In this document: in pieces, positions 1-64,000 of the stretch
Layout of the letters: each line of letters opens with the position of its first letter
Position numbering within the stretch: position 1 is the stretch's first letter
Assembly (NCBI GenBank): GCA_963836075.1
Contig: CAWIIB010000009.1
Coordinates: 2,496,001-2,560,000 of the forward strand
Length of the DNA: 64,000 nt
Source of the DNA: an uncultured Acidobacteriota bacterium
GTDB taxonomy: Bacteria > Acidobacteriota > JAQAZP01
Direction of reading: 5' to 3'
Notes under the pieces: generated by a model
The model's input: the letters and a program-made list of their open reading frames with translations, nothing else
The model's database searches: none
Told to the model about the DNA's origin: nothing
Program-made: the position numbers and the translations under genes

Positions 1-932
1 TCCATCAGTTCGCTGTTCACCCGCAGTTCCAACTCCTCCAGTTGGCGGAACGGCGTTTCCGCCGGATCCCGCCCCCCGGAGATGATTTCCGCCGCCAGGT
101 GTCCCACCGCCAGCCCTTCGGCTCTGAACGACCGGCCCAGGGTGATCACTGCTCCCCGCCGGGTGAGGCTGGTGATATTGGCAAAAACCGGAATGCTCCG
201 GCGGGCCGACACCGCGGCCAGCGCCTCGAACCCCTGGATCACGGTACTGTCTCCGGCGCAGAAGAAGACATCGGCGCCGCGGGAGGCCAGGCCCTCGGCC
301 GCGGGGAGGATCTCGGAGGTCCCGGCCACGGCCGACTCTTCCAGCCGCAGGCCGTGGCGCCCGGCTTCGGCCCGGATGATTTCCAGGTAGCGGTGGGAGT
401 TGCTTTCCCCGCTGTTCCAGACCACCCCCAGCACCTCGGCATCGGGCAGGACTTCATGGATCAGTTCCAGCACTTCGGTGGTGGGAAAGAGCCCGTAGTA
501 ACCGGTGATCCGGGGCTGGTGCTGATCCGGCCCGCGGCAGAGGCCGGCGGAAACCGGGTCGCTCACCAGCCCGAAGACCAGCCGGTCTTCCGGCCCCATG
601 CGGGCGAAAACGGCCTGGGTGGCCGGGGTGCCGAAGGTGATGATGGCATCGTGCCCGCCGCCCACGGCCTGTCCGGCAATGGCCTGGAGCAGGGAAAAAT
701 CGGCGCCGGCGGAGTAGCAGCGGACATGGAGGCCGTCCCCCTGCCGCAGGCCTCCCCGGGCCAGCCCCTCCAGGGCCGCCAGCCGCACCTCCTCCGATTC
801 AGCCGAGTCGACATACTGGACAAAGGCCACGCCGGCTGCGGGCGCAGGGGATTTCCCACTGCATCCGGGCAGGGCCAGCAGGCCGCTCAGCAGCAGCAGG
901 ACGGCGGGGAAGGCATGGGCACGGGGTGTCAT
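1..932 (-). CDS. ABC transporter substrate-binding lipoprotein (ABC_sub_bind type), 3' end runs off the window
   Basis: Hand translation from ATG at 932: MTPRAHAFPAVLLLLSGLLALPGC (lipobox)...VAFVQYVDSAESEEVRLAALEGL...DAIITFGTPATQAV. GGAGGA SD at ~941-947. Absent from the ORF track because it has no stop in the window. Confidence 0.8.
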   Translation of the reverse strand, partial: MTPRAHAFPAVLLLLSGLLALPGCSGKSPAPAAGVAFVQYVDSAESEEVRLAALEGLARGGLRQGDGLHVRCYSAGADFSLLQAIAGQAVGGGHDAIITFGTPATQAVFARMGPEDRLVFGLVSDPVSAGLCRGPDQHQPRITGYYGLFPTTEVLELIHEVLPDAEVLGVVWNSGESNSHRYLEIIRAEAGRHGLRLEESAVAGTSEILPAAEGLASRGADVFFCAGDSTVIQGFEALAAVSARRSIPVFANITSLTRRGAVITLGRSFRAEGLAVGHLAAEIISGGRDPAETPFRQLEELELRVNSELM

Positions 933-1070
933 GGTGGTGCTCCTCCTGGCCATGAGTCTGATGCCCGGGGATGTGAAAATCAAGCTGCAGCGTTGAATAC
1001 GCGTCCGGTGCGGGATATTATGGTCAATCACATTTTCAAATCAACGGCAACATTTTGCAGGGCGGAAACG

Positions 1071-2591
1071 ATGTTCGAACGACTGATCCAGGGGCTGAAG
1101 ATACTGGCCGTCCTCTGCGCCCTGGCCTTTGTCCCGCTCTACATCTACATCGCCTGTTTTCGCGTGGGTTACCCCTTCGACCTGGAGTGGCTGGAAGGGG
1201 CGGCGGCTTCCAACACGCTCCGGGCGCTGACCGGCCTGCCGATCTACGTCAAACCGACCCTGGACTACGTGCCCGAAGTCTATACCCCGCTCTACTTCTA
1301 TCTCTCGGCGCTGCCCTCCCTCTTCATGGGCAGCGGTTTTACCCCGCTGCGGCTGGTCTCGATCATTTCCTCGGTCTGGTCCATGATTCTGATCTTTGCC
1401 ATCGGCCGGCGCGAGACCGGCCAGGTGTCCCTTGGTCTGCTGGCCGCCGGTTTCTTTGCCGCCACCTTTGGTGTCTCGGGGGGCTGGTTCGACCTGGCCC
1501 GGGTGGATTCCACCTTTCTCTTTTTCCTGCTCCTCGGTTTCTGCCTGGTGCGCTACGGTCGCTCCCCGGCCAGCTCCGTGGCGGCGGGAGTGGCGGCCGC
1601 GCTGGCCTTCTTTACCAAACAGACCGCCCTCGGCCTCTTCATCCCCCTGCTGGTCTGGGCGGCCTTTGCCTGGCGGAGACGCGCCGCCTGGTTCGCCGGG
1701 CTCGGCCTGACCCTCATCGGCGGCGGGTTCCTGCTCCTCGATGCCCTCCACGAGGGATGGTTCCGCTACTACACGGTGACCCTGCCGGCGATGGACGAGA
1801 TTCGCCAGGAGATGCTGCTCCGCTTCTGGTGGGATGACCTGTTGCTGGTGCTGCCGGTGGCGGTGGTTGCCCTGGTGATCTATTTTGCATTGACCCTTTC
1901 CGGCCAGGGCCACCGCCCGTCGCGGGATGCCTGGTTCTTTTTCTTCGCCGGCGGCGGGATGGTTGGCCTCTCCTGGCTGGCCCGGATCCACAAGGGGGGA
2001 TACCTCAACGTACTGATGCCGGCATACGCCTTTCTGGCCCTGATGCTGCCCCTGGGCCTCTACGCGGCGGAACATGCCCTGAAATATCGCCGGCCCGTGG
2101 TTCGCCACGGGGTGCTGGCCGTGATCTATCTGCTGGTGATCATCCAGCTGGCCTCGCTGGCCGTGGCTCCGGAGAACGGCATCCTCCCCGTGGCCCGCTG
2201 GATCCCCACCGGCGAGGACCGGGCCGCCGGCGAGGCCATGGTGAAGCTGATTTCGAGCTTCGAGGGCCCGGTGTTCACACCGTTCCACTGCTTTCTGCCG
2301 GTGGGCGCGGGCAAGCGCTACTGCGGAAGCCGGGGGGCGATGATGCCCATTCTCTACGGCCGTGACGACCAGCGGAAGATGAAGTTCATCGAGGAGGCAA
2401 TCCTCGGCTTCCGCCAGCATAAGTATGACGCGATCATCCTGGACAAGAAGCGGTTCCGCCATATCCAGGAGGCCATCGATCTCTACTACGTCGAGCAGCC
2501 GGGCCAGCTGATCGGCCGGGAAGAGCTCTTCCGCACGGTCAGCGGGATGCGGACCCAGCCCCGGTATCTCTACCTGCCGCGGCCCCAGTAA
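1071..2591 (+). CDS. Polytopic membrane glycosyltransferase, GT-C fold (ArnT/PMT_2/GT39-like)
   Basis: Real start at ATG 1071 (MFERLIQG); the upstream part of ORF 42..2591 is the antisense shadow of the previous gene. Many TM segments; motifs YTPLYFYL, ARVDS, FFTKQT. Confidence 0.75.
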   Translation: MFERLIQGLKILAVLCALAFVPLYIYIACFRVGYPFDLEWLEGAAASNTLRALTGLPIYVKPTLDYVPEVYTPLYFYLSALPSLFMGSGFTPLRLVSIISSVWSMILIFAIGRRETGQVSLGLLAAGFFAATFGVSGGWFDLARVDSTFLFFLLLGFCLVRYGRSPASSVAAGVAAALAFFTKQTALGLFIPLLVWAAFAWRRRAAWFAGLGLTLIGGGFLLLDALHEGWFRYYTVTLPAMDEIRQEMLLRFWWDDLLLVLPVAVVALVIYFALTLSGQGHRPSRDAWFFFFAGGGMVGLSWLARIHKGGYLNVLMPAYAFLALMLPLGLYAAEHALKYRRPVVRHGVLAVIYLLVIIQLASLAVAPENGILPVARWIPTGEDRAAGEAMVKLISSFEGPVFTPFHCFLPVGAGKRYCGSRGAMMPILYGRDDQRKMKFIEEAILGFRQHKYDAIILDKKRFRHIQEAIDLYYVEQPGQLIGREELFRTVSGMRTQPRYLYLPRPQ

Positions 2592-2687
2592 ACCCGTCGC
2601 CGGAACTTGGCATCGCCGGCGGTGCGGGGTAAGATGAAGATGCCGATTTCACGCCCGCTTCATCCGGATACTGGGAACCTGATCGCC

Positions 2688-3605
2688 ATGCGTATTTTCA
2701 TCCGAGCCGTCGCACTGCTGCTGATTCCGGGCCTGCTGGCCCTGCTGCCGGCGCAGGCCCAGATCATCGGCAAGACCAACTCCCGGAGCCCGGCGGACAA
2801 GGCTTCGCCCGCCGCCGCCACCGAGGATGCGGAGGAACCGGCCCCGGTGACCGGACCGCTGTGGCTGGCCTTTCTGCCGCTGCCGCTGGTGATTCCTGCC
2901 GGCGACCGGCAGCACCCGCCGGGCAGGCCGTTCAACCCGCCGGGGCAACCGGTGGCCGGCGGCGAGTTCTATCCCCGCGGGCTGATCGAGGAGGGGAGCG
3001 GAGAACCGGGCCCGGTGCTCGACGACTTCCTCGTCGCCCCGGCGCTGGTCACCGGGCGGCAGTACCAGCTCTACCTGATGTATATCGATGTCTTCGGTGA
3101 CCACAGCCACTGCCACCCCTTCGAACCGCTGGACAAGGATCACCGGCCCGAGGGCTGGTTCGACCCGCTGCTCTGCGAGAACCCCGACCTGCCGGTGACC
3201 GGTATCGACTGGTTCGACGCCTTCGGCTTTGCCTCCTGGTGCGGCGCCCGTCTGCCCACCGACCTGGAGTGGGAGCGGGGGGGGCTGGATGCGCCGCTGA
3301 CGGAGTGGCTGGGAAGCTGGTATTCGGCCGACTGGTATGCCGACCCGCAGGCGATCCGGGAGAGCCCCCGGGGGCCCGCCGAAGGCACGGTGACCGACGG
3401 GCAGTGGACCTTCTACCAGAGCATGGCGGTCCGCGAGGCGGACGGGACCCGGGCCTGGCGCAACATCTACACCAGGTCGCCCGGTCTCGGTTTCCGGCTG
3501 ACCTGGAGCCCGCCCGGGGTCGAGGAGACCGCCGCCGTGGACAACCCGGCCGGCGGCCCGCCGCAGGAACCGGAAAACAAGGGCCTGGAATCCGCCGGGA
3601 AGTGA
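2688..3605 (+). CDS. Secreted FGE-sulfatase (SUMF1/EgtB/PvdO) domain protein, degenerate
   Basis: Signal peptide (MRIFIRAVALLLIPGLLALLPAQA); motifs LPVTGIDWFDAFGFASWCGARLPTDLEWE, LTEW and terminal GFRL. Confidence 0.65.
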   Translation: MRIFIRAVALLLIPGLLALLPAQAQIIGKTNSRSPADKASPAAATEDAEEPAPVTGPLWLAFLPLPLVIPAGDRQHPPGRPFNPPGQPVAGGEFYPRGLIEEGSGEPGPVLDDFLVAPALVTGRQYQLYLMYIDVFGDHSHCHPFEPLDKDHRPEGWFDPLLCENPDLPVTGIDWFDAFGFASWCGARLPTDLEWERGGLDAPLTEWLGSWYSADWYADPQAIRESPRGPAEGTVTDGQWTFYQSMAVREADGTRAWRNIYTRSPGLGFRLTWSPPGVEETAAVDNPAGGPPQEPENKGLESAGK

Positions 3606-3681
3606 CGGCGGCACTGACGGAATCAACCGGGCGGAACCATGCCGCCCATCAATGCCACGGTAGTGAAACAGGGGGAAGATC

Positions 3682-6139
3682 ATGAAGCAGTGGGAACGCC
3701 TCTACGCGTTTGTGGTCCTGGCGGTTGCTGCCACGACCGTTCTATTGTCGCCGGCCCTGCCGGCCCATGCCGCCCAGCCGGAGCTCGGCCTGCAACAGGG
3801 GGGGCGGGAGACCGTCTGTGCCACACCGCTTCTTGAAGAGGCGAAGCAGCAGCTGGCGGCCCGGTTCCCCCAGCGGGGCGGGCAACGGGCCGTTCCGGGC
3901 CGTGGCGGCCCGTATCACTCGGTGGGCTCCACCATGACCTTCTGGGCCTGGGACCTGACGGTGATGCCGCCGGCCTGGATCCAGGAGCCGGCAACCTGCC
4001 GGGCCGTGGGCGACCACTGCTACGTCTTCGTGGCCGACGACCAGTGGAACGTCAACATGGACCAGGCCGACGTGGACCAGGTGGTCCAGGTCTGGGATGT
4101 GGCCACGCTGGGGGATCCCACCCGGGGTATCTACGAGATGGATACCAGCACCTTTGGTCCACCGCCGGACAGCCATGACAACGATGACTGGATCTACATC
4201 TTTTACGACAACCTGGGCCAGTTTTCAGGGTCGGTCTTTGACGGCTACTTCAGTGTCTTCAACCAGTACACCGAAGAGGAGGCCCAGGCCCAGGGCGGGC
4301 ACAGCAACGAAGTGGAGATGTTCTACATGAGTTGCGACCCGGTGGACCCCTCTGCCGCCTCGACGCTGTCGGTGCTGGCCCACGAATTCGAGCACATGAT
4401 CCACTTCAACATGGACGCGAACGAAACGACCTGGGTGGACGAGGGCTGTGCCGAGTTCGCCATGTATCTGTACGGTCTGCCTGATCCGATCATCAGCTTC
4501 CCCGGGAATCCGGACAACGACCTCACCTCCTGGGACCAGCAGTTCTCCGACTACATCCAGGTCTACCTCTACATGATGTATCTCCACGACCACTACGGCG
4601 GGGTTGCGGCGCTCAGCGCGCTGGTGGCCGAGCCGGCCAACTCGATCCTCGGGGTGGAGAACATGCTCGCCAGCCTCGGCTACACCGAGAGTTTCGAGGA
4701 TGTGATGACCGACTGGGTCATCGCCAACTACCTCGACGACGCCTCGGTGGGCGACGGCCGTTACGGCTACACCAGTATCGACCTGCCTGATTTCTCCAAT
4801 TCCGGCGACCACGTGGACTACCCGGTGGAGTTTTTGAGCCGTACGGTGAACCACTGGGCCGCAGACTACATCCGCTTTCGCAGCGGCAGTGACCTCTGGC
4901 TGCAGTTCGACGGGGTGGAGAGCACCGCCTTCGGCCTGCAGATGATCGCCCTCGACGCCAGCAGCCCCACCACCGTGCAGCAGCTGCCGGTGGATGGTGA
5001 CCAGGACTGGGCCGGCTTTTTCGACGAGTTCGGCTCGACCCACGACACCATGGTCCTGGTCCCCTGCGGGCTCTCCTCATCCGGCGGCACCGGCTACCAG
5101 TACACCGCCTACGCCTCGGGCGGTCTCCAGCCGGCGCTGGTGGTGGGACCGGGGCCCGGGGCGAACAATCCCACCGAGGTGCGCGGGTTCACCGTCAACG
5201 GCACTCCGCTGGCCGGTGTCGACTTCGATGCCTACCCGTCGCTGGACGGCTACGGCACACGGGTGGCCGCCGGCGACCTCTACGGCACCGGCCTCGACCT
5301 GCTGGTCACCGGACCCGGTCCGGGCATCGACCACCCGCCCCTGGTGCGGGCCTTCACCGGATACGGCACCCCGGTGGACGGGGTGGCCTTCTCCGCATAC
5401 GGCGTGGACAAATACGGGGTCAACGTGGCCTGCGGCGACCTGGACGGCGACGGCGATCGACGAGATTGTCACCGGCGCGGGGCCCGGCGCGGTGTTCGGC
5501 CCCCACGTGCGGGGCTGGTCCGCCGGCAGCGACGGGGTCGCACCGCTGCCCGGGGTGAGTTTCTTTGCCTACGGCACAAACAAGTACGGGGTCAACGCGG
5601 CGTGCGGCGACATCGACGGTGACGAAATGGACGAAATCGTCACCGGCGCCGGCCCCGGCGCGGTGTTCGGCCCGCACGTGCGGGGGTGGAACGTGGACGG
5701 CGGCACGGCGGCGCCGATCCCCGGGCTCAGCTATTTTGCCTACGGCACGCTGAAGTGGGGTGTGAACCTGGTCTGTGCCGACATCGACGGCGACGGGATG
5801 GACGAGATCATCACCGGCGCGGGGCCCGGCTCGGTGTTCGGCCCCCACGTCCGCGGCTGGAATTTTGACGGGGGGGCCCTGGCATCGATCCCCGGGGTGA
5901 GCTTCTTCGCCTACGGCACCAACCAGTTCGGGGTGCGGGTCGCCGGCGGCGACGTGGACGGTGATGGAATCGACGAGATCATCACCACTCCCGGGCCGGG
6001 GGTGGTTTTTGCCAGTCATGTGCGGGGCTGGAACTACGACGGGGGAACCCTGGCCTCCATCCCGTCGATCAGTTTCCTGGCCTTCGACCCGGCACTGCTC
6101 TACGGGGCTGATGCGGCGGTGGCCACCATTCACTATTGA
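3682..6139 (+). CDS. Secreted zinc metallopeptidase (HExxH gluzincin-like) with C-terminal FG-GAP-like repeats; +1 frameshift at ~5455
   Basis: Signal peptide; VLAHEFEHMIH...WVDEGCAE. ORFs 3682..5622 and 4994..6139 join into one protein if the extra G at 5455 (GAC GGC G ATC GAC GAG ATT) is removed, which restores the DGDGIDEI repeat consensus. Confidence 0.8.
5140..6120 (+). repeat. About six tandem FG-GAP-like coding repeats, 171-nt (57 aa) period in the last four
   Basis: Units start at 5468, 5639, 5810 and 5981 (I/V-T-G-A-G-P-G-x-V-F-G-P-H-V-R-G-W...FFAYGT..GVNVACGDxDGDGxDEI); two more divergent units lie upstream. Confidence 0.85.
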
Positions 6140-6247
6140 GCCGGCATGCTGGCAGAGACGGACGGAGATGGGGTTGCGGCACCTCTGTCCGCGGGCAGAG
6201 AAGTGCTCCGGGTCACCGGGGCGGGTGCAGCCGGGACCTGGGCCCGG

Positions 6248-6313
6248 TCAACAGCCGATGAGCAGGTAGAGCAGGTAGACCACGAGTGCGATGATGGCTT
6301 TGGCGATTTCCAT
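6248..6313 (-). CDS. Putative 21-aa hydrophobic small protein MEIAKAIIALVVYLLYLLIGC
   Basis: ATG at 6313, TGA at 6248-6250; AGGAG SD 11 nt upstream; mostly G/C-ending codons; a single TM-like stretch. Confidence 0.5.
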   Translation of the reverse strand: MEIAKAIIALVVYLLYLLIGC

Positions 6314-6383
6314 GTACAGAACTACTCCTGAGCTGGAGGAACGTCACACCTTTTCAAACGTGGTTCGGGGACAAAAGTTCGGT

Positions 6384-7607
6384 TTATTTCTTCCTCGGCC
6401 TGGCGCTGCCGCCGCCGGTGGCCAGGAAAGCGCATTTCAGCCGCCTGGTCTCCATCATTGCCGGCAGGCCCGGGTGGTCGGGCGACGAGCCCGAATAGCG
6501 CAGCAGCCGGGCTCTCCGTTTAGACGCCCGCACCGCCGTGCCCAGTTCCTCGAGAAAGACCCGGGTCTGCAGCAGGACCGAGCGGCTGGAACTGACCAGT
6601 ATTCCGCCCGGTTTGAGACATTTCAGAGCCAGCCGGTTCAGCCGCCGGTAGGTGGAGATGTCGCGGTCCATGGTCTGCCGGCTTTCGATCAGCGGCGGTG
6701 GGTCGAGAAAGATCAGGTCGAACGGCTCCTCGCCGTTTTCGGCGTATTTACGAAGGAAGACGAAGATGTCGTCGCGGACAAAGGAGCAGCGCCCGGTGAG
6801 TGAGTGCCGTGCCACGTTCTGTTCGGCCAGGTTGAGGGCGGAACTGGAACTGTCCAGTCCCACCACCTGTCTCGCCCCCTGCAGCGCGGCCATCACCGAG
6901 AAACTGCCGGTGTGACAGCAGGCGTCGAGGACCAGGCCGTCCCGGCTCATTGCCGCGGCCCGCCGCCGGTTGTCCCGCTGGTCGAGGTAGAAACCGGTAC
7001 GGCTGCCGGAGAGCAGATCGCACTGCAGGGACAGGCCGTCCACGGTGATCTCCACCTGCCGCGGCAGTTCGCCGTGGATCACCTTGACCTGCCGGGGGAG
7101 GTTCTCCGCTTCCCGGTCCTCGTTGTCGTTGCGCAGCACGATGGCTTCGGGCTCGAACTTCTCCTGAAACATCCGCACCAGCAGGTCCCGGCGCATCTCC
7201 ATCCCCAGGGTGGTGAACTGCAGCGAGAGGTAGGGTCCGTAGCGGTCGGCCACCAGCCCGGGCAGCCAGTCGCCCTCGGCATGGACCACCCGGTACGACT
7301 TTTCATCCGGCGCGAAGAGCCGCCGCCGGAAAGCCAGCGCCTCAGCCAGCCGGTTGCGCAGCAGCGGCACGTCCACCGGACCGGCGCCGAAACGGATCAG
7401 CCGCAGCGCCACGTCGGTGTTCATGTTGGCAAAACCCGCGCCGAGACAGTGGCCGCGATAGTCGTAGACTCCGGCCTCGCACCCAGCGTCATACGACCCG
7501 TCCACCCCGGCGATCTGGTGCTTGCGGACGCAGGAGTTCCCTTTGAGCAGCGAGCGTTCCTCGCCTTTTTTCAGCCGCAGGCGGCAGCGATGATATACGG
7601 TGCCCAT
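6384..7607 (-). CDS. rlmI: Class I SAM-dependent rRNA methyltransferase, RlmI/RlmK family with PUA-like N-terminus
   Basis: Motifs YRVVHAEGDWLPGLVADRYG, TGFYLDQRDNR, VLDACCHTGSFS, FDLIFLDPP; start chosen at MGTVYHRCRLRLKKGEER. Confidence 0.8.
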   Translation of the reverse strand: MGTVYHRCRLRLKKGEERSLLKGNSCVRKHQIAGVDGSYDAGCEAGVYDYRGHCLGAGFANMNTDVALRLIRFGAGPVDVPLLRNRLAEALAFRRRLFAPDEKSYRVVHAEGDWLPGLVADRYGPYLSLQFTTLGMEMRRDLLVRMFQEKFEPEAIVLRNDNEDREAENLPRQVKVIHGELPRQVEITVDGLSLQCDLLSGSRTGFYLDQRDNRRRAAAMSRDGLVLDACCHTGSFSVMAALQGARQVVGLDSSSSALNLAEQNVARHSLTGRCSFVRDDIFVFLRKYAENGEEPFDLIFLDPPPLIESRQTMDRDISTYRRLNRLALKCLKPGGILVSSSRSVLLQTRVFLEELGTAVRASKRRARLLRYSGSSPDHPGLPAMMETRRLKCAFLATGGGSARPRKK

Positions 7608-7868
7608 CAGGTCGGTACCCTTCGGCCAGCCCGGCGGCCGGTCTGGCGGTCCACACTCTGTCCGTGGCGATGGTTGATCCGATATGGGCAAACCTTACCA
7701 AGAAAAGCGTTTTCTGGCAACAGCGTGCCGGGCTGCGCGGCGCTCCGGGTTGACTGGTTTTCACATTGATTCGATAATACCCTGCGAAGTGTGGCGCCGG
7801 GCGGTTCTGCCGCTTCCCCACGTCCCCCCGAGAACCTCTCACAATCTCGAATCCCGCGGAGGAGCCCG

Positions 7869-9392
7869 ATGGCCGAACCGAGGAGCCGACGGAGACAACC
7901 AGCCCGGAATGTCGCCCTGCCGGTGATCGTGGTCATGCTCCTGCTGGTCTGCGTCCTCTTCGCCCTGCACCACGGGGCGGACCAGCGCCGCCGGATCAGC
8001 AGCGGGACGCCCAACGTGCTGCTGGTCTCCATCGATACGCTGCGGCCCGATCACCTGGGCTGCTACGGCTACCAGCGGGACACCTCGCCGGCCCTGGACC
8101 GGCTGGCGGACCAGGGCGTCCGTTTCAGCACCGTGGCTTCGGCCTCCTCCTGGACCCTGCCGGCCCACGCCTCGCTGGTCACCGGTCTCTATCCGGCGAG
8201 CCACGGTGCCTGGAGAATGGCCAACCCCATCGCCCCGGACGTGCCGACCCTGGCCCAGTTGCTGCGGCGGTCGGGGATGACCACCTGCGGAATGGTCAGC
8301 TTCCACCTGCTCTCCTCCGGCTACGGCTTTGGCCGGGGTTTTGACGAGTACCACGAACTGCACAAGGTGGACGGCGGCGGGCTGCGCCAGGTTCGGGCCG
8401 AGGAAGTGGCCAACCGGGCCATCCACTGGATCGGCGGCAACCGGGATAAACCTTTCTTCCTCTTCCTCCACTTCTTTGACCCGCACTGGGATTACGACCC
8501 CCCCCCGCCCTACGACCGGATCTACAACCCGGGGTACCGCGGTGAGATCACCGGCGCTTACGGGTCGCTGCTGGAGTACATCAAGTACCGGCCGGAGAAG
8601 CCGGGTGAGGGTGGCGGGGCCGCGGACCAACCGGTGGTGCCGGGGATGGAGCGGGAGGTGACCATCGCCCCGGAAGACCTGGAGCAGGTGCTGGCCCTCT
8701 ACGACGGGGAGATCCGCTACACCGACTACCACCTGGGGCGGGTGGTCGACGCCCTGCGTCTCTTCGGCCTGCTGGACAAGACCCTGGTGGTGATCACCGG
8801 CGACCACGGCGAGGAGTTCATGGAGCACGGCAGCCTCGAGGGGCACGCCTGGACGGTGTACGAAGAGGTGATCCGCGTGCCCCTGGTCATGCGCTTCCCT
8901 GACGGTCTGGGGGGCGGCCGGGTGGTGGATCACCAGGTGCGCAACATCGATATCATGCCCACCATCCTCGACTGGCTCCAGGTGAACGCCCGGCCGGTTC
9001 TGGAGGGACAGAGCCTGTTGCCGGCCATCCGCGAAACCTGCCGTGTGGACGGGGGGTGCGCAATGGAAGACGGTGTGGCCTTCGGCGAGACCCGGCGTTT
9101 CAAGCTGACCCGGTCCACGGCCCGTTCAAGCTCCGGCCGCAAGGTGATCTTCACCAACGGGGGGGCACAGGTGGAATACTTTGACCTCAACCGGGATCCG
9201 GGAGAGCAGGTCAACCTCCATGACGCCGCCGGCGCGCCGCCCGACGAGGAGTTTTCCCGGCTGGAACTGGCCCTGGGCCACTGGTTGGCCGGCCGGGATC
9301 CCACTGCGGACAGCACTTCGGGAGAAGTGGAGATCGACCAGCGGACCCGGGCCCAGCTCTCCGCCATGGGGTATGCCGTGGAGGATGAATAG
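7869..9392 (+). CDS. Membrane-anchored sulfatase-like hydrolase/transferase (alkaline phosphatase superfamily)
   Basis: PNVLLVSIDTLRPDHLGCYGY, WTLPAHASLVTG, FLHFFDPH, YDGEIRYTD, GDHGEEF, C-terminal QLSAMGY; N-terminal TM helix. Confidence 0.9.
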   Translation: MAEPRSRRRQPARNVALPVIVVMLLLVCVLFALHHGADQRRRISSGTPNVLLVSIDTLRPDHLGCYGYQRDTSPALDRLADQGVRFSTVASASSWTLPAHASLVTGLYPASHGAWRMANPIAPDVPTLAQLLRRSGMTTCGMVSFHLLSSGYGFGRGFDEYHELHKVDGGGLRQVRAEEVANRAIHWIGGNRDKPFFLFLHFFDPHWDYDPPPPYDRIYNPGYRGEITGAYGSLLEYIKYRPEKPGEGGGAADQPVVPGMEREVTIAPEDLEQVLALYDGEIRYTDYHLGRVVDALRLFGLLDKTLVVITGDHGEEFMEHGSLEGHAWTVYEEVIRVPLVMRFPDGLGGGRVVDHQVRNIDIMPTILDWLQVNARPVLEGQSLLPAIRETCRVDGGCAMEDGVAFGETRRFKLTRSTARSSSGRKVIFTNGGAQVEYFDLNRDPGEQVNLHDAAGAPPDEEFSRLELALGHWLAGRDPTADSTSGEVEIDQRTRAQLSAMGYAVEDE

Positions 9393-9417
9393 CGCTGGCC
9401 GGGCACCGGTTCCGGGC

Positions 9418-9816
9418 TCAGGCCAGTGCCTTGAGCGCCTTCTTGTTGTCCTCGGTGTTGAGCACGATCATCCCCCGGGTCTTGGAGGTGGAGGTGGCGT
9501 AGGCGTAGTCGATGCTCACCCCGGCGAAATCGAGCTTCCCGGCCACCTTCTCGAAGATGCCGGGCTTGTTGGGGCAGTCCACCAGGATCACGTCCCGGCT
9601 GTCCACATCGAACCCCGCCTTCTTCAACACCTGTTTCGCCCTGGTGTTGTCGTCGGTGATGAAGGTGAGTACGACCTTGCGGCCCAGGGTGTAGCCGTGG
9701 AAGGCCACCACATTGACCTGCTTCTGGAACAGCGCCTGGAATACCTTGTGACCCACGCCTGTTTTATTTCCCGTGATGACGATCAGTTCCCTTGTCCTGC
9801 TAGCCGTGAAGACCAT
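9418..9816 (-). CDS. Tandem ACT-domain protein
   Basis: Two ACT-like units (NKTGVGHKVFQAL...; PNKPGIFEKVAGKLDFAGVSIDYAY); GGAGGGG SD before ATG 9816. Confidence 0.8.
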   Translation of the reverse strand: MVFTASRTRELIVITGNKTGVGHKVFQALFQKQVNVVAFHGYTLGRKVVLTFITDDNTRAKQVLKKAGFDVDSRDVILVDCPNKPGIFEKVAGKLDFAGVSIDYAYATSTSKTRGMIVLNTEDNKKALKALA

Positions 9817-9928
9817 GGCCCCCTCCTGTCTGACATTCCGTATATTTGAAGTTCCGATAATCTGCTGACACATCGATAAAACATGGTACATGCAGCACCC
9901 TGTCACGGCAAGGAAAATGGAGGGGTGG

Positions 9929-10020
9929 GGGGATCAGGGACGTACATGAATATATGAATTTTCTGTCCGCCGTAAGTTGTCCTGGAAAAATTCATAAATT
10001 CATGTACGTCCCTGATCCCC
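9929..10020. repeat. Long AT-rich inverted repeat (34-bp arms, 1 mismatch, 24-nt loop), REP/MITE-like
   Basis: GGGGATCAGGGACGTACATGAATATATGAATTTT (9929-9962) vs AAAATTCATAAATTCATGTACGTCCCTGATCCCC (9987-10020). Confidence 0.9.
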
Positions 10021-10036
10021 ATTTCCACCGCCATCA

Positions 10037-10065
10037 TTGACTTCTCACCGCCCGCCGTCTATATT
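10037..10065 (+). promoter_or_regulatory. sigma70-type promoter for the LKR/SDH operon
   Basis: TTGACT-17 nt-TATATT. Confidence 0.6.
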
Positions 10066-10168
10066 TCGCCCTTCGACGTTGGGGACGCACGGTACGGAAA
10101 CACCGGCGTTCCGGGCCGTCCCGGGCGGTCCTGATTGCCGGTCAGCAATACGAGCAAAGGGAGCACAG

Positions 10169-11482
10169 ATGGAGCAGTGCATCGGGATCCGTCGCGAGGA
10201 CAAGAACGAGTGGGAGCGGCGGGTGCCGCTGGTGCCCGCTGATCTGAAAAAGCTGGTGGAGGAGAACGGCATCCGTTTCCGGGTTCAGCCCTCGCCCATC
10301 AGGGCGTTTGCCGACGCGGAATTTGCCGCTGCGGGCGTCGAGGTCGAGGAGGATCTCTCCTCCTGCCCGGTGGTGATCGCGGTGAAGGAGATTCCCACCA
10401 GGCTGCTCCTGGAAAACAGGACCTACATCTACTTCTCCCACACCATCAAGGGCCAGGACTACAACATGGCCATGCTCCGCCGGCTGATGGAGTTGAAGTG
10501 CAACCTCATCGACTACGAGCGGATCATCGACGACCAGGGCCGCCGGCTGATCTTTTTCGGCCGTTTTGCCGGGGTGGCCGGGATGGTCGAGACTCTGGCC
10601 GCCTTTGGCCGGCGGCTGCGCTGGGAGGGGACGCCCAACGTTTTCGAGGCGGTGCAGCAGCCCTACCGCTACGGTTCGCTGGATGAAGCAAAAGAAGCGG
10701 TGAGCAGGGTGGGCGAGGTGATCGCCCGGGATGGCCTGCCCCCCCAGCTCTGCCCGCTGGTCTGCGGCTTCACCGGCTACGGCAATGTCTCGAAGGGCGC
10801 CCAGGAGATCTACGACCTGCTGCCGGTGCGCTCCATCACCCCGGCCCAGCTGCTGGCGGGGGAGTGGGAGGGGCGGGATGACCCCCGCACCCTGTGGAAG
10901 GTGGAGTTCCATGAGCAGGACATGGCCCGGCCCGCGGATGAGTCCGCCGGGTTCGTGCTCCAGGAATATTACGACCACCCCGAACGGTACGTCTCGGCCT
11001 TTGGCCAGTACCTGCCGCTGATGACCCTGATGGTCAACTGCATTTACTGGACCGAGGACTACCCGCGACTGGCCACCCGGCAGCAGCTGCTGGATCTCTA
11101 CGGTGGCGGCACAGCGCCGAAGCTGCGGGTGATCGGCGACATCTCCTGCGACATCGACGGCGCCACCGAGTGCACGGTGAAGGCCACCGAGCCGGGGAAT
11201 CCGGTCTACGTCTACGACCCGGCCAGCGGCAAGGCCATTGACGGCGTGGAGGGCAACGGCCCGGTGGTGATGCCGGTGGACAACCTGCCCTGCGAGCTGC
11301 CGCTCAACTCCTCCGAGGAGTTCAGCGAGGCGCTGCACCGTTTTGTTCCCGGGATCGCCGCCGCCGATTTCAGCGGCCCCCTGGAAGCCTGTGACCTTCC
11401 GGCGCCGGTGAAGCGGGCCCTGATCCTCTACCAGGGGGAACTGACCCCGGGCTACGAGCATATGAAGGACTTTCTTAAATAG
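10169..11482 (+). CDS. Lysine-ketoglutarate reductase-like protein (LKR domain of AASS; AlaDh/PNT fold)
   Basis: IGIRREDKNEWERRVPLVP, AVKEIP, FSHTIKGQ, LIDYERI, FTGYGNVSKGAQEI, IGDISCD, VDNLPCELP. Confidence 0.85.
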   Translation: MEQCIGIRREDKNEWERRVPLVPADLKKLVEENGIRFRVQPSPIRAFADAEFAAAGVEVEEDLSSCPVVIAVKEIPTRLLLENRTYIYFSHTIKGQDYNMAMLRRLMELKCNLIDYERIIDDQGRRLIFFGRFAGVAGMVETLAAFGRRLRWEGTPNVFEAVQQPYRYGSLDEAKEAVSRVGEVIARDGLPPQLCPLVCGFTGYGNVSKGAQEIYDLLPVRSITPAQLLAGEWEGRDDPRTLWKVEFHEQDMARPADESAGFVLQEYYDHPERYVSAFGQYLPLMTLMVNCIYWTEDYPRLATRQQLLDLYGGGTAPKLRVIGDISCDIDGATECTVKATEPGNPVYVYDPASGKAIDGVEGNGPVVMPVDNLPCELPLNSSEEFSEALHRFVPGIAAADFSGPLEACDLPAPVKRALILYQGELTPGYEHMKDFLK

Positions 11483-11525
11483 ACCGTCGACCTGTTTGAT
11501 GAACCACATTCCGGAGGACCTGCAA

Positions 11526-12845
11526 GTGAAGAAGATTCTCGTTCTCGGCGCCGGCCTGGTGGCCAAGCCGCTCGTCCGCTACTTGCTCGACATGGAGGAC
11601 ACCGAGGTGACCGTGGCCTCCCGCACGGTGAGCAAGGCGGTGGACCTGATCGACAACCACACCCGCGGCAAGGCGTTGCCCCTGCTGGTGGACAACACCG
11701 AAGAACTGGAAAAACTGGTGGCCGGGTCGGACCTGACGATCAGCCTCGTGCCCTACGCCTACCACGTGTCAGTGGCCAAACTCTGTCTCAAGCACGGCCT
11801 GCCGCTGGTCACCACCTCCTACGTCAGCGACGAGATGAACGCTCTCGACGGCGAAGCGAAGGAGAAGGGTCTGCTGCTGCTCAACGAGTGCGGTCTCGAC
11901 CCGGGCATCGACCACATGTCGGCGATGAAGATCATCCACGAGGTGGAAGCCAAGGGCGGCAAAGTAACGAGCTTCCGCTCCTGCTGCGGCGGCCTGCCCG
12001 CCCCCGAGGCCAACGACAACCCGCTGGGCTACAAGTTCTCCTGGAGCCCCCGCGGCGTGCTGCTGGCCGGCCGCAACGCGGCCAAGTGGCTCGAGGATGG
12101 CGAGGTCAAGGCGGTTCCCGGCCCCGAACTGTTCACCGCCAACTGGCCGGTGACCGTGGACGGCATGGACCTCGAGTTCTACCCCAACCGCGACTGCCTG
12201 GGCTACGTGGAGATCTACGGCCTCAAGGATTCGAAGACAGTCTTCCGCGGCACCTTCCGCAATCTCGGCTGGTGCCGCGCGCTGAAGCGGGTGGTGGACC
12301 TGGGCCTGCTGGACGAGACCGCCCGTGACGACCTGGCCGGCATCAGCTTCAAGACCATGACCGCCAGACTGCTCGGCGTGGACCCCGCCGGCGACGTCAA
12401 GGCCGCCTTCATCGAGAAACTGGGCCTGGCCGGCGAGCCGGACACGGTGGAGCGGCTGGAGTGGCTGGGCCTGCTCTCCGACGACACCGTGCCCGAGGCC
12501 TCCTCCGTGCTGGAAGTGCTGGAGAAGCGGATGCTCGACCTGATGTCCTACGCCGAGGGTGAGCGGGACATGATCGTGCTGCACCACGACTTCGTGGCCC
12601 AGTACCCCGACGGGAAGAAGGAGCACATCACCTCCACCCTGGTGGATTTCGGCATCCCGGGTGGCGACTCCTCCATGTCGCGCACGGTGAGCCTGCCGGC
12701 GGCCATGGCCACCAAGCTGATCCTCGAAGGCAAGATCACCGACACCGGCGTCAAGATCCCGGTGGACAAGGGGATCTACGAGCCGGTGCTCGAGGAACTG
12801 AAGACGGTGGACATCGAATTCACTGAAAAGTCGGAAGCGGTCTGA
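11526..12845 (+). CDS. Saccharopine dehydrogenase (glutamate-forming; Lys9/AASS SDH-like)
   Basis: GAGLVA Rossmann motif, VTTSYVS, NECGLDPGIDHMSAM, CGGLPAPEANDNPLGYKFSWSPRG, PNRD, SSMSRTVSLP; GGAGGA SD before GTG 11526. Confidence 0.9.
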   Translation: MKKILVLGAGLVAKPLVRYLLDMEDTEVTVASRTVSKAVDLIDNHTRGKALPLLVDNTEELEKLVAGSDLTISLVPYAYHVSVAKLCLKHGLPLVTTSYVSDEMNALDGEAKEKGLLLLNECGLDPGIDHMSAMKIIHEVEAKGGKVTSFRSCCGGLPAPEANDNPLGYKFSWSPRGVLLAGRNAAKWLEDGEVKAVPGPELFTANWPVTVDGMDLEFYPNRDCLGYVEIYGLKDSKTVFRGTFRNLGWCRALKRVVDLGLLDETARDDLAGISFKTMTARLLGVDPAGDVKAAFIEKLGLAGEPDTVERLEWLGLLSDDTVPEASSVLEVLEKRMLDLMSYAEGERDMIVLHHDFVAQYPDGKKEHITSTLVDFGIPGGDSSMSRTVSLPAAMATKLILEGKITDTGVKIPVDKGIYEPVLEELKTVDIEFTEKSEAV

Positions 12846-12876
12846 CCCTTCGACTGAACAATGATGCAATGCAAAA

Positions 12877-12912
12877 CGCCGGGTGGGGATTATTCTCTGC
12901 CCGGCGCTTTTT
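12877..12912 (+). terminator. Intrinsic terminator after SDH
   Basis: CGCCGGG...CCCGGCG stem followed by CTTTTT. Confidence 0.75.
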
Positions 12913-12951
12913 GTCTGCGGGCACGTAAGGCTTGCCGATAAGGACGGATCG

Positions 12952-12980
12952 TTGACAGCCCGAGGTTCGGCGGATATCAT
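12952..12980 (+). promoter_or_regulatory. sigma70-type promoter for the YeiH-type transporter
   Basis: TTGACA-17 nt-TATCAT. Confidence 0.7.
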
Positions 12981-13037
12981 TACGGCCTATCTTGTTCATA
13001 ACATAAGATATTACCTATAGACAAAGGGGAGAGTCCC

Positions 13038-14777
13038 ATGGCTGACGAGATGGCGGAAGGCGGCCAGGCCACACAGACGTCCAGGTGGAAGGAACTCTGG
13101 ACCACCGAAGACTACTGGGCCATCTGGCTCGGTGTCCTCGTGGTGCTGGCGGGGCTGCTCATCTTTCTGCCGCGGCCGCCGGATGGCATGCAGTCCACAA
13201 TCGATGAGTCGAACGTGGTGCTGGCCCGGGAGGATGCGGCGGCGCCGTTCCGCACCATCGCCTGGTTCGAAGCCAGCGATGCCAAGGCTGGAGTAAAAGG
13301 GACCAGCCAGGGCTTTGCCAAAGCCATCGCCAACTTCCTGGCCAAGCCCCACGGCTGGAAGAGCAACCCGCTGGAGTCGTTGGTGATGAGCGAAGCCCGG
13401 GCCGCGGAGAAGAAGGCTGCTGCTTGGACAAACTACGACTCAGCGAAAGAGAAGACCCTTGCTGCGCTGGCCGGTGCTCGCACGGCGGAGAACCGGGCCC
13501 GGGCCGCCGGTTTCGGGGACGATGCCCTGAACGAGGAGGCCAGAACGGCCATCAATGGCTGGCGCAACGAGAGATACTTCGAATCCACCGCAAAAAAGAA
13601 GACCAGTGCCTCGTCCTACAACCTGTTGCCCGGCCTCATCGGCCTCTGTGTCATTTTTGCTCTCTTCTTCGGTCTCCCGCTGCGCTTCCTGGGCATCCCG
13701 CCGCTGAAGTTCATGGCCGGGTTCCTCTTTGTCTTCGCCTTTGCCGTGCTGGCTTACATCCTGGCCGGTCAATCGACGATGAAGGAATACGGCGTCGGCT
13801 ACGCCGCCTGGGCCATCCTTTTCGGCATGATCATCTCCAACACCGTGGGCACACCGAAGTGGGTGTTGCCGGCGGTGCAGACCGAATACTTCATCAAGGC
13901 CGGGCTGGTGATCCTCGGCGCCGAGATCCTCTTCGGCAAGATCCTGATCATCGGCCTCCCCGGCATTTTCGTCGCCTGGCTGGTCACCCCGGTGGTGCTG
14001 GTCACCGGGTTCATCGTCGGCGACAAGATCATTAAAATCCCCTCCAAGACGCTGAATGTCACCATCGCCGCCGCGGCCTCGGTCTGCGGCGTCTCCGCGG
14101 CCATCGCCACCGCCGCGGCCTGCAAGGCCAAGAAAGAGGAACTGACGCTGGCCGTGGGGCTCTCGCTGATCTTCACCGTGCTGATGATGATCTTCATGCC
14201 CCTGTTCATCAGCGCGGTGGGCATGGACGAGATTCTCGGGGGCGCCTGGATGGGCGGGACCATCGACGCCACCGGGGCGGTGGCCGCGGCCGGGGCCTTC
14301 CTCGGCGACAAGGCGCTCTATGTCGCGGCTACGATCAAGATGATCCAGAACGTGATGATCGGCGCCATCGCTTTCTTCGTCGCCCTCTACTGGGTGGCCC
14401 GGGTGGAGCGGAAGGGCGAGAGCCGGGTGGGGCTGATGGAGATCTGGGTCCGCTTCCCCAAGTTCGTCCTCGGCTTCATCGGCGTGTCCGTGGTCTGCTC
14501 CGTGGTGCAGGCCGTCCTCGGTGACGATGTGGGCTACACCCTGCTCGACCAGGGTGTGATCCGGGGTTTTACCAGGATCATCCGCGGCTGGTTCTTCTGC
14601 CTCGCCTTTGTCAGCATCGGCCTGGCCACCAACTTCCGCGAGCTGGCCAGCCACTTCAAGGGCGGAAAGCCGTTCATCCACTACGTCTTTACCCAGGGCT
14701 TCAACGTGGTTTTCACCCTCTTCATCGCCTGGATCATGTTCAATGTGATTTTTCCGGAGATCGCGGCGAGGATCTGA
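13038..14777 (+). CDS. YeiH/UPF0324 (putative sulfate exporter) family transporter with a large extracytoplasmic insertion
   Basis: EDYWAIWLG, EYFIKAGLVILGAEI, SVCGVSAAIATAAA, GAWMGGTIDATGAV, IKMIQN, RFPKFVLGF, FVSIGL. Confidence 0.85.
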   Translation: MADEMAEGGQATQTSRWKELWTTEDYWAIWLGVLVVLAGLLIFLPRPPDGMQSTIDESNVVLAREDAAAPFRTIAWFEASDAKAGVKGTSQGFAKAIANFLAKPHGWKSNPLESLVMSEARAAEKKAAAWTNYDSAKEKTLAALAGARTAENRARAAGFGDDALNEEARTAINGWRNERYFESTAKKKTSASSYNLLPGLIGLCVIFALFFGLPLRFLGIPPLKFMAGFLFVFAFAVLAYILAGQSTMKEYGVGYAAWAILFGMIISNTVGTPKWVLPAVQTEYFIKAGLVILGAEILFGKILIIGLPGIFVAWLVTPVVLVTGFIVGDKIIKIPSKTLNVTIAAAASVCGVSAAIATAAACKAKKEELTLAVGLSLIFTVLMMIFMPLFISAVGMDEILGGAWMGGTIDATGAVAAAGAFLGDKALYVAATIKMIQNVMIGAIAFFVALYWVARVERKGESRVGLMEIWVRFPKFVLGFIGVSVVCSVVQAVLGDDVGYTLLDQGVIRGFTRIIRGWFFCLAFVSIGLATNFRELASHFKGGKPFIHYVFTQGFNVVFTLFIAWIMFNVIFPEIAARI

Positions 14778-15046
14778 TGAGTCACCGGCAGGACACAAAC
14801 AGCGCAGATCCCCGGCTGCTCCGCCGCTGGGGATTGCTGCTGGCCTGGATCTTCGGCATCTGGTGCTTCGTCTTTCTGCTGGCCCCGCTGGCCCGCCACT
14901 TCCAGCCGGTGCGCATGCTCACCGACTTCATCCGCACCAACGACATCGACGCCACGGCGTACTACTACACCGAGATAGAGGAGTTCGCCGTAGCCGAGCA
15001 CGCCGTTCGCGACACCATGGAACACGCCCACACCCGGCAGCCCTGA
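14777..15046 (+). CDS. Small single-TM hypothetical protein, translationally coupled to the transporter
   Basis: TGATG stop/start overlap; TM segment followed by DIDATAYYYTEIEEF. Confidence 0.65.
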   Translation: MSHRQDTNSADPRLLRRWGLLLAWIFGIWCFVFLLAPLARHFQPVRMLTDFIRTNDIDATAYYYTEIEEFAVAEHAVRDTMEHAHTRQP

Positions 15047-15065
15047 TGAACTGGTGAGCTCTGCT

Positions 15066-16244
15066 TCAGCGGTCCAGCCGCCGGGCCACTTCAGGAGCGA
15101 GAATTTCGGCCAGTGCCCCGTGTCCGCCCGTATCGGGGTGCAGGGAGTCGAAGGAAAGTTCGCTCAGCTGGCCATCCAGCCCGGGCTGGAGGTCGATCAC
15201 TGCCAGGCCGGAGTTTCGCGCTTCGGCGGCCACGAAGCGGTGCACGTCGGCAAAGGGGTAGGGCTGCTCGTCGACAAAGATCGGCAGAATGGCCAGCAGT
15301 ACCGGGATGTCATTGGCCCGGGAGACGGCGCCCAGCCTGATGAGGGCGGCCCGCACCGCGGCCCAGCTCTGCCGGTTGCGGTGGGCAGCGGTGACCCAGC
15401 CCCAGGTCTCGCCGGCGGCCAGACCCTCCTGCGGTTCCGCCGGCGGGGGAGCGCTGCGCAGCCCGGCGCCCTGGCCCGCCTCGGACAGCACGTCTTCCAC
15501 CTGCTCCCGGCGGGCTCCCCGCACCACCTGTTCCAGGTGGCTGCGGGACTCCTTCAGCGCCAGCAGCTTCTCGATGCGGTAGGACAGCCAGCCGAGGAAC
15601 TTCGAGCGGCCCAGCCAGTAGCCGGTGCGGTAGCCGCCAAAACGGAAGAGGCGGCCCCGGGCTTCCTGTCTGAAGAAATAGCCCAGCTCGCCGGAGAAGT
15701 CCACCGGGTCGTTGAGGTTGTAGCAGACCACCACCAGGTCGGGATCGAAGCCCAGCCCCCTGGTCTCCAGCAGGGCCGCCTCCTGCAGCGGGCTGTAGCC
15801 GCTGACCCCCAGGTTGAGGCACTCCACGTCCGGGCCCAGCCGCTGTTCCACCTGCTTGACCAGGGTTTGCTCCAGGTCCACTTCCAGGCCAAAGGTCACC
15901 GAGTCGCCCAGAAAGATCACCCGGCTGGTACCCGGGGCTTTTTCCGCGGTGAGATCATCCCGGTCACGCAAACCCAGGGCGTTGATGCTGTAGGTCACGG
16001 TCTGTTCCCCATCCCAGACCCGGGGGCGGCTGGAACAGGCGCCGGGCCGCGGTTCGTAGACCAGCACCGGGTCGGGGGATCGGCGGTGGATGGACCAGAC
16101 GGCATCGTCCTGCCCCTGAAACGGGATGCGGGGGTCGATGAGACGGGTCACCAACTCGGCAGCGAGGAAGATGATAAGCAGGGAGGCGAGCAGCAGGAGC
16201 AGGTTCCTGGCTGCCATTGACGCTCTGAAGGCCTTGCTGGCCAT
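15066..16244 (-). CDS. Membrane-anchored SGNH/GDSL hydrolase
   Basis: INALGLRD, FLGDSVTFG (block I), NLGVSGY (block II), YNLND (block III), DSLHP (block V). Confidence 0.85.
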   Translation of the reverse strand: MASKAFRASMAARNLLLLLASLLIIFLAAELVTRLIDPRIPFQGQDDAVWSIHRRSPDPVLVYEPRPGACSSRPRVWDGEQTVTYSINALGLRDRDDLTAEKAPGTSRVIFLGDSVTFGLEVDLEQTLVKQVEQRLGPDVECLNLGVSGYSPLQEAALLETRGLGFDPDLVVVCYNLNDPVDFSGELGYFFRQEARGRLFRFGGYRTGYWLGRSKFLGWLSYRIEKLLALKESRSHLEQVVRGARREQVEDVLSEAGQGAGLRSAPPPAEPQEGLAAGETWGWVTAAHRNRQSWAAVRAALIRLGAVSRANDIPVLLAILPIFVDEQPYPFADVHRFVAAEARNSGLAVIDLQPGLDGQLSELSFDSLHPDTGGHGALAEILAPEVARRLDR

Positions 16245-16273
16245 GATCGCCTCGATAGCCCGTCAGGCGGGGG

Positions 16274-16361
16274 TGGTGCCGGAGGCCGGGATCGAACCGG
16301 CACAAGGCTTAGCCTCGAGGGATTTTAAGTCCCTTGCGTCTACCAATTCCGCCACTCCGGC
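16274..16361 (-). tRNA. tRNA-Leu (anticodon TAA)
   Basis: GCCGGAGTGGCGGAATTGGTAGACGCAAGGGACTTAAAATCCCT...GGTTCGATCCCGGCCTCCGGCACCA; long variable arm, encoded CCA. Confidence 0.97.
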
Positions 16362-16488
16362 ATGTCACGTGCCACCCCTCGGGATGAGGAGGCTGCCATG
16401 GCTCTCCACAGATGTTTCCCATGTGCCGGGGGTGGTTCGGGGAGAGCCTTTTCGCCACTCCCGCATTGGTCGTCGTCAGAGAGGAGAA

Positions 16489-16564
16489 TGGAGGCGGCGA
16501 TCGGAGTCGAACCGATGAATGGAGGTTTTGCAGACCTCTGCCTTAGCCACTTGGCTACGCCGCC
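16489..16564 (-). tRNA. tRNA-Cys (anticodon GCA)
   Basis: GGCGGCGTAGCCAAGTGGCTAAGGCAGAGGTCTGCAAAACCTCC...GGTTCGACTCCGATCGCCGCCTCCA. Confidence 0.97.
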
Positions 16565-16603
16565 CTGGATTTTTTCGGCCGGCGGGGCCGGCCGCGAAGT
16601 GAG

Positions 16604-16633
16604 ACTATATGAGAAATTCGGCGATCGTGTCAA
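16604..16633 (-). promoter_or_regulatory. sigma70-type promoter for tRNA-Cys/tRNA-Leu
   Basis: TTGACA-18 nt-TATAGT on the minus strand. Confidence 0.65.
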
Positions 16634-16659
16634 CCGGATCGGCCCCCGTACAAAAGGAG

Positions 16660-16728
16660 GCGGGGAGGCGGTGTCACCGGCCATATTGGCCGGGTGGGTC
16701 TTGGAGGTGGGGCCACCGGCCTCCCCGC
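16660..16728 (-). ncRNA. Acido-Lenti-1-like small structured RNA
   Basis: Minus strand GCGGGGAGGC-CGGTGGCCCCACCTCCAAGACCCACCCGGCCAATATGGCCGGTGACACC-GCCTCCCCGC then CTCCTTTT. Perfect 10-bp closing stem plus internal GGCCA-ATA-TGGCC hairpin; matches my recollection of the Acido-Lenti-1 consensus. Confidence 0.7.
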
Positions 16729-16744
16729 GGGTTTCTCAATAGTA

Positions 16745-16790
16745 AATATAGGTCGGGGAGCACTAATCGGCAAGCAAAATCTGTAATTTA
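16745..16790 (-). promoter_or_regulatory. Overlapping sigma70-like and sigma28-like promoters upstream of the small RNA
   Basis: TTGCCG-17-TATATT (16773-16745) and TAAA-15-GCCGATTA (16790-16764). Confidence 0.5.
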
Positions 16791-16960
16791 TCGGTGGTAT
16801 CGGGAGAAAATCGTCGTCCGTACAGACGAGGGTAACGGTTCGTCTTTAATACATCCAGGTGTAAAAGTGGAGGTTGCTCGGATCCGTCACCCTCGAGTTC
16901 ATCATTCAATATAGGGCCAAATATTGCGGAAGGCAAGTTGTTTCACGGCTGTACATTGGA

Positions 16961-16995
16961 GAAGCCCCCCGAAACATGTCGTCTCGGGGGGCTTC
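16961..16995 (-). terminator. GC-rich hairpin immediately 3' of tRNA-Gly (terminator or processing stem)
   Basis: GAAGCCCCCCGA...TCGGGGGGCTTC; no clear U-tract on the minus strand. Confidence 0.55.
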
Positions 16996-16998
16996 ATT

Positions 16999-17073
16999 TG
17001 GAGCGGGAAACGGGATTTGAACCCGCGACTTCGACCTTGGCAAGGTCGCACTCTACCACTGAGTTATTCCCGC
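16999..17073 (-). tRNA. tRNA-Gly (anticodon GCC)
   Basis: GCGGGAATAACTCAGTGGTAGAGTGCGACCTTGCCAAGGTCGAAGTCGCGGGTTCAAATCCCGTTTCCCGCTCCA. Confidence 0.97.
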
Positions 17074-17095
17074 TCTGGCGGAGCAACGAAGCAAA

Positions 17096-17124
17096 AGGAT
17101 AGAGAAACAGCCTTCTTTTGTCAA
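17096..17124 (-). promoter_or_regulatory. sigma70-type promoter for tRNA-Gly
   Basis: TTGACA-17 nt-TATCCT; the -35 overlaps the upstream gene's stop codon. Confidence 0.65.
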
Positions 17125-18101
17125 GAGTTTGATCGGTATTCCGGACGGGCGGGGCGCAGCGTGATCAGCGCCACTTCCGGCGGGCAGTTGAAACGGACGA
17201 AGATTCCCGAGCTGCCCACGCCGGGGGAGGTGTACCCGGTCATTCCGTTGTGCTGCCAGAGGCCGGCATTGAACCGCCGCGGGGCCGAGCTGTGCATGCT
17301 CAGCGCCCCCACCAGGGGGAGCCTGATCTGGCCGGCGTGGGTGTGGCCGCAGAGGAAGAGGTCGGCGCCGCGCCGCGCCGCGCGCTCCCGCGCTTCGGGT
17401 GTGTGGCAGAGTACGGTGCAGAACTCGTCCCGCGGCACCGGGGCCATGGCCCGGCCGAAATCGGCGGCGCGGAAGAAATGCGGGTCGTCCACGCCGGTCA
17501 GCCAGAGACGTTCATCGTCCCGGGTGAAGGCCACCGATTCGTTGATCAGCATCCGCAGGCCACTGTTCTCCAGCCTTTCCATCATCGACCAGGAGTCGTG
17601 GTTGCCCAGCACCCCGAAACAGCCATGGCGGGTCCTGATCGAGGCCAGCACCTCCGCCGTCTGGTCCAGCGCCTTTTCCGGCGGCGAGTACATGCCGAAG
17701 CGGAAATCGCCGCCCAGCAGGCAGAGGTCGGCCTGCACACCGTCCACGGCCCGGACGATGGCCCTGGTGAGGTCGGGGTTGCCGTCAAAGTGCATGTCGG
17801 AGAGAAAGAGGATGTTGAAGCCGTCAAAGGATGGGGGCAGGCTGTTGAAATGGAGTTCGAAGCTGTTCAGCACCACGTTTTCGGCATTGCGCCGGCCCTG
17901 CTGATCCAGGCCCAGAACCCGGAGCATGGCCGGGATCACCGAGGTGGTGGCCTCGTACTGCTCCATGTGGGTCAGGCGGTCGATCAGTGGCGGTTTCGTG
18001 CCCCCCAGCCACGGTTCCCGGCAATAGCGGCCGGGGTGGATATCGACCCGGCGGTAGATCCCGTTGTCGCCAGGGGTCCCCTGTTTGCGGTCTGCTGCCA
18101 T
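17121..18101 (-). CDS. Calcineurin-like metallophosphoesterase (YkuE/YaeI-like)
   Basis: LSDMH, LGGDF, VLGNHD, LCHTP, LCGHTHAGQI, RFNCPPE. Confidence 0.9.
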   Translation of the reverse strand: MAADRKQGTPGDNGIYRRVDIHPGRYCREPWLGGTKPPLIDRLTHMEQYEATTSVIPAMLRVLGLDQQGRRNAENVVLNSFELHFNSLPPSFDGFNILFLSDMHFDGNPDLTRAIVRAVDGVQADLCLLGGDFRFGMYSPPEKALDQTAEVLASIRTRHGCFGVLGNHDSWSMMERLENSGLRMLINESVAFTRDDERLWLTGVDDPHFFRAADFGRAMAPVPRDEFCTVLCHTPEARERAARRGADLFLCGHTHAGQIRLPLVGALSMHSSAPRRFNAGLWQHNGMTGYTSPGVGSSGIFVRFNCPPEVALITLRPARPEYRSNS

Positions 18102-18156
18102 GAAAACCTTCCTTGCCGTGACGGGGAGTCCAGCGCTCCCGGAAAAATCAGGCTAG

Positions 18157-18228
18157 GGTATACGCCCGCCGCTGCCGCCCTGTCAAGGCGGCCACTGCCT
18201 TGACATCGGCGGCGAAGCGTCCTAACGT
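18157..18228. promoter_or_regulatory. Back-to-back divergent sigma70-type promoters (phosphoesterase and glgB)
   Basis: Minus: TTGACA(18186)-18-TATACC. Plus: TTGACA(18200)-17-TAACGT. Confidence 0.55.
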
Positions 18229-18288
18229 GATTCCCGTTCTCCGGCGACCCCGGCAGGGGGCCGTTGTTCATTGGCAGGGGGAGGGATC

Positions 18289-20562
18289 GTGCCCGACAAC
18301 AGCAGACCGAAACGCAGGAAGGCCAAAGACGCCGCGCGGCCCCGGTGGCAGGCGGTGACCGCGCCGAACCTGGTGGAAGAAATCGTGGAGTCCCGCTGTG
18401 CCGACCCCTTTTCCGTGCTCGGTGCGCACCACACGGGTGAGGGCGCCAACAGCGGTGTGGTGGTCCGGACCTTTCACCCCGAGGCCACCGATGTGACCCT
18501 GGTGATCCTCGATCCCGGCGGGAAAGTGGAAACCGAAAATGCCATGGAGCGGGTCCATCCCGACGGGTTCTTCCAGTTCTTCACGCCGGGACGGGACCAG
18601 CTCTTCGACTACCGGCTGCGGCTGACCTATGACGACGGGTCCCAGGGCACCATCCGCGACCCCTACTGCTTCCTGCCGGTGCTGGGCACCCTCGACCGCT
18701 ACCTCTTCAATCAGGGCAACCACCTGCGGATCTACGAGAAGCTGGGCGCGCACCTGATGGAGATCGGCGGCGAGCCGGGAGTGCACTTTGCCGTCTGGGC
18801 CCCCAGCGCGCGACGGGTTTCGGTGGTCGGCGGGTTCAACCAGTGGGACGGCCGGCGCCACCCCATGCGGTCACTGGGCGTCTCCGGGATCTGGGAGCTC
18901 TTCATCCCCGGCCTGCAGCACGGCCAGGACTACCGCTACGAGATCAGGACCGCTGACGGCCGCCTGCTGCAAAAGTCCGATCCCTATGCCAACCACTGCC
19001 GGGAACGGGAGGAAGGGCGCCCCTCGCTGGTCTGGGACCTGGGCCGCCACCAGTGGGAAGACGGGGAGTGGATGGCCCGCCGGGCCGGGCAGGAGTTCAA
19101 CCAGCCGCTATCGATCTACGAGGTGCACCTCGGTTCCTGGCGGCGGGTGGCCGAGGAGAACAACCGCAGCCTGAGCTACCGCGAGCTCGCCGAATACCTG
19201 GTGGACTACGTGGCCGACATGGGGTTCACCCACGTGCAGCTGATGCCGGTGGCCGAGCATCCCTTTGGCGGTTCCTGGGGCTACCAGGTGACCCAGTATT
19301 TTGCCCCCACCAGCCGTTTTGGCGACCCGGAGGACCTGATGTACCTGGTGGACCGTTTCCACCAGCGGGGCATCGGCGTCTTCCTCGACTGGGTGCCGGC
19401 GCACTTTCCCACCGACGGGCACAGCCTGGCCCGCTTTGACGGGTCGGCCCTCTACGAGCACGACGACCCCCGGCTGGGTGCGCACCCCGACTGGGGTACG
19501 CTGATCTTCAACTACGGGCGTCACGAGGTGCGCAACTTCCTCATCGCCAATGCCCACTTCTGGCTCGACCGCTACCACGTGGACGGGCTGCGGGTGGATG
19601 CGGTGGCCTCCATGCTCTACCTCGACTACAGCCGCCGGGAAGGGGAGTGGATCGCCAACCGCTACGGGGGCCGGGAGAACCTGGACGCCATCGAGTTTCT
19701 CAAACAGATGAACATCAGTGTCTTCCAGCACCACCCCGGGTCGCTGACCGTGGCCGAAGAGTCCACCGCCTGGCCCGGCGTCTCCCGCCCGGCCCACCTG
19801 GGCGGCCTCGGTTTCGGCATGAAGTGGAACATGGGCTGGATGCACGACATGCTGACTTACATGGCCGAGGACCCGGTGCACCGCAAGTATCACCACAGCA
19901 GTCTGACCTTCGCCCTGCTCTACGCCTTCCACGAGAACTTCATCCTCCCCCTGTCCCACGACGAGGTGGTCTACGGCAAGCGCTCGCTGCTGGAGAAGAT
20001 GCCGGGGGACCTGTGGCAGAAAATGGCCAACCTGCGGCTGCTCTTCGGCTACATGTTCGGACAGCCGGGGAAGAAGCTGCTCTTCATGGGCGGCGAGTTC
20101 GGCCAGCGGGACGAGTGGGACCACCAGAAGAGCCTCGACTGGCACCTGCTGGATGACCCGCAACACGCCGGGATTCAGCGCTACGTCCGCGATCTGAACC
20201 AGCTCTACCGGCGGGAACCGGCGATGTGGGAGAAGGACTTCAGCCCCGAGGGGTTCCAGTGGATCGACCTGCACAACTGGGAGGAGAGCGTGGTGGCCTT
20301 CCTCCGGCGGGGCAATGATGCGGAGGACTCGCTGGTCTTTGTCTACAATTTCACGCCGGTGCCCCGGTCAACCTACCGCATCGGCGTGCCCCGCGGCGGC
20401 GGTTACGCCGAGATCCTGAACAGCGACTCGGAGATCTACGGCGGGTCGAATGTGGGGAACCTCGGCCGTATCGCAGCCGAGGCCCTGCCCTGGGACGGGA
20501 TGAGCCACTCCATCAGCATCACCCTCCCGCCCCTGGCGGCCCTGGTGTTCAAGCCGCTGTAG
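18289..20562 (+). CDS. glgB: 1,4-alpha-glucan branching enzyme (GH13_9)
   Basis: FAVWAP, IYEVHLGSW, SWGYQ, LDWVPAHF, DGLRVDAVASMLY, AEEST, LSHDEVV. Confidence 0.97.
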   Translation: MPDNSRPKRRKAKDAARPRWQAVTAPNLVEEIVESRCADPFSVLGAHHTGEGANSGVVVRTFHPEATDVTLVILDPGGKVETENAMERVHPDGFFQFFTPGRDQLFDYRLRLTYDDGSQGTIRDPYCFLPVLGTLDRYLFNQGNHLRIYEKLGAHLMEIGGEPGVHFAVWAPSARRVSVVGGFNQWDGRRHPMRSLGVSGIWELFIPGLQHGQDYRYEIRTADGRLLQKSDPYANHCREREEGRPSLVWDLGRHQWEDGEWMARRAGQEFNQPLSIYEVHLGSWRRVAEENNRSLSYRELAEYLVDYVADMGFTHVQLMPVAEHPFGGSWGYQVTQYFAPTSRFGDPEDLMYLVDRFHQRGIGVFLDWVPAHFPTDGHSLARFDGSALYEHDDPRLGAHPDWGTLIFNYGRHEVRNFLIANAHFWLDRYHVDGLRVDAVASMLYLDYSRREGEWIANRYGGRENLDAIEFLKQMNISVFQHHPGSLTVAEESTAWPGVSRPAHLGGLGFGMKWNMGWMHDMLTYMAEDPVHRKYHHSSLTFALLYAFHENFILPLSHDEVVYGKRSLLEKMPGDLWQKMANLRLLFGYMFGQPGKKLLFMGGEFGQRDEWDHQKSLDWHLLDDPQHAGIQRYVRDLNQLYRREPAMWEKDFSPEGFQWIDLHNWEESVVAFLRRGNDAEDSLVFVYNFTPVPRSTYRIGVPRGGGYAEILNSDSEIYGGSNVGNLGRIAAEALPWDGMSHSISITLPPLAALVFKPL

Positions 20563-20582
20563 CAGGCCGCGGGGCGCGGCCG

Positions 20583-22973
20583 TCAACCCTCTGTCCTTCC
20601 GTTGAACAGATCCTCCAGCGACCGGCGGTGGAACCCCAGCAGTTCGGCCAGATCGAGGGCTCCGTGCGGCGCCGCCGGCGCACTGCCGTCACCATGGAGG
20701 GAGGCCTCCAGCGCTTCCCAGAAGCGGATCTGCAGGGTGCGGCTCCCGGCGGGCTCCAGCCCCATCCGTCCGCCCAGCCGGGCCAGCTTCAGGGCTTCCT
20801 GCAGCGGTTTTGGCGAACTGAACAGGTCGGGGCGCTCCAGCTGCCGGCCCAGGGCCCGTTCAAAGGCCGCCGCACCGGCCGTGGTGTCCAGGGGCAGGTC
20901 CAGGGCCCGGGCCGTCCGCAGCATGCCCCGGGCCGGCCGGAACGCCTTGGGGTCCCCGCGCTCCAGGGCCTCTTCCACCCGTTCTTCGAAGAGACGGGTC
21001 AAGGCCAGGGCGGCGCCGGTATCACGGTTTCGCACCGCTCGCTGATAGAGGTCACGGCCGGTGCCGTGCAGTTCCAGCATCCTGCGGGCGCGGCTCTCCT
21101 CCTGCCGGCGCCGCAGCCTCTCCTCCAGGATCTCCCGGAAGGCCGGCGGCAGCAGCTGCTCCCGGTGGAAGTTCCACGGATGGCCGTGGAGGATCTCCTC
21201 CTCCGATGACCGGGCCAACGACTGCAGCAGGTCGTGCAGTGCGCTCTCGGCCTTGTCCTCCGCCACCTCCTCGGCCCAGGCCCGGCATTCGCCCTCATCC
21301 GTCCGCAGGACCAGGTGGAGGAACGCCCGGGGCGCGGGGAACCGCCTGTTTTGCAGCCGGGACCAGCCGGCGGCCAGCGCGAGGGATCCCCGGCTGAGCT
21401 GTTCCACCAGGGCCGTGTCCCAGTGCTGTTCGCCGTGCTCGCCCAGGGGGCGCTCCACCCCGCAAAAGGAGAGCAGTGCGGCGGCGGCCGCCAGATCTCC
21501 CGCACCCAGAGTGCGCGGGAGCACCTCCCGCCGGTAGATCCGGGCGCCGGTGCCCTTGCCTGGGATGTTGCTCACCGCCTGGCCGAGGGTCCGCAGCAGC
21601 TCCCCCTCGGCCTGCTCCCCGAAATCGCCGGCCAGCAGTTCGGCGACCCGCCGGGCGTAGAGCATGTTCTGCAGCGGTTCCAGGCCGCTGATGTCGTTGA
21701 AGAACCAGCCGCAGGAGGTGAACATCAGCTGGCTGTAATACTGCAGCTGGCGCAGGGCCCGGGAACGGGGCCCCTCTCCGGGGTCCGTGGCGGCCGGGCC
21801 GTCGGTTGGCGCCCCCTCCCGCTGCAGCACGGTGTCGGCACGGTCCCGCAGGCCGTTGAGGGCAGTTCTCAGCGGAGCCCGCCACCGCTGGTTCCAGCCC
21901 GCTTCCGCCCCGGTGGAGCAGCCGCAGTCCCGGACCCAGCGGCCCACGCCGTGGGCGCAGGACCAGGCGGTTCCCTCACCCCCCGGGCCGGGCTGCAGCC
22001 GGGCCTCCAGTTGCGGGGGGAAGAGCTCCAGGAACCGGCCGAAGTTGGTCAGCCGGAAGCCCCGCTGTTCCGGCGGCTCGCTGAAGACCCAGCTGAGGCA
22101 CATGTTGCCGAACTGCTCGTGGTGGCCAAAGGTCTCGCCGTCGGTGGCCACTACCACCGCCTGGGCCGCCGGGTCCGACTCGTCGAAGGCGCGCTCCAGC
22201 CGCCGGGCAAAGGTGCGGCCGTCGCGGAGCAGGTGATCGAAGCTGATCTCCCGCGACAGGTCGGGGTGGAAGAAAAAGACGTCCAGGTGCCCCGTCCCCC
22301 GGTCCCGGCCGAACACCCGGCATGCTCGCCGGTGTACCACCGATCCGGGTTCGGGAATCTCCTCCCAGCCTCCGCTGCCGTCCAGGGGCCGGGTGGCCTC
22401 CAGCTGGGAGGGGGCGAGGACCGCATACTCGACACCGCATTCGATGAGCAGTTCCGCGGTCTCCAGGTCCACGGCCGTTTCGGGCAGCCAGAGGCCCCGG
22501 GAGCGGCGGCCGAAGCGCCGCTGGAAATCGGACAGGCCCCAGAGGATCTGGGTCCGCTTGTCCTTCCGGCTGCACAGGGGGAGGATCGCGTGATTGTAGG
22601 CCTGGGCCATGGCGTTGCCGTGGCCGCCCCGGCGCCCGGCGCCGATCAGGTCACCGCGGATGATCTGCCGGTAGACGTCCGGCGCATTGGGTTCCAGCCA
22701 CTCCAGCAGGGTGGGGCCCACATTGAAACTCAGGTGCTCGAAATTGTTGACCAGCGCCGCGATCCGTCCCCCGCGGGCCAGCAGCGGCGAAAAGGCATTG
22801 GAGCGGTAGCACTCCTCGGTGATCCGCTCCGTCCAGTGACGGTAGGGCGCGGCCGAGTCCTGGCGCTCGATGAAACCGAGCCAGGGGTTCTCCCGCGGGG
22901 GCTGGTAGAAGTGCCCGTGAATGATCACAAAGTGCCGGTCATTTTCGTGTATGCTGTTCATCGACGGCTGCAT
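20583..22973 (-). CDS. Glycoside hydrolase family 57 protein with DUF3536
   Basis: IHGHFYQPPRENPW, SFNVGPTLL, QAYNHAILPL, LWLPETA, ATDGETFGHH, WSCAHGVGRW, MFTSCGWFF. Confidence 0.92.
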   Translation of the reverse strand: MQPSMNSIHENDRHFVIIHGHFYQPPRENPWLGFIERQDSAAPYRHWTERITEECYRSNAFSPLLARGGRIAALVNNFEHLSFNVGPTLLEWLEPNAPDVYRQIIRGDLIGAGRRGGHGNAMAQAYNHAILPLCSRKDKRTQILWGLSDFQRRFGRRSRGLWLPETAVDLETAELLIECGVEYAVLAPSQLEATRPLDGSGGWEEIPEPGSVVHRRACRVFGRDRGTGHLDVFFFHPDLSREISFDHLLRDGRTFARRLERAFDESDPAAQAVVVATDGETFGHHEQFGNMCLSWVFSEPPEQRGFRLTNFGRFLELFPPQLEARLQPGPGGEGTAWSCAHGVGRWVRDCGCSTGAEAGWNQRWRAPLRTALNGLRDRADTVLQREGAPTDGPAATDPGEGPRSRALRQLQYYSQLMFTSCGWFFNDISGLEPLQNMLYARRVAELLAGDFGEQAEGELLRTLGQAVSNIPGKGTGARIYRREVLPRTLGAGDLAAAAALLSFCGVERPLGEHGEQHWDTALVEQLSRGSLALAAGWSRLQNRRFPAPRAFLHLVLRTDEGECRAWAEEVAEDKAESALHDLLQSLARSSEEEILHGHPWNFHREQLLPPAFREILEERLRRRQEESRARRMLELHGTGRDLYQRAVRNRDTGAALALTRLFEERVEEALERGDPKAFRPARGMLRTARALDLPLDTTAGAAAFERALGRQLERPDLFSSPKPLQEALKLARLGGRMGLEPAGSRTLQIRFWEALEASLHGDGSAPAAPHGALDLAELLGFHRRSLEDLFNGRTEG

Positions 22974-23032
22974 CCTCCTGGGTGCGGTATTCTATCAGAC
23001 GGCACGTTGACCGCCATGCTGGAGAGGAAAAA

Positions 23033-23383
23033 ATGAAAATCGTCAGCCTCGGTGACGTGGAGCGGCAGAAGGTGGTGATGGAGGGGGCCTCGGGCGCCTG
23101 CAAGCAGGTGCCGGTGGGGGGCGGGGACGGTTCTCCGCTGATGGCCCTCAGGGTCTTCACCATCGAGCCGGGCGGGTTCACCCCGCGCCACCACCACCCC
23201 TATGAGCACATCAACTACATCATCAGCGGCAGCGGTTTCCTCAAGGACCCGGAAGGGAATGAGCGGCCCCTGGCAGCCGGCGATTTCGCCCTGGTGCTGC
23301 CCGATGAGCTGCACCAGTACCGCAACGGGTCGCCGGACGAACCGCTGGTGATGATCTGTCTCGTCCCCCGGGAGTTCGAGTGA
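23033..23383 (+). CDS. Cupin domain protein
   Basis: FTIEPGGFTPRHHHPYEH...PDELHQYRN; GGAGAGG SD. Confidence 0.88.
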   Translation: MKIVSLGDVERQKVVMEGASGACKQVPVGGGDGSPLMALRVFTIEPGGFTPRHHHPYEHINYIISGSGFLKDPEGNERPLAAGDFALVLPDELHQYRNGSPDEPLVMICLVPREFE

Positions 23384-23835
23384 GCGGCGCGGAAAGCAGG
23401 CCCTTCTGGGAGACCATACCGCTGGCCGAGATGACCACCCGGCAGTGGGAGTCGCTGTGCGACGGCTGTGCCCGCTGCTGCCTGGAGAAGCTGGAGGATA
23501 CCCGGGCGGGCACACTCTACTTCACCCGGGTGGCCTGCCAGTTGCTGGACATCGAGCGTTGCCGCTGCACCGACTATTCGCGGCGGGCCCGGCTCGTTCC
23601 CGACTGCCTGCGCCTGACCCCCGACCTGGGGGAGACCTTCCGCTGGCTGCCGGTCAGCTGTGCCTACCGCCTGATCCACGAGGGCCGGCCGCTGGCCCAC
23701 TGGCACCCGCTGGTCTCCGGCGACACCGACTCGGTGCACCGGGCGGGCATCTCGGTGCGCGCACTGGCCGTACCCAAGACCGAAGCCCCGGACCAGATCC
23801 TCGAGGACCACATCATTCTCAGCCAGGCCCTGTAG
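23380..23835 (+). CDS. ycgN: YcgN/UPF0260 cysteine-cluster protein
   Basis: WESLCDGCARCCLEKLED, ACQLLD, VPDCL, WLPVSCAYR, WHPLVSGD. Confidence 0.92.
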   Translation: MSGAESRPFWETIPLAEMTTRQWESLCDGCARCCLEKLEDTRAGTLYFTRVACQLLDIERCRCTDYSRRARLVPDCLRLTPDLGETFRWLPVSCAYRLIHEGRPLAHWHPLVSGDTDSVHRAGISVRALAVPKTEAPDQILEDHIILSQAL

Positions 23836-23880
23836 CAGACCCTCGGGCTTCGCCCGCTCATCGCAATGACAGGTGGGAAT

Positions 23881-24264
23881 CTAGAAGGCGGCGGGAATGT
23901 GCTCGATGCGGGCGTCGCCGCTGCTCTGGATGGTGATCCCGATCACGTCAAAACGGCAGACCCGCCGGCTGAGATCGGGGTGCTGCTGGAGCCAGGCCTC
24001 GGCCAGCCGGGCCAGGCGGCGCTGCTTGCGGGCGTCCACCGCCTCCAGCGGGGAGCCGAAGGCCGTGCCGCGGCGTGTCTTGACCTCGACAAAGATCAGC
24101 AGCGGCTCCTCGCCCTCTCCCGGGCCGTCGGCGACGATGTCGATCTCCCCCAGACGGCTGCGGGCGTTGGTTTCCCGGATGCGGCAGCCCAGGCCACGGA
24201 GAAAGTCGGCGGCCAGTTCCTCTCCCCGGTGGCCGAGGGACTGGGCTGGTGTGCTGGAGGACAT
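23881..24264 (-). CDS. yraN: YraN/UPF0102 family putative endonuclease
   Basis: LGHRGEELA, GEIDIV, IFVEVKTR, CRFDVI, HIPAAF. Confidence 0.92.
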   Translation of the reverse strand: MSSSTPAQSLGHRGEELAADFLRGLGCRIRETNARSRLGEIDIVADGPGEGEEPLLIFVEVKTRRGTAFGSPLEAVDARKQRRLARLAEAWLQQHPDLSRRVCRFDVIGITIQSSGDARIEHIPAAF

Positions 24265-24279
24265 GGTCTTGTGAAGTGG

Positions 24280-24858
24280 TCAGTTCGGGCGGCCCTGCTG
24301 CCGTCCCTGGTGTTCCATTCCGCGCAGCCTTTTCACCCGCTGCCGCATGTCGTTGTGAAAGCGCTGCTGGAAGATGATGAATTTCGCGTATTGCCGGGTG
24401 GAGAGCAGGGCGGCGATTTCCAGATTCAACTGGTCCTGCTGCTGGTGAAAATCGTGATCCGCCTGCCGGATGCCGGTCAGCAGATTCTCGATTTCCGCCT
24501 CGCTGCTCTCGTCATCTTCCACCATTGCCGCCAGGGTGCGCTGCAGCTCCGACTGGGTCTGGAAATGTTCCCAGCGGGTCTTTTCGCGCACCTTGATCAG
24601 TGGCATGATCTTCAGCGCCTGTTCGTCGCTCAATTCCAGTTCTTCGGTGAGCCTGAACACCAGGTAGAGGTGCATGGTCTCCCGGAGCTCGTCGGACATT
24701 TCACCGGGCGGTCCGAAGGGTCCGGAAGGCGGAGGGCCCACCTGAGGCTGGTCCCCGGACGCCGGTTGCTCGGTCTGGGCCGCGGACGGTCCATAGACCA
24801 GCCCGGCCAGCAACAAGGCGGCCGCGGCCGCGGTGATGATCATTCGTCCCCTTGACAT
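24280..24858 (-). CDS. Periplasmic Spy/CpxP-like helical protein
   Basis: Signal peptide, LELSDEQ and LLSTRQ (LTxxQ-like) motifs; lies downstream of the ECF/anti-sigma pair. Confidence 0.6.
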   Translation of the reverse strand: MSRGRMIITAAAAALLLAGLVYGPSAAQTEQPASGDQPQVGPPPSGPFGPPGEMSDELRETMHLYLVFRLTEELELSDEQALKIMPLIKVREKTRWEHFQTQSELQRTLAAMVEDDESSEAEIENLLTGIRQADHDFHQQQDQLNLEIAALLSTRQYAKFIIFQQRFHNDMRQRVKRLRGMEHQGRQQGRPN

Positions 24859-24915
24859 TGCCATCCTCCACACCCCCTCCCGGGGTATTGTTTCCAGTGC
24901 CGGCGGCCCGGTGGC

Positions 24916-25647
24916 TCAGCTGCTGGTCATCTCCTCCCGCAGCATTTCCGCCAGCCGGTTCAGTTCGTCGCGGTCCAGTTCTTCCAGCAGCCGGTAGGTC
25001 TCTGTTCCATCCAGGGCCGCCTGCCACTGTTCCTCCCGCTCCAGCCAGGAGTGGATAACGTCATTGGACCCGCCTTCCGAACCGGCGGCGGCCAGTGTGG
25101 GGCTTACCGAGGCCAGCGGCGCATCAGGCTCACCGGCCGGGTCCTGCCGTTCGAAAAAAACCTCCAGCTGGGCCAGTGTGCTGTCCTCGGCGCCACGCAG
25201 GGCTGCCTCCAGACGGGAGTTGACCCGCCGGGCCTCCATCACCGCTTCGCCCCGCGGCCCCATGTTCGAGTAGAGCACCAGCAGGGCGAGGATCACCGTG
25301 GCCAGGGCCAGGGAACCGATGATCGCCGGGCGCAGCACCACCCGTTTCAGCCGTTCAGCGAAGCCCAGTTTCTCCGCCTGCTGGTCCATCCGGGTGCGCA
25401 GGTCGGGCAGGAAGCGATTCCAGAAGCCGCTCCCCGGGTCCGCAGCGTCGATGTCCGACACCTCGAGAATCAGTGCGCGCACGGTGCGGGCCTCTTCCCC
25501 GGCTTCGGGGTGTGCCTCGACCCAGGCGCTGAAGTCGGCCAGGTCGCTGCCCGATAGGTTGTTCTCGATGTAGTCGGGCAACAGCTGTTCGAATCGTTTG
25601 CGGTCCATGCCGGTCCCAGTTTTCTTCGTCCCGACGGCCGGGTTCAC
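24916..25647 (-). CDS. Putative single-TM anti-sigma factor
   Basis: Overlaps the ECF sigma stop; N-terminal LLPDYIENNL anti-sigma-like helix, FWNRF motif, one TM segment; alternative start at ATG 25608. Confidence 0.7.
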   Translation of the reverse strand: MNPAVGTKKTGTGMDRKRFEQLLPDYIENNLSGSDLADFSAWVEAHPEAGEEARTVRALILEVSDIDAADPGSGFWNRFLPDLRTRMDQQAEKLGFAERLKRVVLRPAIIGSLALATVILALLVLYSNMGPRGEAVMEARRVNSRLEAALRGAEDSTLAQLEVFFERQDPAGEPDAPLASVSPTLAAAGSEGGSNDVIHSWLEREEQWQAALDGTETYRLLEELDRDELNRLAEMLREEMTSS

Positions 25648-26195
25648 TCCTCGTTATCGCCGATCAGTTCCCGAAGTCGTTTCACCGCGTGGTAGAAATT
25701 GGCCTTGGCCGTTCCCACCGGGCAGCGCATGATCTCCGAGATCTCTTCGTATTTCAGTTCGCCGTACACCTTGAGCATCAGGGTCTGCTTCTGTTTTACC
25801 GGCAACCGGGCGATGGCGTCCTTCAGCATTGCAGTACGCTGTTGCTGCTGCAGAGCCAGCAGCGGATCGCTGGCGGTCCCGTTGCCCGCCATGGTGTCCA
25901 TCTCGCCCTCTTGCAGTTCCACCCGCCGGCTGATCCGCGGCGCTTTGAGATAGTTCAGGCTCAGGTTGATCACGATCCGGTAGAGCCAGGTACGGAAACT
26001 GCTGTCACCGCGGAAATTTTCCATCGACTGGTAGCAGCGGACAAAAGCGTCCTGGGCCAGGTCCCGGGCGTCCTCGTGGGACCTGGTCAGCCGCAGGGCG
26101 ATGAAATACGCCTCGCGCTTATGCCGTTCCACCAGCTTGTTGAAGGCCCCTTCGTCACCATGCCGGAAACGTTCGACCAGGATGCTGTCGTCCAC
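25644..26195 (-). CDS. ECF RNA polymerase sigma factor
   Basis: GDEGAFNKLV, DARDLAQDAF, FRGDSSFRTWLYRI, LKYEEISEIMRCPVGTAK. Confidence 0.93.
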   Translation of the reverse strand: MDDSILVERFRHGDEGAFNKLVERHKREAYFIALRLTRSHEDARDLAQDAFVRCYQSMENFRGDSSFRTWLYRIVINLSLNYLKAPRISRRVELQEGEMDTMAGNGTASDPLLALQQQQRTAMLKDAIARLPVKQKQTLMLKVYGELKYEEISEIMRCPVGTAKANFYHAVKRLRELIGDNEE

Positions 26196-26342
26196 GGGTT
26201 GTTCCTTCCCCTGGTCCTGGCCCCCTGGAGCACGGCCCTGCCGGACGGCTCATCTATAGGGACAACCCGGAGCGACGGGTGGTTTAATATCTGCTGTGGA
26301 CCGCCGGGAATAACCTGGCCGGCGGGAGGGGATGTTCCGGGC

Positions 26343-27788
26343 TCAGGTGGTCCAGACCAGCAGCCTGGGGTGGCCCACCGAGTAAACCTTGGTGCCCACG
26401 GAGCCGTCCTCCTGCCGGAAGTCTTCCAGTTCGTACCCGGCATCGCTCAGCTCCTGCCGGATGATGTCAGCCTTGGCAAAGTCCTTGGCCATGCGGGCGG
26501 CAGCCCGCTCGTTCACCAGCCGCCGCAAATCCTCGTCAAAGGTCGCGTCCTGTTCCGCCGCGGCCGGCAGGAGGACCCCCAGTACCTCGTCCATCCTCCG
26601 GGCCTGCTCGGCGAACTGCCGGGCGTTGCCCTGCCGCAGCTGGCCACCGTCGGCGGCGGTATTGCCCTCCCGGACCATCTGGAACAGGGCGCCCAGGGCA
26701 CCGGCGGTGTTCAGGTCGTCATCCATGGCCGCCTCGAAACCCTCACGCCCCCTTTCGGCGGCGGCGAGCAGCTCCGGATCCTCCCCCTCGGGAAAGCCGG
26801 CGCCACTCATCCGTTCCAGGAAATCGCGCAACCGGCCGATGGCCTGTCCGGCGTGGCTGATCCCCTCGAGAGTGAAGTTCAGCTGCTTGCGGTAGTGGAC
26901 CGAGAGCAGCAGGTAGCGGATGGCCACCGGGGAGAACCCCCGGGTGGTGAGATCGCGCAAGGTATAGAAGTTGCCCTTGGATTTGGACATTTTCTCGCCG
27001 TCCACGATCAGGTGTTCGCTGTGCAGCCAGTAGTTGACGAACGGCTCGCCGGTGGCCCCGCGGCTCTGGGCGATCTCGTTTTCGTGGTGCGGGAAGATGT
27101 TGTCCACCCCGCCGGTGTGGATGTCGAAGTGTGAACCGAGGTAGCGCATGCTCATCGCCGAGCATTCGATGTGCCAGCCGGGACGGCCCTCGCCGAAGCT
27201 GGCGGGCCAGGACGGTTCACCCTCCTTGCGGTCTTTCCACAGGGCGAAGTCCCGCACGTCCTCCTTCTCGTACTCGTCGCTGGCCACCCGGGCTCCGGCC
27301 TTGATCCCTGCCGGGTCCACGCCGGAAAGCTGCCCGTATTCGGGGAAGGAGCTGATGCGGAAGTAGATCCCCCCTTCGCTGCGGTAGGCGTGTCCGCGTT
27401 CGATCAATTTTTCGATGATCTGCACCATCTCTTCGATGCAGTCGGTGGCCCGGGGGTATTCCTCGGCCCGATCGATGCTCAACGAGTCGAGGTCTTCGAA
27501 AAAGGCCTCGGTGAAGCCCGAGGTGAACTCCTGGATCGTGATCCCGGCCGCCTTGGAATCACGGATGATCTTGTCCTCGATGTCGGTGATGTTCATCACC
27601 TGGAACACCTCGAAGCCCTTGTACTTCAGGTAGCGGCGGAGCACGTCCTCGAAGATGTAGGTCCGGAAATTGCCGATGTGGGCAAAGTTGTAGACAGTGG
27701 GACCGCAGGTGTACAGACCCGCCCGGCCGTCCTGGAGCGGCACGAATTCCTCTTTTTCCCGGGTGAGGGTGTTGTACAGCCTGAGCAT
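26343..27788 (-). CDS. cysS: Cysteine--tRNA ligase
   Basis: YTCGPTVY, HIGN, DFALWK, GRPGWHIECSAM, FPHHENE, KMSKS. Confidence 0.98.
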   Translation of the reverse strand: MLRLYNTLTREKEEFVPLQDGRAGLYTCGPTVYNFAHIGNFRTYIFEDVLRRYLKYKGFEVFQVMNITDIEDKIIRDSKAAGITIQEFTSGFTEAFFEDLDSLSIDRAEEYPRATDCIEEMVQIIEKLIERGHAYRSEGGIYFRISSFPEYGQLSGVDPAGIKAGARVASDEYEKEDVRDFALWKDRKEGEPSWPASFGEGRPGWHIECSAMSMRYLGSHFDIHTGGVDNIFPHHENEIAQSRGATGEPFVNYWLHSEHLIVDGEKMSKSKGNFYTLRDLTTRGFSPVAIRYLLLSVHYRKQLNFTLEGISHAGQAIGRLRDFLERMSGAGFPEGEDPELLAAAERGREGFEAAMDDDLNTAGALGALFQMVREGNTAADGGQLRQGNARQFAEQARRMDEVLGVLLPAAAEQDATFDEDLRRLVNERAAARMAKDFAKADIIRQELSDAGYELEDFRQEDGSVGTKVYSVGHPRLLVWTT

Positions 27789-27870
27789 CAGCTTTTCCTC
27801 CTCCTGCTCCTTCCGCCGCCGGTCGATTCCCCGCGGCTATCTCTCGCTTCCGGCCGGGGAGAAGTATGCT

Positions 27871-27899
27871 TATATAGGGCAGCGCCCCGGGAAAGTCAA
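27871..27899 (-). promoter_or_regulatory. sigma70-type promoter for cysS
   Basis: TTGACT-17 nt-TATATA. Confidence 0.6.
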
Positions 27900-27924
27900 T
27901 TGAAACTTTCAGCGAGCCCCCGGC

Positions 27925-29772
27925 TCAATGCTTCCTGGCCACCACCAGTGTCAGGTCGTCATGGGGCTTCAGCCCCCTCTGGAAGCGGTGCACCTCGTCG
28001 AGGATGCCCCGGCAGATGCGGCCGGCGTCCTGATGGCGCAGGCGGTGGGCCGTTTCGCAGATCCGTTCTTCGCCAAATTCCTCCCCTTCGGGGTTGAAGG
28101 CCTCGGAAAGGCCGTCGGTGAAGAGGAGCAGCAGGTCTCCGGGGGCCAGTAGCGCCTCGTGGCACTGGTAGGGGACGTTCTCGAACAGCCCGAGCACCAT
28201 GCCTCCGCCCATCAGCTCCCTGGACGTGCCATCGGGGCTGATGTGCAGTGGCGGGTTGTGGCCGGCGTTGATGAACTCCATCCGGCCCGAGCATGTTTCC
28301 AGCACGCCGAAAAAGAAGGAGACAAAGCGGTTCGCCTCGGTGCTGCGGTAGAGCAGGTTGTTGATCATTCCGATCAGCGCGTCCGGGGCCAGCCCCGGCT
28401 GCATGGTCAGGGCGCGGAGCGAGGCCTGCACCGAGGCCATGACCAGCGAGGCCGGGGTGCTCTTGCCGGTCACGTCCCCCACCACCAGCCCCAGCCGGCC
28501 CGGGCCGTAGTCGATGAAGTCGTGGTAGTCCCCGCCCACCTCGTAGCAGGGCATGCTCACCTGGGCCAGGTCCAGTCCCTCCACCAGCGGAACGGTGGCC
28601 GGCAGCAGGCTCTTCTGGATGTTGCGGGCGATGGAGAGCTCTTTCTCCAGGCGCTCCTTCTCCACCATCTGGGTGTGCAACTGGGCGTTGTCCATCGCGG
28701 TCACCGCCTGGGCGCAGAGCGTGGAGACAAACTCACGATCCTTGTGGGTCAGCGCGGCGCCGGTGAGCTTGCGGCCCACCGCCAGCAGGTCGCGCTGCGG
28801 CCCACTGGTGCGCAGGGGGAAGAAGCAGCTCAGTTCCCAGGCGGAGAGCAGCCGGGCCAGGGCAGGGCTCAGCCGGCGGACGGTTGCCAGTTCGCAGTGC
28901 TCGCCGGCCGCCTGGTCCAGTTTTGTGGTGTCGATGCCGGCCAGGCGTTTGCGGTCCTTGTCCGCCAGGGGCAGGCCCCGTTTCAGCGGAACGGTCAGCC
29001 CGCCACCCCCGGCGGCCCAGCTGAGCACCAGGCACCGCTTCACCGCGGTCTGACCCACCAGGGAGTTCACCGCCACCTTGAGGATGTCCTCGGGGTCAAA
29101 GGAGGAGACCAGCTCCCGGCTGACATCGAAGAGGCTGGAGAGCTGAAGGATTTTCAACTGCAGGTCGCGGTTCAGGCCGCGCACCTCCTCGTAGACCAGC
29201 CCGTTTTCGATGGCGGTGGCGGCGATGGAGGCCAGGGAGGCGAGATAGTGCAGGTCGCCTTTCTCGTAGGGCAGGCCGGTGGCCCGGCGGCCGAAGCCGG
29301 CCGCGCCGATGAACTTCTCCCTGTGCCATACCGGGACCAGCAGGGCCAGTCCCAGCGGCTCCAGCGCCGGGTCGGCAAAGAGGGCGGGCAGGCCGCCGCG
29401 CTGTTTCCGGCCAATGCTGTCGGGCGCCCGCACCGGCCGTTTGAACGGCCGCCGGATACGGACCTGCCGGCCCCGGGCGCCGGCGGCGCCGGGACCGCGG
29501 CAGTTGCGGACGGTCATGGTCCCCGGCTGCTCCTGGACCAGCACCACGCCGGTGGTGGTCAACATCTTGCCCATGGCGGTGAGCAGGAAGACGTCCAGGG
29601 TTTCGCCCAGGTCCAGCGAGGAGTTCACCGTGTCGGCGAATTCCAGCCTCGACATCATCGCCACGATGCGGGAGTGCAGGCCGCCGCCGTCATCCGGCGA
29701 GTCGGACTCGCCGATGCGGACCAGCAGGTCGCGGCACAGTTCGGACAGTCTGTCATCCTGGGTGTTCATCAC
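27925..29772 (-). CDS. GAF-GAF-PP2C (SpoIIE/RsbU-like) serine phosphatase
   Basis: ELSIARNIQKSLLP, VGGDYHD, GDVTGK, NAGHNPP, FTDGLSEA, DDLT; two GAF-like segments. Confidence 0.92.
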   Translation of the reverse strand: MMNTQDDRLSELCRDLLVRIGESDSPDDGGGLHSRIVAMMSRLEFADTVNSSLDLGETLDVFLLTAMGKMLTTTGVVLVQEQPGTMTVRNCRGPGAAGARGRQVRIRRPFKRPVRAPDSIGRKQRGGLPALFADPALEPLGLALLVPVWHREKFIGAAGFGRRATGLPYEKGDLHYLASLASIAATAIENGLVYEEVRGLNRDLQLKILQLSSLFDVSRELVSSFDPEDILKVAVNSLVGQTAVKRCLVLSWAAGGGGLTVPLKRGLPLADKDRKRLAGIDTTKLDQAAGEHCELATVRRLSPALARLLSAWELSCFFPLRTSGPQRDLLAVGRKLTGAALTHKDREFVSTLCAQAVTAMDNAQLHTQMVEKERLEKELSIARNIQKSLLPATVPLVEGLDLAQVSMPCYEVGGDYHDFIDYGPGRLGLVVGDVTGKSTPASLVMASVQASLRALTMQPGLAPDALIGMINNLLYRSTEANRFVSFFFGVLETCSGRMEFINAGHNPPLHISPDGTSRELMGGGMVLGLFENVPYQCHEALLAPGDLLLLFTDGLSEAFNPEGEEFGEERICETAHRLRHQDAGRICRGILDEVHRFQRGLKPHDDLTLVVARKH

Positions 29773-29804
29773 GGTCCGTGATCGATGGTGCGTGTGGCCG
29801 GTGG

Positions 29805-30278
29805 TCAGTCACCGCCTGCCGGCACGGTTTCCGAAGCGCCAGGCGGGTTGCGGTATTTCCACATGCAGCACTCGTGCTCCATGCCGGCGCCCTGGTCGAA
29901 CTCCACCCGGTCCATCAACTTGTTCATCAGTGTCAGTCCCAGCCCGCCGCGGCGCCGTTCGGCGATGTACTTTTCCAGGTCCGGTTTTTCCACCGCAGTG
30001 AGGTCCACCTGGTTGCCGCCGTGCCGGATGTCGATGCGCAGGGCGTCGGCGGTGACGGTGTAGCCGATCTGGATCTGGTGCCCGCCCTGGCTGGCGTAGG
30101 AGTGGCGGATCACGTTGGTCACCGCCTCATCAACCGCCAGGGCCATCTGTTCGCAGGTTTTTTTGGGGAATCCGGCCAGCAGCGAGGCACTGCGGGTGAG
30201 ATTGGTCACCATGTGCAGGTAGCGGGTGTCGCTGGGAATAACGACTTCGATTGATCCCTGGTTGATGGTTTTGACCAT
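29805..30278 (-). CDS. RsbW-like anti-sigma factor / Ser kinase (HATPase_c)
   Basis: LAVDEAVTNVIRHSY (N box), GGLGLTLMNKLMDRV (G2 box); G1 box atypical (IRHGG). Confidence 0.88.
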   Translation of the reverse strand: MVKTINQGSIEVVIPSDTRYLHMVTNLTRSASLLAGFPKKTCEQMALAVDEAVTNVIRHSYASQGGHQIQIGYTVTADALRIDIRHGGNQVDLTAVEKPDLEKYIAERRRGGLGLTLMNKLMDRVEFDQGAGMEHECCMWKYRNPPGASETVPAGGD

Positions 30279-30385
30279 GAACGTGATCCCGCCTGAACGT
30301 CGCCGGTTACCGTTGCCGGCGGCCAACATGTTTGGCTGCTCCGGGGTCTTGCTGAAGGGTTTCGGGGTCGAACCGCCGGCTTAGT

Positions 30386-30739
30386 CTAGTCTTCGATGGA
30401 AAAGCTGCTCAGCGCTTCGGCCTCGTCTCCGAAAATCTTGTAGAGATGGGTGAAACCAAGGATGTCGAATATATTGAAGATGTTCTCACTCATGTTTGAC
30501 AGCTTGATGTCACCCTCGTTCTCCCTTACCTCATCGATAACCCCCATCAGCGCGCCCAGACCGGCACTCGAGATGTACCTCAGATCGGCACAGTTTATAA
30601 CGATGCGGTAAGACTTTCGTTCCACCTGTTCCTGGAGGACCTGCTCGAAAGAGCGAACAGTGTGGGCGTTGATGAAGCCCCGGGGATAGACGAGGATCAC
30701 GTCACCCTCGGTTTTAAGGTCCACGTTTAAATCCGCCAT
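30386..30739 (-). CDS. RsbV-like STAS anti-sigma factor antagonist
   Basis: LRYISSAGLG phospho-Ser motif, GDIKL, IFDILGF. Confidence 0.92.
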   Translation of the reverse strand: MADLNVDLKTEGDVILVYPRGFINAHTVRSFEQVLQEQVERKSYRIVINCADLRYISSAGLGALMGVIDEVRENEGDIKLSNMSENIFNIFDILGFTHLYKIFGDEAEALSSFSIED

Positions 30740-30793
30740 CAGCGAACTCCTGGTTGCCACTTCTGTAGATAACCTCTATCTAAAGGAAAGAAA

Positions 30794-30822
30794 ATCATAC
30801 CGTCTCCCTGCGGCCAATGCAA
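30794..30822 (-). promoter_or_regulatory. sigma70-type promoter for the rsbV-W-U-like operon
   Basis: TTGCAT-17 nt-TATGAT. Confidence 0.55.
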
Positions 30823-30856
30823 CCGCCGGTGTCCCGGGGTGTGTCCCGGGGAGCGG

Positions 30857-32311
30857 TCACCGCTTCCAGATCGAGGGGATGAAAAGACAGAGGACGGTAA
30901 ACAGTTCCAGCCGCCCGAAGAGCATGCAGGCGCAGAGGATCCATTTGCCGGTATCCGGGATCCAGGCAAAGGTGCAGGTGGGGCCCACCAGGCCCAGCCC
31001 CGGGCCGATGTTGCCCAGGGTGGCGGCCACCGCGCTGAACGCGGTGACCGGATCCAGCCCCAGGGCGGTCATGGCCAGGGTGGCGGTGACAAAGATGAAG
31101 ACGAAGATGCAGAAAAAGGTGTTCACCGTCTGCACCACTTCGCTGCTCACCGGAGTGCGGTTCAGCTTGAGCTGTTTGACGGCGTGGGGGCGGAAAGCCC
31201 GGTAGGTGACCACATACGCGTTTTTGACCACGATGATCAACCGCGCCACCTTGATCCCCCCGCCCGTCGAACCGGCCGAGCCGCCGACGACCATCAGCGC
31301 CACCAGCAGCAGGCGGGAGAAGGCCGGCCACTGGTCGAAGTCAGCGGTTCCGAACCCGGTGGTGGTCATGATCGAAACCACGCTGAAGCCCGCGTTGCGC
31401 GTGTTCTCCAGCAGTGTCTCACCTGCGGGGCCGGCCAGGCTGAGGTTGGCAACGATCAGCAGGGTCGCCCCCAGCAGGATGGCGGTGTAGACCCGGAATT
31501 CGCTGTCCCTGAAATAGGCCGACAGCGACCGTTTGGTCAGCAGGCGGTGGTGCAACGAAAAGTTGGCGCCGGCGATGAACATCACCGCGATGATCACCGC
31601 CTCGATGTAGAAACTGCCGAAAGCGCCGATGCTCTCGTTCCTGGTGGAGAACCCACCGGTGGCGATGGTGGTGCAGGTGTGACAGACCGCCTCGTGGAAC
31701 GACATGCCCCCCAGGGCCAGCAATGCCGTCTGGACGACGCTGATGCCGAGATAGATCAGCCACAGCGCCCGGGCCGTCTGCTGGATCCTGGGGGTCAGGC
31801 CTTCCTTCACCGGTCCGGGCACCTCGCCCTTGAACATCTGGCGCACCCCCACGCCGATGTAGGGCAGGATGGCGATGAAGAGGACGATGATCCCCATTCC
31901 GCCCAGCCACTGGGTGAAGCTGCGCCAGAAGAGCATCCCCTTGGAGAGCGCGGTCACGTCGGTGATCACCGTGGCGCCGGTGGTGGTGAAGCCGGACATG
32001 GCTTCGAAGTAGGCGTCGGTGAAACTGTCCACAGCACCGCTGAACAGGAAGGGCAGTGCCCCGAGCAGCGCGGCGCCGATCCAGCCGAAGGCCACCAGGG
32101 CCAGGGCGTCCCGGCGCGCGATCTCCCTTTTTATCTTGCGGAAGGAGAAGTAGAGCAGCCCCCCGGCGACCATTCCCACCAGCGCCGAAATCACGAACGC
32201 CGGCCAGTCCGGCTCGTCGTAGGGCAGGCTCCAGGCCAACGGCAGCAACAGGGCCAGCCCGGTGACGAAGAAGAATTTGCCCAATGTTTTGCCGATCAGA
32301 CGGTATTGCAC
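30857..32311 (-). CDS. trkH: Trk potassium uptake membrane subunit
   Basis: FEAMSGFTTTGAT, QWLGGMGI, IATGGFS, TTTGF, GSTGGGIK, LGNIGPG, GRLE. Confidence 0.96.
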   Translation of the reverse strand: MQYRLIGKTLGKFFFVTGLALLLPLAWSLPYDEPDWPAFVISALVGMVAGGLLYFSFRKIKREIARRDALALVAFGWIGAALLGALPFLFSGAVDSFTDAYFEAMSGFTTTGATVITDVTALSKGMLFWRSFTQWLGGMGIIVLFIAILPYIGVGVRQMFKGEVPGPVKEGLTPRIQQTARALWLIYLGISVVQTALLALGGMSFHEAVCHTCTTIATGGFSTRNESIGAFGSFYIEAVIIAVMFIAGANFSLHHRLLTKRSLSAYFRDSEFRVYTAILLGATLLIVANLSLAGPAGETLLENTRNAGFSVVSIMTTTGFGTADFDQWPAFSRLLLVALMVVGGSAGSTGGGIKVARLIIVVKNAYVVTYRAFRPHAVKQLKLNRTPVSSEVVQTVNTFFCIFVFIFVTATLAMTALGLDPVTAFSAVAATLGNIGPGLGLVGPTCTFAWIPDTGKWILCACMLFGRLELFTVLCLFIPSIWKR

Positions 32312-32344
32312 GGTGTCCTCGCCGGCCGCGGGCTGGCCGGTCTG

Positions 32345-33679
32345 CTAGAAGATTCGCCGGATGTCAGGGATGTTTTCCGGGACGGTGAAGACCACCACCG
32401 TGTCGCCGGCCTCGATGGTATCGTCGCCCCCGGGCACGATCACTCCATCCTTCTTGTTCATTGCGCCGATGATCGATCCCTTGGGCAGCCCGAGGTCCTT
32501 CAGTTTGCGGCCCACGGCCCTGGCGTTGAGGTCGGCCAGGATCTCGAGAATTTCGGCCTTGCCGTCCTCGAGGATCTCCATCGAGATCAGCGAGCCGCGG
32601 TGGAGGAACTGTTGAATGGCGCTGGCCGTAAGCAGCCGGGAGTTGAAGGCCATGTCGATGCCCAGGTCCTGGATCAGCTGCATGTAGTCCGAGCGATTGG
32701 TGAGGCAGATGGTTTTTGCGGCACCCAGCCGCCGGGCCAGCAGGGAACTGACGATGTTGGTCTCGTATTCGTCGGAGACGGCGGCGAAGATGTCCATCCG
32801 GCCCACGTGTTCCTCCTTGAGCAGAGCAACGTCCGTGCTGCTGCCGTGGAGCACGGTGATTTTCGAGGAGAGCACGGACGAGAGCTCCTCGCACCGCGAG
32901 AGGTCATCCTCCAGCAGCCGGACGCTGATGTTCCGTTTCTCCAGCGTCTGGGCCAGCAGCATGCCGATCTGGCCCCCGCCGACGATGAAGACGTGCTTGG
33001 CCTCCTCCCGGGGGGCCGCGAAGAGCTTCAGAATCCTGTTTTCCTCTCCGGCGATGGCCACCACCCAGACCTGGTCGCCGGGGGCGAGCTCGTCGTCGCC
33101 GCCGGGGACGATCATCTCGTTCCCCCGGCGAATGCCGGTGACCAGGAATTCGGGAGTGGGGATGTTGCTCAGCCGCCGGTGCACCAGGGGGCACTCGCCG
33201 GTCACCGGGAAGTGGAGCAGCCGCACCTTGCCGTTGGCGAAGCTCTCCACCTCGGAGGAGCCGCGGGTGGAGATGGTGTTGGCGATCTTCATCGCGGTGA
33301 CGATTCGCGGGCTGATCACCAGGTCGATGCCCAGCAGGTCGCGGTAGAGCACCCGGGTCCCCCGGAGGTAGACTTCGTTGCGGATCCGGGCCACCGTGCG
33401 CTTGATCCCCACCTGCTTGGCGGTGAGCGCGGCGATCATGTTCACCTCGTCGCTGTCGGTGACCGCCATCAGCAGGTCGGTGCCCGAGGCCTTGAGCGTT
33501 TCGATGATCCGGGGGTCCGCCCCGTGACCCTGGATCGTCTGCACGTCCAGGCGGTCCGCGATGCGCCCCAGATTCTCGGCGTCGAGGTCGATGACAATCA
33601 CGTCCATCTTGCCGTCGTGCAGCCGTTCGGCGAGTGAAAACCCCACCATCCCGGCGCCGACGATTGCCGTTGTGGCCAT
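32345..33679 (-). CDS. trkA: Trk potassium uptake NAD-binding subunit (two RCK domains)
   Basis: GAGMVG and GGGQIG Rossmann motifs, AVTDSDEVN, two TrkA_C domains. Confidence 0.96.
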   Translation of the reverse strand: MATTAIVGAGMVGFSLAERLHDGKMDVIVIDLDAENLGRIADRLDVQTIQGHGADPRIIETLKASGTDLLMAVTDSDEVNMIAALTAKQVGIKRTVARIRNEVYLRGTRVLYRDLLGIDLVISPRIVTAMKIANTISTRGSSEVESFANGKVRLLHFPVTGECPLVHRRLSNIPTPEFLVTGIRRGNEMIVPGGDDELAPGDQVWVVAIAGEENRILKLFAAPREEAKHVFIVGGGQIGMLLAQTLEKRNISVRLLEDDLSRCEELSSVLSSKITVLHGSSTDVALLKEEHVGRMDIFAAVSDEYETNIVSSLLARRLGAAKTICLTNRSDYMQLIQDLGIDMAFNSRLLTASAIQQFLHRGSLISMEILEDGKAEILEILADLNARAVGRKLKDLGLPKGSIIGAMNKKDGVIVPGGDDTIEAGDTVVVFTVPENIPDIRRIF

Positions 33680-33783
33680 CGGTCGCTCCCAGGTATTTCG
33701 GGCTGGCTGCCCGAGTGCGGCGCTACTATACTACGGAGAACGTCGGGTGGGAACCAGCTGCGGTGAAGCCGGCAAGAGGGGCT

Positions 33784-35856
33784 TCATTTTTTTCTGCGGA
33801 AGACCTCGGGGCCGTAAATCTGGCGCCGCCGGTCCGGCCACTGGTCGGCCAGGTCGCCGGCTTCGGGTTTGGCGTAATAGATCCCCCGGCGTTCGATGCG
33901 CTCATTGGAAAGCGCCCCGCAGCCCGGACAGGGCTGGTCCTCACCGGTGGCCCGGTGGCAGTCGGCGCAGTAGCTGAAGCGGGGAGAGAAGGCCAGCTGC
34001 GAACAGAGGGTGTCGCTGAACACCCGGCGGATGAAACGGACGGCATCGGCGGCGGCCGGGGTGTCTCCGCCCAGCGGCACCTCGAAGAGGGCGCCGCCCG
34101 GGAGGAAGGGATGGAACTCGCTCTCCAGGGCCAGGCGCCGGGAGAGGTCGATGCCGGCCTGGCCGGAGACGCGAACCGAACGGGTGTAGTGCACCTCGTC
34201 GGCGGACAACTCACCCTTGACCACGTGGCCCGACTGCGGTGAGTGGTAGCGCAGGTCCTTGCGGGCAAAGCGGCTGGGGGCCAGCCGGCTGAAGCTTTCC
34301 GCGGGGTGGAAGACCACCCGGTGGCGGGCCGACATCTCGCGGCAGTACCCGGCGATATGACGCAGTAGCTGCAGGGCGCGGCTGTGGGCCTTGCGCCCCC
34401 GGTGCAGTTCGTGACCGGTGTGGATCTGCACCATCTCGTTCAGACCGCTCAGACCGATGAGGTGGCTGGTTCGGTCGAGGTCCAGCAGCGGGGCGCCGTC
34501 CCGGCGCAGCAGCAGCAGCGACAGCGGTGCGCTCTTGCCGTAGGCCAGCAGTTTTTCAAGAAAGATCCGTTTCTCCAGGTGGGCCGTGGCACAGAGTTCC
34601 AGGACCTCCTCCAGGCAGGCCCGCAGCTGGTCGTCGCTCCCCGCGGCGCGGTAGGCCAGGCGGGGCAGGTTGACGGTGATCGCCTGCAGCGAGTGGCAGC
34701 GCCGGGTCCAGGTGTGGGTACCGTCGCCGGTCTCCCAGGGTCCGAGATCGGTGACCTGCATCCCCGAGCCCCGGTCGAAGAGGAAGAGCGGGGTTCCCTG
34801 ACGAACAGCCAGTTCGGCAGCCTGGCGGAGAAAGCCGCCGCTGCCCGGTTCCCGGGTGAAGGTGCCGTCGAGACGGATCACCGGGGTGGGGTAGAAGAAG
34901 GGGCTGCCGTCGCCGTCCCCGGCGGCCATCACCTCCAGCAGTGCCCGGGCAAAGGCCTTGGACTCCTGGTTGTAGTCACCGTAGGTCCTGCCCGTTTCCT
35001 GACCTGCCGGCCCCAGGGCGGGGATCTTGCGCAACGCCCGGGGAATTCCCCAGTAGAGGTGCAGGTCGCAGAAGATCGGCCGGTTGTCGCGGGCCGCGGA
35101 GAGCTGGGAAAACTCGTAGACCAGGAACTGGGCCAGCTGGGTCACCTGAGCGGCGGAGAGCCCGCGGAGGAACGGCGCAAGGTAGACGTTGAGCAGGTCC
35201 CAGGAAATGCTGTTGGAAAAGTGCCCCTGGAGAAAGGCTGAAAAGCGGGCCAGGTGGGCCAGCAGCACTTCGGGCTGCCGGGCCGGCCTGGCGTTGGACA
35301 GCGTTCCGGGGAGGCTCAACCCGAATTTCTTGATGTATTCCGGAGAGACGAGGGAGGAGTGCGGGCGGTCCACCTGGCCCAGGTGCTCGAGGTGGATATC
35401 CCCCCGCCTGTGGGCCTCCGCCACCCGGTCGGAGAAGAGCGAGAGCAGGGCGTAATCCCGCTTGATCGATTCGGCCAGCGCGCGGTTGGTGGCTTCGGGG
35501 CCCAGCAATGCGGGCGCGGAGGACGGGCCGCCGCGGGTGATCAGGTTCTCGGTGTCGAACACCGGCAGCCCGATCCGGGTATGGCGGGCGTGCTGCTGTT
35601 GGAACCCGCGTTCGATCAGCTTGATGTCCACCAGTTCACGGATCAGGTTGGTGGAGATCTGGTGCAGGCCGGTGCCGCTGATGGTCTCCTGGATCTCCCT
35701 GCTGATCTCCACCGCCACCGCCCGCGGCAGGTCGGTTTCCCGCAGCAGGGCATTGACGATCCGCTGGCGGTTCCAGCGGATCAGGTCCTCGTCGGAGGTC
35801 TGGACGAAGAGGCCGCTGCCGCGGCCCGGCGGTTCGCTTTTGTCACGCGTGGCCAT
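33784..35856 (-). CDS. nrdD: Class III anaerobic ribonucleotide reductase (NrdD) homolog with ATP-cone; catalytic residues degenerate
   Basis: ATP-cone (WNRQRIVNALLRET...LIRELVDIKL), AHRRGDIHL, YEFSQ, GDGDGSPFFYP, TVNLPRLAY, IGLSGLNE, RFARKD, EFHPFL, and CADC...CPGC. It lacks the RxxGY glycyl motif and the catalytic Cys residues. Confidence 0.85.
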   Translation of the reverse strand: MATRDKSEPPGRGSGLFVQTSDEDLIRWNRQRIVNALLRETDLPRAVAVEISREIQETISGTGLHQISTNLIRELVDIKLIERGFQQQHARHTRIGLPVFDTENLITRGGPSSAPALLGPEATNRALAESIKRDYALLSLFSDRVAEAHRRGDIHLEHLGQVDRPHSSLVSPEYIKKFGLSLPGTLSNARPARQPEVLLAHLARFSAFLQGHFSNSISWDLLNVYLAPFLRGLSAAQVTQLAQFLVYEFSQLSAARDNRPIFCDLHLYWGIPRALRKIPALGPAGQETGRTYGDYNQESKAFARALLEVMAAGDGDGSPFFYPTPVIRLDGTFTREPGSGGFLRQAAELAVRQGTPLFLFDRGSGMQVTDLGPWETGDGTHTWTRRCHSLQAITVNLPRLAYRAAGSDDQLRACLEEVLELCATAHLEKRIFLEKLLAYGKSAPLSLLLLRRDGAPLLDLDRTSHLIGLSGLNEMVQIHTGHELHRGRKAHSRALQLLRHIAGYCREMSARHRVVFHPAESFSRLAPSRFARKDLRYHSPQSGHVVKGELSADEVHYTRSVRVSGQAGIDLSRRLALESEFHPFLPGGALFEVPLGGDTPAAADAVRFIRRVFSDTLCSQLAFSPRFSYCADCHRATGEDQPCPGCGALSNERIERRGIYYAKPEAGDLADQWPDRRRQIYGPEVFRRKK

Positions 35857-35895
35857 GGTTTCATACCTTAAAGCGGTAAGATTACGGTGAGCGGT

Positions 35896-36144
35896 TCAGT
35901 TCTGCCGGTTCCGGCCGGCGGCGGCAAGCTGGAACACCTCGATGCCACCGAAGACGATCAGCACCAGCCCCAGTCCGGTAACCGCTCCCCGGAAGCAGTT
36001 GTGGAGCACCAGCCCCTGGATGGCGGGGAAGTGCGCCAGCAGGCCATTCCGTTCCCAGAATACCGACCAGGGGCTGAACACCAGCAGGATCCCCACCTCG
36101 AAATCGAGCAGGATCAGCAACAGTGATGCGAGTTTCAGTTTCAC
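35896..36144 (-). CDS. Small 2-TM hypothetical membrane protein
   Basis: FEVGILLVFSPWSVFWERN...FRGAVTGLGLV; divergent from folD and co-directional with the NrdD-like gene. Confidence 0.65.
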   Translation of the reverse strand: MKLKLASLLLILLDFEVGILLVFSPWSVFWERNGLLAHFPAIQGLVLHNCFRGAVTGLGLVLIVFGGIEVFQLAAAGRNRQN

Positions 36145-36318
36145 GGCGGTTGGTCCCGTCCTGCTCTATTCGGCGTGTTGCTGCTCAAAAGCGGGGCGCG
36201 TGCGATTTCAGGGTCAGCCGGTCACCGTCGATGATAGTGTTTCCACCACCGCGGGTTCAACCCCGGCCGTCGCGCTGTGCTAAAATGCCTCTTTTTATTG
36301 AACGGACAGGGGGGACAC

Positions 36319-37249
36319 ATGACGGCAGAGATCCTGAATGGCAAGCTGATCGCCGGCGAGATCCGCGAGGAGGTCCGGGCGGAGGTGGACCGGCTGCGGA
36401 AAGCCGGCGGCACTGTTCCCGGCCTGGGGGTGGTGCTGGTGGGCGACGATCCGGCCTCGGCGATCTATGTCCGCAACAAGGAGCAGGCCTGTGCCGAGGC
36501 GGGCATCCACTCCGAGACCCTGCGCCTGCCCGCCGACGCCGCGGAGCAGGCGGTGCTTGACGCGGTGCTGGACTTCTCCAACCGGAGAAGCGACATCCAC
36601 GGCATTCTGGTCCAGTTGCCCCTGCCCGCCGGGATGAACCCCGACCGGGTAATCGGGGCCATCGACCCGGACAAGGACGTGGACGGTTTCCACCCGGTGA
36701 ACGTGGGCAATCTCTGTCTGGGGCGCGAGGGGTTCATCCCCTGCACGCCGGCGGGGATCATGGAACTCCTGCGGCGCTGCGGCATTGCGGTGGAGGGGCG
36801 TCGCGCGGTGGTACTGGGCCGTTCCAACATCGTCGGCCGCCCCATGGCCCTCCTGCTCCAGCACGCCAATGCCACGGTGACCGTCTGCCATTCCCGCACC
36901 GTTGACCTGCCTGCCGTGGCCGCCGAGGCGGACATTCTGGTGGCCGCCCTGGGCCGGCCGGCGATGATCACCGGCGAATTCATCAAGCCCGGGGCGGTGG
37001 TGATCGACGTGGGGATCAACCGTATCGAGGACCCCGAACTGGCCCGGGACTGCTTCAGCCACAAACCGAAACGGCTGGCCGCCTTCCAGCGCAAGGGCCA
37101 CACCCTGGTGGGCGACGTACATCCGCTTCACGCCGCCGAACGGGCCGGTGCCTGGACGCCGGTGCCCGGCGGAGTGGGGCCGCTGACCATCGCCATGCTG
37201 CTGCACAGGTACGCTGCGGGCGATGAGGCGGCAGACCAACCGGGACTGA
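36319..37249 (+). CDS. folD: Bifunctional methylenetetrahydrofolate dehydrogenase/cyclohydrolase; apparent +1 frameshift at ~37208
   Basis: YVRNK, GILVQLPLP, KDVDGFHP, PCTPAG, GRSNIVG, DVGIN, PVPGGVGPLT. Removing one base from CAC-AGGT-ACG gives ...LH(S)TLRAMRRQTNRD* with the stop at 37247-37249, just before the coaE SD. Confidence 0.93.
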
Positions 37250-37270
37250 TCCCGGCCGGAGGAGGGGAGG

Positions 37271-37900
37271 ATGCTCACCGTAGGCCTCACCGGCGGCATC
37301 GGCAGCGGCAAGTCCGAGGTGGCCGCCGTCCTGCAGGATCTGGGCTGTCAGCTGTTCCACGCCGACCGGATTGCCCACGACCTGCTGTCGCCGGGGACCG
37401 ATCTCCTGCGCCGGGTCACCGATCTTTTCGGTAGAGAGATTCTCAGGGACGACGGGGAACTCGATCGCCAGACCCTGGGGCACCTGGTATTTAACGATGC
37501 CGGTAAACTGCGCCTGCTCAACCGCGAGGTCCACCCGGCGGTTATTGCCGAAGAGGAACGCCTGCTGCGGGACCTGGAGCGGGAGGCCGCGGGAGGCCCC
37601 TGCATCGCCGTGGTGGAGGCGGCGCTGATGGTCGAGGCCGGGACCCACTCCCGCTACCAGCGGCTGGTGGTGGTCCACTGCACGGTGGAGCAGCAGTTGG
37701 AACGGCTGACCGCGGCCCGGGGGCTGAGCCGGGAGGAGGCGGAACAGCGGATCGCCAACCAGTTGCCCAGCCGGCGAAAACTGGACCTGGCCCACTACAC
37801 CATCGACAGTTCAGGCCGTCTGGACGAAACCCGGCAACGGGCCAAAGAGCTTTTTCGTTGCCTGGCCCGTGACGAACGTGAACAGCGGGAAGGGCACTGA
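37271..37900 (+). CDS. coaE: Dephospho-CoA kinase
   Basis: VGLTGGIGSGKS, LDRQTLG, VHPAV, RIANQ. Confidence 0.95.
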   Translation: MLTVGLTGGIGSGKSEVAAVLQDLGCQLFHADRIAHDLLSPGTDLLRRVTDLFGREILRDDGELDRQTLGHLVFNDAGKLRLLNREVHPAVIAEEERLLRDLEREAAGGPCIAVVEAALMVEAGTHSRYQRLVVVHCTVEQQLERLTAARGLSREEAEQRIANQLPSRRKLDLAHYTIDSSGRLDETRQRAKELFRCLARDEREQREGH

Positions 37901-37903
37901 GAT

Positions 37904-39004
37904 ATGTTCAGCTTCACCGTAACGGCAACGGATGGCCCCGCCCGGACCGGCGTGCTGGAGACGGCCCACGGCCGGATCGAAACCCCGGCGTTCTTTCCGG
38001 TGGGGACCCGGGCGGCGGTCAAGGGCCTCCCCTGGTCCATGGTCCGCGACCTGGGGGCCCAGGCAGTGCTCAACAACACCTACCACCTCTACCTGCGCCC
38101 GGGAAGCGACCTGATCCAGCGTCTCGGCGGTCTGCACCGCTTTTCCGGCTGGGACCGGCCCATTGTCACCGACAGCGGGGGATACCAGGTCTTCAGTCTG
38201 GCCCGGCTGCGCAAGATCAGCGAGGAGGGGATCACCTTCCAGTCGCACATCGACGGGTCGAAGCACCTGCTGACCCCCGAGCGGGTGATGGATATCCAGC
38301 AGGAACTGGGGGCGGACATCATCCTCACCCTTGACGAGTGCATCCCCTACCCCTCCACCGCCGAGTACACCCGCCAGGCTACCGAGTTGACCACCCGTTG
38401 GGCGGCCCGCTGCCGGGTCGGGTTCTCCGACACCCCGCAGCAGACCCTCTTCGCCATCGTCCAGGGCGGGATGTACCCCGAGATGCGCACCTGGAGCGCC
38501 CGGTCGCTGGTGGACATCGGGTTTGCCGGCTATGCGGTAGGCGGGCTCAGCGTGGGTGAGCCCAAGTCGCTGATGGCCGAGATGGTGGAGGTTTCGGTGG
38601 CCGCGCTCCCCGTTGGCGCTCCGCGGCACCTGATGGGAGTGGGGTCGCCAGCGGACATCCTGGAGGGGGTAGGCCGGGGCATCGACTATTTCGACTGCGC
38701 CTTTCCCACCCGCAACGCCAGGAACGGATCTCTCTACACCTCCCGGGGCAAGATCAACATCAAGAATGAGCGGTGGAAGGACGACCAGCAGCCGGTCGAT
38801 CCGGAGTGCGGATGCCCCACCTGCCGCCAGTACACCCGGGCCTATCTCCGCCACCTGTACATTGCCGGGGAGATCGGCGCCGCCGTTCTGAACACCGTTC
38901 ACAACCTGGCCTTCTATCTTGACATGATGCGGAAAATAAGGCACTCTATCGCCTCTTGTGAGTTCGCGACGATGAAGACGGAGTTGCTGTCCCGGCTATC
39001 CTGA
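37904..39004 (+). CDS. tgt: tRNA-guanine transglycosylase
   Basis: NTYHLYLRPG, TDSGGYQVFSL, LDEC, IVQGG, GGLSVGE, HLMGVG, FDCAFPTR, CGCPTC...H Zn site. Confidence 0.97.
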   Translation: MFSFTVTATDGPARTGVLETAHGRIETPAFFPVGTRAAVKGLPWSMVRDLGAQAVLNNTYHLYLRPGSDLIQRLGGLHRFSGWDRPIVTDSGGYQVFSLARLRKISEEGITFQSHIDGSKHLLTPERVMDIQQELGADIILTLDECIPYPSTAEYTRQATELTTRWAARCRVGFSDTPQQTLFAIVQGGMYPEMRTWSARSLVDIGFAGYAVGGLSVGEPKSLMAEMVEVSVAALPVGAPRHLMGVGSPADILEGVGRGIDYFDCAFPTRNARNGSLYTSRGKINIKNERWKDDQQPVDPECGCPTCRQYTRAYLRHLYIAGEIGAAVLNTVHNLAFYLDMMRKIRHSIASCEFATMKTELLSRLS

Positions 39005-39056
39005 ACAGGTTGTTTGGTTTACAGGCGACAGGGCGTCCGGGAATGGGAGGTGTGTT

Positions 39057-39389
39057 GTGCAGTACGCCAGCTGGTTGACCGTGGCGCTGATGGCGGACGG
39101 TGAAGGTCAGTCCGGAGGCCTGATGGGCCTCTTCCCGCTGCTGGTCATTTTCGCGCTCTTCTATTTCATTCTCATCGCCCCCATGCGCAAGAAGCAGAAG
39201 GCCTTGACGCGGATGATCAGCGAGCTGAAAAACGGCGACAAGGTGATCACCAACGGCGGTATCCACGGCACCGTGATGGGTGTCGGTGAACAGGTGATCC
39301 AGCTGCGCGTGGCGGACCAGGTGAAAATCGAAATTTCCAAGAGCGCCGTGGCCGGCATGCAGGCCGAACCCGGGGAGGAAAAGAGCTGA
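39057..39389 (+). CDS. yajC: Preprotein translocase subunit YajC
   Basis: FYFILIAPMRKKQK, LKNGDKVITNGGIHG. Confidence 0.95.
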   Translation: MQYASWLTVALMADGEGQSGGLMGLFPLLVIFALFYFILIAPMRKKQKALTRMISELKNGDKVITNGGIHGTVMGVGEQVIQLRVADQVKIEISKSAVAGMQAEPGEEKS

Positions 39390-39533
39390 ACGGTTTCGGG
39401 GCCCCGGCGTCCGGCCTCGTCCAGATACCCTCCGGAACCCCGCCCCAACCCTCCCCATTTCCGGCATCCGGAAGCGATTCCGGCCGCCGGTATTCTTCTC
39501 GACTTTGGATGACACAGGCGAGGATGTAAAGCG

Positions 39534-41105
39534 ATGCAAAAGGAGTTGCGCTGGAAGGTTCTGCTTGTAGTGGTGTTGACGGCCATTTTCGCCTGGTTCA
39601 TTTATCCACCGGAAACCCAGATCCGGCGGGGCCTTGACCTGGAAGGCGGAATCCACCTTGTGCTGCGGGTCAAGGTGGCCGATGCGGTGCGGGCCGAAAT
39701 CAGCGATGCCGCACAGCGGATGAAGGACCGGTTACGTGAGGAGAAGATCCGTTTCCGGCGGGTGGCGCCGGTGGAAGGCGAGAACGCCTTCCAGGTGATG
39801 GGCATCCCCGCCGATCGGCAGGGTGATGTGCAGGAGATCGCCGACGGCTGGTTCACCCGTTTTGAAAGCTCCCAGGGCGACCCCTGGATGTTTGTCCTGC
39901 GCGACGGCGCGGTGCGCGAGTTCGAGGAACTGGCCATCCAGCAGTCCAAGGAGACCATTGAGAACCGGATCAACCAGTACGGCCTCAGCGAACCGGTGGT
40001 CCAGGTCCAGGGCGGCAACCGGATTCTGGTCCAGATCCCCGGCGTGGACGACCCCTCGCGGGTGAAGAACCTGGTCCAGCAGGCGGCCTTCCTCGAACTG
40101 CGCAAGGTGGAGGGACAGAGCGCCGGCAGCGAGGACGCGCTGCGCCAGCAGTTTGGCGGCAGCTTCCCGCCGGACTCCGAAACGGTGACCGAAGAGGAAC
40201 TGGACCGCGAGACCGGAAACAAGTACATCCGCTACTACCGGGTGGAAAAGTCCCCGATCATCACCGGCCGCGACCTGCGCAACGCCCGCACCGGACAGGA
40301 TGACAAGGGGCTGCCCGCGGTCCTCTTCTACCTCAAGCCAGACGGGTCCCGCCGGTTCGAACGGGCGACCAAGGAGATCATCGATTCCGGCCAGCGCCAG
40401 CAGATCGCCATCATCCTCGACGGGCAGGTGAAGTCGGCCCCGGTGGTGAACAGCGTGATCAGCGGCAACGGGATCATCGAGGGCAGCTTCACCCAGCAGG
40501 AGGCCCAGGACCTGGCCCTGGTCCTGCGCGCCGGCGCCCTGCCGGCCGGCATGGAGCCGCTGGAGGAGCGGACCGTGGGTCCCTCCCTGGGCATCGACTC
40601 CATCCGCCAGGGCATCATGGCCGCTCTGATCGGCCTGGCCCTGGTGATCATCTTCATGGTGGTCTACTACAACCTGTCCGGGCTCAATGCCGTGGTGGCC
40701 CTGCTGCTCAACATCCTGCTGGTGATCGGGGCGATGGCCATGCTCAAGGCCCACCTGACCCTGCCGGGCATCGCGGGGATCATTCTCACCATCGGTATGG
40801 CGGTTGATGCCAACGTGCTGATCTTCGAGAGGATTCGCGAGGAACTGCGGCTGGGCAAGACCGCCCGCTCGGCCATCACCGGGGGGTTCGGCAAGGCCTT
40901 CTGGACCATTTTCGACGCCAACATCACCACCTTGATCGCGGCGGTCTTCCTGTTCCAGTTCGGCACCGGCCCGATCAAGGGGTTTGCCATCACCCTCAGC
41001 ATCGGCATCCTGGCCAGTATGTTCACGGCAATATTCGTCTCGCGGATCATCTTCGAGCTGATCCTCGGGCGTTCGGGCGGCCGCACACAGAAACTCAGTA
41101 TCTGA
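39534..41105 (+). CDS. secD: Protein translocase subunit SecD
   Basis: GLDLEGG, IENRINQYGLSEP, LRAGALPA, VGPSLG, IGMAVDANVLIFERIREE, DANITT. Confidence 0.97.
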   Translation: MQKELRWKVLLVVVLTAIFAWFIYPPETQIRRGLDLEGGIHLVLRVKVADAVRAEISDAAQRMKDRLREEKIRFRRVAPVEGENAFQVMGIPADRQGDVQEIADGWFTRFESSQGDPWMFVLRDGAVREFEELAIQQSKETIENRINQYGLSEPVVQVQGGNRILVQIPGVDDPSRVKNLVQQAAFLELRKVEGQSAGSEDALRQQFGGSFPPDSETVTEEELDRETGNKYIRYYRVEKSPIITGRDLRNARTGQDDKGLPAVLFYLKPDGSRRFERATKEIIDSGQRQQIAIILDGQVKSAPVVNSVISGNGIIEGSFTQQEAQDLALVLRAGALPAGMEPLEERTVGPSLGIDSIRQGIMAALIGLALVIIFMVVYYNLSGLNAVVALLLNILLVIGAMAMLKAHLTLPGIAGIILTIGMAVDANVLIFERIREELRLGKTARSAITGGFGKAFWTIFDANITTLIAAVFLFQFGTGPIKGFAITLSIGILASMFTAIFVSRIIFELILGRSGGRTQKLSI

Positions 41106-41136
41106 CGGGCTCCTCACCGGAGGGAGATCAAGTTCC

Positions 41137-42480
41137 ATGCAGCTGATCAAGGATACAAATATCGATTTCCTCGGCAAGCGATACATTGCGCTTGTCATCT
41201 CCACCATCCTCATCGTCGCCGGCATCGTTTCGCTGGTGACCAAGGGCGGCCCGAACTACGGCATCGATTTTGCCGGAGGAACCGAGGTGCGCGTGCGTTT
41301 CGCCGCCGCGCCCGATGTCTCCCGGATGCGCGAGACCCTCTCCGGTCTCGGGTTGGGCGAGGTGGTCATCCAGACCTTCAGCAGCGGTGAAGGGATCCAC
41401 GAGATCCTGATCCGGGTGGAGAAGATCGAGGAGAATCTCGAGGAGGACGGCGGTGAGGGCGGGCACATCGCCGCCGCCATCATCGACGCCCTGCGCAGCG
41501 ACGAGGAGAAGAGCCTTCTGGACCAGGGGTTGGTGGACCTCAACCAGTCGGGTCGTGACACGGTGAACTCGCTGCTCCTCAGCTCCTTCTCCGCCGAGGG
41601 TGAGGAACCGGCCGCCGCGGAGGAGCCGGTGGTTGCGGAGGAACCGGCTGCCGCTCCGCAGGATGCGGCCGACGAGGAGGCGACGGCGGAATCGGATCCC
41701 TCGAGCCTGCTCTACACCGCCGACGACCTGGCGCTGGAAGAGAGCGGAACGGAACTGGTGACCGGTTCGAAATCGGCCCGCGAGCTGGCCGCGGCGATCA
41801 TCGACCACCGCGACCACACCGGCGGCCTGCTCACCTCCCTCGACGAGCTGCGGGCGATCCCCGGGATGAGCGAGCGGGCCATGCGGGCCCTGGAGGAAAG
41901 AGCGTTCATGGGGCCGTTTGCCGTGGTGGGGGTGGACTTTGTCGGCCCCACCGTGGGCTATGACCTGCGGGGCAAGGCGATCCAGGCCATCGTCTGGAGC
42001 CTCATCGGCATCCTGGCCTACATCACCTTCCGCTTCAAGTTCCACTGGGGCATCGGCGCGGTGGCGGCGCTGTTCCACGACGTGATGATAACGGTGGGCA
42101 TTTTCTCCATCTTCAACAAAGAGTTCAACCTCACCGTGATCGCGGGGTTGTTGACCATTGTCGGCTACTCGCTCAATGACACCATCGTTGTTTTTGACCG
42201 GATACGGGACAATCTCAAGGCGATGCGCCGCAGCCCGTTCCCCGACATCGTCAACACCAGCATCAACCAGACCCTCAGCCGGACCCTGCTCACCTCGTTG
42301 ACCACCATGCTGGTGGTGCTCTCGCTGCTCTTTCTCGGCGGGCAGGTGATCCACAATTTTGCTTTTGCCCTGATGGTGGGTGTGATCACCGGCACCTACT
42401 CCTCGATCTTTGTCGCCAGCCCGATTCTGGCGTTCTGGCAAAAGGTCCTCGACAAGCGCTCCCGCCCCGGGAACAAGTAG
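41137..42480 (+). CDS. secF: Protein translocase subunit SecF with an inserted HhH (ComEA-like) domain and acidic linker
   Basis: GIDFAGG, VGPTVG, ALFHDV, GYSLNDTIVVFDRIR, TLSRT, GTYSSIF; about 130-aa insertion in the periplasmic region. Confidence 0.95.
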   Translation: MQLIKDTNIDFLGKRYIALVISTILIVAGIVSLVTKGGPNYGIDFAGGTEVRVRFAAAPDVSRMRETLSGLGLGEVVIQTFSSGEGIHEILIRVEKIEENLEEDGGEGGHIAAAIIDALRSDEEKSLLDQGLVDLNQSGRDTVNSLLLSSFSAEGEEPAAAEEPVVAEEPAAAPQDAADEEATAESDPSSLLYTADDLALEESGTELVTGSKSARELAAAIIDHRDHTGGLLTSLDELRAIPGMSERAMRALEERAFMGPFAVVGVDFVGPTVGYDLRGKAIQAIVWSLIGILAYITFRFKFHWGIGAVAALFHDVMITVGIFSIFNKEFNLTVIAGLLTIVGYSLNDTIVVFDRIRDNLKAMRRSPFPDIVNTSINQTLSRTLLTSLTTMLVVLSLLFLGGQVIHNFAFALMVGVITGTYSSIFVASPILAFWQKVLDKRSRPGNK

Positions 42481-42505
42481 TTCCGGACACCATGGGACAC
42501 CGGCC

Positions 42506-42536
42506 GGCAACGCCCCGGACATTCCGGGGCGTTGCC
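42506..42536 (+). terminator. 14-bp perfect hairpin after secF
   Basis: GGCAACGCCCCGGA-CAT-TCCGGGGCGTTGCC; no U-tract; its 3' arm overlaps a possible rel promoter (TTGCCA-18-TATATT). Confidence 0.5.
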
Positions 42537-42625
42537 ATGTCGGGGCGCGGGGCCCTATATTAGTTTCCATGTGTTGATGCGCCCGGGCCCGGCCGGGGTG
42601 CCGCTGCGGGCGGCGGGGAGCGGTC

Positions 42626-44800
<2,175 letters not shown>

Positions 44801-44819
44801 TGAAAATGCGCCCCTGCTC

Positions 44820-44848
44820 TTGACAAATCCGGTCCATTGACCTAATCT
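44820..44848 (+). promoter_or_regulatory. sigma70-type promoter upstream of the ridA leader
   Basis: TTGACA-17 nt-TAATCT. Confidence 0.7.
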
Positions 44849-44885
44849 TTTACGCAAGCAGTACCACTTATTACAGTATCAGGGG

Positions 44886-45021
44886 TGAACGCAAGCGGCG
44901 TGACCGGTGCCGGGCGTACGGTTCTGGCGCGCACTTCCTCCCGTCCCGGGAGGCGATGAGGTGAACGTGCAACCGGGAGTCTGGCAACCCCACGCCGCGA
45001 CCGGTCGTTAATGATTGTTCA
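44886..45021 (+). ncRNA. Structured RNA candidate (riboswitch-like leader or sRNA), class unassigned
   Basis: Nested helices TGAAC/GTTCA, GCGGCGTG/CACGCCGC, GCCGGGC/GTCTGGC, CGGTT/AACCG, CACTTC/GAGGTG and CTCCCG/CGGGAG, lying between a promoter and a terminator. Confidence 0.55.
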
Positions 45022-45045
45022 GGCCGCCACCAGGGCGGCTTTTTG
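45022..45045 (+). terminator. Intrinsic terminator upstream of ridA
   Basis: GGCCGCC-ACCAG-GGCGGCT followed by TTTTG. Confidence 0.75.
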
Positions 45046-45103
45046 TTTGGCCGGCGGTCGTTCGGAGGGACGGAGCCGGCGAACAGGAAAGTGAAAAGAG
45101 CAG

Positions 45104-45505
45104 ATGGAACGACAGGCCGTACAGACTGAACGGGCACCCCAGGCCATCGGGCCTTACTCCCAGGCGGTTCGCGCCGGATCACTGCTCTTTTTGTCCGGCC
45201 AGATCGGCCTGGACCCGGACAGCGGCCAGATGGCCGGCGGGGGCGTGGCCGCGCAGATGCACCAGGTGCTGAAGAATATCGCCGCGGTGCTCGAGGCGGG
45301 CGGTTCCGGAATTGACCGGGTGGTCAAGTCCACGATCTACCTGCGCCGGATGACCGACTTTCCCGAGGTCAACGCGATCTACGGCGAGGCCTTCCAGCCG
45401 CCGTATCCCGCGCGGGCCACGGTGGCGGCTGCCGGACTGCCGCTGGATGCCGAGGTGGAGATGGATGTGATCGCCATCGCGGACAGCTCGGTGGCGCAGG
45501 AATAG
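45104..45505 (+). CDS. ridA: RidA/YjgF/UK114 enamine-imine deaminase
   Basis: APQAIGPYSQA, LSGQI, FPEVNAIY, YPARAT, VEMDVIA. Confidence 0.95.
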   Translation: MERQAVQTERAPQAIGPYSQAVRAGSLLFLSGQIGLDPDSGQMAGGGVAAQMHQVLKNIAAVLEAGGSGIDRVVKSTIYLRRMTDFPEVNAIYGEAFQPPYPARATVAAAGLPLDAEVEMDVIAIADSSVAQE

Positions 45506-45587
45506 TGGCGATCAAATGACGGAGACGGAGAAGACCCAGGTGAAACGGAAGGACATGCAGCGGTGGGTCGGGGGCCAGGGAAGGACG

Positions 45588-45779
45588 TCAGACGGCCTTC
45601 TGGATTTTTCCCGAACGAATGCACCGGGTGCACACCTTCATCCGGCGGGTGCTTCCGTTGACGTTCACTTTGATCCGCTGCAGGTTGGGATTCCAGCGGC
45701 GGTTGGTCACGTTGTGGGCGTGGCTCACGTTGTGGCCGAACATCGGTTTCTTTCCACAGACTTCGCAAACTCGGGCCAT
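45588..45779 (-). CDS. rpmB: 50S ribosomal protein L28 (Zn-ribbon type)
   Basis: [10 protein letters not shown]...[15 protein letters not shown]...[10 protein letters not shown]. Confidence 0.97.
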
Positions 45780-45896
45780 GATCCTGCTCCTCGAATCAAA
45801 TTCTCCTCACTGTCAAAACAAGATGCGCAATCTAGCACAACCGGGTGGGCCAAATCAAGTCCGCAACCAGGGGGAGCGGCGGGGCCATTTTTTCGT

Positions 45897-45925
45897 CTCA
45901 ACCGCCGCGGCGCGAATGCCGATAA
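45897..45925 (+). promoter_or_regulatory. sigma28 (FliA/WhiG)-like promoter upstream of pilM
   Basis: CTCAAC-N15-GCCGATAA, about 150 nt before the pilM start. Confidence 0.55.
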
Positions 45926-46074
45926 AGAGGGCCATGCAGCACAGTTCGCGGTGCGCCCGAGGCACGAAAACCGAAATACAAGATCTGAGAGGCGTCCGCC
46001 GGCCGTCCGGGGCGGCCGTCCCGGTGCAGTTCCGGTGGCGGCTCGGGCCTTTCTGAACAAAACGGGGGACTTCC

Positions 46075-47142
46075 GTGCTTAGCAAAAGAGGAAAACGTCT
46101 GGTGGGGCTGGATATTGGTTCCGACTCCATTAAGGTCGTCCAGTTGAAACCCCTGGGCAAGGGAGGATCCTATCAACTGGTCGGCTTTGGTATGGAGCCG
46201 CTTCCCCCCGAGGCCATCGTCGATGGATCGATCCTCGACTCGGGCACTGTGGCGGAGGCGATCCAGCGGGTATTCGGCGAGAACAAGATCCGGTTGGGCG
46301 ATGTGGCCATCTCCCTCTCCGGCCACTCGGTGATCATCAAGAAGATCAATCTTCCCTCGATGAGCCCCGAGGAACTGGCCGAGTCGATCCAGTGGGAGGC
46401 CGAGCAGTACATCCCCTTCGACATTGCCGATGTCAACATGGACTACCAGGTGCTGAAGAGCCAGTCCAAGGAGGGCCAGGACGTGATGGACGTCCTGCTG
46501 GTGGCGGTGAAGAAGGACAAGATCAACGACTACCTCAGCGTGGTCGGCGAGGCGGGCAAGACCACCACCGTGGTTGACGTCGACGTCTTCGCCCTGCTCA
46601 ACGCCTACGAGGCCAACTACACGCCCGAGCGGGACAAGGCGGTGGCACTGGTCAACATTGGTTCGGCGGTGACCAATATCGGTATCGTCGAGGACGGTCA
46701 GGCCGTCTTCTGGCGGGACGTCACCGTGGGCGGGTCGCTCTATTCCGAGGCCATTCAGCGGGAACTGGGTTTGAGCTACGACCAGGCGGAGAGCCTCAAG
46801 CGGGGGGTCCAGGTGGAGGGCGTCTCCCTGCACTCCGCCGTTCCGGTGCTGCAGTCGGTGTCCGAGGAGATCGGCGCCGAGGTGGAAAAGACACTCAACT
46901 TCTTCAAAACCACCTCGTCATGCGAGCGGATCGACAAGATCTACCTCAGCGGCGGTGCGGCACGGACGATCAACCTCGATCAGTATCTGGGCGAGCGGTT
47001 CAACACCGAGGTGGATTTCCTCAACCCCTTCCGGGAGGTGAAATTCACCCCGAAACAGTTTGACGGCGATTACCTGGAGGAGGTTGCCCCCAGCGCCGCC
47101 GTCGCCATGGGGCTGGCTCTGAGAAAGGCTGGAGATAAATGA
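46075..47142 (+). CDS. pilM: Type IV pilus assembly protein PilM
   Basis: VGLDIGSDSIK, EAEQYIPF, DVLLVAVKK, LSGG, NPF, AMGLALR. Confidence 0.96.
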   Translation: MLSKRGKRLVGLDIGSDSIKVVQLKPLGKGGSYQLVGFGMEPLPPEAIVDGSILDSGTVAEAIQRVFGENKIRLGDVAISLSGHSVIIKKINLPSMSPEELAESIQWEAEQYIPFDIADVNMDYQVLKSQSKEGQDVMDVLLVAVKKDKINDYLSVVGEAGKTTTVVDVDVFALLNAYEANYTPERDKAVALVNIGSAVTNIGIVEDGQAVFWRDVTVGGSLYSEAIQRELGLSYDQAESLKRGVQVEGVSLHSAVPVLQSVSEEIGAEVEKTLNFFKTTSSCERIDKIYLSGGAARTINLDQYLGERFNTEVDFLNPFREVKFTPKQFDGDYLEEVAPSAAVAMGLALRKAGDK

Positions 47143-47690
47143 TCAAGATCAACCTGCTCACGGAGAAGATCACGACCGCGCGGGCCTCCACCAGGGCGCC
47201 CGGCTCCGCCAGCCGGAATCTGATCTTCGCAATCATCGGTGTGCTCACCCTGGCGTACATCGGCTGGCAGTGGTACTCGTACAACTCCACGCTGAGCAAG
47301 CTGGATACCGACATCGCCCAGGCGCGGGAAGAGAAAGAGCGACTGCAGAAAATCATCCGGCAGGTGGAGGAGTTCGACGCCAAAAAGCAGGAACTGAGCC
47401 AGAAGATCGACATCATCAGCGATCTGAAGAAAAAGCAGTCCGGGCCGGTGCACCTGCTGGACGAAGTGAGCAAAGCGCTGCCCAACCTGGTCTGGCTCAC
47501 CTCCATCATCGAACGGGGCGACCGGATAGCGGTGGACGGCGAATCGATAACCTACAACGCGGTGGCCGACTTTATCGAAAACCTGCGGCGCTCGCAGTAT
47601 GTGGACGCGCCTGACCTGGCCAATTCGATAGAGCAGGGGGGGACCGTGGCCTTCAACGTCACGTTCCGCTTCCGGCAGCCCGGGGAGTAA
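47139..47690 (+). CDS. pilN: Type IV pilus assembly protein PilN
   Basis: MIKINLL motif, TM segment, coiled coil, LPNLVWLTSI. Confidence 0.93.
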   Translation: MIKINLLTEKITTARASTRAPGSASRNLIFAIIGVLTLAYIGWQWYSYNSTLSKLDTDIAQAREEKERLQKIIRQVEEFDAKKQELSQKIDIISDLKKKQSGPVHLLDEVSKALPNLVWLTSIIERGDRIAVDGESITYNAVADFIENLRRSQYVDAPDLANSIEQGGTVAFNVTFRFRQPGE

Positions 47691-47695
47691 ACAGG

Positions 47696-48253
47696 ATGGA
47701 ATCATTAAAGAATATGTCGCCCGGTGTCCAGTTCGCTGTGGTGCTGGGCGTCTGCGCCACCCTGCTCCTCATCTGCTGGTGGATGCTCTTCAAGGGCCAG
47801 AAGGCGGAGATCGAGACCAAGCAGGCGGAGCTGGAGTCGCTGCAGTTGGAGATCAACAAAGCCAATTCGCTGAAAAAACAGCTCCAGGAATTCGAGGTCG
47901 AACTGGTGGCGCTGCAGCGCAAGCTCGACACGCTGGTCAAGATCCTGCCGGCGGAGAAGGACGTGGAGGTGCTCATCCGACGGGTGGAGAACCAGGCCCG
48001 GCAGTCGAACCTGGTGGTCAAGCAGTTCGATCCCCAGGAGATCGTGAGCCACGATTTCTATGCCGATTGGCCAATCAGTATCAGTCTCCAGGGCAGCTAC
48101 CACAACCTGGCCCTGTTCTACGACCGGATCAGCCGATTCGACAGGATTATCAATGTCACCGGCCTGAACATGCAGGCCTTGAAGGAGCGTGCTTCTCCCT
48201 CGCACACGGTGTCGGCCCAGTTCATGGCCACCACCTTCGTGTTTCTCGATTAG
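47696..48253 (+). CDS. pilO: Type IV pilus assembly protein PilO
   Basis: TM segment plus coiled coil, LPAEKDV, GSYHNLALF, RIINV. Confidence 0.93.
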   Translation: MESLKNMSPGVQFAVVLGVCATLLLICWWMLFKGQKAEIETKQAELESLQLEINKANSLKKQLQEFEVELVALQRKLDTLVKILPAEKDVEVLIRRVENQARQSNLVVKQFDPQEIVSHDFYADWPISISLQGSYHNLALFYDRISRFDRIINVTGLNMQALKERASPSHTVSAQFMATTFVFLD

Positions 48254-48305
48254 GGGGATCCACTCAACATCCGGCCCGGTTTACCGGGCAGGCCTGGGGG
48301 ATAAC

Positions 48306-48839
48306 ATGGTGCTTCGAAAAAAATCAGGTGGGTTTGCAACACTCTTCATTGCCTCCCTGGCCCTGTTGTCGGTCCTCGGCTTCTGCTGGCCGCTGGCCGC
48401 CCAGGAGGGAGAGGCGGAGGCGCCTCCGGCCGTGGAAGAGCCCGAGGCGGCGCTGGAACCGGCCGCCGAACCGGTGGTGGAGAACCAGGCGCCTTACGCC
48501 TACAACGTTGCCGGCAGGCGGGACCCTTTCAAGTCCCTCCTCGAGCGGAATACCGATGCCGGAACCAAGCGGCCGGAAGGTCTGCCGGGGGTCGCAATTT
48601 CGGAAATCGACGTGCTGGGTGTGGTGGGCCGGTCCGACGGCTCATACGTGGCGATCATCAAGGGCGCCAGCAATGAATCGTTTACCATTCGCGCGGGCGA
48701 CCGTCTCTTCGACGGCGAAGTGATGGAGATCCAGACGGACCGTGTTCTGTTCCGCCAACGGATCAACGACCCCACGCTGCCGAGAAACTTCAGAGAAATC
48801 AGTATCCTGCTGAACCCCGACGAGGAGGGCAATCGATGA
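48306..48839 (+). CDS. pilP: Type IV pilus assembly protein PilP-like
   Basis: Signal peptide, YNVAGRRDPFKSL motif, position between pilO and pilQ. Confidence 0.85.
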   Translation: MVLRKKSGGFATLFIASLALLSVLGFCWPLAAQEGEAEAPPAVEEPEAALEPAAEPVVENQAPYAYNVAGRRDPFKSLLERNTDAGTKRPEGLPGVAISEIDVLGVVGRSDGSYVAIIKGASNESFTIRAGDRLFDGEVMEIQTDRVLFRQRINDPTLPRNFREISILLNPDEEGNR

Positions 48840-51619
48840 GAAACCTTTGTCTGGTACTGGCGGTCTGCATCGTTCTGGTGCTGCCCGCCTGCTCCCTCAA
48901 GCACGGCGCCGTGGACCCGGTCCCGGCTGCTGCGACAGAGGGGGGGCGTGTCGTCCTGACAGATTTCAACTACCTGGACGAGGGGGATCGGACGCGGGTC
49001 ATCATCGAGTCGAATCTTCCTTATGACTTCACCACCTACAACGCCCGGGAAGACCTCTTCGTGCTGGAAATGTCCGAGGTGGACACCGATGCCATGCCCG
49101 AGGAGATCGCCGTGGAGTCCCGGGCGGTGGACTCGGTCCGGGTCGTCCGGGTGCCTGAAGAGGCGGGACGCTCGATGAGCAGGGTGGAATTCCACCTCAG
49201 CAATCCCCAGGCAGTGGATGTGCTGGTGGAGGGGAACCAGCTCTACCTCGACTTCTCCGCTTCTGAGCGGCCGGTGCTCGCGGCCACCAATACCGAGGTG
49301 GCGATCACCGAGGAAGCCCACTATGCCGACCATTCGGATGCCGATCTCGAATTCGGCGATGTCGCCGGGCTGGAGTCTCCGGTGGAGAAGTCTCCGCTGG
49401 TGACCGCCAGCGAGACCACGCCGTTGCCGGCGCCGGTGGAAATCGCAAGCCTCGAGGAGCCGGCGGCCCGGGAAAGCGCGCCGCCGGCCCTGACCGCCCC
49501 GCCACCCGCGGCGTCATGGGAAGAGCCGCTGAGGCCTGCCGCAGTGGTCAGCCTCATCGAAGCGGATGTGGAAGGGGACACGGTGACCGTTGCCGTGGCT
49601 GGCGACGGCCGGTTGGCCTGCGATCCCTTTGAGCTGCCCACACCACACCGGCTGGTGCTCGATTTCAGCGGCACGGTAAACCAGGTCAGCAGCCCGGTGC
49701 TGGAGTTGGAGAGCGACCACCTGTTCCGGGTCAGGGTCGCCCAGTTCCAGCACGAGCCGGTGCCGATCACCCGGGTGGTGATGGACCTCAAGGCCGGACC
49801 GGCTGACTACCGCATCGTCGAACGGGGCAGCAGGGTGCTGATCCTCTTCGGTGACGCCATCGATGTCGACCATTCGTCCCGGGAAGAGTTCCCCGGCGAG
49901 CCCCCGGTGGCGGTGGCGGAGGTCATCACTCCGGAGCTGGAGGAACCCGTTGTTGACGCGGAACCGGTGGACACGGTGGATGAAGTCCCGGCCGGTCTTC
50001 CGCCGGCTGAAGAGCCCGTGGTGCAAACGGCGGCCGTGATCGATGAGGACCCGTGGGAGACGGACGCGGCATTCAGCGAGCCCGCGGCGGAAGAGGCGGC
50101 CGTGGAACTGGCGATGGCCGCCGACCCTGAACCGGCCGCGGACGAAGATTTTGCGCCGCCGGTCACCACCCTGGCCGACGACGGTTCCTACTGGATCGAA
50201 AAAACCGAGGAAGCTGCGGCAGTGGAAGTGGCCGAGGCGGCCTTCCCCTTCGACGATGAACTGGACACCGGCGGAGCGGAGTATTTCGCCGCCAGCGGCG
50301 AGGAAGACCTCCAGGAACTCTTTGAAACAAAGACGATCACCGACGAGGCCAAGGGCTACACCGGTGAGCGGATCAGCTTCGAATTCACCGACGCTGACCT
50401 CCAGGCGGTCTTCTTCCTGCTGGCCGATATCAGCGGTGAGAACATCGTTCTCGACCCCTCGGTCCGGGGCAAGGTCTCGATCAAGCTTACCGACGTGCCG
50501 TGGGACCAGGCGCTGGATATCATTCTGCGCAACTTCAACCTCGGCCGGGTGCGGGAAAATAACGTGATCCGGATTGCCCCCACGTCCAAACTCTCCCAGG
50601 AGGAGAAGGAAACCCGCAAGCTGCGCGAGGAGAAGATGCTCAGCGTGCCGCTGATCACCAAGACCCGGGCGCTGAGCTACGCCAAGGCGTCGGAAGTCAG
50701 TCCGATCATCATCAAGAGCATGTCGCCGCGGGACGAAGTCACGGTAGACGAGCGGACCAACATGCTGATCATGAAGATGATCCCCGAGTCGGTGGATCTG
50801 GTGGAGCGGCTCCTCGACCTGCTCGACAGGCCCACACCGCAGGTGATGATCGAATCACGGATCGTGGAAACAACCAAGAGCTTCTCGCGGGCCTTTGGCA
50901 TTCAGTGGGGCTTCCTGGGCATGGCTGACGCCACCACCGGAACCACCACCAACTGGAATTTCCCCAATTCGATCCAGGCCAATGGCGCGGCAGTCTCCAG
51001 CACCCTCGAGCCGGGCATCGTCGGACCGCTGGGCGGCTACGCGGTGAACCTGCCGGCCACCAGTTTCAACAGTGGTTTCGGGCTCAGTCTGGGCAACATC
51101 CTCGACACCTTCCGCCTGGACATGGCGCTCACGGCCATGGAGGCCGACGGCCGGGGCAAGATCCTCTCCTCGCCCAAGGTGGCCACCCAGAACAACAAGA
51201 AGGCGGTCATCGAGAGCGGGACCCAGATCCCGGTGCAGACCACCGCCAACAACACCACCACCACCCAGTTCGTCACCGCGGCTTTGAAGCTGGAGGTGAC
51301 GCCCCAGATCACCGCCGATCAGACCATCATCATGGACGTGGTGGTGGACAAGAGCGCGCCCGATTTCGGGAACCTGGTGGGTGGTATACCGCCGATCCTG
51401 ACCCGCAAGGCGGAGGCGCAGGTGATGGTCAAGGATGGCGGAACCGCGGTGATCGGTGGGATTTTCCAGTGGCGCGAGGCGAACAACGAGGACCGGGTGC
51501 CGTTCTTCGGCAGCATCCCGGTTATCCGACACCTCTTCAGAAACAAGACGGTGACCAGTTCAAATGACGAATTGCTCCTTTTCCTTACGCCCCGAATCAT
51601 CAAGATCAAGGCGTACTGA
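48836..51619 (+). CDS. pilQ: Type IV pilus secretin PilQ with two AMIN domains and a long acidic linker
   Basis: Lipobox LPAC; RLVLDF, RVRVAQF and RVVMDL (AMIN); YTGERISFEF, VPWDQALD, QVMIESRIVE, ILSSPKV, LEVTPQI, VPFFGSIP, ELLLFLTPRI. Confidence 0.96.
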   Translation: MRNLCLVLAVCIVLVLPACSLKHGAVDPVPAAATEGGRVVLTDFNYLDEGDRTRVIIESNLPYDFTTYNAREDLFVLEMSEVDTDAMPEEIAVESRAVDSVRVVRVPEEAGRSMSRVEFHLSNPQAVDVLVEGNQLYLDFSASERPVLAATNTEVAITEEAHYADHSDADLEFGDVAGLESPVEKSPLVTASETTPLPAPVEIASLEEPAARESAPPALTAPPPAASWEEPLRPAAVVSLIEADVEGDTVTVAVAGDGRLACDPFELPTPHRLVLDFSGTVNQVSSPVLELESDHLFRVRVAQFQHEPVPITRVVMDLKAGPADYRIVERGSRVLILFGDAIDVDHSSREEFPGEPPVAVAEVITPELEEPVVDAEPVDTVDEVPAGLPPAEEPVVQTAAVIDEDPWETDAAFSEPAAEEAAVELAMAADPEPAADEDFAPPVTTLADDGSYWIEKTEEAAAVEVAEAAFPFDDELDTGGAEYFAASGEEDLQELFETKTITDEAKGYTGERISFEFTDADLQAVFFLLADISGENIVLDPSVRGKVSIKLTDVPWDQALDIILRNFNLGRVRENNVIRIAPTSKLSQEEKETRKLREEKMLSVPLITKTRALSYAKASEVSPIIIKSMSPRDEVTVDERTNMLIMKMIPESVDLVERLLDLLDRPTPQVMIESRIVETTKSFSRAFGIQWGFLGMADATTGTTTNWNFPNSIQANGAAVSSTLEPGIVGPLGGYAVNLPATSFNSGFGLSLGNILDTFRLDMALTAMEADGRGKILSSPKVATQNNKKAVIESGTQIPVQTTANNTTTTQFVTAALKLEVTPQITADQTIIMDVVVDKSAPDFGNLVGGIPPILTRKAEAQVMVKDGGTAVIGGIFQWREANNEDRVPFFGSIPVIRHLFRNKTVTSSNDELLLFLTPRIIKIKAY

Positions 51620-51704
51620 ACCCGAGGAGCCGCACACGGCTCCGGGGACGGGAGATGAGGAAATGATGAAAGGACCTGGAAACAGAATGAAAAGGAGCAA
51701 CGCC

Positions 51705-52283
51705 ATGATTACAAGACGAGTGGCCCTTGTGGCATGCATCCTGTCGCTCATTGTACTGCCGGCCTGTAACGACAGCATCGATGACGTGGCGTCCCCGGTG
51801 TGGATCTCGGTCTCGTCCATCGAGCCCGCCAGCAGTCCCTTTGGTGACGTGTACGACAGCGAGCTGGGCAGTTTCATGCCCGACACGGTGAAGGTGTCGA
51901 TCACCGCGAACTACAGCAACCAGACCACACCACCCACCGGCACAGCCTATACCACCGTCCAGATCACCAGTTACCGGGTGACCTTTGCGCGGACCGATAA
52001 CGGGGTGGACGTGCCGGCGGGGTTCCAGGAGGCGCTTACCGTCTCGGTGGAAGCCGGGGGCGGCAGTGTGACGGTGGACGGCTTGACCATCGTCCGGGCG
52101 GGCCAGAAGCTGCAGCCGCCACTCTACTACCTGACCCCGTTCTCCTACGGTTTCGAGCCGGGCACCGGGTACACCACCATCTCCTGCAACTGCATCATCG
52201 ACTTCTACGGTCACACGCTGGCCGGCGAGCCGGTGTCGGCCAGTGCGGGCATCGGCATCAACTTTGCCGATTATGCGAACTAG
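51705..52283 (+). CDS. Hypothetical beta-rich lipoprotein downstream of pilQ
   Basis: AAGGAG SD; lipobox LPAC; S/T/V-rich, ending INFADYAN. Confidence 0.75.
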   Translation: MITRRVALVACILSLIVLPACNDSIDDVASPVWISVSSIEPASSPFGDVYDSELGSFMPDTVKVSITANYSNQTTPPTGTAYTTVQITSYRVTFARTDNGVDVPAGFQEALTVSVEAGGGSVTVDGLTIVRAGQKLQPPLYYLTPFSYGFEPGTGYTTISCNCIIDFYGHTLAGEPVSASAGIGINFADYAN

Positions 52284-52400
52284 TTTTTGAGCGGGGGGCG
52301 GTGAAGCCGTGCCCCCTTTGGCCCGATACGAAAGACAGGGCGGAAAACAGACGCCTTCAACAGGAATCGGAAAATGAAATTAGTGCCAGGGGAGGCAATC

Positions 52401-52874
52401 ATGCAAAACTGGATCAGAGTGCTGCTCATCGGGCTGTGCCTTGTGGTCCCTGTCATCCTGCTCGGCTGTAGCAGTCTGGACAACGACACAGGGCCCACCG
52501 ACCCGGGTGGTGGTACAGGGAACAATCCGCCGGGTGGCGGACAGGCGTCTTTCAACATCAGCGTCACGGCCAATCCGCCAGTGCTGGAGGCCGACGGGCT
52601 GGATGTCTCCTTGATCACGGCCCACATCACCGATGCGGCCACCAACCGGAGGGTTCCCAACGGCACGGTGGTCACCGTGCACACCACCCTGGGACTGCTG
52701 AGCACCGGCGACCTCGGTGATGGGGAGCTGACCATCAGTCTGCTGGCCCTGAACGGCCGGGTGGACGCATACCTGTTCAGCGGTACCCGCGCCGGCACTG
52801 CGGTGGTCACCGCCAAGGTGGGGAACAGTACCGGCCACGTGAACGTTCCATTCGTGGCACCGCCGGTACCGTGA
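52401..52874 (+). CDS. Lipoprotein with an Ig-like (Big_1/invasin-type) domain
   Basis: GGAGG SD; lipobox LLGC; VTANPPVLEADG...ITAHITD...VPNGTVV...AGTAVVTA. Confidence 0.75.
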   Translation: MQNWIRVLLIGLCLVVPVILLGCSSLDNDTGPTDPGGGTGNNPPGGGQASFNISVTANPPVLEADGLDVSLITAHITDAATNRRVPNGTVVTVHTTLGLLSTGDLGDGELTISLLALNGRVDAYLFSGTRAGTAVVTAKVGNSTGHVNVPFVAPPVP

Positions 52875-52911
52875 TGTTCCAGCGGCTGTCCGCGGCCGGT
52901 GAGGAAGGCTG

Positions 52912-53646
52912 ATGGCGGATTCATCGGAAGCGAACGGCTCCCTGCGGCTCGAGCGTCTGGAGCGGATCTACGAGGAAAATCCGGGCACCCGTCTCTTCCT
53001 CGCCCTTGCCGAAGAATATTTTCGGGACGGGCAGCTGGAGAAGGCGGTGGAGGTCTGCCGGGGCGGCCTGGAGAGTTTCCCCGGCTACACCTCGGCCAGG
53101 GTGACCCTGGCCCGCTCGCTGATCGACCTGGGGCAGGATGCCGATGCCGAGCGGGAACTGGACGCGGTGCTGGGCAACTCCCCGGACAACCTGCTGGCTT
53201 CGCGGCTCTTTGCGGCGCTGTTGATCCGGCAGGGCCGTCTCGACCAGGCCGAACCGGTGGTTGACCGGTTGCTGGACCTCAGCCCGGACGACGAGGAAGG
53301 CCTGCGCTTCCGGCACCAGCTGGAGCATCCCGGCGAAGTGGAAGCGGAGCCCGCGGCCGTTTCCCGGGGTGAGCAGATCAAGACCTCCACCCTGGCCCGG
53401 CTCTACGAGGAGCAGGGGCTGCACGAGAAAGCCCTGGGGGTCTACGACACGCTGCTGGCCATGAATCCGGACAATCAGGAGATCGCCACCCGCGCCGCCG
53501 CCCTGCGGTCCCGCCTGGCTGAAGAGATGGCCGGAGCACCCGGCGATATTGCTGCCGGGGCCGGTGCCCGACGGCGGATCGAAAGTCTGGGCCGCCTGCT
53601 GGATGCCGCCCGCGCTCTTTCCCCCGACCGCTCGGGGAGCGACTGA
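52912..53646 (+). CDS. Tetratricopeptide repeat protein
   Basis: FLALAEEY...GLESFPGYTSARVTLAR, PDNLLA, TSTLARLYEEQG...ALGVY. Confidence 0.88.
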   Translation: MADSSEANGSLRLERLERIYEENPGTRLFLALAEEYFRDGQLEKAVEVCRGGLESFPGYTSARVTLARSLIDLGQDADAERELDAVLGNSPDNLLASRLFAALLIRQGRLDQAEPVVDRLLDLSPDDEEGLRFRHQLEHPGEVEAEPAAVSRGEQIKTSTLARLYEEQGLHEKALGVYDTLLAMNPDNQEIATRAAALRSRLAEEMAGAPGDIAAGAGARRRIESLGRLLDAARALSPDRSGSD

Positions 53647-53682
53647 CCCGCCGGCAGCGGTTCGGGCCCGCGGGAGAAACCG

Positions 53683-54057
53683 ATGTCCAACATGATCGGC
53701 AATGAGCTTCGCAGACTGGTGCAGCAGGTGGACGGTGCCCGGCGGGCCTCCCTGGTGGGTACCGACGGGCTGGCCATTGCCACCGAACCCCCCGGCGGCA
53801 GCGGGGGGGAGGATAACTGGGAGGATCTGGCCACCGACTACGCCGCGCTGCTCCGCCGGTTGAGCAGCGGGCAGGGCGACCTCTCCTTCGGCCAGCCGCG
53901 GGAACTGCTGCTGCGTGCGGAACAGGCCCAGTTGCTACTGATGCCGGTGAGCGACGATTGTTTTCTCGTTCTCCTGCTGGGTCCGGACAGCCCGGCCGGG
54001 ATGGCGGCCCACCTGATGCGCGGCGCCGGCATGCGTCTCCGGGACGAGCTCGGTTGA
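53683..54057 (+). CDS. Roadblock/LC7 (MglB-like) domain protein
   Basis: LRRLVQQVDGARRASLVGTDGLAI pattern; about 124 aa. Confidence 0.85.
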   Translation: MSNMIGNELRRLVQQVDGARRASLVGTDGLAIATEPPGGSGGEDNWEDLATDYAALLRRLSSGQGDLSFGQPRELLLRAEQAQLLLMPVSDDCFLVLLLGPDSPAGMAAHLMRGAGMRLRDELG

Positions 54058-54067
54058 CGGCCTTTTA

Positions 54068-54097
54068 TTGACTTTCCCCGAATCCGCCCGCTATAAT
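54068..54097 (+). promoter_or_regulatory. sigma70-type promoter for efp-accB-accC
   Basis: TTGACT-18 nt-TATAAT. Confidence 0.7.
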
Positions 54098-54188
54098 TCC
54101 CTGTTGTACAGTCGAACATTATCCACTATCGAAAACCAGCGGATCAGATTCATTTGAAACCGCTTATGGTTAGCAGGAGAGCAGGGCG

Positions 54189-54755
54189 GTGTATTCCACT
54201 TCAGAATTTCGTAACGGCTTGAAGATCCTTTTCAACGACGCGGCCTGTATCATTGTTGAGTTTCAGCACGTGAAGCCCGGCAAGGGTGGTGCGTTCATCC
54301 GCACCCGCATGAAGAACCTGAAGACGGGCCTGATTCTCGAGCACACCTTCCGCTCCGGCGAGAAAGTGGGCAAGCCCGATCTGCAGGAGCGCAACATGCA
54401 GTTTCTCTACAGCTCGGACGATGAATTCAACTTCATGGACATGGACAACTACGAACAGGTCCAGATCAGCGGCGAAATGCTTGGTGACAAGGTCGGGCTC
54501 CTCGGCGAGAACCAGGAGGTGGTGATGCTCTTCCATGGTTCGGAAGTCCTGGGTATGGAACTCCCGATGTTCATCGAAATCCCCATCGCCGAGACCAGCC
54601 CCGGGGTTCGTGGCGACACGGCCTCCGGCGGCTCCAAACCGGCCACCCTGGAGACCGGGGCGGTGATCAACGTGCCGCTGTTCCTCAACGAGGGGGACGT
54701 GGTCAAGGTCGATACCCGCACCGGGGATTACGTGGAACGCGTATCCGCCCGCTGA
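54189..54755 (+). CDS. efp: Elongation factor P
   Basis: [36 protein letters not shown]. Confidence 0.98.
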
Positions 54756-54824
54756 CGGGTCGTCACCCGAAGGCAGGCACAGCCACCGGCCGCCGCTGGC
54801 GGTCAGAGACGGAGCAAGCAAAGC

Positions 54825-55334
54825 GTGAACTTCGAAGAAATCAAGGAACTGGTCGAGATCATCTCCACCCGCAACGTCAACGAGTTCGAGATGGAGCGGG
54901 CAGGCATCAAAATCCGTATCAGCAAGAATCAGCCGGCGGCCCAGGTTGCACCTGCACCCGCTCCAGTGATCTCCCTCAGCCCGCCCGTGGCCGGCGCGGG
55001 CGATGCGCTGACCAGTCCCCAGCCGCCGGTGGTGGCGCCGCCGGCCACCCCCGCGGGCAGCGCCGCGGCGCCGGCCGAGGCGGAGGAGGAAGGGCTGCTG
55101 CTGGTCAAGTCACCGATGGTGGGCACCTTCTATGCCGCCCCGAGCCCCGAATCCCCGCCCTATACCAAGAGTGGCGACGAAGTCTCGCCGGGCAAGGTGC
55201 TCTGTATCGTCGAAGCGATGAAGCTGATGAACGAGATCGAGAGCGAAGTCAGCGGCACCGTGGTCAAGGTTTACCCCGAGAACGGCCAGCCGGTGGAGTT
55301 CGGCGAGATCCTGTTCTCCATTCGGCCACGGTAA
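54825..55334 (+). CDS. accB: Acetyl-CoA carboxylase biotin carboxyl carrier protein
   Basis: [17 protein letters not shown] biotinylation motif, Pro/Ala linker. Confidence 0.97.
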
Positions 55335-55372
55335 CCGGTCCCCAGCCGGTTCATGGAAAGCGGTTCCCATAC

Positions 55373-56731
55373 ATGTTCAAGAAAATTCTGATTGCCAACC
55401 GGGGGGAGATAGCGCTCCGCACCATCTGGGCCTGCCGGGAACTGGGGGTGAAGACGGTGGCGGTCTATTCTTCGGAAGATGCCGACTCTCTTCATGTCCG
55501 CTTTGCCGATGAGGACATCTGTATCGGACCGGCACCGAACAAGGCCAGTTACCTCAATATTCCGGCGGTGATCAGCGCCGCCGAGCTCACCGGCGCCGAC
55601 GGCATCCACCCCGGATACGGTTTCCTGGCGGAAAACGCCCATTTTGCCGAGATCTGCAACGCCTGCCGCATCACCTTCATCGGGCCCGACCCGTCGGTGA
55701 TCAGGAATATGGGCGACAAGGCCAAGGCCCGGGAAACCATGATCGCCGCCGGGGTGCCGGTGGTGCCGGGCAGCGAAGGGGTGGTGAAGACCGAAGAACA
55801 GGCCCTGGAACTGGCCGAGGGGATCGGCTACCCGGTGATCCTCAAGGCCGCCGCCGGCGGCGGCGGCAAGGGGATGCGCACGGCTTTCTCGAGCACCGAA
55901 CTGCGCGATTCATTCAAGCTGACCCAGGCCGAGGCAGTCTCCGCCTTCGGCAACGGCACCCTCTACCTTGAAAAGTTTCTGGTCAATCCGCGCCACGTGG
56001 AGTTCCAGATCCTCGGTGACACCCAGGGCAACGTGCAGCAGCTGGGAGAGCGCGACTGCTCGATCCAGCGGCGGCACCAGAAACTGATCGAGGAGTCGCC
56101 CTCCCCGGCCCTCAACCCGGAACTGCGGGCGAAGATGGCCGCCACCGCGGTGGCCGCGGCCAGGGCGGTGAACTACACCAGCGTGGGCACCATCGAGTTC
56201 CTGCTGGACAGCGACCACAACTACTACTTCATGGAGATGAACACCCGGATCCAGGTGGAGCACCCGGTGACCGAGATGGTGATGGGGGTGGACCTGATCA
56301 AGGAGCAGATCCGCATCGCCGCCGGCGAGCCGCTGTCCGAGCGGCTGGGAAGTTTCAATCACCGGGGCCACAGCATCGAGTGCCGGATCAATGCCGAAGA
56401 CCCGGAGACCTTCGCCCCCTGCCCGGGAAACATCACCGATCTCTACTTCCCCGGCGGCCCCGGTGTGCGCTTCGACTCGGCGCTACACGGGGCGAGCAAA
56501 GTCTCCCGCTACTACGATTCGTTGATCGCCAAGGTGATCACCCACGGCGCCGACCGCACCGAGGCCCTGGTCCGTATGCGCCGGGCCCTGCAGGCGGTGG
56601 TCATCGAGGGGGTGAAGACGTCGATCCCCTTCCTGCTGCAGGTGATCGAGGACCCGGACTTCATCAAGGGCGAGTATTCCACCGGGTACCTGGAGAAGTT
56701 CATGGCCCGCAAGAAAGCCGGGCAGTCCTGA
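55373..56731 (+). CDS. accC: Acetyl-CoA carboxylase biotin carboxylase
   Basis: [54 protein letters not shown]. Confidence 0.98.
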
Positions 56732-56756
56732 TCCCCCCCATCACTTCGGGAGGACC

Positions 56757-58274
56757 ATGCAGAGAGCGCAGGGAGAGCGGTTCAACACACGCCACGCCCT
56801 GATTCTCGCCGCTCTCGGCATGGCCATCGGCACCGGCAACATCTGGCGTTTTCCCCGGGTGGCGGCCCAGCACGCCGAGCATGGCGCCGGTGCGTTCATC
56901 ATCGCCTGGCTGGCCGGCCTGGTCCTCTGGTCGGTACCGCTGCTGATGGTGGAGCTCTCCATGGGCCGCCGCACACGCTTGGGCACGGTGGGCAGTTTCG
57001 GTCGGCTGCTGGGCCCCGGCAAGACCTGGATGGGCGGCTGGGTCACCCTCTGCTCGGTGGCCATCCTCTTCTATTACGCAGTGATCACCGGCTGGTGCTT
57101 CCGCTACCTGGCCGCGGCCGTGGTTGGCTGGGACAGCAGCGGGTCCGAAGGCGTGGGGGCCATCGATGCCTGGCTGGCCTTCAGCGGCTCGTGGCAGCCG
57201 GTGCTTTTCCTTTTTCTGGCCCTCACTGCCGCCGTCGCGGTGGTGGCCGGTGGGGCGGTGCGCGGCATCGAGCGGGCCAACCGGCTGCTGATCCCGGTGC
57301 TTTTCGGCCTGCTGGTGCTGGGGGCGGCCCGCACCCTGACCCTCCCCGGCGCCGGGGAGGGTGTGGCCTTCCTCTTCCGGCTCCACCCGCCCGATTTCCT
57401 CCAGCACCGGCTCTGGCTCGACGCCCTGACCCAGTCGGCCTGGTCCACCGGTGCCGGGTGGGGGCTCCTGCTGACCTATGCCGTCTACTCCCGGCGTGAC
57501 CAGCCGGTGGCGGGAAGCTGTCTGATCACCGGCCTGGGCAACAACTGCGCCTCGCTGCTGGCCGCACTGATGATCATTCCCACCGCCTTTGCCGCCCTGC
57601 CCGCCGCCGCGGCCCAGGAGATCCTCGGCCAGTCGGGGCCGGCCAACACCGGCATGGCCTTTATCTGGATTCCCCACCTGCTGAACCAGTTCCCGGCGGG
57701 CCGTTTCTTCCTGGTGCTCTTTTTCCTGGCCCTCAGCCTGGCCGCGCTCACCTCGCTGATCTCGCTGGTGGAACTGCCGGTGCGCAACCTGATCGACGGC
57801 GGGCTCACCCGCCGCCGGGCACTGGGCCTGGTCTGGGGGGGCTGCTTCCTCTTCGGTCTGCCCTCGGCCCTCTCCCTCCGTTTTCTGGAAAACCAGGACT
57901 GGGTCTGGAGCGTGGGGCTGCTGGTCAGCGGTTTCCTCTTCTCTCTGGCGGCCATCCTCTACGGCCTGAAACGCTTCCGCTCCACCCTCGGCGGCAGGGG
58001 CGTCGAACAGCCGGCCGGGCGCTGGTTCAGCTTGCTGGTCGGCATCGTGATCCCGCTGGAGTTTGCGTTGCTCTTCATCTGGTGGCTCTGGCAGTCCACC
58101 GGCTGGGCCACCGGCGGCAGCTGGTGGAACCCCCTGGAGCCCTTCGGCGGCGGTACCTGCCTCCTGCAGTGGGGCGTGGTGCTGGGGCTGCTGCTCCTGC
58201 TGGGGCCGCGGCTCTACCGCTGGACCGCCGGGCGCAGCGCTGCCGCGGCGGACGAACCCGGGGCCGCTGACTGA
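56757..58274 (+). CDS. Sodium-dependent transporter, NSS/SNF family
   Basis: GMAIGTGNIWRFP, FYYAVITGW, GIERAN, ALTQSAWSTGAGWG, TSLIS. Confidence 0.92.
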   Translation: MQRAQGERFNTRHALILAALGMAIGTGNIWRFPRVAAQHAEHGAGAFIIAWLAGLVLWSVPLLMVELSMGRRTRLGTVGSFGRLLGPGKTWMGGWVTLCSVAILFYYAVITGWCFRYLAAAVVGWDSSGSEGVGAIDAWLAFSGSWQPVLFLFLALTAAVAVVAGGAVRGIERANRLLIPVLFGLLVLGAARTLTLPGAGEGVAFLFRLHPPDFLQHRLWLDALTQSAWSTGAGWGLLLTYAVYSRRDQPVAGSCLITGLGNNCASLLAALMIIPTAFAALPAAAAQEILGQSGPANTGMAFIWIPHLLNQFPAGRFFLVLFFLALSLAALTSLISLVELPVRNLIDGGLTRRRALGLVWGGCFLFGLPSALSLRFLENQDWVWSVGLLVSGFLFSLAAILYGLKRFRSTLGGRGVEQPAGRWFSLLVGIVIPLEFALLFIWWLWQSTGWATGGSWWNPLEPFGGGTCLLQWGVVLGLLLLLGPRLYRWTAGRSAAAADEPGAAD

Positions 58275-58422
58275 TCCGTTGCCGGGGCTCCGGTTTTGCG
58301 TGGCGCGGCCTGCTGTTCTATACTATGTGCACGGGAGCCGGGGGGGCGTCACAAGATCCTGGGGTATCCCACTGCACTTCAATGCGCGGACCATCAACAG
58401 GCATTTCCGGGGGTGTGTGTCC

Positions 58423-59964
58423 ATGGCCATGACTACGGGCTGCGGGGATCGTGAAAAGTGGGGATCCCGCATCGGATTCGTGATGGCTGCCGCCGGTTCG
58501 GCTGTGGGCCTGGGCAATATCTGGAGTTTCCCCTACCTCGCCGGCAAGCACGGCGGCGCCGCCTTCCTCCTGCTCTACCTCTCCTGTGTGGTGCTGGTGG
58601 GGCTGCCGGTGATGCTCACCGAACTGATCATTGGCCGCCGTTCGGAAAAGAATCCGGTGGGAGCCTACGCCGCGCTGAAGCCCGGCACGCCCTGGTATCT
58701 GGTGGGTGGTATGGGCGTGGCCGCGGGGTTCATCATCCTCTCCTTTTACAGCGTGGTGGCCGGCTGGGTGCTGGGCTACTTCATCGAATCGCTTACCGGC
58801 ACGCTGAGCCGGATGGATACCCCGGCGCTTGCCACCTATTTTGACAATTTTGCCGCGAACCCCTGGAAAGCCGTGGGCTACCACTTGGCCTTCATCGGTC
58901 TCTGCGTGATGATCGTCATTCAGGGGGTCCGGGGCGGAATCGAGCGCTGGAGCAAGATCCTGATGCCGGTGCTCTTCCTGCTGCTGATCATCCTCGTGCT
59001 GCGCGGCCTGACCCTGCCCGGGTCGTCGGGCGGCGTGCGCTTCCTCTTTGCGCCCGACTGGAGCAAACTCAACGCCGAGACATTCATGGCCGCTCTGGGC
59101 CAGGCCTGCTTCACGCTCTCCATCGGCATGGGGGCGATGATCACCTACGGCAGTTACATGAGCCGGCGGGACAACCTGCCCTGCGCCACCCTGCAGGTCA
59201 GCGCCATGGATACCTTTATTGCGCTGCTGGCCGGGATGGCCATCTTTCCGGCGGTCTTCGCCCTCGGGCTCCAGCCCGGCGAGGGGCCGGGCCTGCTGTT
59301 CAAGACCCTGCCCTCGGTATTCAACCAGCTGCCGGGCGGCGGTGTCTTCTCCTCGCTCTTTTTCTTCCTGGTGGTGATCGCCGCCATCACCTCGGGCATC
59401 TCGCTGCTGGAGGTGGTCACCGCCTACATGGTGGACGAGCGGGGGATGTCGCGCCGCCAGGCGGCCGTGATCTTCGGCGGCGTGATCTTTCTCCTCGGCA
59501 TCCCCTCGGCCCTCTCCAGCGGGGCCAGCGACTTCTTCACCAATTTCACCGCCCGGGTGGGCGGGCTGGTGGGGCTGGGCAGCCCTGGTGGCGCCGGGAT
59601 GTCCTTTTTTGATTTCGCCTTCCACATTTCCGCCGACTACATGCTGCCCCTGGGGTCGTTCCTCTGCTGCATTTTCATCGGCTGGGCCGTGGGAAAGCGG
59701 ATCGCCGTCGCCGAGGTCCGGGACGGCAACCCGGCGTTCCCCACGGCCCCGATCTGGATCTTCCTGGTGCGCTACCTCTCGCCTTTTCTGGTGGGCCAGA
59801 TCCTGCTCTTCGGCATCCTCGGTGAATTCCGCACCGCGTCGGTGAGCGCCTTTTCCAGCTCGCTGATGTCGCTGCTGGTCAAGATCGACGTTACCCTGGC
59901 CGTCATCTTCTTTCTGGTCAGCGCCTGGTATCTGATCTTCGGCCGCCAGCGGGGACGTCCGTGA
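58423..59964 (+). CDS. Sodium-dependent transporter, NSS/SNF family (second paralog)
   Basis: REKWGSRIGF, AGSAVGLGNIWSFPY, SFYSVVAGW, GIERWSK, ALGQACFTLSIG, TSGISLLE. Confidence 0.94.
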   Translation: MAMTTGCGDREKWGSRIGFVMAAAGSAVGLGNIWSFPYLAGKHGGAAFLLLYLSCVVLVGLPVMLTELIIGRRSEKNPVGAYAALKPGTPWYLVGGMGVAAGFIILSFYSVVAGWVLGYFIESLTGTLSRMDTPALATYFDNFAANPWKAVGYHLAFIGLCVMIVIQGVRGGIERWSKILMPVLFLLLIILVLRGLTLPGSSGGVRFLFAPDWSKLNAETFMAALGQACFTLSIGMGAMITYGSYMSRRDNLPCATLQVSAMDTFIALLAGMAIFPAVFALGLQPGEGPGLLFKTLPSVFNQLPGGGVFSSLFFFLVVIAAITSGISLLEVVTAYMVDERGMSRRQAAVIFGGVIFLLGIPSALSSGASDFFTNFTARVGGLVGLGSPGGAGMSFFDFAFHISADYMLPLGSFLCCIFIGWAVGKRIAVAEVRDGNPAFPTAPIWIFLVRYLSPFLVGQILLFGILGEFRTASVSAFSSSLMSLLVKIDVTLAVIFFLVSAWYLIFGRQRGRP

Positions 59965-60500
59965 ACCACCCCACCGGCGCCATGGGCATCATTTATCTCA
60001 CCGGTTTCATGGGGTCGGGTAAAAGCACGGTGGGCCGCGAGCTGGCTCGCCTCCTGGACCGCCCGTTCATCGACCTCGACTCGCTCATCGAAGGCCGCGA
60101 GGGTCGCAGCATCGCCCGCATCTTTGTCCGGGGGGGCGAAACGGCCTTCCGGGAAGCTGAAGGGCGTGCCCTGGCAGCCCTCGCGGTGCAGCAGGGCCCG
60201 GTGGTGGCCACCGGGGGCGGAACTGTCCTCTCCCGTGAAAACCGGCAACTGATGGCCCGCACCGGCCTGCGGATCTGGCTCAAGTGCCCGTTGGCGGAGA
60301 TCCTCCGACGCCTGGAGGCCTGCACCGGGGAGCCGGACCACCGGCCGCTCTGGACCGGCGACCGGCAGGAGCTGGCGCACCTGCTGGAGGAACGGACGCC
60401 GGTCTATGCCGCTTCGGCCGAACTGACTGTGGATGCCACGGCAGCGGCGGCGGAGACCGCAGGGGCCATCGTGCGCTGGCTGGAGGGACGGGGGTCGTGA
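59961..60500 (+). CDS. aroK: Shikimate kinase
   Basis: LTGFMGSGKSTVG, DLD, GETAFREAE, ATGGG, RPL, RTPVY. Confidence 0.93.
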   Translation: MNHPTGAMGIIYLTGFMGSGKSTVGRELARLLDRPFIDLDSLIEGREGRSIARIFVRGGETAFREAEGRALAALAVQQGPVVATGGGTVLSRENRQLMARTGLRIWLKCPLAEILRRLEACTGEPDHRPLWTGDRQELAHLLEERTPVYAASAELTVDATAAAAETAGAIVRWLEGRGS

Positions 60501-61246
60501 AGACGTATCTGTTGCTCAGCGATATTCACGCCAACATCGAGGCGCTGGACGCGGTGCTGGAGGTTGACCGGATGCTGCCGCCCCCCGACGCGGTGCTGAT
60601 TCTCGGCGACCTGGTGGGCTACGGGCCCGATCCCGCCGCCGTTATTTCCCGCATCCGCCAGCTGCCCGGACCGCTGCTGATCATTCGCGGCAATCACGAC
60701 CGGGTGGTGGCGGGTATCGATTCGGCTGCCGGGTTTAACGAGGATGCCCGGGCCGCGGCCAGCTGGTCCCGTGGGGTGCTGAGCCCCGAGGACCAGGCCT
60801 GGCTGTCCATGCTGCCCCGGGGCCCGTTGATTCTCGACCGGGGCGAGGTGGCCGTTCACGGGTCACCGCTGGATGAGGACCAGTATCTCTACTCGGCGGG
60901 CCCCATCCGGCAGGCCTTCGACACGGTGCCGGCGCCGCTGATCTTCTGCGGTCACACTCACCAGCCCCTGGCCGCGGTGATGGAGGAGGGCCGCTGCACG
61001 GTCCGGCCCCTGCGGCGGCCCAAGGAAGAGCTGGTGCGCCGCTCCGGGCGGCCCCTGCTGTTCAACCCCGGTTCGGTGGGGCAGCCCCGGGACGGCGACC
61101 CCCGTGCGGCCTATGCCCGCTACCACACGGACACCGGGCGGATCACCTTTTTTCGCGTGGCCTACGATTACCGCCCCACTGTGCGCAAAATGCACGATGC
61201 CGGGCTCCCGGATTTCCTCTCCCGGCGCCTGGCTGCCGGCCGCTGA
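60497..61246 (+). CDS. Metallophosphoesterase (PPP/YfcE-like)
   Basis: SDIHAN, LGDLVGYGP, RGNHD, HGSP, CGHTH, NPGSVGQPRDGDPRA; GTG start overlaps the aroK stop. Confidence 0.92.
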   Translation: MKTYLLLSDIHANIEALDAVLEVDRMLPPPDAVLILGDLVGYGPDPAAVISRIRQLPGPLLIIRGNHDRVVAGIDSAAGFNEDARAAASWSRGVLSPEDQAWLSMLPRGPLILDRGEVAVHGSPLDEDQYLYSAGPIRQAFDTVPAPLIFCGHTHQPLAAVMEEGRCTVRPLRRPKEELVRRSGRPLLFNPGSVGQPRDGDPRAAYARYHTDTGRITFFRVAYDYRPTVRKMHDAGLPDFLSRRLAAGR

Positions 61247-61297
61247 GCGGACGGGGCGCCTCCTGCCTCACAGGTCAGAAATCTTCTTCCGGAACCG

Positions 61298-61326
61298 CTC
61301 AACACCGGACCCCAACAGGCCGATAG
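61298..61326 (+). promoter_or_regulatory. sigma28 (FliA/WhiG)-like promoter upstream of pilB
   Basis: CTCAAC-N15-GCCGATAG, about 140 nt before ATG 61466. Confidence 0.55.
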
Positions 61327-61465
61327 GAAGTTGAACGCCTTGCTTGCCGGCGGCTGCTGTTGATGCCGGTCAAAGTGCCGGATTGGATGCTGTTGATTCC
61401 TCTCCAGCGGCAGACAGTTGAGAACGCCGTCCATCGCGCCGGGATCCCAGTCGCCTGCCGCCGGA

Positions 61466-63202
61466 ATGTCGAAGAGGCTCGTGATGCGAATCGGTGACAT
61501 GCTGGTCAGTGCGGGGCTGATCAATGAACAACAGTTGAAAGAGGTCCTGGTCAAGCAGAAGGAAGAGGGGGGGAAAGTGGGATCCCTCCTGGTCAAGCAC
61601 GGATACATCCAGGAAGAAGACCTCACCTCCCACCTCAGTCAGCAGTATGGCGTCCCGGCGATCAACCTCGGCAGTTTCGAGATCGACGAATCCATTTTCA
61701 AGCTGATTCCGGCGGAGACGGCCCGCAAGTACGAACTGATCCCGATCAACCGTACCGGGGCCACGCTGACCATCGCCATGGTGGACCCGACCAACGTCTT
61801 CGCCATGGACGACATCAAGTTCATGACCGGCTACAACGTGGAGCCGGTGATCGCCTCCGAGGTGGCCATCCTCGAGGCCATCGAGAACTATTACCAGAGC
61901 ACGTCGGCCATCGAGTTGAAACGGGTGATGGACGACCTCACCGCCCAGTCGGCGGTGGACGACATGGAGGTGCTGGACACCGACGACGACGACCTGGACA
62001 TCAGTTCCGAGGAACTGGAAGCCGCCGAGGAGGCGCCGGTGATCAAGCTGGTCAACCTGATCTTCAGCGACGCGCTGAAGCGGGGGGCCAGCGATATCCA
62101 CCTCGAGCCGTACGAAAAAGAATACCGGGTGCGCTTCCGCATCGACGGCGTGCTCTACGAGAGCATGCGGCCGCCGCTGAAACTGAGGGATGCGATCATC
62201 TCCCGGATCAAGATCATGGCCAAACTGGACATCTCCGAGCGCCGGCTGCCCCAGGACGGCCGGATCAAGGCCAAGATGAAGGTCGGGGGCAAGATCAAGG
62301 AGCTGGACTTCCGCGTCTCCTCCCTGCCGACCCTCTTCGGCGAGAAGGTGGTACTGCGGCTGCTGGACAAGGACAACCTGATGCTCGACATGACCAAGCT
62401 CGGCTTCGAGGTGGAGTCGCTGAAGCGGTTCGAGCGGAACATCGTCAAACCGTACGGCATCATCCTGGTCACCGGGCCCACCGGCAGCGGCAAAACCAAC
62501 ACGCTTTACTCCTCCATCTCGCGGCTCAACTCGCCGGAGACGAACATCATGACCGCCGAGGACCCGGTGGAATTCAACCTCAACGGCATCAACCAGGTGC
62601 AGATGAAGGAACAGATCGGCCTCAACTTCGCCTCGACTCTCCGGTCGTTCCTGCGCCAGGACCCCAACATCATCCTGGTGGGTGAGATCCGGGATTTCGA
62701 GACCGCGGAGATCGCCATCAAGGCCGCACTCACCGGCCACCTGGTGCTCAGTACGCTGCACACCAACGACGCCCCCAGCACCATCAACCGGCTGATGAAC
62801 ATGGGCATCGAGCCGTTCCTCGTCTCCACCTCGCTGAACCTGATCTGCGCCCAGCGGTTGATCCGCCGCATCTGCAGCGAGTGCAAGATCGAGATCACCT
62901 CGGTGCCCCAGGCGTTGGTGGAGATCGGTTTCTCCCAGGAAGAGGCGGAGACGGTGCAGCTCTACCGCGGAGAGGGCTGTACTACCTGCAACAATACCGG
63001 CTACAAGGGCCGGGTGGGGTTGTATGAAGTGCTCGAGGCCACCGACGACATCAAGGAGCTGGTGCTCTGCGGCGCCTCGGCGGTGGAGATCAAGGAGAAG
63101 GCGATGGAGCAGGGAATGATCTCCCTGCGTCACAGCGGTCTGCAGAAAATCCGCAACGGTGTGACCACCGTTGAGGAGGTGTTGCGGGAGACCGTTGCCT
63201 GA
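61466..63202 (+). CDS. pilB: Type IV-A pilus extension ATPase with an N-terminal MshEN domain
   Basis: RIGDMLVSAGLI...LKEVLVKQ, ASDIH, ERRLPQDGR, GPTGSGKT, AEDPVE, LRQDPN, GEIRD, STLHTND, tetracysteine Zn site. Confidence 0.96.
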   Translation: MSKRLVMRIGDMLVSAGLINEQQLKEVLVKQKEEGGKVGSLLVKHGYIQEEDLTSHLSQQYGVPAINLGSFEIDESIFKLIPAETARKYELIPINRTGATLTIAMVDPTNVFAMDDIKFMTGYNVEPVIASEVAILEAIENYYQSTSAIELKRVMDDLTAQSAVDDMEVLDTDDDDLDISSEELEAAEEAPVIKLVNLIFSDALKRGASDIHLEPYEKEYRVRFRIDGVLYESMRPPLKLRDAIISRIKIMAKLDISERRLPQDGRIKAKMKVGGKIKELDFRVSSLPTLFGEKVVLRLLDKDNLMLDMTKLGFEVESLKRFERNIVKPYGIILVTGPTGSGKTNTLYSSISRLNSPETNIMTAEDPVEFNLNGINQVQMKEQIGLNFASTLRSFLRQDPNIILVGEIRDFETAEIAIKAALTGHLVLSTLHTNDAPSTINRLMNMGIEPFLVSTSLNLICAQRLIRRICSECKIEITSVPQALVEIGFSQEEAETVQLYRGEGCTTCNNTGYKGRVGLYEVLEATDDIKELVLCGASAVEIKEKAMEQGMISLRHSGLQKIRNGVTTVEEVLRETVA

Positions 63203-63441
63203 GCGGGGCGGGTCCCCGTTCCCCCTCCCGGAGCCCCGGGTGCCGGCAACTGGCTTTTGACAACGTAATATCAATGTTTGCAATGGATTAAAGAGGGCAA
63301 TATTAGCCGTAAAGATGTGCCCTCCCGATCCGAAAAGGTAAGTGAGGGCCGAAGGGCGCCGGCACAGTCCGGCCCGGCGCAAAGCGAGAAACGACTGGCC
63401 TGCGCAAACGCCTGGCCGGCCACAGGAAACGGGGTTCAATC

Positions 63442-64000
63442 TTGGAAATAACACTGCAGCAGCTGTTGAAGGCGATGCTCGACATGAGCGGCGGATCCGA
63501 CCTGCACGTCACCGCCAACTCCCCGCCGCAGATCCGGGTGGACGGCAAGCTGATCCCGTTAAAGATGCCCCAGCTCTCGGCAACCGACACCAAGAAACTG
63601 GCCTACAGTGTGCTCACCGATGCGCAGAAGCACCGTTTCGAGGAGAACCTCGAGCTGGACTTCTCTTTTGGCATCAAGGGCCTGGCCCGGTTCCGGGCCA
63701 ACATTTTCAACCAGCGGGGATCGGTGGCGGCGGCCTTCCGGATGATTCCCTGGGAGTGCCCGAGCTTCCAGGAACTGGGTCTGCCCAAGGTGATCACCAA
63801 GGTCTGCGACCGGCCCCGCGGGCTGGTGCTGGTCACCGGGCCCACCGGCAGCGGCAAGTCCACCACCCTGGCGGCGATGCTGGACAAGATCAACCGCGAA
63901 CGGAACCAGCACATCGTCACCATCGAAGACCCGGTGGAGTATCTGCACCCGCACAAAACCTGCATCGTCAACCAGCGGGAACTCCACTCGGACACCCACA
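63442..64000 (+). CDS. pilT: Type IV pilus retraction ATPase PilT (truncated by the window end)
   Basis: Hand translation from TTG 63442: [35 protein letters not shown]...ELDFSFG...[11 protein letters not shown]...[20 protein letters not shown]...[10 protein letters not shown]...VNQRE. Confidence 0.95.

Follow-up and report, generated by a model that had tools for sequence, protein, structure and literature searches.

An NrdD-fold protein devoid of glycyl-radical machinery and kept under purifying selection in an uncultured Acidobacteriota bacterium

The question raised by this locus is what a complete homologue of the anaerobic ribonucleotide reductase NrdD is retained for when its catalytic motifs have been replaced. 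The gene lies in a 64,000-nucleotide stretch of DNA, referred to here as the window (Table 1). The sequence-only reading had described an intact ORF of 690 residues colinear with NrdD, and this is borne out by the match to Pfam NRDD (PF13597; 257 bits, E 4.9e-76), in which residues 120-656 correspond to profile positions 9-538 of 562; its coordinates also stand, and the strand, which it had not given, is minus. Against the NCBIfam NrdD equivalog model TIGR02487 the protein reaches 222.1 bits vs a cut-off of 326.35, and it falls far under the cut-off of each of seven further NrdD models. The AF2 model (pLDDT 80, pTM 0.80) retrieves class III RNR structures at all of Foldseek ranks 1-34 (E 1e-25 to 1e-17), and a search of the ESM Atlas returns NrdD-named clusters only. 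As judged from its sequence, the gene product is a full-length NrdD-fold protein incapable of glycyl-radical ribonucleotide reduction. It is regarded as a non-enzyme because every residue needed for NrdD chemistry is lost.

Table 1. Positions in the window of the nrdD-like gene, of its altered and retained segments, and of the neighbouring genes
Feature	Position	Strand	Remark
nrdD-like ORF (P0001), 690 aa	33784..35856	minus	ATG start, no internal stop
Degenerate ATP-cone-like domain, about residues 16-85	35602..35811	minus	VQTSDE replaces the V-K-R-D-G type start
Triphosphate-binding/bottom-Cys segment, GDIHLEHL...DRPHSS	35353..35403	minus	mapped to the tmNrdD chain
Effector-site and loop-2 segment	35068..35130	minus	RGGQ replaced by RDNR at 35068-35094
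Finger-loop region, FDRG...TRRCHS	34690..34779	minus	ISECCRL replaced by remodelled loop QVTDLGPW; Cys-Cys motif absent
NLPR motif, Asn396 = tmNrdD Asn375	34660..34671	minus	invariant
Altered phosphate-helix and YTNS segments, HPAESFSRLAP and HYTRS	34177..34308	minus	from alignment and HMM columns
Zn ribbon, Cys630, 633, 643, 646	33919..33969	minus	all four kept, 8/8 clade members
Former glycyl-radical hairpin, RITGY replaced by RRGIY within ERIERRGIYY	33871..33903	minus	Ile659 in the Gly column; motif at 33874-33903
82-aa hydrophobic ORF	35896..36144	minus	39 nt upstream of the nrdD-like gene
Promoter-like site	36260-36231	minus	weak consensus match
trkA	32345-33679	minus	downstream, co-directional
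trkH	30857-32311	minus	downstream, co-directional
STAS	30386-30760	minus	downstream, co-directional
RsbW-like HATPase_c_2 kinase	29805-30329	minus	downstream, co-directional
GAF-SpoIIE phosphatase		minus	downstream of the RsbW-like gene; from the neighbour list

Residues were mapped onto the Thermotoga maritima NrdD (tmNrdD) chain by profile search, because a single-sequence phmmer search against the PDB aligned only the C-terminal half. The canonical reference comprises 64 NrdD clusters, and the window's clade consists of 8 members, namely the window protein and 7 others. Every motif replacement listed in the sequence-only reading is found both in the alignment with relatives and in the table of HMM columns, and the losses are upheld by alignment to the NrdD HMM and to the Thermotoga NrdD with tool-derived relatives.

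The loss of the radical site is readily apparent from the C-terminal hairpin. The radical column holds Gly in 64/64 canonical clusters, and Ile (5), Val (2) or Met (1) in the window's clade; Arg656 and Tyr660 are kept, and Gly658 stands at position -1 of the radical column. The predicted two-residue turn at 658-659 matches the Thr675-Gly676 turn of the canonical control model P0010. On the evidence of these models, Ile659, and not Gly658, is in register with the canonical Gly, so that the option of placing the G of RRGIY at the radical position is contradicted by both alignment and model register. Regarding the finger loop, the Cys-Cys columns of the clade are occupied by gaps or by the remodelled loop, while the tmNrdD Cys330 column is Cys in 64/64 canonical clusters; both cysteines of this motif are described as essential in tmNrdD (PMC4493059). 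The Cys of TRRCHS, which had been considered as a possible finger Cys, corresponds to Cys387 and is variable among the 8 clade members (Cys 3, Tyr 2, Phe 1, His 1, Thr 1). Residues 364-381 of the model have pLDDT values below 50 and no secondary structure, whereas the control P0010 is modelled with strands and one helix at this place.

Residues of other functional motifs are altered as well. DRPYC is replaced by DRPHS at 35353-35370. In the segment containing it (35353..35403), Glu157 corresponds to tmNrdD His114, His158 to Asp115, His166 to Tyr124 and Ser167 to Cys125. The His114 and Cys125 columns hold His and Cys, respectively, in 64/64 canonical clusters; in the clade, the latter is Ser in seven members and Ala in one. 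The triphosphate motif (tmNrdD Tyr112/His114/Asp115) is broken, with Glu157 in 8/8 members and His (7) or Gln (1) in the Asp115 column, and only His155 of this stretch is kept. Furthermore, LEQTPAEST is replaced by PAESFSRLA at 34276-34308, where the Glu495 column falls on Ala520 by HMM and on Glu520 by direct numbering, the residue being non-Glu or shifted in either case. YTNS becomes YTRS at 34177-34191, with Arg559 in a column that is Asn in 64/64 canonical clusters and Arg (7) or Pro (1) in the clade, and KENAN becomes PSSAP at 35509-35526.

Other elements of the scaffold are preserved. The effector pocket is kept in 8/8 clade members through Gln243 (tmNrdD Gln210), Gln251 (Gln218), Arg256 (Arg221) and Phe262 (Tyr227), next to a clade-specific Cys263. 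The Asn of the NLPR motif is found in 64/64 canonical clusters and in 8/8, 14/14, 10/10 and 52/52 members of the radical-less groups. The four cysteines of the putative C-terminal Zn ribbon, already noted from the sequence, are confirmed and recur in all canonical clusters and in all Zn-type radical-less groups. The claim that the ATP-cone is kept holds only in part: a cone-like N-terminus is present and forms a helical bundle in the AF2 model, but it matches Pfam PF03477 weakly, at 18.7 bits against a gathering cut-off of 25.8, and the Lys-Arg pair is absent. The same degenerate form (VRTSDE) is found in the nearest canonical relatives; a V-K-R-D/N-G type start is present in the canonical NrdD of this genome and in the extra cones that proteins P0155 and P0136 carry. 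A Pfam search of the 690-residue protein found neither an added ATP-cone nor a DNA-binding domain.

Despite the loss of catalytic residues, the gene is not eroding. The pairwise dN/dS among 5 distinct DNA versions is 0.135-0.196 at dS 0.38-0.67 (NG86, relied on because YN00 gave values for 3/10 pairs only, with omega 0.03-0.05 and dS >1.2), and these versions contain no stop or frameshift. For comparison, the neighbouring genes give 0.24 (trkA), 0.215 (trkH), 0.255 (RsbW-like) and 0.09 (STAS), and the canonical nrdD, compared across the same three genomes, gives 0.093-0.106. Purifying selection on the nrdD-like gene is comparable in strength to that on the functional genes beside it. An assembly error at the motifs is excluded, as the same motifs are found in 7 further proteins from other assemblies (82-91% identity) and contigs from 4 runs of 4 studies differ from the gene by substitutions only, with no insertions or deletions.

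The distribution of this constraint along the protein is informative. Within the clade, 67% of columns are invariant overall, with 83% in the gamma-phosphate/Cys125 stretch, 78% in the cone-like domain and 77% in the alphaA-alphaB/loop 2 region, against 46% in the finger loop and 44% in the Zn ribbon/Gly hairpin. In 9 close canonical relatives, by contrast, the Zn/Gly part exceeds the average (63% vs 57% invariant). These column counts indicate that constraint has shifted within the window's clade, the Zn/Gly part being loosened and the N-terminal parts kept. With RNR catalysis precluded and the gene maintained by purifying selection, a repurposed scaffold, as proposed from the sequence, is a better description than a dying gene.

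The window protein is not isolated in this respect. Of the 150 nearest protein clusters, about half likewise lack the radical residues, many of them with an extra, true ATP-cone, and a radical-less family of about 750-770 residues accounts for 52 of the 154 rows analysed. In 6/6 tested members of this family, and in P0136, a true cone of the V-K-R-D-G type (74-91 bits) has been added before the degenerate one. Outside the window's genus, 11/11 genomes with same-phylum matches at 30-39% identity carry a radical-less copy with a Zn ribbon. In 5/5 tested same-phylum genomes (94-100% complete) PF13597 matches nothing but the radical-less copy, and a search for NrdG with TIGR02495 at E 1e-15 found none. 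The effector pocket varies in these other groups: the tmNrdD Gln218 column is Gln in 7/14 clusters and in 2/10 same-phylum copies. On sequence comparison, the window's clade lies amid a large and diverse set of NrdD-derived proteins lacking the radical machinery.

Phylogenetic analysis recovered a clade of 8 members sharing the losses, as the sequence-only reading had anticipated might be found. In the FastTree phylogeny this clade is included in a 63-row group that is almost wholly radical-less (support 98). With IQ-TREE under LG+C20, on an alignment stripped of the motif columns, 25 radical-less rows cluster together (SH-aLRT 85), and the window's clade joins the same-phylum copies in a 12-row group (SH-aLRT 84). 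An independent origin, with the clade as sister to its canonical neighbours, withstands the topology test (delta lnL 20.4, AU p 0.163). Shared ancestry with the remaining radical-less proteins would have moderate support (SH-aLRT 80-88), and the radical-less grouping could be inflated by long-branch attraction between rows that evolve fast. The stem branch of the clade measures 0.78 changes per column vs 0.02-0.14 within it, a pattern that points to rapid change along the stem and slow evolution thereafter.

The genome itself contains a complete anaerobic system at another location. None of its 32 TIGR02495 matches falls within C9:2496001-2560000, in agreement with the earlier observation that no nrdG lies near the gene. 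The sole match over the cut-off (190.6 bits) adjoins a canonical nrdD on a different contig, C1, so that the canonical pair that had been suggested to exist elsewhere in the genome is indeed present. The real NrdD is 24% identical to the window protein and belongs to a different NrdD branch. A class I/II RNR is also encoded, and all three genomes of the genus combine the dead copy with a canonical nrdD-nrdG.

The immediate neighbours are as the sequence-only reading described them. The 82-aa ORF is found at 5/5 loci of the genus, has no Pfam family and shows a mean dN/dS of 0.19; it is probably co-transcribed with the nrdD-like gene. A promoter scan gave 2 promoter-like sites vs 0.9 expected, too weak a signal to define an operon, and a scan of the locus for minus-strand terminators gave none. 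The signalling role suggested by the trkA-trkH-rsbVWU context is not sustained, as trkA-trkH lie between the nrdD-like gene and STAS at 3/5 genus loci and are absent from 2/5, and the neighbours of radical-less copies outside the genus are unrelated housekeeping genes. Gene context was consequently set aside as a functional guide, no conserved partner being found in the genus loci or in 9 same-phylum loci. Across the latter, the sole neighbours to recur are thiD, at 2 loci, cysS, at 1 locus besides the window, and an ECF sigma factor, at 3 loci besides the window and in differing orientation; GC3-based gene calling is poor in same-phylum loci of 44-55% GC, so that small neighbours may have been missed.

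Taking these features together, the reading we favour, and hold to be somewhat probable, is a non-catalytic nucleotide-binding or regulatory protein that works independently of NrdG and of the real NrdD. The parts in use would be those still constrained, namely the cone-like domain together with the N-terminal half of the barrel, to which the effector pocket at the dimer interface belongs. A nucleotide (ATP, dATP or a dNTP) may be bound by the pseudo-NrdD, and its nucleotide state might be passed on via oligomerisation or partner binding, with neither NrdG nor the genome's real NrdD taking part. With the triphosphate motif broken in the catalytic site, a nucleotide would need another place to bind. 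The 8/8 conservation of the effector pocket counts as weak evidence here, because divergence inside the clade is only about 15%. For the wider radical-less group, nucleotide sensing is plausible by analogy, since relatives have added a true ATP-cone; for the window protein, whose own cone is degenerate, ATP/dATP sensing is put forward as a hypothesis. It is possible, if doubtful, that the window protein belongs to an old, widespread and hardly described bacterial family of pseudo-reductases, class III RNR barrels without radical chemistry in which ATP/dATP-sensing parts were retained or, in many lineages, gained, and that these serve as nucleotide-pool sensors controlling other proteins or genes, even in aerobes without an anaerobic RNR.

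The strong conservation of the former active site also invites the reading that the barrel is reused by a new, non-radical enzyme, acting for example on a nucleotide or other phosphorylated substrate, with a site composed of the clade-specific, conserved His166, Ser167, Asp257, Asn258, Arg259, Cys263 and Arg559. The replaced motifs DRPHS, ARDNRPIFC, HPAESFSRLAP and HYTRS recur in 7-8 of the 8 members of the clade, the most constrained stretch (83% invariant) lies at this position, and Asn396 of NLPR is invariant across all groups. However, such motif conservation is expected anyway because the clade is young (82-91% identity), and the same columns vary freely in other radical-less groups, which argues against a common new site. 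The finger loop varies in sequence and is predicted to be disordered, and no pathway genes are co-located at the loci examined; a new enzyme is judged unlikely. A regulatory or dominant-negative partner of the canonical NrdD, or a decoy tying up NrdG, as the sequence-only reading had suggested, would fit the coexistence of dead copy and canonical nrdD-nrdG in 3/3 genus genomes and the retention of the Zn ribbon and of a Gly-containing hairpin tip. Yet the two proteins are only 24% identical, come from separate NrdD branches and are encoded on different contigs, and the hairpin and ribbon, which an activase would recognise, are among the least constrained regions in the clade. In addition, 5/5 tested same-phylum genomes hold the radical-less copy as the sole NrdD homologue without NrdG, which counts against either role and makes it very improbable.

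Retained radical chemistry, in which Gly658 is activated and another residue (e.g. Cys263) forms the thiyl radical in the manner of non-canonical aminoacyl radical enzymes, could draw on the invariance of Gly658 (8/8) in its predicted turn, on the presence in the genome of an NrdG called functional, and on the variability of the Gly site seen in Ala/Ser/Thr radical enzymes (PMC11528403). The described aminoacyl radical enzymes nevertheless retain the catalytic Cys, and the same survey lists Gly alone for class III RNRs; here sequence and model register place Ile, Val or Met at the radical column, neither the Cys-Cys motif nor the bottom Cys is left, Cys387 is unconserved and the substrate triphosphate residues are replaced, so that we give this explanation hardly any weight. 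Slow neutral decay of a redundant, functionless paralogue is compatible with the lost catalytic residues and with the presence of canonical NrdD and class I/II RNR in the genome. It is countered by the dN/dS of 0.14-0.20 over dS 0.38-0.67, which gives no sign of neutral decay, by 5 DNA versions without stop or frameshift, by the lack of indels in 4 further runs, and by a constraint no weaker than that on trkA, trkH or the RsbW-like kinase gene; decay appears scarcely credible.

RNRs are among the best-studied enzymes. Apart from one table line on Chloracidobacterium, the literature searched yielded no account of a class III RNR derivative without catalysis, and a term search of a 2026 glycyl radical enzyme review gave no mention of one. 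For class III RNRs (IPR012833), the survey of non-canonical members of the glycyl radical enzymes in PMC11528403 gives the canonical Gly alone; radical-less NrdDs probably fall below the family cut-off of that survey, as the window protein does for TIGR02487. Automatic names for these proteins read 'anaerobic ribonucleoside-triphosphate reductase', and such pipeline naming mislabels metabolism, because it implies an anaerobic dNTP supply in organisms without one. If the proteins are nucleotide sensors, they would represent a new kind of regulator derived from RNR, testable in cultured Acidobacteriota.

Among known systems, the nearest canonical one is class III NrdD of the double-cysteine (SCCR/ECCR) type, with T. 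maritima NrdD (4COI/4COJ) as the solved example and the NrdDs of about 713 residues from Syntrophorhabdus/Syntrophaceae-type MAGs as the closest sequences (43-46% identical). The window protein shares with it the cone-like N-terminus, ten-stranded barrel, Zn ribbon and C-terminal hairpin in the same order, together with the NLPR Asn, the four Zn cysteines and several effector-site residues. It differs by the loss of the radical Gly, both finger cysteines, the bottom Cys, the triphosphate His/Asp and the YTNS Asn, by a score under the NCBIfam cut-off, and by the lack of an adjoining activase gene, the cognate NrdG gene being usually adjacent to nrdD. With the two-cone family of about 750-770 residues it has in common a VRTSDE-type cone, NLPR, the loss of the same catalytic columns and the grouping in both trees; that family, however, carries two ATP-cones and ends before the Zn ribbon/Gly domain, whereas the window protein has ribbon and hairpin and no extra cone.

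In aminoacyl radical enzymes the Gly column is occupied by a small residue, Ala, Ser or Thr, and both the catalytic Cys and an activase are retained (PMC11528403). The window protein resembles them in having a non-Gly residue at the radical column, but the clade shows Ile, Val or Met there and has lost the Cys. For Chloracidobacterium, of the same phylum, the published table line reads 'NrdD-like paralog, no NrdG', with neither sequence analysis nor function; by description, the likeness is that of an NrdD homologue kept without activase in this phylum, where radical-less Zn-ribbon copies were found in 11 genomes outside the window's genus. Unlike that entry, the window's genome has NrdG, beside its real nrdD. 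NrdR, a DNA-binding repressor composed of a Zn ribbon and an ATP-cone without a barrel, is a nucleotide sensor built of RNR parts, from which the window protein differs in having no detectable DNA-binding domain. The betaherpesvirus M45/UL45 proteins, inactive homologues of the RNR large subunit derived from class I, act on host proteins and provide a precedent for an RNR scaffold with a non-catalytic role.

The NrdD-like open reading frame of the window (see table) encodes a protein whose residues 120-656 match the Pfam NRDD model with 257 bits (E 4.9e-76), and a Foldseek search of the PDB with its AlphaFold2 model (mean pLDDT 80, pTM 0.80, 67-row alignment) places class III ribonucleotide reductases at all of ranks 1-34. 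On the NCBI curated NrdD equivalog the score is 222 bits, below the cut-off of 326 bits, and the ATP-cone match is weak (18.7 bits, cut-off 25.8). The protein is therefore NrdD in fold and atypical in sequence.

Features of the window, in minus-strand order, and the canonical nrdD frame of the same genome
Feature	Coordinates	Strand	Remarks
Hydrophobic ORF	window 35896-36144	minus	82 aa
Dead nrdD (NrdD-like ORF)	window 33784-35856	minus	690 aa; ATG start, no internal stops
trkA, trkH	window 30857-33679	minus	potassium uptake
STAS, RsbW-like kinase, GAF-SpoIIE phosphatase (partner-switching module); then cysS, ECF sigma factor, 243-aa ORF	window 24916-30760	minus	phosphatase 615 aa
Canonical nrdD frame	locus L001 1033-3654; genome G000, contig C1, ~438-440 kb	minus	873 aa from first ATG

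The replacement of the radical motifs, proposed in the sequence-only reading, was checked against tool-retrieved relatives, with an HMM made from 55 canonical rows as column reference and with Thermotoga maritima NrdD (tmNrdD) numbering transferred through a profile search of the PDB; residue roles follow passages of the T. maritima paper (PMC4493059). The replacements are real. In columns invariant in all 64 canonical 50%-identity clusters, the eight members of the window's clade carry Glu157 for His114 (8/8), Ser167 for Cys125 (Ser 7, Ala 1), Arg559 for the Asn of YTNS (Arg 7, Pro 1) and Ile659 for the radical Gly (Ile 5, Val 2, Met 1), and the Cys-Cys finger motif (Cys330) is absent from a remodelled loop. 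In the window protein, furthermore, Asp115 and Tyr124 become His158 and His166, and loop 2 reads RDNR in place of RGGQ. Of the two residues that the sequence-only reading named as possible substitutes, the Cys of TRRCHS (Cys387) is not conserved in the clade (C3/Y2/F1/H1/T1), and Gly658, the invariant G of RRGIY, lies one residue before the Gly column. The two-residue hairpin turn is Gly658-Ile659 in the window model versus Thr675-Gly676 in a canonical control model from the same alignment, which indicates that Ile, not Gly, occupies the radical position. The finger-loop region of the window model falls below pLDDT 50 and forms no secondary structure, versus strands and a helix in the control, a difference that alignment depth may partly explain, the dead loop being backed by only 8 rows.

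Neither assembly error nor neutral decay agrees with the data. Other assemblies encode 7 proteins, 82-91% identical, in which the same replacements occur, and in salt-marsh, marine and freshwater sediment metagenomes (four runs, four studies) the contigs that span the gene differ from it by substitutions alone. Among five distinct DNA versions (window, L011, identical to L089, L012, L090 and L091), pairwise dN/dS (NG86) is 0.135-0.196 at dS 0.38-0.67; at the same loci the ratio is 0.09 for the STAS gene, 0.19 (mean) for the 82-aa ORF, 0.215 for trkH, 0.24 for trkA and 0.255 for the RsbW-like gene, and canonical nrdD of the same three genomes gives 0.093-0.106. The stem of the clade measures 0.78 changes per column versus 0.02-0.14 on its internal branches, as when rapid early change gives way to constraint. 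The dead nrdD is thus neither an artefact nor a decaying gene.

The genome (6.2 Mb, 10 contigs) also carries a canonical nrdD with adjoining nrdG (190.6 bits on TIGR02495) on another contig, as well as a class I/II large subunit. This canonical NrdD (PF13597 642 bits, MCCRL finger motif, RIVGY hairpin, true ATP-cone of 81 bits) shares 24% identity with the dead copy, and both copies occur in all three genomes, of one genus, that make up the GTDB class. Its frame (L001; also L070 and L071; 874-877 aa across the genus, 3/3 genomes) continues for ~150 residues beyond the Gly-radical hairpin, with a C-x-x-C motif in the end segment; a Pfam search found no domain in this extension, which could serve this Cys-Cys type NrdD as a fused thioredoxin-like reductant.

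A role for the dead copy as an NrdG decoy or a dominant-negative partner would fit a genome that encodes both targets, and the co-directional trkA-trkH-rsbVWU genes had hinted at a signalling operon; both ideas are disfavoured. In a phylum sample of 401 genomes, 53 matched the window protein at E 1e-20, and outside the genus all 11 matches with 30-39% identity are radical-less (without the Gly and Cys radical residues) and retain the Zn ribbon. Five of the genomes that carry them, 94-100% complete, were searched further; in all five PF13597 matches nothing but the dead copy and no TIGR02495 (NrdG) match was found at E 1e-15, which argues against a role dependent on a real NrdD or NrdG. Within the genus, trkA-trkH are present at 3/5 loci; at the other two (L011 and L090 were compared) STAS directly follows the dead nrdD, so the potassium-uptake genes are not a fixed partner. 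Around the same-phylum relatives lie varied housekeeping genes (thiD, carB, cysS, EF-G, ECF sigma with anti-sigma), among which no partner gene was found to recur. Divergent folD and tgt lie upstream of the window's cluster. The 82-aa ORF is kept at 5/5 genus loci and belongs to no known family; beside radical-less copies of other genera no such ORF was observed. The 243-aa ORF, with no Pfam match, may be an anti-sigma factor; one same-phylum locus has a zf-HC2 anti-sigma gene after the homologue of the sigma gene.

A full HMMER search, run over 1.84 billion representatives, assigns the window's clade to a single 50% cluster. Sorted by motif columns, the 154 rows comprise 64 canonical; 19 without Cys-Cys and Gly, Zn ribbon kept; 52 ending before the Zn ribbon, catalytic columns also lost; 7 with Gly kept and Cys-Cys lost; 5 with Cys-Cys kept and Gly unaligned or lost; and 7 with Cys-Cys kept and no C-terminus, possibly including fragments. 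The 52-row family (~740-770 aa; P0147, P0155, P0160, P0163, P0165, P0167 and 46 further clusters), automatically named anaerobic RNR, lacks the Zn ribbon, Gly hairpin and catalytic Cys, and 6/6 tested members carry an extra true ATP-cone (74-91 bits) before the degenerate one. Radical-less rows group together: in the FastTree topology the window's clade belongs to a group of 63 almost exclusively radical-less rows (support 98), and IQ-TREE (LG+C20, 49 rows, motif columns dropped) unites all 25 radical-less rows (SH-aLRT 85) beside canonical Syntrophorhabdus-type NrdDs. The AU test does not reject a separate origin of the window's clade from canonical neighbours (delta lnL 20.4, p 0.163), so these trees favour rather than establish one ancient origin, long-branch attraction being a concern. 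Near-canonical NrdDs on short branches (P0059, P0097, P0098, loci L049/L150 and L148/L149) keep the substrate motifs with the radical chain partly lost (Cys-Cys to YF or FF with Gly kept; Gly to Gln or Lys with Cys-Cys kept or half kept), and may represent an initial phase of this loss or altered-chemistry enzymes. Many of the 1000-1700-aa representatives among P0125-P0270 align over 2-4 discontinuous segments, which is what intein-bearing NrdDs would show; in some, HNC or NC replaces the first finger-loop Cys. At L046, L047, L141 and L153, NrdDs that keep the Zn ribbon and every catalytic motif end their HMM alignment just at 'ER[IV]' before the Gly motif, which could reflect an unusual C-terminus or alignment failure.

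Constraint in the window's clade is shifted off the radical parts: invariant columns amount to 46% in the finger loop and 44% in the Zn ribbon/Gly hairpin, versus 67% overall, 83% in the gamma-phosphate/Cys125 stretch, 78% in the cone-like domain and 77% in alphaA-alphaB/loop 2, whereas the Zn/Gly part of nine close canonical relatives is more conserved than their average (63% vs 57%). Gln243, Gln251, Arg256 and Phe262, at positions that line the dimer-interface effector pocket in tmNrdD, are kept in 8/8 members. Taking into account this pocket, the shifted constraint and the added ATP-cones of relatives, our best guess is that the window protein would act as a non-catalytic nucleotide binder, conceivably a nucleotide sensor. 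Against this, pocket residues vary across the remaining radical-less groups (7/14 and 2/10 have Gln at the Gln218 column), the cone of the window protein is missing the Lys-Arg pair, and the clade is young, which lessens the weight of 8/8 conservation.

Collectively, these findings confirm an NrdD-like ORF without radical motifs and support its reading as a pseudo-enzyme. Within the terms searched, a 2026 review yielded no mention of radical-less NrdD. Where non-canonical glycyl radical enzymes were surveyed, Gly alone was reported for class III RNRs (PMC11528403), and the dead copies without NrdG agree with the single published mention found, a table line on Chloracidobacterium ("NrdD-like paralog, no NrdG").
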